DNA of 63,467 bases, counting the filler, from Collodictyon triciliatum (taxonomy: Eukaryota), in NCBI GenBank assembly GCA_043381765.1. It is 12 parts of 12 records of this genome, joined end to end, with 100 filler letters (N's around TTAATTAATTAA, not from the genome) between each part and the next. Parts side by side here need not be neighbours in the genome. Positions count along the whole stretch, not along the records: positions 36,568 to 42,571 come from JBHJMP010004790.1; 11 more parts are not named here. One strand, written 5' to 3'. The translations under genes and the position numbers were made by a program. Below are positions 1-63,467 of the stretch, piece by piece. The notes below the pieces were generated by a model. That model had not been told where the DNA came from. It was given only the letters and a program-made list of their open reading frames with translations, and searched no databases. Position 1 is the first letter of the stretch. Each line of letters opens with the position of its first letter.

Positions 1-5160
<5,160 letters not shown>

Positions 5161-5832
5161 TCTTGTATTGCCTGAGCGAAGAATCTCGGGTATCCGAACT
5201 TTCGGGGCATGAAATGATGTCGTAGGGCGCCGTGGTGATGGAAGAGTAGACTCGTCGAATACCTTTACATATTTTCAAAATAAATCATAGGGAGCTTGTA
5301 ATACTGGATTGTTTTAGATAAAAAAAATTGTTCCCGTGGTACAATAATATGTAAGAGTACTGAGAATTACAGGCTCTTGATGGCCAAGAGGTTGATATTG
5401 CGTTCGAAGCTGAATTTCACGAGAGCGGAGTCTCGAATATCCTTTTTCTTGCCTATTTAAGTTGTTTGGGTCGAACTAGTCCGACAATAATTGAACCCTC
5501 ATTATTTAAAAACGATTCAATTTAATTCATTTGTTCTCAATATTATGTGGCTTGTATTATGTTTTTTTTTTAAAAAAAACCTCAATAATTTTATTTTATT
5601 GGCTTTTTTCTCTTAGTCTTGATATTTATGATTATCTTATTATTTTCTCGTTCATTTTGTTAGTCAAATGTTTCTTCTTTCTGTTATCGCGGTTATGATT
5701 AGTTGAAGGTTGGAGAATTGAGTTAGATAGAAACAAGCTCATGAAAAAAACCTTTTCGGGGCTTGGGGGTCGATGCCTTCCATTACTCATGATGCCTGCT
5801 GAATAAGATTTGGTTAAACCTGTGCCTTTTGA

Positions 5833-5928
<96 letters not shown>

Positions 5929-5992
5929 TCAGAGTCGGAGAATATTGTAACTGCAGAAAATAGTACGCGATGACAGAGGGATTCAAGACGAG

Positions 5993-6092
5993 NNNNNNNN
6001 NNNNNNNNNNNNNNNNNNNNNNNNNNNNNNNNNNNNTTAATTAATTAANNNNNNNNNNNNNNNNNNNNNNNNNNNNNNNNNNNNNNNNNNNN
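5993..6092. other. Artificial contig spacer (N44-TTAATTAATTAA-N44). Also at 12086-12185, 18178-18277, 24269-24368, 30360-30459, 36468-36567, 42572-42671, 48660-48759, 54739-54838, 60223-60322 and 61869-61968
   Basis: Identical 100-nt spacer with stops in all six frames; genes break off at each spacer. Confidence 0.99.
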
Positions 6093-6253
6093 AACAAAAA
6101 CAAAAACAAAAACAAAAACAAAAACAAAAACAAAAACAAAAACAAAAACAAAAACAAAAACAAAAACAAAAACAAAAACAAAAACAAAAACAAAAACAAA
6201 AACAAAAACAAAAGCAAAACAGAGGATTGTATCTGGATAACCCAAAATGAAAC

Positions 6254-12085
<5,832 letters not shown>

Positions 12086-12185
12086 NNNNNNNNNNNNNNN
12101 NNNNNNNNNNNNNNNNNNNNNNNNNNNNNTTAATTAATTAANNNNNNNNNNNNNNNNNNNNNNNNNNNNNNNNNNNNNNNNNNNN

Positions 12186-15100
12186 ACACTGATAGAGCCT
12201 GAATTAGGTGCATTTGTGTGGTCGTTGGGAGCAGATATATAGAGAAGGTTGTTGATGAATATAACTTTCCATCCAAACCCAGCCTTTGTTTTATCTGATA
12301 TGGAACGACTGAGGGACCATGTGTCTCTATTTCGGCGTAAGATGCTGACAGTTTCATAATTACGATCAGTCGGTCTATTGGCTATCGCAATCAGGTGGTC
12401 AGTCAGAAATGATAATTCAGACCCGAAAAATTCATTATCAATCTTTATGAATGAGTTGATTATGAAAGGTTGGGAGTTGCATACATCCTTATCATCAACA
12501 TAAAAGATGTAAACGATTCCCGAATTTGAAATAAGAGAAAAATCATAATGAGGAGAACCAACTGCCACGTAATTTCCTGCTATGCTTATAGCTTTTGAAA
12601 AACTCTTATCATTGCTATTTTTACCAGGTTTAATAGAGCATTTTTTTGTGAATGTCTCCGAATTATTATCCAACAAATACAAAACGACTACTCCTGTTGA
12701 GCCACCCTGTCTTTTCAAGTCTATTGCAGAAACAGCTAAAATGTTTTCATTCATTTGCATACCAAAGCCGAACTTCACATCCGAATTAAAAAAAGGATTT
12801 CTGATTTTACCTAAGAAAGAAAACTGATTTTCTATCCGGCGGTATATCAGAACATAGCCACCGTCACATAAATCCGGGGGTTTAATGCAGAAGGGAACAG
12901 ATATCAGAGCAAATTTGGAGGTAAGTAATAGTCTATATCCCATATTTTCTGACTTTGACGATTGCATTAAGTTAAGGTAATTATTCGCAGAGCCCACAAA
13001 ACTTGAATTTGACAAATTGCATGCTGATAACGACAAAAGACATTTTTTTGGGTCGCATATGTAAGAATCCTCATCGAATAAATTACCAACACCGCATTTC
13101 ACACATGAAGATATGCCAAACAATCCAAAATCCTGTGTAAATGTTCCTTTTGGACAAGCATAGCATGATTTGGAGTCTTTTTTTATTCCTTCTTTTTGAT
13201 AGAACCCTGGTGGACATAAGCTGCAAGATGAGCTTCTTTCTGAGCTATAACTTCCATTCGGACATGAAGTGCACGATGATTGGTTGAAAGAGCTAATTTT
13301 ATCGTTGAATGTTCCTGCTGAACATGGTGTGCATGATGCTTGACCATCTCTGTCATTCCAAGTACCTTGTGGACATTCAATACATGATATGTTTCCATAG
13401 GAGCCTGAGTTTGAATTGAATGTGCCTTTTGGACAGGCATAGCATGATTTGGAGTCTTTTTTTATTCCTTCTTTTTGATAGAACCCTGGTGGACATAAGC
13501 TGCAAGATGAACTTCTTTCTGAGCTATAACTTCCATTCGGACATGAAGTGCATGATGATTGATTGAAAGAGCCAATTTTATCGTTGAATGTTCCTGCTGG
13601 ACATGGTGTACATGATGCTTGACCATCTCCGTAAGTTCCAACAGGGCATTTTAAGCAAGAATCCGCACTAGTTGCTCCATAGGTGGTGCTATAAGTTCCG
13701 TTGGGACATATGAAACAATTGTTTTGACCTGGTAAATCGCTATATTTTCCAGGTGGACACAAATCACACACAAGTTTTCCTGAAACAGATGAGAATGTTC
13801 CTTGAGGGCAAGGTTGGCAGCTGCTTCTACTTGTTGATGCAACGTTCGGATTGAAAGAGCCAGCTGGACATTTATCGCAAGATATAGATTTTGTCCTGTT
13901 TGAGTATGTACCTGGGGAACATGGATTGCAGAATTGCTTTCCTCTCTCATCCATATAAAATCCCGCAGGACAATCAAAACAAGTTGATTTTCCATCGACA
14001 CTATTGTATGTACCTACTTCGCATTGAATACAGGACGACGAGCTAGTGCTCTTTCTAATAGAATTATATGTTCCAAAAGGACACATACTGCATTCAGATT
14101 GACCGTAATTGTTGTTGTATTGTCCTGGGGGGCATTTAAGGCAACTCCTTCTTCCCTCATCTATATTGTAAGTTCCTGGCTCACATGGATCACATAAAGC
14201 CTGTCCTTTTTTGTAATTGAACGTCCCTGGTCCACATGGTAGGCAATTTTCAATAGAAGTAGAACCATTTATAGGGTTATAAGTGCCAGCATCACAGGCT
14301 ATACAGGAGCTAGGGCTTACAGAGCCAATGGACGGGTTATATGTTCCAGCAGGACAGGAAATACAAGCTATTTGGCCAGTTGATGGGCTATAGGTTCCAG
14401 GTGCACATGAAATACAAGAACTAACACTAGAAGAACCATTTGATGGATTGTATGTGCCAGCTGCGCATGAAAGACAAGCATCAACACTTGTAGAACCCGT
14501 TGATGGATTGTATGTACCAGCTGCACATGAAAGACAAGCAGATTGACCAATAGATGGATTGTATGTTCCAGCTTCGCAAGAAAGACAAGCATCAATGCTC
14601 GTAGAACCGTTTAATGGATTATATGTACCAGCTGCACATGAAAGACAAGCAGACTGGCCAATAGATGGATTGTATGTTCCAGCTTCACAAGAAAGACAAG
14701 CTTCAACACTTGTAGAACCAGTTGATGGGTTGTATGTACCAGCTGCACATGAGAGACAAGCAGCTTGACCAGTTGATGGATTGTATGTACCAGTAGGGCA
14801 CAGAATGCAAGATGAAGTTCCTGCAGCACCATAGCTTCCATATGGGCATGACTGACAAGATTTTGATTCTAAATCATTAAACTGACCAAGAATGCATCGT
14901 AATTCAGGAACATTCCAGATTTTGATTGTATAATCACCACCACCAGAAACAATTTTCGAGCCATCAGGCGTAACAGCAACACTTGTAACCCAATAAGTAT
15001 GACCAGTCAATGTCCGAATCAAAGCTCCATCAGAAAGATTCCAGATTTTGATTGTTATATCCCTACCTCCAGAAACAATTTTTGAGCCATCAGGAGTTAC

Positions 15101-15924
15101 AGCAACACTATTAATCCAAACAGTATGACCAGTCAATGTGCGAATCAAAGCTCCATCAGAAAGATTCCAGATTTTGATTGTATTATCACCACCTCCAGAA
15201 ACAATTTTTGAGCCATCAGGAGTAACTACGACACTGAAAACATAACTTGTATGACCAGTCAATGTGCGAATCAAGGCTCCATCAGAAAGATTCCAGATTT
15301 TGATTGTATTATCAACACCTCCAGAGACGATTTTTGAGCCATCAGGAGTAACAGCAACACTCACAACATAACCAGCACCAGTCAATGTGCGAATCAAAGA
15401 TTCATCAGAAAGATTCCAGATTTTGATTGTATTATCATCACTTCCAGAAACAACTTTTGAGCCATCAGGAGTAACAGCAACATTTATAACCCATTTAGTA
15501 TGGCCACTTAACGTGCGAATCAAAGATCCATCAGAAAGGTTCCAGATTTTGATTGTATTATCGTAACTTCCAGAAACAATTTTTGAGCCATCAGGAGTAA
15601 CAGCAACACTGTAAACACTATCACTCAATGTGCGAATCAAAGCTCCATCAAAAAGATTCCAGATTTTGATTGTATTATCACCACTTCCAGAAACAATTTT
15701 TGAGCCATCCGGAGTAACAGCAACACTGGTAACAAAACCAGGAGTACCAATGGTGTAAACTTGGTCATCTTGCCCTTCAACAAGACATAATTGGCAGTGA
15801 AGTATCAATCCTGAAAATATATAATTAAAATTTTATGTAATTTGAAGTCAATAAAATTAAAACAAATAATTTGTAACTCACCCAATAGCAACAGAGCTGC
15901 AAAAGACTTTGAGTTCAATCTCAT
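12186..15924 (-). CDS. Secreted/cell-surface protein: signal peptide + 7 near-identical WD40 repeats + many Cys-rich GCC2_GCC3 (ephrin-receptor-like) repeats + FG-GAP (integrin-alpha-like) repeats; 3'-truncated
   Basis: Exon 1 15924-15882, GT-AG intron 15881-15811, then one long exon. The N-terminus MRLNSKSFAALLLLGLILHCQLCLVEG looks like a signal peptide. WD40: VxSVAVTPDGSKIVSGxxDNTIKIWN x7. Cys-rich: CxxCPAGTYNP repeats. FG-GAP: FSKAISIAGNYVAVGSPHYD..SGIVYIF and FGWKV..LYISAP..NSGSI. Confidence 0.9.
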
Positions 15925-18277
15925 TCTAAACTAATGTGATGAGTGTTTAAACATTTACAAGATTTTATAACATGATTTTATACTCGATCAAAACATTTGT
16001 TTAAATATCTAATATTGAACCATTCTACTTAAATTTTAATTATTTTATTCAGAAATACATAGATAGATTATCTACACATAACTTCAATAATACTCATATA
16101 ATAAAATCTCTCAAAATATGAATACTAATATTTATATCCATTGATAAACATGACTATTTTATTTTATGGTATAGTGACTTATTCAATCGATTCATTTATA
16201 TTAAAATTGAAAAATAGTCATCATCTGAAATTAAATCGATTTCAACTCACAAATTAGGATAAAACTGATAAAAATTCATTAGTCTTCGGTGATATTTTTT
16301 AGCAAGGTCATTTTTGTATCAATTATAAGTAGATTTTGATTTGATACTTATAAGAAAATCATTAATGAATTATTATATGAATCATTTCTCCAAAACAAAT
16401 AAATCAATTTACGACATACGGAAAACAATATTAAGTATGGGACTCATGCAAATTAGCCTCATTGTGAATATGACATGAGAATATATCAAAAAAATAAAGT
16501 TTAAGTTTAAATGATAGGATAATGCATGTTTCAGTTTGAGAAGAATAGGTTTGGTTTGTCTAAGTGATCAATCAATAAATTGTGGTGACCAAAATAGATG
16601 ACGTTTCACAGAAGACTTTTCAAATCAAAAGATATGATACCTATAATTAAAAATATAGAATTAATTATAATTATTCAAACAATTTGCGTGATTTAAAAAG
16701 AATTCAATATGATAAAACAGGTATATGTTATGTGTATCAGGAATTAAAGTGTACATCACAATTATGAATAAAACATGTCATCAAGGAAAACACGTGTCAA
16801 TCATTTGGTTATATTTTTCACATATTTCGTATATAAATATTGATAAAGTAAAAAATAATTAATAAATTAGTTGTTCAATCCTGTTCCCTTTATAACGACT
16901 TATTAATTCACAAAACATTCAATTAATTTGATTAATCGATCAAAAATATATCATACATTAAGTCCTCGTTTTCTAAGCAATCCAAAATTAGACGAGCGAA
17001 TGATGTAATGTTTAAAAGTAAGAAGTGGTTAATGACATGTAATTTTAAGAACTAATCAATTGGTATATTGATTAATTATTATGAAAGATTTATGGAAATA
17101 GCATTAAAAATAAAATGATATAAGATAATTAATTCAAGTGCAAGTATTAATAGATTATTCATCAATACAATCAAAATAAAATCTCATAAAATATCGTTTA
17201 CCAGAACCAGTGGTATCCTTTGAAGGATTGCTTTATTTGTTGAACATTTATATTAATATTCCTCTAAATGAAAAATATATATACCAAGAAAATACAATTA
17301 AAATTAATCAACCTATAATTATTCATTCTCATGATGTGCATATTTGTCGATATATGCTGATTCAATTCGTTTATTGCTTTCGTATAATATTTATACATAT
17401 TATTCATCAAAAAATCATAGCTGTAAAAATGTTCATATGATTAGATAACTTATATTGTTAAATGATAAAATAAATTACTGTTCGCTTGACTATATCAAAT
17501 GAACATCATTCAGAAGCAAACAAAAATATTTCCTTTAGAACATGGATTTCGATAATATCTGATAGAAATTAAAATTATGATTTAATATAGCTTAGCAAAT
17601 TGTCTTTCGGTTAACTATATTATTGATTATGTATAAAATATTTTAACCCTTGAAGTATAACCGTCTATGTACAAAATAGGGCCCGAACGATGAATCACAT
17701 CCTAATATTCGGTAAAATTTCATTAACAACTGATTGCAGTATTAAAATATGTTTTGTGAGTATTGGATATCATCTCTAATAGATTTCATGATTCACAACC
17801 TGTATCATTTTGCATTTATTTATCTGACTAATGTCAATTATTATCTCATTCTCTATCATAAGTCCCAAATATAGTGATTTTTAATTGAACTCTCTTTAAA
17901 GGACATATTTGTCACAGTCACCATGTTAATATGATTAATTGAACTAAAACCAGCTATACTAATCAAAACAAATCACTCTGATAAAAAATGTTTTATTATT
18001 ATGACTATTAATAGTGATATGTAAATACTATATTTCATTGAGAATTTGTAGATTATGTGCAATAAAGTTTCTTTGGAGCTCTGAATAGAATAAGTCTATT
18101 ACACTAAGGTTAGTACTAAAATTTTGATACAAAATATATATTAATGTATAAGAAAGGCAACAAAGGTCTGAATATTANNNNNNNNNNNNNNNNNNNNNNN
18201 NNNNNNNNNNNNNNNNNNNNNTTAATTAATTAANNNNNNNNNNNNNNNNNNNNNNNNNNNNNNNNNNNNNNNNNNNN

Positions 18278-18371
<94 letters not shown>

Positions 18372-18538
18372 CCAAATACTAAAAAAAATCAAGAGGATGA
18401 AAAGAATAAAAAAACACAATAGAAAATTATCTATACTACAGTAATTTAATTAACAAAAATTCAAAGCAAGAAGTTATTATATTTTCCAAAATGAGATATC
18501 CTCAATTAATTTAAACAAAACATCCGACAATATCCAAG

Positions 18539-20868
18539 ATCGTCCTTAATGCCCCTCTTCCGAAAGAAGCCCAATACCAAAAGACACCTGGTTGGCACAG
18601 TTTTCAAGTAAGTCAATTATTCGGCGTATCATTTAACATACAATGTAGGTGTAATTTCGGTGACTTTGGTGGGATTATTCATGTGAAAGACCTATGGCCT
18701 CCGTCCATTCTCAATAGAATTTTTTCCCACATAAAGATGATCGATTCAACCTATAAATCGTTCATTTTCAACTTCTCTAGGATGTATCAAAGGCGACATG
18801 GGGTCTCCGATTTGCAAATCCAGCCGAAGGTGACCAATTTGGAAAAGCAGTTACTGATACACTGACAAAAATGAAGTCAGGAAGTGGAGGCGCCGCTCCC
18901 CCGCGTGAGCTTTCATCCCCTTCCCCACAATATTATTCCGATTGTCTGAAAATAAACAATAAACGAAGTGGAATTTTCTTTATCATTCGCATGCACGAAG
19001 CTCATTATCTTATCTTAACAATTTCATTATATTTCAGCTCCGAAGCCGCCTGCGGTAAACAAAGCCTTATCTGAATCAATTATTAAAAAATTTATAATGA
19101 TTGTATACCTGTACTTAGTCCTTCTTGCCGAAACCACCGAATCATGACATCATTCATTTCCCCCATAACTACAGACATATAATTTCATCCTTTCTTTCAC
19201 ATATATGCGTTGTTTCTTCTTCTCTTTCAACCTCACTTAAAAAAACAACAACAGAATACACCCCCTGCTGGTGGCCCACCGAAGGTGATTTCCAAACGAT
19301 CAATCATACACACATACCCATATCAATTAATCTGAATGAAAGAATCGACCAGGATAATATCTAGCAATAAGGGTTGATTAGACGCACTTACACTCACCCA
19401 ACGCAGCCCCCGCCCAATCCTCCAGCTGCATCTCCTCCAACCCCTGCTGCAGCCCCGCCTTCCGATGGGGACGATGAGGGAGGGGTCGGGCTTGAATTTC
19501 TATCTTGACCCATGAAATCTTCCAAAATTCATATGATAATTAAATAGTCTCATTTCTAATAACTGGTCAGAGGATATCAGCGAATTTTTTTTTTATCACA
19601 AACGTGCAGATGGCGCTGGTGATATGACCCACACTTTATTGTACAGGACGGTAGAAATGCTCTTCTGGCTTCTATTCGTGCTGGGAAATCGCTAAAAAAG
19701 GTTTACTTTTTGAATCCACGCCAACAGCTATAAAAATACGCGGCATTGGCAAACAGACATAAATGACTTCGAAACCAACCAGAAAACATAGATGCATAGG
19801 CATATTTCAATCATCTTATTACGCGTCTAGACAAAACACTCCTCAACCTTTTTTTTTTTGAAACATCCAATCAGGTACAGCCTCCACCTGAGGCAAACGG
19901 ATTGGCCGGTCGCGTAGTTGGAGAAGGTGACAAGTCTGGGTCATCAGCCCCGCCCCCGCAGGCCAACACACCCCGAGCCGCACCTGCGGCAAAGCCCATG
20001 GACATGGGAAGTGAATTGGCCATGAAACTCAAGCAGCGCTCCAGCGTTGTATGTTTCTTATTACCATCTCCTTTTTTCATTCTCCTTTCGGTTAGTTTTG
20101 TTACTTTAGTTTTTAATTCCTTTATTCTTTTGAATATGGTTTCATGATTATTATTATTATTATTATTATTATTTCCGTTTCGGGGGTGGCCATCTCTAAT
20201 AATATGTGCCAAAGTGTTTCAGCCAGTTTGGCATTGGCCAATTGAATCGATGAATGCTGATATTATAAATCAAATACACACTATTCTAGAATCTCACAGC
20301 TGCCGCGCCACCACCAGCTGAGAAAGCCACCAGCCCCACAGAAACAAAGAAGCCTGCACCAGGTTGACCAAAAACACCTTGCATGCGACTCTTGATGTTT
20401 TCCTCACCTCGCCACCCACATCTATATTTATTTAGTCAACAACAATATACTACCTGAACCAACACGCACGTATTGAACTAAAACGATAATGATAATACAT
20501 TTTTTTCCCAATCATACGCACTGTTTATGTTTAATCTGATATAATCTATTTATATGTATACGTTTTTTTTTTTTGAAATCGATTTATTTCCTTTCTTTAT
20601 TGTGGTTCTAGTGGGTGGTTCGATGCGATCCAACCCAACAACATCCAACCTGTCTTCGACCCAACCGGCACGAAGCATCTCCCTATCAAACAGCAGCACC
20701 GCTTCAAATGCAAATGCAAATGCAAGTGGAGCTGCAAGTGCAACCGCAACCGCCGATGTCGCTGCTCTCAGAGAAGAATTCGAGACCCTGAAAAAGGACC
20801 TCCAGCAATTCATCAAGGCGGAGATGGACGCCATGAAAAGGGACATCCTGGCGGCACTGAAAAAGTAG
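18539..20868 (+). CDS. VASP: Ena/VASP family actin regulator (multi-exon, 5'-truncated)
   Basis: EVH1 C-terminal part YQKTPGWHSFQDVSKATWGLRFANPAEGDQF, Pro-rich exons, WH2/GAB GRNALLASIRAGKSLKKV, FAB-like MDMGSELAMKLKQR, and C-terminal tetramerisation coil LREEFETLKKDLQQFIKAEMDAMKRDILAALKK*. Confidence 0.85.
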
Positions 20869-21468
20869 CGAAGCCCCCACGACAAGACAAGCAACAACAA
20901 GTTCTCCATTCACAAGAATAACAATAAATGAAAAAAGAAAAAGAAAAAGAAAAAGAAAAAGAAAAAGAAAAAGAAAAAGAAAAAGAAAAAGAAAAAGAAA
21001 AAGAAAAAGAAAAAGAAAAAGAAAAAGAAAAAGAAACTGTGAATCTCTCATATCGTTCCTAACGGGCTGACCTTTGTCGGTTTGCATTGACTGTGGTTGC
21101 AAGAGTACGCGTTCATCATACCCCATCAATCGCATAAGCAAATCAGGATGAATGTTCACATAAGAGATACTCTCAGAGGAAATAAAAAAAAACAAAAAAC
21201 AAAAAACAAAATCAAAAACAAAAACGAAGCTATACTTACATAATATCATATTAACTCGACTGCAAATGTGGTTTGCGTACACACACAGCAGGATTAATGA
21301 GTGATTTCTTGTCATTTCAAAATCGGATAAACTTAGCTTCTCAGCAATCATTCCCATATATGTTTATTTCTCTCTCTTTCCATAAGATATGTAAGATGAT
21401 TGCCATCATCCAGAGGTGATGTCACGTCGTATCAATCAACGTTCTTTTTATGCATAAAAACCTCAACC

Positions 21469-22439
21469 TCAGTTTTCTTTGTCCTTCTTTAAGTCACGTA
21501 GTTCAGAAAGCACCCGAAGAACCCGTTCGCTTGATTTTTCACATCTGCTCAGATAGCGAGTCAGCGATATTCGCAGCATCTTCTCTCCCTCGTTCAAGTC
21601 GTTCATAAGTCGGTATTTGAAGACGGCCATGTCGGTGTACGCGTCAATCACGTCGATGTGGCCCTCGCCCAGACAGTTTCTAAGGACTGTAAACGACTTT
21701 TCCAGGTATGACCATGCAACATCGAATCTATGTAGACAGTAAATCGAACAAAAATGAGTTAACAAATAATCAAAAATAAAACATAACATAACATAACATA
21801 ACATAACATAACATAACATAACATAACATAACATAACATAACATAACATAACATAACATAACATAACATAACATAACATAACATAACGAAAAAGTACACG
21901 ATAAAGAGCATTGGGATGCAATTACTTGAATCTCTTAACATAAAGCTTGGCTATTTGGCCATAGATTTTTGCACTCTCTTGGTTGTCATCTCCTAGGATT
22001 AACCTGCAACTCTCGACAGCTTTTTTGTAATACCGCTCTGCATCATCGAACCTATAGCATGTCATAGAAGCAGAAGCAGAAGCAGAAGCAGAAGCAGAAG
22101 CAGAAGCAGAAGCAGAAGCAGAAGCAGAAGCAGATAAAGCGAGGAAATGCAACAGGTTAATCCATGTACAGATAGTTAGAGGGGTATGTGCGACCTTGCA
22201 GCGGCATTATAAAATCCAGAAAAAAATCAAAATTACTTATGGGAGTTGGTGCAGGCGATTGCGACAGATATGTACTGGTTCCACAAATCCCGGTTCAATG
22301 GGTCACTATTGCGCTCCAGAATCCCGAGAAGCTTGAGCTCGTACGGCAGGCTGGGGATTTCGCTGTTTTCCAGGTGAGAAACACTGTTAGTATAATTGCG
22401 TCTGATTTTGAAAAATATAATGAATACTATTTTAAAAAT

Positions 22440-22496
<57 letters not shown>

Positions 22497-24056
22497 GAAA
22501 GAAAGAAGGAAAGAAAAAGAGCACGTTCATCAACACAGTCAGATATAATGCTCGATGATGTCATACAAAAGTAACTCGAATGAAGAATCTCTGATCTATA
22601 GAAAATACTACAGCCTTACTTTTTCGAGTTCAAGCAAAGCGACCGGATTTTCTTGTAAAGCGAAACGATTGTAGGATGATTCTCTGGGTACACTTTTTCA
22701 TAGTATTTCAAGGCTTGGTCCAAATGATGAAGAGAATCTTCTTCTCTGAATGGAGTTTATATTTTCAGTAAGTCATATGCTACAAGCATCGCACCATACG
22801 AGGTCACGTTACTCTCTCCCATCCACACCCAAATGTTACCATAATTTTTTTATACTTTTTAGAAATAACCGAGTCATCGATTCCAAAGTCATGTCCTTCA
22901 TGAGATGATTTTCGAGGGAGACTTACAATATGTAGTTGCAGATAAATTTTTTAGATTGCTCGACATAATTATTTTACAAGAGTTTTAAAGTTGATGTAGT
23001 ATTTTTTCCTTTATTTGATTCAAGGAAAGTTGATATAATATAAACAATGCGGAATAATTCTACTTAATCATCTCCAACAATAACTCTGCTATTTGCTGAT
23101 GTCCTTGAGCAAGCTCCAAGTATGAATCCGGACTGGAATTCACGACAGATATAAGATTTTTCTTGCACTCTGATATTTTCAAGTCTTTTTCCCTTAAATC
23201 AGAGTCAACATTTGTTTGAAGAAGCCTAACGATGTCGTAGGGTTTCTCAGGATTGCTAGACGATGGCACTTTTGGACCGATATATTCTATAGGACTATAA
23301 ATGGCTTAGTAAGATATATTCTGGCAAATATACCACAAATACATGCAAAAAGAATACTCACATATTGGACATAGCTGGCGTTTTTTTTTTTTTTTTGATA
23401 AAGAGTGTTTTCATTAGTAATTATAGTGGAATGGTTCCTCAATCCCATCATCTTGCACAAATATGAAAGAGGAATAAAAAAAATGGTGGAATGGCTTTTT
23501 TTTTTTGAAACAATAGTCAGTTTTAACAATATATTTGTATTTACCTTTCATACCAGAGTTTTCTAAATCCTTCATTAAAGTAACATTAAATCTCTTATGA
23601 TTATCACTAGAAATCGATATACTAGACGCAGATACTGGCTTTGGTTTCGGTAACTGGTTGGTAGAAATTTTGTGCACTAGAGTCCACCGCCGAAGCAAGC
23701 AAATGGAAGATATGTTAACACTTGCGGTCGATACAATTTTCTATACATGAGGTCGATGAGTTATATTATTGGAAAGAAATGAGTAAACCTGGCGGAAACA
23801 GCTTGTTAGAAAGAAGACCAGTCGCAGTAACCCAATCGATGGGAGGAGCCGCTGAACCGAAGATAATATATTAATTTGATGTTATAGTTCCAACAGGAAA
23901 ATTTTGGAAATCAGCGTCAAGTCTTTTCATAATATAGCGTAAATCCCACCTTCTGACGGAAGAGTAGTCCGCAGAAACTTTGTAGGATATAGAATCTTGT
24001 AAAGTCGAAGAATATTCTCTCTTACTTCATCCTCATCTTCCACGGGTGTCTCGCTG
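21469..24056 (-). CDS. Tetratricopeptide-repeat protein (kinesin-light-chain/TPR_12-type repeats), multi-exon, 5'-truncated
   Basis: FDDAERYYKKAVESCRLILGDDNQESAKIYGQIAKLY and AWSYLEKSFTVLRNCLGEGHIDVIDAYTDMA are TPR_12-like; GT-AG introns contain microsatellites. Confidence 0.65.
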
Positions 24057-24549
24057 TTGTTTGCATTCACCATTTGTGCAATGTCGTAATCAGAATTTGA
24101 TAAAGAAAAATAAGAAAGCAGAGATACATACAAAGATACATACAAAGATACATACAAAGATACATACAAAGATACATACAAAGATACATACAAAGATACA
24201 TACAAAGATACATACAAAGATTCAGAAAAAGAGGTTTGGAAAAGATAGGAAAACACACAAATAAAAAANNNNNNNNNNNNNNNNNNNNNNNNNNNNNNNN
24301 NNNNNNNNNNNNTTAATTAATTAANNNNNNNNNNNNNNNNNNNNNNNNNNNNNNNNNNNNNNNNNNNNTCTTTTTACTTTCTTTTTACTTTCTTTTTACT
24401 TTCTTTTTACTTTCTTTTTACTTTCTTTTTACTTTCTTTTTACTTTCTTTTTACTTTCTTTTTACTTCTTTTTCTCTTTTTCTCTTTTTCTCTTTTTCTC
24501 TTTTTCTCTTTTTCTCTTTTTCTCTTTTTCAACTTCAAATCTACATTCA

Positions 24550-25163
24550 GTCAACATCGACGACGATGTCTCTGAGGGCGCAAAACAAGCCTCTGTCATT
24601 GTGGAGGGTTTATCTCCCCGAGTCAACAAGGTGGATAATCACCGAACATTATGCAAACGAAGCCCAAACTCCATTAGAGTGATGTTTATCGCTGTAACCA
24701 CAAACCATTGCTAATCGGGCTTTCCTGTGCTCCTCGCAAATCTGACTCACTTTATTAGAATCCGCCATTTAGCGACGCATCCCATCTGTTGTTCAAACAC
24801 AGCCTCTCGTATTCAACCACGCCCAGGTATATAGATATCTTCTTCCGACTCTGGCATTCCGGTGGCCAGTTCTTTTCACCAAACATCCCGCACAAAATAC
24901 AATCACATATCCACTTATCTTGCGCTTCTCGCCTTGTCTTGGCATGAAAAAGGATAAGTATTTCGAGAGTAAACCTTGGCGTCCTTTTCTCAAATCAAAG
25001 TAGCTTCCGGCATTCCGGTCGCTTTGCCCCGCCCCTGCTTGGCGATAAGCAGCAGGTCTCTGCAAATCTTGGCGCTGATGAGGCGATGCAGGACTTGAGC
25101 AAAAGTGTCAGGCTCACCGAATCCCAACAGGAATTGTTGGCTGCAAGTGTCGAGCACGAATGA
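24550..25163 (+). CDS. Possible 3' exons of an unidentified gene
   Basis: Short, more GC-rich segments bounded by AG/GT (24550-24630, 24759-24826, ~25056-25163); frame and identity unresolved. Confidence 0.3.
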
Positions 25164-26215
25164 CCTCTCGGATTGGCGGGCGCTGTCTGGTACTGCCTTT
25201 CTCTCTCCATAGACCCTATTCTATTGAATTCTGTTATGTTCCACTTTGTTCTATTCTTTCTTTCTTTCTTTCTTTCTGGATGCAAGGCGCCATTCATTCC
25301 AAATAAACACTTTTTATATATTCAGATTATACATATGTGAAAATCTTTATGTAAAATGAAAGCAGCGAGCGAGTTTACGCGGAGCATTTTTCTATTCTTT
25401 TCTCATTCCTGTTGCGAAGCATGCGTACTCTTACGAGTTGGTAAATGAATGTCTAGAAAGCTCATCGGGCATAGAAAAAGACATGTTTGCTTCTTCAGTT
25501 GCCAGCTATGTGGTTACTGAATGGTTTCTTGTGGATGAAACTACTCAATCTTGCAAATGCCCGAGAGAGGGGCGGGCAGGAAAGCACGGTTCAATAGATT
25601 ATATTTCCTTTTCTCTTGTTATTTTTTCTTTCATTTTTTTTTTTTAATAAAGAAATCCACCATTTTCGATTGTAATCTGAGTCAAAGCAAAGCTAGGATG
25701 AACATCATCGTCGTGCGTTTCTTGTTGAAAGAGCAGTATTTTGAGGAGAACCAAAGACTTGTTTGGTTTGCGGCAAATGCTGAAAAAGCTTGTCGCTCAT
25801 TGACCAGGTTAGAGAAGCGGTGAGACAGGCAAAAGTGAGTGAGGGAAGTCCGGGATATGATGCTTGTTATTGGATGATGTGGGAATGATTGGGAACGAAA
25901 AGGATGTGCGGTGACTCGGAGATTGACAGAATGGTTTTGGAGACAGAGAATAAGTGAAAAGAACAACATTATGAGCGGTCGAATGAAAGTTGCCGGTCAT
26001 CACAGAAAATCTGTTTCGTGCTGCGATATGTGAATGCGGTTGTCATCATCAGAGGAGAAAGAAAAGAAGCGAAATAAAGGGCAAGTCTGCGGTGGTGAGA
26101 GAAGTGAGAGGCTGGTTTATGAGAAAAGATGAAAGAAAAAAAAAAGATGAAAAGAATTATGCTGTCTGAATCCTGTGCTGTATTTTTTTTAAAAGTGTTG
26201 CCCTTCGGTTGTGCC

Positions 26216-26276
26216 TCATGCCTTTGGTGCCTCCGAAGCACTTGTAGAGGATGTTGTTTGCTAAATGAGGCCGAAA

Positions 26277-26346
<70 letters not shown>

Positions 26347-26631
26347 AAGAAAAATGTCATTAACATCTGTATCGTACATTCTATATGTTATCATGTAAAA
26401 TGAATCATAATTGTGATATTTGAGGTTGTGAATACAAATATGCAAGTGGATGGAGAAAAAATAGTTCGTTTACCGATTTAAAATCTTGGAGCGACTTGAA
26501 CTGGTCTAAAGCTGCCTGCAGTTCAGGAATGATGCGGAGGGGAAAAGATTGCTTTCGGTAAATGAGATAAGCCTTAAACTTCTCAAGTCCGTACAAGTTG
26601 CCTGCAAAAAAAAAAAAAAAAAAAAAAAAAA

Positions 26632-26703
<72 letters not shown>

Positions 26704-29700
26704 ATAATAAAGAAAAGATAATCCCGTTTACTATGATGAATCCATCGAGGCGACAGTTTTAATATAAAGCTTTCAACTACGTTATTTTCCGCATTGTTGA
26801 GATATTCTCCATTAGTCATTAAATGTGATGGAAATTCAATGCTATACCCTTTTGATAATCCTCCAGGGTTACTTTCTGAAAATCCTCAAACACTTCCCGA
26901 CGGAATCGGTTTTCGAGTCCGTAGCTGTAAAATCGGAAAAGGCATTCAAGTCCGTATCGGAACCCAGCATGAGAATCCTCGATTGCTAGAGCCTATTTGA
27001 TTGTTTTTTCGTTATTAATATTGTTAAAAAAAAAATATATATGAACGAATCTAAGTGGCATGTAGCTTAGCAAAAAAATATACTCTTGTAATCTTGTGCG
27101 CAAGAATCATAGGTTAAAATGACGGAACGGGGAAAGACCTTAAACTCATCGTAGAATTTGGACACGAAAGTTGTGCGAAGGAAGTGGGACCAGAATCGGA
27201 ACAGTGTGTTCATGTCTCTGGAGTTGCCAGGCCCTGTTTTCTTGCGGTCTGCATAATAACCCATAAAAAAATCGAAATTAGGCTTGCATGATTCTTAACG
27301 TCGTCTGAATGACTCATCTGAGCAGTGCTTAACATCCTTTAAGATAGAGACGTTCCTATGGCAAAGTGCATGACCAAATAGAGGTTTTAATAAGAGAAGA
27401 GTAATCATCTTGCCTCTCAAGCAACGGTCGTGATACTTTTGGTATTTCTGTTGAACGAATCCGTTATCTTCGAGCAGTTCATAACACGGGTGGTGGAAGG
27501 CTTGGATTGGCTGGGCGCTGGTTCCAAGAGATGAGCCAGAAACACCGTGTGAAGATATGGAGCGGCTCAAAGCCTCAGCCTCGCGTTCGGCAGTGGAGAT
27601 GTATCCCGCAGATTCAAGACTATGTACACATAGAATCGAAAAAAAAAATGTGAATAAAGAAAGAGACGTACTTGTGTATTAAGGTTCAGCTGAGATGGTA
27701 TGTGCGTACCTTCCAACCGGCGTTGTGCTTGGTGTGTTTTCCACACTGGGGCCCAGATACCAACCAATGGCAGGCGTGGTGTCGACTCCTCGACTATGGC
27801 TTTTCGAATCGCTGCAATTGTGATGGTTTATTTTAAAATCAACTAACTTCATAGAATATATATGATTATTTCACTCTTACAACTTTCCCAATCACATTTG
27901 TTGTTTGATTGTGAGATTACTTTGGGAAGAAGCGCGGTGCTGTCTGGGGGGTTTTGAAAACGGGCTTTCGTTCATATCCGCGCTGAAGGTGGCTATTTTC
28001 ATAGGAGCCTTGCGAACTTGAGAGAGGTCTCCTCTGTGGCCTGTTCCATCTCAATTTTTAGTGAATGTGATGAAAACTAATGTCATAAGCTGAAGTCTTT
28101 CATTTAGTGGTTACAAACATCTTGAAATGGTTTTAAGATATAAACAAAAACAAAAAACAAAAAAGAAAGCGAAATTTTATTCATAGATGCATGCACTGAT
28201 TAGTTCAATCATATGGAATGCACAGACTTCTGGTCTTGAAGTTCTGCCTCATAATAACGAAGTCCGTCATTGATTACATTTGCAAGCTGCTTATCTATCG
28301 AGACACGTCCATCTGAGCGCTGGCTCTGCCCACGTTCGGGGCGCTTTTGCCTACTCGGAGTGACGATTTTCAGCTTCCTCAGAAGACGCTCTGGATCGGC
28401 ATCGTCCCCCTCGACTTCTTCTTCCTCATGTTCGTCTGGCTTCGCATCAGATTCACCCTCGGTTCCCAGAATGATTGCCTGCGAACCGATCGAATCAGCC
28501 AGGGCCGGGTCGCCCTCTGCAAGGGCATCGTGTGTGAAACCAGGAGCATTGCGCTGATTTTCAATCTCCTGCATAAAGCGGTCCTCGTTTGTTAGCTGGG
28601 CGAGCACGTCAGCAGCATTAACGCTTGGGCCGCTATTGAGTTCGCTATCGGTCTGATTATGTCCGGAATCAGTCGGGTTCACAAGTGAACCAATGATGTT
28701 CTGCAGAAGAGCATCGTCCACTTGAGAGGCATCGATGGTAGGCGAGTTTTCGTCGCCTTCGACTGGGATAAATGCGGTCGCTTCTCCTTGGGATGTTTCT
28801 GTGTATTCAGGCGCAGGCGGTTCGTATATGCGGCGTTGCTGCGGTTTAAAGGAAAGGGTTTGGATGGATGAATAAGTTCTTTTGTTTCGTTTCGTTTTTT
28901 CAGGGGGAAATGAACAGGTCCTACTCGGTTATCTTAGAAAAAAATGGTAAAACAGATAAACCTCGGCTGGGAGAATCCATGGGCCGTAATCCGAGCGCAG
29001 TCGGACGAAGCCGTCTCTGTATTCAATAATTTCAGAGTTTGAGGCGATTGCTGTGATTAGCTCGATGTCGTTTGTGAGCTGCAGCATCTTGTTGAAGTTT
29101 GCCAGAAGGCCCAGAGGAACAAAGCCATCGTCATCCATGAATGAGCGAAGATAGGAGTCATGGCAGAGATTTTCAATGCTGAAGTAGTAATGTCTGATTT
29201 ATAAGAGTAGTATATATTATTAGCAAGCGAAACTGGCTTCACTGAAAAGCAAGGTCTTGGTAGATTATGGAATACGACACGCACAATGTGTGACTTTTTA
29301 AGAAACAGGAATTATAAATACAGTTGTCTATCGACGAAATTGGGAAGGATATCGTGTGGGATGTTCGGGTTGTAGAAGTAGGTAGACGCGACTGCTTCGG
29401 TAGACGATAAAACGAATGAACATTGCCGTATGTATGTATGGTTTTAAATAGATAATATATAATAGTGATTGTCATACGAATTCGCACAATTAACGCCTTC
29501 ATTTCTGGTGGAGAATTAGGGTCGGTAATATTCGCTGATATTCACAGTTGTATAAGACGGAACAAAAGAAAAAATAATGGGTAAGAGACCTTGCTGATCA
29601 GCCTCTCTGTTTCGATGACCACGGTTCTTTGAGCGACTGCGATGCCGTCTTACCGCGGCAGCCGCATTTGCGTTCCCACTTTGATTTCCGTCCTGCTTCG

Positions 29701-30190
29701 CTCGACGGTTTCTGTCTCGTCTCTGCGCATCAGAGTTCTCAACACGAACAGGAATGTCTGTGATGGGAATCCAATCTGCAGCCACACAGAAAAAATCATG
29801 AATAACTACTTTTTTTTTCTGATGTTTAGAGTATCCCCTTTTCAAGTTGCCATTGACTTTTTTTTTTTAATAAAAATACACTAGTCCAAACAAGTAGGTT
29901 TTTGTATCACTTAGGTGAATGGTAAACAGCAAACTATAAGTAAAAATCGAAAAAAGAATGAAAAAAGAAAAAGAAAAAGAAGAAAACGACGTCCTACTTT
30001 TCTTTTTGGACTTTCCAGTAGTCTTTTTCTGCTCCGCTTTTTGTGTCTCGGCGGGTTGTGAAGGCTCCTTCTTTGACTGAAGCGTTGTTGTGAATGTTGT
30101 AGTTGTGCTGGCCGAGGGATCTGCGCTTGTGTTCACCACCGTGATTTTGACAGAGTCTTTCAAGCTGGGCCAATTTGTTTCGGAAACGTT
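26216..30190 (-). CDS. LARP1: La-related protein 1 (La motif + DM15 repeats), multi-exon, 5'-truncated
   Basis: NWPSL motif; La motif [37 protein letters not shown]15 region [43 protein letters not shown] and [11 protein letters not shown]; inferred last exon ends ...EAPKA*. Confidence 0.9.
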
Positions 30191-30813
30191 CTTCAGAGAA
30201 GACGGTTGGGAAGGTGAAAGGAGATTAAATAAAGTGTTTTGAGCAACAATGATAGATGATAGATGATAGATGATAGATGATAGATGATAGATGATAGATG
30301 ATAGATGATAGATGATAGATGATAGATGATAGATGATAGATGATAGATGATAGATGATANNNNNNNNNNNNNNNNNNNNNNNNNNNNNNNNNNNNNNNNN
30401 NNNTTAATTAATTAANNNNNNNNNNNNNNNNNNNNNNNNNNNNNNNNNNNNNNNNNNNNTTTTTCTTTCTTTTTTTCTTTCTTTTTTTCTTTCTTTTTTT
30501 CTTTCTTTTTTCTTTCTTTTTTTCTTTCTTTTTTCTTTCTTTTTTCTTTTTTCTTTCTTTTTTCTTTCTTTTTTCTTTCTTTTTTTCTTTCTTTTTTCTT
30601 TCTTTTTTTTCTTTTTTTCTTTTTTTCTTTTTTCTTTCTTTTTTCTTTCTTTTTTCTTTTTTTTCTTTTTTTCTTTTTTTCTTTTTTTCTTTTTTTCTTT
30701 TTTCTTTTTGGAATTTATTTATGCTAAATGCTATGACGAATACCATGCTATGATATTTTTGCCTCTCAAATATCCTTACGTATGGCACAAATACTTAACC
30801 CATTTACTGGTAG

Positions 30814-31755
30814 GGACATATCCGGAACCTCAGACCCCGTGTGTATTGTTCAAGCTTTTGATGAGACACAAGCGACCCCCCAGAAGAAAAAAACGAACAG
30901 TTGTATCTGGGACCATGTGCTATTTTTTGAAAAGGACAACGCACAAGTAGGTATCATCATTCACCAAATATGGTGAACAAAACAACTTTGAGTGAAACAA
31001 GGGATAATATTAGACTGTCTGTTACCCCCATAAATATATCATTTTCCGACTCTTGTAGTATTCATGTCAAGTTTTGGTTAACGCAGAATAAATAATCGAA
31101 AACTATGACTCGTAGCCCGAAGATATTGAGTGTGGAAAAATTTTGATATCAATCTTTGATGCAAATACCTTCTCGAGAAAAGAATTAATCGGTATTGACA
31201 TCTCCGACCCTCTTTTTTCTTCCCCTTCTGAAATAACTGGGTTACATTAAATAATAAAGAAAAAGAAAAAAACAATTCATTTTTATACACAGCGAACTTA
31301 TAATCAAACTAGATTGTAAAATTAAAATGACTTCTGTAATCCAGGCTCATTCGAATTTGGAATGGGATATGTGTACCACCAAAAAAACCACGAAGTATGG
31401 AGAATGTGGGTTCCTTTATCTGACCCAACAGGAAAGTTCGAGGGAACGCAAGTATAACACCAACATTTTAGATATTTGCTTCCCGAAGGAAGTCCTTCAC
31501 TGCTTATATATTCCACATAAATGATATTTATAGTGAATGAATCGATAATTAATTCTGATAAAATTGTATGTTTAAGCATTTTTCTTTTATTTGAAAATTA
31601 CCAGGGATATGTTAAGGTGTCTGTAACTGTTCTTGGACCTGGTGACGAACAAGTCATGCATACAGATGAAGAGCTCAGAGAGCGAGACAAGAAAGAAATT
31701 GTATATGGACTATAATGATAATAATGATAATGATAATAATAATAATAATATAATG

Positions 31756-31797
<42 letters not shown>

Positions 31798-34700
31798 GAA
31801 ATCACTTTCCCTTTGTCAGACTATTTTCACCTTCTGTATTTTGAATTTAAAGATAATTGAGGCATATGTCTCAAGTCAGCTCGATTACTAGGTGATGATG
31901 ACACCCAAAATTAAGCAAGAGGGTCATCTATTAACTCTAGAGATTCATATTGCTGAGAACCTACCCAAAGTTGACACAGGTTTTTAAAATCTTGAATCTC
32001 ATAGAGAACTCCTTAGTGGTCAAGTATGGGTTAATAGTCTTTGTCTCAACATGTTTTACATGTCAATTTATTTGAACGCAAACCTGATTCATAGGAGGAA
32101 CATGCGACGCTTTTATTACAGCCAAGTTTTCCTCTGGTGCATCTGCCTCAACAAAATATATTGGTATTTATCGGTTTATAATATTATTTTTTATTTTTAT
32201 TTACAAAAATAAAAATAGAGGAAAGAACAATGCAACTATTATACTTGCCTAAGGATAACTTAATTCATTGCAAATACCTTTACGCGAAATATTCAAAAAA
32301 AAAAAAAAAAAGAGAAAACAACTTCGCCTGTGATTGGACAAGCAATCGAACTTCCGGTTATGCATCCAAATATGAGTGAAATTATTGAGTTATCCTTGTT
32401 CGACCACGAGCGTATTGGATCCGATCGCCTTCTGGCCACTACATTCTTGCGCTATAGTGACATCTTGAAAGCATCCGAAAAGGGGATTCCAAATCCTAAA
32501 TGGTTTAACTTCTATGGTAAATTCTTAAAGAACCTAAAAGTAGTTGATTTCAATGAAAATAGAAGTTTAAGTAGATTTATCCTATATTAATGATAATCAT
32601 AGAATTCACCCCGAGCAACTTTATTCTAATCCTTGAACCTGACTCTCTTGATTCAATTGCAGGTCCTCCAATCGGCGAGAACAACAGTGCTGCCGAGAAA
32701 ATGAAGAGTGGAAAATTGGAAGGGTCCGTTTATTATGGACGAGTAATGATCTTGGCGTATGATGTGAAAAATCCCACTCCTAAGGTTCCTATTACTCATA
32801 TGCTAATAGGTTATAGTTTGCATAATTTTTTGTGCACAAATTTAAAGAAATATGAGAAAAAAAGCCTGTGTCATTTTCCAACTCTACAATAATCCCATCT
32901 GCATCCTTCATACTAATTATCACGCCACTGTCCTCAATAAAGATCAAAGTGCGGAAAATACCGTCAATCAAGACAGTATCAGCAGTGAATTCTACACCTT
33001 ACAAGCTACGGTTGGATTTATACGAGACTGCAGACTTGCCATTAGATGGTGATGAAATTCAGGTTCTATTTTATATGACATTTTATAATTTAATTCTGAA
33101 CGTCGTGAGCTCTAAAGTGATAAAAAAAAATTGTTTTTTTTTTTGAGAATGTGCGATATCAGCTGTAAAAAGTGGAGGGACAAGTTTTAGGCTTTCTTTT
33201 CTTTTTTCTTTTTTCTTTTTTTTTCTACTTTTTCACTTTGTTTGCTATTAAACTCTACATAATCACTCTAGATCATTGTTCAGTGGTTTGAGAAAGAATT
33301 TAAGTCATCTAAAGTTAAAGTAAAGGTGAGTGATTAAGTTTTTTTCTATTTAACAGTATTTTTTAAAATAAAGAATTCTCAAAATTGTGAATGGAACAAA
33401 CTATATATACTCCAGATGCTATTGATAGAACCAAGTTTCTGAAGCTGTAAATGCTTTTCAATACCTTTAGAATTACACCAACACAATTATCTAGATATGA
33501 ATAATATTCTTTCATTCCAGGATGGACGTGCTGGATTCTTTATGAACTTTCCAGATATCGAAATGAAAGCCCCCGTTGAAAAAGTGTCCATTCCCGATGT
33601 TTTTATTTATGTGGAAAAGGTTTTTCTAATCAATCTTCAAACTGCTTTACATGTACCTAGTTTTTTCAAACGTACATGAAACGCGTCTCTCTCGAAAGAA
33701 GTAACACTTAATATAAAAAAATCAGCATGAGTTTGTCGGAAGTCCTAAACGTGTTGCTTACATCAGAGTGCCGGTCTGGTTATTAATATATATATATATA
33801 TATATTGAAATTTTGCACGACGAAGCAGTTAGAAAAATAATACAACGTCAAACTTTTATCCTGAAATGCATGCACAATACCCCCATAAAAATCATAGTTC
33901 AGAGATATTACTTCACAACCAACGACACCAAAATGGACCACATTTAAGGAGGATAAGGTAATTCAAGGATTCAACAATGTGTTTTCTCTAATGCTACAAG
34001 TGGAAAGCAACTAATGTATCTTATGGATGAAGGTCAAAAAGAAAAGAAATAATAATTACAAACTATGCCTAAATCTCTAAATCGACAGGCTTATGATGCA
34101 TTCAGTAAGTTCAAGTTTCCTGGAAGTATTTTGTACAGGTAAGACTCTTCTGCAGCTCATATATACGATAGATAGAGAAAAGGTGACTCATCTGCAGCTC
34201 ATCTAATATTTCTCAATTTATACACAAATCAAAGGCTTAGTGGGGGTCCTTCCAACGAAATTGATGCAATTCCACGCGTTCCATGTGTCCAGTACCCGCT
34301 TGAAAAATATGTGCTACGTTGCAACTTGTACCAGGTGATTCTTCTCGCAATTACAAACTTCCATATTTTTTTTTTAAAAAAAAAATTATTTGTGTGCTGC
34401 AATAGTCAATGGTATATATATTTAGGGTCGCGATTTGATAGCTATGGATGATGATGGGTTTTCAGATCCGTACATCGAAGTTAAATTTGGTGGTAGCAAG
34501 GCTAAGACTTCTGTCCGGAATAAGACTCTTAATCCCATTTGGTATAACATTACAGGCACATTATTTTAATGAACCCCTATTCAACTTCAATATTCCTTCT
34601 TGACCTTAAGCGTATGCACGGGATGTGTAGCTATTAAGTAGTATTATGAAACATTAGGAACGAATACAAGGACTTGTCCATTTCAGTTCCAAAGGAGACA

Positions 34701-36226
34701 TCTTATTCAGCGAACCTTCAAGTCATTGTATGATGGATCTCTTTTTCATATTTTTTATCTAAGTATATGTATTTGATCATAATTTTTATCGAAATACTTT
34801 GATTGGTAAAAATAGACTTGTTTGAGAAGACTTCCTTTCCATAACTAATGTAAGTAGTAACAATTAAATATACATATATAGGTTTATGATAAAGATAAAA
34901 TTAATGATGACATACTGGGTCGTTTTCAAGTACCTATTTCCAGTGTTGCATCACAGGAGGTAAAAAAAAAAAAAATCTTATTTATCATAGCAATTTTTAG
35001 GCTAATTTCACGGAAAGAAACAACCACTTTATTTTTATTTTACTTTATTACATTATTTATTGGGCATTTTCTTTCAGACAAAAACTCCAACATGGTTTGA
35101 TCTCACTTTGGATGACACAAACATTCCTCTTGGGCAAATTCTCGCATCATTTGAGCTCATACCAGAGGGTCAAAAGGTTTTTAATTTTCACTTGGATTCT
35201 AAACATAGGGATGAATGTATCTATTTAAAATGTAAAGTAATTAGGATTGATGTCTTTATTTTATTTTTTAGTCTCTGCTTCCTAATCAGGATATTGCTCC
35301 ACCAACGAAGGCAAGTTCAATACTTAAACAGCTACTTTTATTGTTCATATTTGAAATAGATTTATTAGTATATGTAATCATATTATGCCTTTTTTTTTTG
35401 CATTATTTATTGCATCGTTTTTTAATGAACAAAAAAAATAGAACATATTTCTAATATATAGTTATTGACACTATCACTGTATTGATTAACATTCGTGAAA
35501 TATGAATCAGCCATACAAGGTGGAGGTTACTGTAGTCGGACTGCGCAACCTACAGCCCATCGGATTAATGCCTATACTCAAACCATGCATCGAATTTGAT
35601 GTTGGAGATAGAGCCAAAAAAGGCCGCTTCAAAACAGAGCGCAGCTGTCGCCCATCACGAAGAAATCCGAATTATATGAAAGTAGGCCACTCTTGTCATT
35701 AAATAATATCGTGTTTTTTCTGTGACAAATAGAACAGAACATGCTATATAATATAATTTTACGTCATATTGAACACTTACTGTATTATTTGAAGGAGCGC
35801 AGTCTTTTATATTCATTTTATTTTTTTAGTGCTATTAGTGTGTTTTGCTAGTTTTGTTATTGTTATTATTAATGTTTTCATTATTGATATCGACAGACAT
35901 TCACCATGCACGTTGATATGCCCACTCATAAAGCATTTGCTCCGTCCTTGACTGTGCGCGTAAGTTTTTTTTTCTTTTATTACTCCCTATATGCAGCGAA
36001 TCCTCTAATCCTAACACTTTTCAATGGTCCCATTCAAGGTAAAAAAAATCCCAATTTTTTTTAAAATAAAAGAAATATACAAGGTTACCGACGACCGCGG
36101 ACTGGGATTGTTCAACTCAGTGCTCGCTAGTGGTTCAATTAAATTGGAAGCCTACGCTCAGTATGACTCCCAGGGCATTTTACTCCAAGAGAGCGAGCAG
36201 GTGGACCCAGTTCCCGTCTCTGCTGG
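30814..36226 (+). CDS. Ferlin-family multi-C2-domain protein (about 20 exons, truncated at both ends)
   Basis: C2 domains DISGTSDPVCIVQAF, LEIHIAENLPKVD, LYQGRDLIAMDDDGFSDPYIEVKFG and VTVVGLRNLQP; FerI motif GYVKVSVTVLGPGDE; the exons traced join in frame via GT-AG introns. Confidence 0.85.
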
Positions 36227-36567
36227 TAATATCGACCAATTTTTATTTGTGATAGAGTATTAACTGATATTGATATGAAACTCTTATTTATATCTTGGTC
36301 TACATATTTTGTCATTTTTTCATTTCGCCATCTTGAGTATTTAACTAATTTCGCTCCTTTGTTCCTTTTGGCAATTCTTTTGTTTCCAAAAAAAATTATG
36401 TCTCCTTTCTTATCCTCTTGTTTTTGCTTTTGCTTTTGCTTTTGCTTTTGCTTTTGCTTTTGCTTTTNNNNNNNNNNNNNNNNNNNNNNNNNNNNNNNNN
36501 NNNNNNNNNNNTTAATTAATTAANNNNNNNNNNNNNNNNNNNNNNNNNNNNNNNNNNNNNNNNNNNN

Positions 36568-36670
<103 letters not shown>

Positions 36671-36749
36671 GACTGGCTGGCTGACTGACTGACTGACTGA
36701 CTGACTGACTGACTCAACTAATTTTGAATATTTTTTTATTTATATTCAA

Positions 36750-36869
36750 CTAGAAGGGATATACTAATCTTTCGATTGGTTAACCTGGTGCGCTAGTATC
36801 CAAGGTCTCACCACTTGTTTCACAGAGGTTGTGTAATGATGAAGGCTGCCAGGAAAGACCCGACAGCCT
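36750..36869 (-). ncRNA. Candidate Fanzor omegaRNA scaffold
   Basis: Four tandem stem-loops between RuvC-III and the element end. G-U pairs in stems 1-3 work only on the Fanzor sense strand. Position matches known TnpB/Fanzor right-end RNAs. Confidence 0.55.
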
Positions 36870-36899
36870 CTTTTTTAGAGGAAGGTGTATGCATTTTTT

Positions 36900-38812
36900 G
36901 AAGGTTAAAAGACCTTTCTTGAGTATATTTTTAGCGCTGTTAAGTCCCTTGTCAAGAATACACTTTGTTTGCTTTCTGAGTGATTGCTTCTTTACATATG
37001 AGACAACTATACACCATCTTTTTTTTTTGATTTTCCTTTTGGTTTCATATAACCCAGTTCTTTTTCGCAGTTGCAGCACATCTTGGAGGTTCTAAATTCA
37101 TTTACATTAACTGTTTCAAAACGTTTGGATAGTATTTTTCGTAATCCTCTTCCGATTGTTGGCATAATATGTTTCATCGGAGATTTTCTGCTCCAGTCTC
37201 CTTACGCCAGTACAACATCCTCGCCAAATGCCTTTTCGATTTGGTCCATAAATAATTGTTCACTTCTTTTTTGTATTAACATACTGTCTCCATCTCATCT
37301 TTCGAAAAGTTACCTGCCCATAAAATCTGGATAATTCTATCTGGTATCTTGATTTCATAGATAAATATTCTCGAAATTTTTCATAATCGACCATGCATGA
37401 TTTATGTTTACTCGGTTCTGTCTCTAAATCGATTAAACATACTCTTGATGTCTCAAACCGCTGTTTGTCTTCAAAAGTCCTGCGACAAAAAGAAATAGCA
37501 CTTTGTAGACCTGTTGCCATATATATCCCTGAAGCATTGTACTTTTCTTTTTTTCTCGCGCAAGAGTATTTTGTGTTTTTTAAGAGATTTGCTATCATGT
37601 CTTGTTTGGTGTGCCGTGTAACGTAATATCTTACCTGTCTCATCCACCATGTAAACCAAATTAAACTTGCCAGCTGTAACAACTTTCTTTTTTGTCGCTA
37701 ATAAAGATAACTGCTCTTCGGAAAGTTCATCTATATAAACATATTATTAGGCCTTTATTGATGAATTTGAATTTTGAATTTGAAATACCTTTCTTTTCAA
37801 ACAATAATGACACCGCCAAGCTGTTTGTTTGTATCATATATTTAAAATTGTAGACTCTTTGATGAAAGGCCCTCTTCTTCATTTCAAAGAACTCATCCCA
37901 TAGGGTCTCTTTGCACCCTGATATATTCTTCAGTAATAATGTTTTTACAGATAATAGCAATATATCTATCAAACATGCAGTATCTAGAGTAATATGGCAT
38001 GGTATATTGTTCGTTCTTATAGAGATTGGTTGAAACAGTTTTGGTTCCAGTTTCCTCAAAAATGCGATTAATTTATATCATACATGGAATGTATTTGTTT
38101 GTATTGACTTTGACGTCATATTCGATACCCTTTACAATATCGCTGGGAATCATACGATTCAAATGCGTTGTAGCCCATTCTTTATATTGTTACGGTATGT
38201 CGAGATTCTTGAAGATGGCTTTTTTTAAGTTACGTAGCTCTGCCTTTTTTTAGCTTTCGTAATATTCTCATCTTTAGGAACTGTTTGATTTATAAAGCGC
38301 ATTAACCTCTTTACAGAATGTTCCTTATCTTATTATGATAAGCTGTTAACATTTGCTTCGCCAAGTACGGTAATACATGAGACAGTCCAACCAACGGAAA
38401 GTCTTCTCGGGACAAAAGGAATCGAAAATCATTGAGATAAAAAGTCATCATGTCATCTCTCATTTCTGGTTTTTTTTTTAACCTTGCGGGTCTATCTTGT
38501 GAAACTATTCCGACAGTCTTTAAAGCATACAAAAAAAAGTTTTCATCTATTGTTGGGAGTTGTTATGATTTCAATATGTAACATCTTGCAAACAGATAAG
38601 TGTCGGTAACCAAATTATGACGCAATAAAACCGTATCGTTGATCCATCCTGCACAAAATTGAAAGGAAGAATAAAAAAAAAAAAACCGTATCGTTGATTT
38701 CGTCATAATCATCCGCATTCTTTACAATCGACTTTAGAGATGTTTTCACATTTCGATAGTGTGATTTTACAGACTTTATAATCTCAGACTCAGGGCGTTT
38801 TCTTTTGTTCAT
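36900..38812 (-). pseudogene. Fanzor1 (eukaryotic TnpB-like RuvC nuclease) pseudogene with multiple stops, frameshifts and insertions
   Basis: Intronless fragments in the expected order: KTSLKSIV..INDTVLLRHNLV; HITLDTACLIDIL; FKYMIQTNSLAVSLLF; RuvC-I YIDEL..KKVVTAGKFNLVYM..LRYT; FRKMRWRQY; LA*GDWS; RuvC-II VNEFRTSKMCCNC; zinc finger; RuvC-III FLTRD(L)NSAKNI. Confidence 0.85.
38627..38698 (+). mobile_element. Severely 5'-truncated non-LTR retroposon insertion (38 bp, poly(A) tail) with 17-bp TSD, disrupting the Fanzor ORF
   Basis: TSD AAAACCGTATCGTTGAT at 38627-38643 and 38682-38698. Removing the insert plus one TSD restores the reading EINDTV-LLRHNLVTDTYLF. Confidence 0.85.
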
Positions 38813-40057
38813 CTGAAAGTCTTTGTTTTACTTTTTCCTTACAAACTAGCAATTTTTCAATTTCAATAAAACTTTAGTCAATCAATATCAATTGAATAAA
38901 TAAAAAAAACAACTGCACAAAATCAATTCATGTAAAATTAAGCATCTACCAAGACTCTAAAAATGTGCGAATTGTGGCAATCAGACACACAAAGTTTTTT
39001 TTTAGAGGTAATTTGAGACAAAACACTGAGAGCCAATTCGGCGAGTTCGAAAGGACGGCCATATAGCCATTGCGACTGAGAGTCAACATATCGGCTCCAA
39101 ACAACATGATTACCGCCACAAGTGTGGATAGTATTTCTTTTTTGAAATGCATGTTTGGTGACAGGTTTATAGGGTGGGCTCTGTCTGGGCCAAAACAAGG
39201 GCTTGTTTGTATTTTTTTGAATTTTTGATATTACATAAATGAAAAAAAATAAATTGATTACAGGAATAGAATGAGAGTACAGAGTATTTTTTTAAACTTA
39301 TTATATACTAATTATACTATTATATTATTCAGGCTGTTTCTTGGATTCACCGAAGCTCTTGCTTTTGTCAATCCAGATTTAATTCGATGGTTGTCTGTAC
39401 AATAAATTGCTACATATGTGGGTACACTTTCGTTGTATTAAAAGTGTTGTGGTTTGAAAGGGATAGAACCAATCTCGTCACAACCTTTGCAATGATGGTT
39501 ATCCATTTACAGGCTGAATGAGATAGAAGAAAAAGAATGAAAAATGAAAAATGAAAAATGAATCAGAGCAACTTATACTGAGCACTATAATCATACTGAT
39601 GTTGCTGCTCGTGGGTCGATGGCTTGAGCCTGCGGCCTTCGATTATCAATTCAACACAAATCATCTCATTCGACTTTTCTTCCTGGTACGAGAAACCAAA
39701 CGAGCGCGCTCTCTGTATCTCGATACAAAACGTATTTCTTAAGCAAGTTCTTCCCTGAGGGAGCGAGCCAATCGAAAGTTTCCAGATATGCAATACGATG
39801 TAACTTCCAAAAATAAAGCCGAGAAATTGGACAGAGAAGTATCTATATTGTAATAAATTTACTATACACTCCATGTAATCAGTACAAAATACGACTATTT
39901 TATTGAATTAGTAGCAAAATTTCTCTTCACCCGAAACATATTTATTTGAAAAGAAGGTTGGCACGTCATCCACGCCCACGCCTTCTCCCAGCCAGTCGGT
40001 CTGCAAACACCAGGAAGCCCCCAAGGGAACCCCACCCCAGGACAGATCACCGCACCC

Positions 40058-42480
40058 ATGGATCCACGCCTGCTAGGCCTCCTCAATGGTCACTCCACTA
40101 CAAAAGCTCGATCAGAACAAGCCGCACATCTTAAGGACCTAGAAAAGCTCGTTGAAGACGCAACGACTGTGCCGCTCGAGAGACGCACGTGGCTGTACCT
40201 CGCTGGACGCAGCCTCGTCTCCGTTCCGCTGGGAGTGTGGGAATTGTTAGGCCTGAAGAGGCTTTGGTTGTCCAATAACCGCCTGCTGGCCTTGGCCCCA
40301 GAGATCTCGCGCTTGACAGGCCTCAAGGAATTGAGCGTAGGTGACAACCAGCTGTCATCTCTGCCGCCAGAAATCTCGAGTTTGGTAGGAATGACTGGGC
40401 TTAATATCCACAACAACGAGCTGTCTTTTCTGCCGCCAGAAATCTCGCTACTCACGGGTCTTCAAGAACTGAATGCCTGTGCCAATAAGCTCTCATTCTT
40501 GCCTCCACAAATATCGGCATTGACCGCCCTAGTGTATCTGAGCGTGGATGGTAACCCAGTGAGTAATATACAATTTTGCTGAACAATTCCGATGGCGTGC
40601 ACATTGAGTATACGCTCTATTGGCACATGTGATGCTTCTTTATCTTTTTTTTCTTTTCACCAATATTGTCACCCACAGTTGGCGGAGCTACCCGCGCAAA
40701 TCACATCACTTGTGAACTTGAGGAAGCTCTTCATCCAAGATACCAGAGGACAGATTAATGTCAAGAGGGCACCGCGAGCCATATCCATCCTCCCGTGTTG
40801 GGCGAACACCAAAGACACCTGGGGAGAATTATCTGTAGCAGATGCCCTAAGGAAGATCCAGTTCTTTGATATTGTCAGTCTCTTATGTTTGCAACAGAAA
40901 TGTCCTATTGACGAAAAAGAGTAGCTATGCACTAAATTTTTTTGTTTCTTTGTTTTGTTTTTTTTTTTTTTTGTTTTGTTTTAAAGCAGGCTACCTTGGT
41001 TAACAAGGCCCATGAGGCTCCAAAAGTTGACAAATCCAAAATTACCCCTGTAGAGAGCACACACCCCATTCGAGAATCCCTAAATCAGATGACTACAGAA
41101 TACCAGCAGATTGACAATGTTATTATTGGGTCAAAGGTTATAGGAAAAGGTGGTCAAGGCACTGTTTTTGAAGGAACATACGCTGGAAAGCCAGTTGCCA
41201 TCAAAAAGGTAGATCCCAACAAACAGAGAGATGCAATTCAGGAAGTCTTGCTGGCCAAGAAAGTTGCACACAAAAGCATTATTGACATCCTTGGGACATT
41301 CATCAGCCAAGATAATTTTTTCTGCATTGTGATGCCGCTGGCTTCTGAATCTCTCAAAGGTTACATCGAGCGACTCGGAAGAATCAGCACGAAACAAACA
41401 ATTCTGTTTGCCACTCAGATTTGCGACGCGTTATCACACTGCATTTCGCACACACCCAAGGAACCGCTCCACCACTGCGATCTCAAAACAGAAAATATTC
41501 TGATCATAGATGGCGTGGCAAAAGTAGCCGACTTTGGTTTGGCGATCACTCGCATGAAGACCGGAATGTCCTCGCTCCCAAATGCCACCAAATATGTCCC
41601 TGATGATGTTGCAGTAGGAGGAACAGCACATTGGCAAGGCCCTGAAATCTATGACGAAGTATGCAAAAGTGAACACAGGCTGTTAAATGACGGGTCAGAT
41701 AATATCGGGTTTCGTGGAGAACGCAGCGACGTGTACGCTTTTGGTCTTGTAGTGTGGTCCATGGCGATGGGGCAATATCCTTTCACCGGGGTTTACCCAA
41801 TTGAGGTTTCCCAGAGAGTCATAAAGGGCCAGAGGCCCGAGATTTCAGTGGATGTCTCTCATGCTTTGCGGCAACTGATTCGCGCCTGCTGGTCCCAGAA
41901 TTACAAGAGTCGCCCCACATTCTCAAAAATCATGGATTACCTTACCTACGTGACCCAGAATCCCACTGCTGTACAGGTCGACCTGGAACGGCAGCTTCCT
42001 CTGCAGTATCCCCCTATCAAAGAGATGTACCACGGGGAGCTCTACGAATACCTCACTGATAAAGGGGTTGCAAAGGAGGAGGCGTGGAAGCTGACGCATC
42101 GCAGGGCGAATGGGGAGCTCCTTTTGAACAAGACGGTGGAATCGTTGATGGAGGACTACAATATTGCTCCGCTGGTTTCTCAGTTCATCGTGAGCCTGGT
42201 GCAGAATTCGCAGACAATCCATTCCCCTGTTGCCCAAACACCAAGAGGCATGCCGAGGGTAACTTCAAAGCATGTGCGAGATATGGACACCGCAGAACTG
42301 ACAGACTACCTGACAGGCAAAGCAAACCCTTTGCTGATCGAGGCTTGCAAGAACAACGAGATTGGAGGGAGAGAGTTTGTCATCCTGACAGAGCAAGACT
42401 TGAAAGAGTTGGTACCCCGGTTCGTGGGTGTGCACATCCGCGCCGCGATGAGGCTTGTTGAAGAGGCTGGTCACTCTTAG
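40058..42480 (+). CDS. LRR - TKL-type non-RD protein kinase - two SAM-like domains (exons 40058-40558, 40679-40873, 40990-42480; may extend further 5')
   Basis: LRRs LxxLPPEISxLxxL; kinase motifs GKGGQG, VAIKK, HCDLKTEN, DFG, GGTAHWQGPE, SDVYAFG; two C-terminal SAM-like repeats (ELYEYL..ANGELLL, ELTDYL..IGGREFVILTEQDLKEL); both GT-AG introns are phase 0. Confidence 0.85.
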
Positions 42481-42671
42481 GCCCGCATCATCTTCGCCAA
42501 TCATCCCTATTTCGATTTCTTTCTTGTGTTTGTTTGTCTCTCGCGATGCATGCACACGCAATATTATTAAANNNNNNNNNNNNNNNNNNNNNNNNNNNNN
42601 NNNNNNNNNNNNNNNTTAATTAATTAANNNNNNNNNNNNNNNNNNNNNNNNNNNNNNNNNNNNNNNNNNNN

Positions 42672-42768
<97 letters not shown>

Positions 42769-42898
42769 TTTATTTATTTATTTATTTTTAACTTAGTGAT
42801 TGTACAAATGTTGCCACAATTTTCAGCCTCTCACAAAGTACCCCTCAACATCCTATTTTGCGACATAGTCTCTGATTCAATCGAGGATACCACACCAG

Positions 42899-43542
42899 AA
42901 TCACTTCACTGAGGATATCCTTTGGCGACTTACCTCTGAAATGACATCGGCTCTGTATTACTTATACACAAAGTCTATCATTCATCGTGATTTGAACACA
43001 GCAAACGTATTCTTGACAAAAGGATTATCAATTAAGGTTTGACATGCCCCAAATATGAGAATAAGTATTCGAGTTTTCTTTGTATCATTTCCAATTTTTT
43101 ATTGAACAAAAGAGAGTATCCTTTCCCCATTGTATTTACTTGGGGTGTGCCAGATAGGTGATTTTGGAGTTGCCTGCATCTCACAAACCCTTGTGAAAGA
43201 TGACACTCCTGGAGCGCCCACCTTCATGGCACCAGAGCGATTTCAGAGTCACCCGTAACATAATCCACCTATGATATGATAATATATTTATTACTATGGA
43301 TTGGGCTTAGCCGACTAACACGCCTTCATAAACCTTGTATTGTTGTTTATGTTGGGATACATCTCAGCTACGATGGAAAAGCAGATGTTTGGTCGTTTGG
43401 TGTGATTATGTACTACTTGGCGTGCTTGGCTCTTCCGTTTACGGTACATATTCATTTGAATGTCTCGTATGTGTAACTGCATGATGACTCTGTATTTTTT
43501 ATACCCAAATTAGAACAAATCAGAATTCTCACACTCGATCGC

Positions 43543-43640
<98 letters not shown>

Positions 43641-44615
43641 GCATTACACAGGGCGAAAATATACTCGTGTTGACACTGGCTATTTGTGAAAAGCAGCCTG
43701 AAAAGCTCCCAGAGACCTATTCCAAGGATATGAGGGATTTTATCATGAGACTCTTGTCCAAAAACCAACAATATCGCCCCAGTATGTCTCAATGCGAATA
43801 TCCTAACATCTGTTTTGTGCTGTTCTGTGTCCCATGTCATATGCTTTGTTATTTTCCCCCTACATACACTCCTAGAACGGAACATGACAAAGTTATATGC
43901 TATGCTGTTGATTGGCTGAGGCTTTATGTCATAGAGTGAACGACACGAAACAGAATGCCAGAGACTGCGCTAAATTATTTCCTCTTGCAACTAAGATATC
44001 GACGAAGTGGTCTCCATGCTTGCGCCAGATGTCCGCGCTATGTCCGGGTATGTTTCCACATCCAAGCCGACACCTTCAAATACCACGCAAGCCAGCACTG
44101 ATTTCTCAGCATCACTATCATCGCAAACAAACCGTGACCGGTCTTACTCTACTTTTGATAGATCGAGTGTGGACTCGCAGACGGGCAGATTAAATGACGG
44201 GCGAGACAACGCTCCCTTGGCCGTAACTTTTGTTCCTATGGCACGGGCTTTATCTACCCGACCTTGAATACTTTCCTGTCATTTGATTGATTGGTTGATG
44301 GGTTGATGGGTTGATGGGTTGATCTGTTGATTGACTGCTTGGCCTCTCGCTCGTTATGGCATGTTCAGTAAAGCTTAGTGTTGCGACCATCGTGTAGCCA
44401 ACAGCTCGTAAACCCGGCCAACTCAAGCCGCCTACCATTCCACCCCACAAAGCGTGGACACAAAACACACATGGTACTTGAAATATTCATAAATACCGGT
44501 ATCATTTTAGACCAGAGTCTACCTTTTTTTTTTTTTTTTCGTCTGCTTATGAATGCGCATATATGTGTGTGTTCATATTCTGATCTGTATATTTTTCTCT
44601 CTTTTTTCATTTTCC

Positions 44616-44709
<94 letters not shown>

Positions 44710-45363
44710 TTACTATGAACAAAAAACAACTTAAAGATCGACACTCATCGGCTCTCGATCCAACTCCCACACAAGCAGCTGCCGAACAAAAAAAGCCGCT
44801 GGCAAACAGCGCCGGCACCCGACACCAGAGAGCCCGCTCGCCCGTTGTTCTTAAGACCAAAAGTAAGTGCCATTTGGTCGCTGGTAGTTGTTAGGCTTTG
44901 ACGCTTTGGGTGTTTTGAGTATTGGACATTCCATATACTAATATAAAAGAAAAGAGCCAAAGAATGATCAAACAGTAAAATTAATCGTAACCCACTTTCC
45001 AGGCCTCTTCTAAAAGGTATTTCCTTCACGCCATGGAGCTCTCGAAGGTTCCTCTATTCTACTATCCAGTTATATATACTACATCCTCCTTTTCTATATC
45101 TTTTCTTCTTTTTTAATTCTATCTTTTGCATCCTTTTATAAGGACAAAAAATCTTGTGTAAATAAAACGAAAGCGAATGCCAACAAAAACATACAACACG
45201 TGCGCGCGTACTCCAAACCATGTGCCAAATTGAACTGAGCTTGTATTTCAATCGCCGGAGCAGTTGTTTTCCTCCTTTTCCCTTCCGAGAAGCCTTCTCG
45301 AGTCAAGAATACGCCGTAGTGGCCGGCGCATTGTGGTTCAAGCGACCCCTGTCGAGCTCCTGA
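42899..45363 (+). CDS. NEK/NIMA-like Ser/Thr kinase (multi-exon, 5'-truncated; 3' end approximate)
   Basis: FTEDILWR..IIHRDLNTANVFLT..IKIGDFGVA..GAPTFMAPE..YDGKADVWSFGVIMYYLACLALPFTGEN..YSKDMRDFIMRLLSKNQQYRP. Confidence 0.8.
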
Positions 45364-45897
45364 CTCATTGGAACCCCGCCTCTGACTTGATGCTGGTGTG
45401 GTTATTCTCTTCACCTAAGTTGGTTGCCATATGGTTGGATTCACCCACACCTAATTCCACTTTCTGCTTGCCTTGATGCCATAATTACAATGGTTTGTAA
45501 AGGAATAGAGAAGCGTGTGTACATTTGCAGTATTACATAAACTCATTCCAGGAAGACACTGTTTACATTATTATAATTATTTATTATCATTGTTACAAAA
45601 CTGCGATAATAATCGTACCTGACAGAATTTCTCTGCTATCCGAACTTGTATGACGTCTCTGTTTTGGATGCATCAGCTTACCCTCGTGCCTCCTTTTCCC
45701 ATTTGCGCTGGAGGAAAAGCAACTGTTTGTATGACAAGAAATTTCGCTGTGGTGTGCCTTTTGTTCTTTCTGTGTTCTCTGAATTTCATAAGTAAGGTTA
45801 TGCTCGTAAATCCTTCGCTCCACCAACTCATCTGTGTCTACAGGAAAAATGGCCTGTATCTACATGCACAAAAAAGTATAGCTCAAATGGTATTTTC

Positions 45898-47912
45898 TTA
45901 TGCGAACGCTTGGGGCAAAAAATGCCTCTTATTTTCCTAAACAATAATAATAACAAAGCCATGTCTCTACTTTCATATAATTCTTGTCCGAGCAAAGTTT
46001 TTGGTTTTTCTGATAGCCGGTGAGTTCTTCCTCGAATGCTAGCTTCCTTCTGGGAGCTACTGGTTTATAAACCTTGGCCCCAGGTGATTGGCGGAGTGGC
46101 GTGTCTTTGTTTCTAATCCTCTCTGACCTAGTTATAAAGTGAATATATGTGAAAAAGGAGTTTAGAAAGTGATAGAAGATGCTAACTTCAAACAGTGTTT
46201 ATATGGTCTACTATTCCTTTTGAATACTTTTAAAAAAATTCATCCTTTTCTTCAAAGATTGATACATGCGATAAAGTAAAACAATCAGTATGATAATTAT
46301 GAGGGGACTCATAATTTAAACTTGCGAGGTTGCTGTACCAGAGAATATCAACCAATGGAATCTCATGCTCATCTGGCAGTCCTTCATTTTCATGAATGTC
46401 TTCCTCTGTCCATCCGACTGGTTTTGGTGTTGTACGATTGGAGCCAAACCAAGGTTGATGCTAGTAGTATACTTTAATTAGTTCATTATTCATCCGTTTA
46501 ATAAAGGTTTAATAAAATATGTACCCTCAGCGCTGTCGGAGTGAACACCCGAGATTTTGATTTCTCTGAGTCATAGTTTATTTCCAAATGTTTTACCGTG
46601 TGTGAATATTCAGAATTTCAAAAAGAAAAAAAACTTGATTACATGACATGTAATTTACATGCTACGTACGTTGTATGAGCATATCGTTTTCTTGTTGTAT
46701 TTCCATTGCCACTAGAGCTAGGAATCAAATCCGTAATTTAGAAGAGAAGTTTATGAATCTTGGAGATGAAAATTATGGTCTTGCTGGAGATGTGGAGAAT
46801 CGTCTTTTCCGTGAAATGCTAAACAAGGCAAAGGAGTAAATAATATAAAGTACCCTCTATCTCATCCAACTCTTGTCGACTTATAACGGCGCTATACGAA
46901 TCTAATTTGTCTGAAAATACATGTATTGCAAGAATGAGTTCGCTCGGAATCGAATTTTCTAGCTTTGCATGGACTGTTATGCACAATGGACTTGGGTAAT
47001 ATGCAGACCGCTATTGTTATGATGGTTGTCCATGTTGCCGGTGACACGAAAATTGGCGATGCACATATGCATAAAGTTCATTTGTGTCATGTATATAACC
47101 AAGGACTTCACCCAGCAAAGCCCGTCATAGACGAAGATGTCTAAGTAGTTAAATTATTCGGAATTATCACTATTTTATAATTCGTTGTTTTGTTTTAATG
47201 AAATGAAAATCATTTGATTCATCAAACCTTTGCTAGATTCGTCCAAATTAACATCAGCCATGAGATTCAAAAAGCCTTGAATCTTGGGTGATATAAACAG
47301 CATTTTCATAATCGATAGATTCCTTGGGAATTGCCCTCTATATTAAACATGGGAAGCGTGAAACAGGAAAAACAAATAAATAAATATTGGGTAAGAAAGC
47401 AAGAATGAAAAAAAGAATCACATATCAAACAAGGGATGGAAGAAGCAGTGCCCCATCACAACGAACAGTGATATATATAATATCCCAGCTTCATTACAAC
47501 TCCAAGATGGAGAAGAAAATCTTTGTTATGTGGTTTTTTAAAAAAGAAAATTCATCTAGGTTTGCATCGGGAAAGAAGTAAATGGTGCTTATATAACCGT
47601 TCTCTCACCCTCGGCCGCATCGGCGAAGCTTCTTGGCAAAACGCGGAAAAGAAAAGTAGTCTTCGCTGAGATTCCTAGTATGGTATGAATTAAATATTTG
47701 CCCGGGTGTTTTTTTTTTTTTTTGTATTCCAACACTCCACATTGATGCGTTGTGTTCGCTGGATTGAAATACGCATGAATGAGTTGAACAACACATTCTC
47801 GCTCACTCTGCGTTCCCTCGACCTGGTGATGAAGAAAGGAGTTGGCGGCGAACCAAATCGCATGCAGAAGTGAGCTCAAAGGACACCAAGAAAATTGGAC
47901 AAGTTTCGGCAT
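45898..47912 (-). CDS. Hypothetical multi-exon protein
   Basis: Exons from 47338 down to a stop at 45898 join in frame with canonical GT-AG introns (..DIFVYDGLCWVKSLRSAYYPSPLCITVH..HQPWFGSNRTTP..RRKLAFEEEL..QAFA*). The 5' exons are uncertain and no family was recognised. Confidence 0.55.
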
Positions 47913-48252
47913 CTTTGATCTTTTGTAAGCGTGTACACGAGTGTCGACTTGCTTTTCCCTCTTGTTTTTCATTTTGCTTCTTTGTGTTTCTTTGTGTTTC
48001 TTTGTGTTTCTTTGTGTTTGTTTATTTTTCCTTGTGTTTTTGTTTATTGTTTGTTATTTTGTTTGTTTGTGTTTCATTGTGTTTGTTTATTTTTGTTTAT
48101 TTTTTATTATTAATTTTTTTGGGTTTTTTTTTTTGGTTTTTTTGGTTTATGGCACTTTATATTTCATTCTAATATTTAAATTTAGTGAATGATGATAAAA
48201 TAAGTTTATATTTTACATGTCATTCTATATTATGGTTTATCATTTATGATTA

Positions 48253-48659
48253 ATAACCATAGATGCAACTCCAACCACAGCCGTCCTGAACAACAAAGGA
48301 GAATGGCGCTCACAACGCCCCATCTCATACGGAGCGCCGTTACCATTTTTCTTACGCCTGAAGAACCAAAGGCGGTCCATTACACCTGACTCTCCGCAAT
48401 TCTCGATGGCCATGGCGTACTCCAAGCTGTTTCGATATAAAATCATCAGTCCGAATCCCTACAAACCGGAGAAGATGAGTCGTTGGGCCGAAACTATAGG
48501 CATTATAGACCCGCCGATAGTCAAAAGCTGGAAGCAAGCCCGTATACCTCAGCTACTCCCGAAACACCGTGCCCTACTTCTCAATATCTCCAACAGAGAG
48601 CTGTGCATAGGTGCGCGTGTAGTACATGCAGCAACGACCTCTCCAGAATGCACCATGGG
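48253..48659 (+). mobile_element. Fragment of an L1/Tx1-like LINE ORF2 C-terminal region (zf-RVT), 5'-truncated and cut by the contig end
   Basis: Abrupt GC-richer intronless open frame ending WKQARIPQLLPKHRALLLNISNRELCIGARV....SPECTMG, resembling the lead-in to the LINE zinc knuckle. Confidence 0.6.
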
Positions 48660-62163: not shown

Positions 62164-63467
62164 ATGTATAGTGTTGTGAACATCCCTAAGAATTTCAATA
62201 TCACAGTGGAAGGATTCGAACCTTTGCCAGTTACTCAGTCACAAACTGCGTCATGTAAGCAACTATGCCCAGAACACATCCACTTTTCAGATGAAGACTT
62301 TGTAGTCACAGCGACCCAGGAGGTGCAGCTGAGAAATATCCAGGGTTCGTCTATTTGACCCTAGAAAATATCCTTTCTGTGTTTTTATGTTTTTGTCTTT
62401 TGTTCTCTCTTCTTTTTATGTGTTTTTTTATTTATATTTTTTGTGTATGTTTTTATACCTATAAGCCTTTGTTGGTCTTGAGGTATTTTTAGTAAGACTG
62501 TGCTTTTTTTCACTAAATAAAATCAAGATCTTAACTATATTCGAATGTAATTGAAGTTGCGAATAATGCTTAGTATATAATATTGCACCATGAATAATTA
62601 TTTTAATTCACGTTAATTTTTTTAAACATTCTACAATTTTCTCCTCTATTTGATCCCAAACGTATGTCATCTGTATTATTATTGGTGTATACTTAGCTAC
62701 TTTGCACCCCGTATGAGATCCCTCATATTAAATGAATGCTCAAATACACGAAAGGATGGACAATTCCTTCCAATAGCGGTGGTTTTGTTGGATCCCCAAC
62801 CCGGGAGCACTTTCCTCTTTCGAACTCAGATAGTCTATCCACTCGTGACAGTGAAAAGGTACTCTTAATTTGAATCACAAGCATAAGTATCTATATTGAT
62901 ATATATACATATTATTGGCATATAAAGAAACTCATTTTGAATGTTTTTGTTACATTCAAGATTCGGGAGTTAGATCCCAACCAGCCGTTCTTCCAGAGCC
63001 AAGACCCCACACCATTTGGTACGTTTGTGAAGCCAGCGATACACAGTGCTCTGAAGCACCGAAAATCACCGTCATTTACATCTCCATCGTTTGACAAGGT
63101 AGTGGATCCAAATAAAATTGAATTATCTCCAAAAAAACTGTTATTGATTGTCCATGTTTCGTTACAAAAGAAAAAGGACCGGTGATGATACGTGTATATT
63201 TACAACACGGAATGTAACAAAATAATGTACTAGAAAAAAAAAAGAGAGAGACTGTCTTTCCCACTCCTTTTTTTATTTTCATCGATTCAATTTTAAAGGG
63301 AAGAATATATTGAATAATTTTCGAAACATTCTCTTGAATCCCAGAGCCTTTTCATGATCAACACAGAGGATTTAACATGTCGCAACCCGCTCGAGGAAGC
63401 TTTCACACAGACACACTTCCAACAGGAGATTCGGCATCTTCCTGACGTGCCTTGCGAGTTGCTAGGG
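62164..63467 (+). CDS. Hypothetical protein, probable 5' exons (62164-62344, 62961-63098, 63345-)
   Basis: Short open segments bounded by AG/GT; no family recognised. Confidence 0.35.

What the first reader, a model, noticed from the sequence alone, without database searches (positions are those of the whole stretch)
36750..38812. Fanzor1 (eukaryotic RNA-guided nuclease) relic in a protist genome
Seen: in an intron-dense genome, ~2 kb of intronless - strand fragments join into a TnpB/Fanzor-like protein. RuvC-I reads KKVVTAGKFNLVYM where the usual DPGK lacks DP, so the first catalytic Asp is missing. RuvC-II (NEFRTSKMCCNC), a zinc finger and RuvC-III (TRD(L)NSAKNI) follow. The N-terminal KTSLKSI..INDTV and HITLDT..L motifs resemble Fanzor1 of protists and giant viruses. 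Known: Fanzors are omegaRNA-guided DNA nucleases carried by eukaryotic transposons. Inference: this copy is dead, but intact relatives in this genome could be an uncharacterised Fanzor family. The ORF track shows it only as scattered short ORFs.
Basis: partly seen in the sequence, partly recalled or inferred. Interest (0 to 1): 0.9.

Follow-up and report, generated by a model that had tools for sequence, protein, structure and literature searches.

The report
Dead Fanzor1 nuclease gene copy
This stretch is a broken, non-functional copy of a Fanzor1 gene (a eukaryotic RNA-guided DNA-cutting enzyme carried by mobile DNA), a known kind of element whose intact relatives occur in environmental samples and on giant-virus contigs.

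Summary
On the minus strand, 38812..36820 is one colinear, full-length but wrecked Fanzor1 gene. Against the closest intact relative (P0170, 648 aa, metagenomic) it covers residues 1-642 at 63% identity, with 11 frame shifts and 6 in-frame TAA stops. It reads T-A where relatives have the RuvC-I Asp-Pro. One 95-aa window fragment alone hits only Fanzor structures in the PDB (Parasitella Fanzor1, E 9.9e-10). P0170 matches GtFz1, PpFz1 and SpuFz1 by sequence (E 2e-28 to 4e-23). Its model matches them by fold (TM 0.76/0.81 to SpuFz1; Fanzor2, TnpB and Cas12 lie far behind).

Outside its own small clade, the nearest relatives sit on giant-virus contigs. There they lie inside a 3.3-kb transposon with 32-nt inverted ends and a DDE_3 transposase. 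No transposase, inverted ends or guide-RNA signal remain in the window.

Contigs of four public runs hold many 85-99% alike pieces. Every contig laid there reads sense codons at three of the window's stops, so the family is multi-copy elsewhere.

Verdict: a real but ordinary pseudogene, a new member of a known kind. Interest is low.

The parts
36820..38812 (-). Whole Fanzor1 pseudogene, from start ATG (38812..38810) to last stop (36822..36820)
   Evidence: Frameshift-aware alignment to P0170 covers 38812..36832 = residues 1-642 of 648, with 394 of 626 aligned residues identical. Alignment to P0002 covers 38806..36798 = residues 2-625, with 266 of 599 identical.
38627..38681 (-). 55-nt direct duplication or insertion in the N-terminal coding part. 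It repeats INDTV and shifts the frame.
   Evidence: family D8 (20-nt copies, 55 nt apart); shift at 38698 plus 18 extra codons. table 5: a joint that skips 55 nt (38626->38682) in 2 contigs of X2 and 1 of X3.
38563..38565 (-). In-frame TAA, aligned to K67 of P0170
38190..38192 (-). In-frame TAA, aligned to E191 of P0170
   Evidence: In one search, other copies read a Glu codon here: X1 9 contigs (depth 100.2 of 100.2), X2 8 (127 of 137.8), X3 1, X4 5.
38073..38075 (-). In-frame TAA, aligned to Y230 of P0170
   Evidence: In one search, every contig laid there reads a Tyr codon: X1 7, X2 4, X3 2, X4 2.
37744..37749 (-). Two adjacent in-frame TAA codons in the variable linker before RuvC-I
37648..37683 (-). 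RuvC-I remnant VVTAGKFNLVYM. The catalytic Asp is absent (relatives read VGVDPGKFNLVYM).
   Evidence: In alignment A2 of 64 full-length relatives, the Asp is kept in at least 90% and the next Pro is invariant.
37190..37207 (-). A-stop-GDWS block. TAA at 37204..37202 stands where relatives have Tyr (AYGDWS).
   Evidence: In one search, every contig laid there reads a Tyr codon: X1 15, X2 13, X3 4, X4 4.
37067..37102 (-). NEFRTSKMCCNC: the conserved Glu (E555 of P0170) and the first Cys pair of the zinc ribbon
   Evidence: aligned to DEFRTSSFCPKC of Parasitella Fanzor1. Glu invariant in 64 of 64. PF07282, E 0.0098, below the cut-off.
36994..37005 (-). Second Cys pair (CLIC), in a different frame from the first pair
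36921..36952 (-). RuvC-III: TRD (36952..36944), then a frame shift, then NSAKNIL (36941..36921)
   Evidence: The Asp (D604 of P0170) is invariant in 64 of 64 relatives.

Best explanation
This is a decayed, non-functional copy (pseudogene) of a Fanzor1 gene lying between two host genes.

Shown: the whole gene of about 650 codons is still traceable in order, from the basic N-terminus through the REC/WED part, RuvC-I, the GDWS block, the Glu-TSK motif, the zinc ribbon and RuvC-III. It is interrupted by 11 frame shifts and 6 TAA stops and has lost the RuvC-I Asp.

Inferred from what is established for Fanzor1 (SpuFz1 structures; Saito 2023 and Jiang 2023, passages read): the ancestor was an omegaRNA-guided double-strand DNA endonuclease riding on a DNA transposon. 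Its guide RNA was encoded at the 3' end of the element.

Inferred from relatives: that transposon was probably of the IS630/Tc1-mariner type. The nearest relatives outside the window's own clade sit in a 3.3-kb element of that type on giant-virus contigs. After insertion the copy lost any transposase, ends and guide, and now drifts neutrally. It does nothing today.
For: -: the window fragment 37007-37294 gives four PDB hits at E<=10, all Fanzors (PpFz1 9.9e-10, SpuFz1 0.032, GtFz1 0.056, mimivirus L79 0.23).
- two further fragments give weak hits in the same order along the protein (PpFz1 758-852, E 0.24; GtFz1 433-554, E 0.66).
- P0001 is 71% identical; tblastn E 5e-39; this is the only such locus in the window.
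- colinear with P0170 residues 1-642, 394 of 626 identical, 11 shifts, 6 TAA.
- P0170 against the PDB gives GtFz1 2.1e-28, PpFz1 2.7e-24, SpuFz1 3.7e-23; the next hits are noise (myoglobin, E 0.38).
- P0002 against SpuFz1, E 9.2e-37 over residues 14-607.
- the P0170 model (pLDDT 87.9, pTM 0.86) matches SpuFz1 at TM 0.76/0.81, E 1.2e-27. The next non-Fanzor1 hit is Cas12o at 1.1e-6, Fanzor2 at 1.2e-4 and TnpB at 1.4e-3.
- Asp (at least 90%), Glu and Asp (both 64 of 64) are conserved in relatives.
- the window read-through groups with P0170 and P0001 (SH-like support 99). Its next neighbours are L001 and L004 from giant-virus contigs.
- the viral element has 32-nt inverted ends and a DDE_3 transposase (E 1.3e-13).
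- 20 of 85 related loci carry such a transposase.
- other copies read sense codons at three of the stops.
Against: - No reads from the window's own source were found (best share of words 0.10), so none of the lesions is verified against raw data.
- Several shifts lie in A or T runs, and the assembly has N gaps nearby, so some could be assembly errors.
- Pfam recognises nothing above its cut-off in any of the 10 window fragments, and nothing in P0170 or P0169.
- Two of the five fragments searched against the PDB gave no Fanzor hit at all. One of them is the fragment carrying RuvC-I.
- The transposon part is inferred only. The window has no transposase relic (best E 6.5), no viral-type inverted end, no convincing inverted repeat and no Rfam match.
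- At three shift sites (38039, 38326, 36987) part or most of the contig depth in runs X1-X4 reads as the window does. These lesions may therefore be shared with other copies, or be alignment ambiguities.
Confidence: 0.93

Rival explanations
1. The gene is intact or nearly so. The apparent breaks are short introns plus assembly errors.
For: Neighbouring genes have GT..AG introns, and Fanzor genes are known to acquire introns (Jiang 2023, passage). Several shifts lie in homopolymer runs. The assembly has gaps 250 nt downstream. No source reads could be laid.
Against: The six TAA stops are substitutions, not indels. Two replace a conserved Tyr, and every contig laid at those two codons reads a Tyr codon there. 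The shifts are 1-2 nt offsets inside conserved blocks, for example HN|NIKEH and TRD|NSAKNI, which leaves no room for an intron. Two candidate GT..AG spans that I examined by eye contain sequence that aligns as protein to relatives: YVYIDEL to FHYVEDL, and GLQSAISF to DLQEAKSF. The RuvC-I Asp is also missing.
Confidence: 0.03
2. The relic is a fragment of an endogenised giant-virus genome, not a host transposon insertion.
For: Outside the window's own clade, the nearest relatives are on IMG/VR giant-virus contigs of 57-254 kb. Many of the 417 metagenomic relatives lie on contigs over 100 kb. One relative is named in UniRef as coming from a viral metagenome.
Against: The flanks are host-like genes with introns: an LRR-kinase 1.1 kb upstream and a WD40/Ephrin_rec_like gene further off. 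No other viral or transposase gene was seen within 36-40 kb. The GC content of the stretch equals that of the surrounding non-coding DNA. A scan of viral contigs with P0170 found nothing. Hundreds of alike contig pieces per run suggest a dispersed repeat.
Confidence: 0.06
3. It is a chance resemblance, or a different TnpB/Cas12-like family such as Fanzor2 or a prokaryotic TnpB contaminant.
For: The Pfam hit is only sub-threshold, and PF07282 is shared by all TnpB-like proteins.
Against: E-values of 5e-39 and 9.9e-10 rule out chance. Fanzor2 and TnpB structures score far below Fanzor1 (1.2e-4 and 1.4e-3 against 1e-27). The relatives are 620-680 aa long, and the flanks are eukaryotic.
Confidence: 0.01

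Closest known systems
Spizellomyces punctatus Fanzor1 (SpuFz1; PDB 8gkh, 9ceu-9cez)
   Same: The domain order and size are the same. P0002 aligns over residues 14-607 at E 9.2e-37. The P0170 model superposes at TM 0.76/0.81. It shares the DPxK RuvC-I motif, the GDWS block, the Glu-x-x-TS motif, the zinc ribbon and the RD-x-N RuvC-III motif.
   Different: Identity is only about 20% in the structural alignment. The window copy is broken and lacks the RuvC-I Asp. No guide RNA or transposon ends are identifiable here.
Guillardia theta Fanzor1 and Parasitella parasitica Fanzor1 (PDB 9cer; 9cf0-9cf3)
   Same: These are the best sequence matches: to P0170 (GtFz1 2.1e-28, PpFz1 2.7e-24) and to the window's own C-terminal fragment (PpFz1 9.9e-10).
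   Different: PpFz1 is longer; the solved chains listed have 722-726 residues. The window clade has its own insert of about 29 aa after RuvC-I, shared by P0170 and P0001 and absent from P0002.
Fanzor1 on Mariner/Tc1 transposons (Jiang et al. 2023, Sci Adv, PMC10530073; passages read)
   Same: The viral relatives L001-L004 carry Fanzor1 next to a divergent DDE_3/HTH transposase between 32-nt inverted ends. 20 of 85 related loci have such a transposase.
   Different: The window has no transposase and no ends. I could not assign a subfamily (1a-1d) because the paper's supplements are closed.
Fanzor2 and prokaryotic TnpB (for example ApmFz2 9b0l, ISDra2 TnpB 8h1j)
   Same: They share the RuvC and zinc-ribbon core and the guide-RNA mechanism.
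   Different: The structural matches are much weaker (E 1.2e-4 and 1.4e-3, TM 0.21-0.34). These proteins are shorter and have different transposon partners.

Membership tests
Fanzor1 | Significant sequence homology to experimentally characterised Fanzor1 proteins | tested here: met
   Window fragment: PpFz1 E 9.9e-10. Relatives: SpuFz1 9.2e-37; GtFz1 2.1e-28.
Fanzor1 | Fanzor1 fold (WED/REC plus split RuvC plus zinc ribbon, as in SpuFz1) | tested here: met
   Tested on the intact relative P0170 only: pLDDT 87.9; SpuFz1 TM 0.76/0.81, E 1.2e-27. The window copy cannot be folded because it is broken.
Fanzor1 | Complete RuvC catalytic residues (Asp, Glu, Asp) | tested here: not met
   The window reads VVTAGKF where relatives read VGVDPGKF. 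The Glu (NEFRTSK) and the RuvC-III Asp (TRD) are kept. Relatives keep all three.
Fanzor1 | Rearranged RuvC-II: no Glu at the canonical place and an alternative Glu downstream (Jiang 2023, passage) | tested here: inconclusive
   The GDWS block is followed 35 residues later by the invariant Glu of NEFRTSK, which fits the description. I made no structural alignment to a canonical TnpB to fix the canonical position.
Fanzor1 | Zinc ribbon (TNB) with two Cys pairs | tested here: met
   The CCNC and CLIC motifs align with the CxxC pairs of relatives. PF07282 is sub-threshold in the window. It is hit in 7 of 8 relatives tested and passes the cut-off in 1 of 8.
Fanzor1 | Open reading frame able to give a protein | tested here: not met
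   11 frame shifts and 6 TAA stops.
Fanzor1 | Guide (omega) RNA encoded at the 3' end, reaching the transposon's right end | tested here: inconclusive
   No Rfam match, no conserved 3' flank and no DNA of close relatives. A microsatellite and two N gaps start about 100 nt after the stop.
Fanzor1 | Association with a eukaryotic or viral transposon (ends and/or transposase) | tested here: not met
   In the window: no DDE_3 relic, no viral-type end, and only a 14-nt inverted repeat at chance level (I25). In relatives the feature is met in L001-L004 and in 20 of 85 loci.
Fanzor1 | Eukaryotic or giant-virus host, with an N-terminal basic (NLS-like) stretch | tested here: inconclusive
   The flanks carry GT..AG introns. 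The N-terminus reads MNKRKRP. No NLS predictor was run.
Prokaryotic TnpB / Fanzor2 | About 400-480 aa, closest to TnpB, with IS200/605 or IS607 partners | tested here: not met
   Relatives are 620-680 aa. TnpB and Fanzor2 structures score E 1e-3 to 1e-4 against 1e-27 for Fanzor1.

The most novel reading that the evidence does not exclude
The relic marks a multi-copy Fanzor1 lineage resident in a freshwater eukaryote (the clade of window, P0170, P0001 and P0169). The lineage was exchanged recently with giant viruses, where its nearest relatives ride IS630/Tc1-mariner-type transposons. Intact members such as P0170 may still be active nucleases with an uncharacterised guide RNA and target-adjacent motif. 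Shared frame shifts among copies would mean that already-broken units kept being copied.
Probability: 0.3. Interest if true: 0.45.

Novelty: new member of a known kind. Interest (0 to 1): 0.2.

Why it matters
On its own it matters little. Fanzor1 genes are already known from protists, fungi, plants, arthropods and giant viruses, often in many copies per genome (Saito 2023; Jiang 2023, up to 122 copies; passages read). A dead copy adds only a locus.

Its use is as a pointer:
- It led to an intact 648-aa relative (P0170). That protein is only 46% identical to the next full-length protein in a 5.8-billion-protein collection, so this sub-clade is sparsely sampled.
- It led to a clean example of a Fanzor1-carrying DDE_3 transposon on giant-virus contigs.

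Both are ordinary candidates for nuclease characterisation and for studying the exchange of mobile DNA between viruses and hosts.

Tried and rejected
- **Whole genome.** None is held, so other copies in the assembly could not be counted.
- **Pfam on 10 window fragments.** Only sub-threshold PF07282; the other hits are noise.
- **PDB searches.** Fragments 37260-37697 and 37471-37743 gave no Fanzor hit.
- **Introns as an explanation for the breaks.** Two GT..AG candidates examined by eye (about 37771-37715 and about 37510-37480) were rejected, because the spans align as protein to relatives.
- **TAA read as a sense codon.** Rejected: the TAA codons align to K, E, Y and Y, and the frame shifts remain in any case.
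- **Transposon ends.** No viral-type inverted end in the window with up to 3 mismatches. The 14-nt inverted repeat 36766-36779 / 39768-39781 (I25) is at chance level, and by my reading it does not extend.
- **Transposase relic.** None.
- **Rfam.** No match in 35500-40000 at E<=1.
- **Viral-contig scan with P0170.** 36 stretches matched a pattern; none was confirmed.
- **Metagenome scan with P0001.** It did not return P0001's own contig; the best locus is 53% identical. No DNA of the closest clade was obtained.
- **Sequencing runs.** No RNA holder is listed, and no run holds even a fifth of the words. Expression and the reality of the lesions in the source remain untested.
- **Earlier notes of this scan.** None.
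- **First paper search.** Badly chosen terms; it gave nothing useful.
- **PF26935.1.** This is the precomputed label on all relatives. It is not in the local Pfam copy, so I never saw its description.
Full report
**What is there**

The window is AT-rich eukaryotic DNA (about 33% GC outside exons) with microsatellites and N gaps. On the minus strand between 38.8 and 36.8 kb there is no long ORF; the longest stop-to-stop frame is 145 aa. The three-frame translation nevertheless shows recognisable pieces in a fixed order. I list them by the window's own letters:
- an N-terminus MNKRKRP.. with ..KTSLKSI.. and ..INDTV;
- ..LPYLAKQMLTAYHN..;
- ..KLFQPISIRTNNIPCHITLDT..;
- ..VVTAGKFNLVYM..;
- ..RWRQYVNTKK..;
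- ..A*GDWS.. and ..NEFRTSKMCCNC..;
- ..CLICKE.. and ..TRD, then NSAKNIL.

**Is it more than chance, and what family is it?**

A 95-aa piece (37007-37294, with one TAA read as X) was searched against all PDB sequences. It returned four hits at E<=10, and all four are Fanzors:
- Parasitella Fanzor1, 9.9e-10;
- SpuFz1, 0.032;
- GtFz1, 0.056;
- mimivirus TnpB-like L79, 0.23.

Two other pieces gave weak hits in the same order along the protein: PpFz1 758-852 at E 0.24 and GtFz1 433-554 at E 0.66. Two pieces gave no Fanzor hit. Pfam gave only a sub-threshold PF07282 match (E 0.0098, 16.5 bits against a cut-off of 26.3).

The same 95-aa piece found P0001 in the 5.8-billion-protein collection. P0001 is a 223-aa metagenomic protein, 71% identical, E 9.6e-32. 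tblastn of P0001 against the whole window hits only this locus (E 5e-39 and 3e-27; everything elsewhere is E>=1.3).

**Relatives**

HMMER with P0001 against 1.84 billion representatives found 2142 proteins at E<=1e-3, 1005 at E<=1e-10 and 42 at E<=1e-30. The full-length ones are mostly 600-760 aa. A search with the RuvC-I fragment found P0170 (648 aa, intact) and P0169 (291 aa). P0170 sits in a cluster with P0172 (648 aa) and P0171 (160 aa).

P0170 is 82-84% identical to P0169 and P0001. The window read-through is 58-63% identical to all three.

In a FastTree tree of the C-terminal region (185 rows, 198 columns; local SH-like support only) the window groups with P0170 and P0001 at support 99. 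Its next neighbours by path length are L001, L004 and P0002. Beyond its own cluster, P0170's best full-length relative is only 46% identical (242 proteins at E<=1e-30 among 7037 candidates).

**Family membership of the relatives**

P0002 aligns to SpuFz1 over residues 14-607 at E 9.2e-37, to PpFz1 at 7.2e-34 and to GtFz1 at 7e-16. There are no other hits at E<=1.

P0170 hits GtFz1 at 2.1e-28, PpFz1 at 2.7e-24 and SpuFz1 at 3.7e-23. The only other rows are myoglobins at E 0.38-0.62.

An AlphaFold2 model of P0170, built from a 64-sequence alignment, has mean pLDDT 87.9 and pTM 0.86. Foldseek against the PDB ranks seven Fanzor1 chains first (SpuFz, PpFz, GtFz; E 1.2e-27 to 1.6e-23; TM to SpuFz 0.76/0.81). 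Then there is a gap to Cas12o at 1.1e-6, Fanzor2 at 1.2e-4 and TnpB at 1.4e-3.

In the 64-sequence alignment the RuvC-I Asp is kept in at least 90% of rows. The adjacent Pro, the Glu of the E-x-x-TS motif and the RuvC-III Asp are invariant. The relatives are therefore Fanzor1.

**State of the window copy**

I ran a frameshift-aware dynamic-programming alignment to P0170.
- It covers 38812..36832, equal to residues 1-642 of 648, with 394 of 626 aligned residues identical.
- It needs 11 frame shifts, near 38698, 38331, 38239, 38048, 37750, 37548, 37271, 37021, 36987, 36943 and 36908.
- It has 6 in-frame stops, all TAA: 38565, 38192, 38075, 37749, 37746 and 37204.
- The first shift is a 55-nt direct duplication (D8).
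- At RuvC-I the window reads V-VTAGKF against VGVDPGKF. The stretch is one residue shorter and the Asp is gone.

With P0002 as guide the picture is the same: 10 shifts, 6 stops, 266 of 599 identical.

I considered introns, because the neighbouring LRR gene has GT..AG, T-rich interruptions and Fanzor genes are reported to gain introns (Jiang 2023, passage). I rejected them for three reasons. The shifts are 1-2 nt offsets inside conserved blocks. The two longer GT..AG candidates contain sequence that aligns as protein to relatives. The stops are substitutions at conserved residues.

**Other copies**

No genome is held for this window, and no public run holds more than a tenth of the sampled words. 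I laid the contigs of four runs at >=85% likeness. Two are labelled with coded organisms A and B, with their kind guessed as RNA. Two are freshwater metagenomes. This gave 368, 383, 92 and 177 pieces; in X1, 58 are >=99% alike, 80 are 95-99%, 148 are 90-95% and 82 are under 90%. No piece spans the whole stretch. These are contigs, so the counts are sequence variants, not copy numbers.

Where the lesions are private to the window:
- At the stop 37204-37202, every contig laid there reads a Tyr codon (X1 15, X2 13, X3 4, X4 4).
- At 38075-38073, every contig laid there reads Tyr (7, 4, 2, 2).
- At 38192, they read Glu (X1 9 contigs, depth 100.2 of 100.2; X2 8, 127 of 137.8; X3 1; X4 5).
- At the shift near 37267, one base is absent in 9 contigs of X1 (217.1 of 281.4 depth), 8 of X2 (275.9 of 275.9) and 1 of X4.
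- The 55-nt duplication is absent in 3 contigs.

Against a simple 'only this copy is broken' picture:
- At 38039, only 60.3 of 162.6 (X1) and 42.9 of 153.6 (X2) of the depth differ from the window.
- At 36987, only 80.6 of 234.6 (X1) does.
- At 38326, 56.2 of 80.6 (X1) does.

So some lesions may be shared by other copies, or the alignments may be ambiguous. The other two stop sites were not among the rows shown (560 further rows were cut).

**Context in relatives**

P0002-like genes lie on IMG/VR giant-virus contigs of 57-254 kb: L001 at 88% identity, L002-L004 at 80% and L005 at 49%. L001 and L002-L004 share homology only over L001 3631-6952 (74% over 3354 nt). That stretch is bounded by 32-33-nt inverted repeats at 3637-3668 and 6921-6952.

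Inside it lie two genes:
- a divergent 346-aa ORF with DDE_3 (E 1.3e-13) and HTH_28 domains;
- the 634-aa Fanzor gene, whose stop is 15 nt from the right repeat.

The exact 32-nt end occurs only in these four contigs. Among 85 related loci, 20 carry a DDE_3-like ORF at E<=1e-5. Many of the loci are short, so this is a lower bound. This agrees with the published association of Fanzor1 with Mariner/Tc1 elements and giant viruses (Jiang 2023 and Saito 2023, passages).

**Context in the window**

The relic lies in about 4.5 kb of non-coding DNA. On one side is an ORF at 35006-35359 with no Pfam match. On the other is an LRR-kinase gene starting near 39950.

There is no transposase relic, no viral-type end, no convincing inverted repeat and no Rfam match. 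About 100 nt past the stop, (ACTG)n and (ACTT)n microsatellites begin at 36568-36714, followed by two 44-N gaps at 36468-36511 and 36524-36567. Any right end or guide-RNA region may therefore be lost or unassembled.

**Mechanism**

Shown: homology, colinearity, the lesions and the loss of the RuvC-I Asp.

Inferred from the solved and assayed Fanzor1 proteins: the ancestor was an omegaRNA-guided double-strand DNA endonuclease that helped its transposon persist. The present copy can give no such protein and has no recognisable guide or ends. It is a neutral relic.

**Verdict**

The thing is a new member of a known kind. The initial interest of 0.9 is not justified; I score it 0.2.

Supplementary tables of the two 2023 papers were closed. 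I could not check whether this clade or host is already listed there.

Noticed in passing
L001:3631-6952 (also L002-L004): A 3.3-kb transposon on giant-virus contigs. It has 32-33-nt terminal inverted repeats, a divergent 346-aa DDE_3/HTH_28 transposase and a 634-aa Fanzor1 gene whose stop lies 15 nt from the right repeat. Homology between the different viral contigs is confined to this unit.
   Followed up: partly
window 38600-38739: In all four runs the summed contig depth here is 4-10 times that of neighbouring bins. Many contigs match only about 38644-38682 and run on unlike the window on both sides (tables 2 and 7). The T-rich filler of the 55-nt duplication seems to occur in many other contexts.
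   Followed up: no
window 37540-37560; P0169 and P0001: Three copies (the window, P0169 and P0001) all lose or change frame near the same KEKKKY stretch, which is an A-rich run in the window. This suggests recurrent slippage or a shared lesion.
   Followed up: no
window 36468-36714: Two 44-N assembly gaps separated by TTAATTAAT, next to (ACTT)n and (ACTG)n arrays of about 37 units and a (TTGCTT)n array at 36418-36467. They lie directly downstream of the relic.
   Followed up: no
window 36766-36779 and 39768-39781: A 14-nt inverted repeat (13 of 14 complementary), 2988 nt apart, bracketing the relic. It is at chance level for 5 kb of AT-rich DNA, and by my reading of the sequence it does not extend.
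   Followed up: partly
window 12134-15832 (-): An uninterrupted 1232-aa frame with 7 WD40 repeats followed by 15 Ephrin_rec_like cysteine-rich repeats (Pfam E 2.9e-100). It runs into an N gap.
   Followed up: no
window 39950-42480 (+): An LRR - protein kinase gene in at least three exons, separated by GT..AG, T-rich introns of about 100-120 nt. It is the relic's upstream neighbour.
   Followed up: partly
proteins P0173-P0290: All listed relatives carry the precomputed label PF26935.1. That family is absent from the local Pfam copy, so I never saw its description. One relative is named 'Transposase' from a viral metagenome in UniRef.
   Followed up: no
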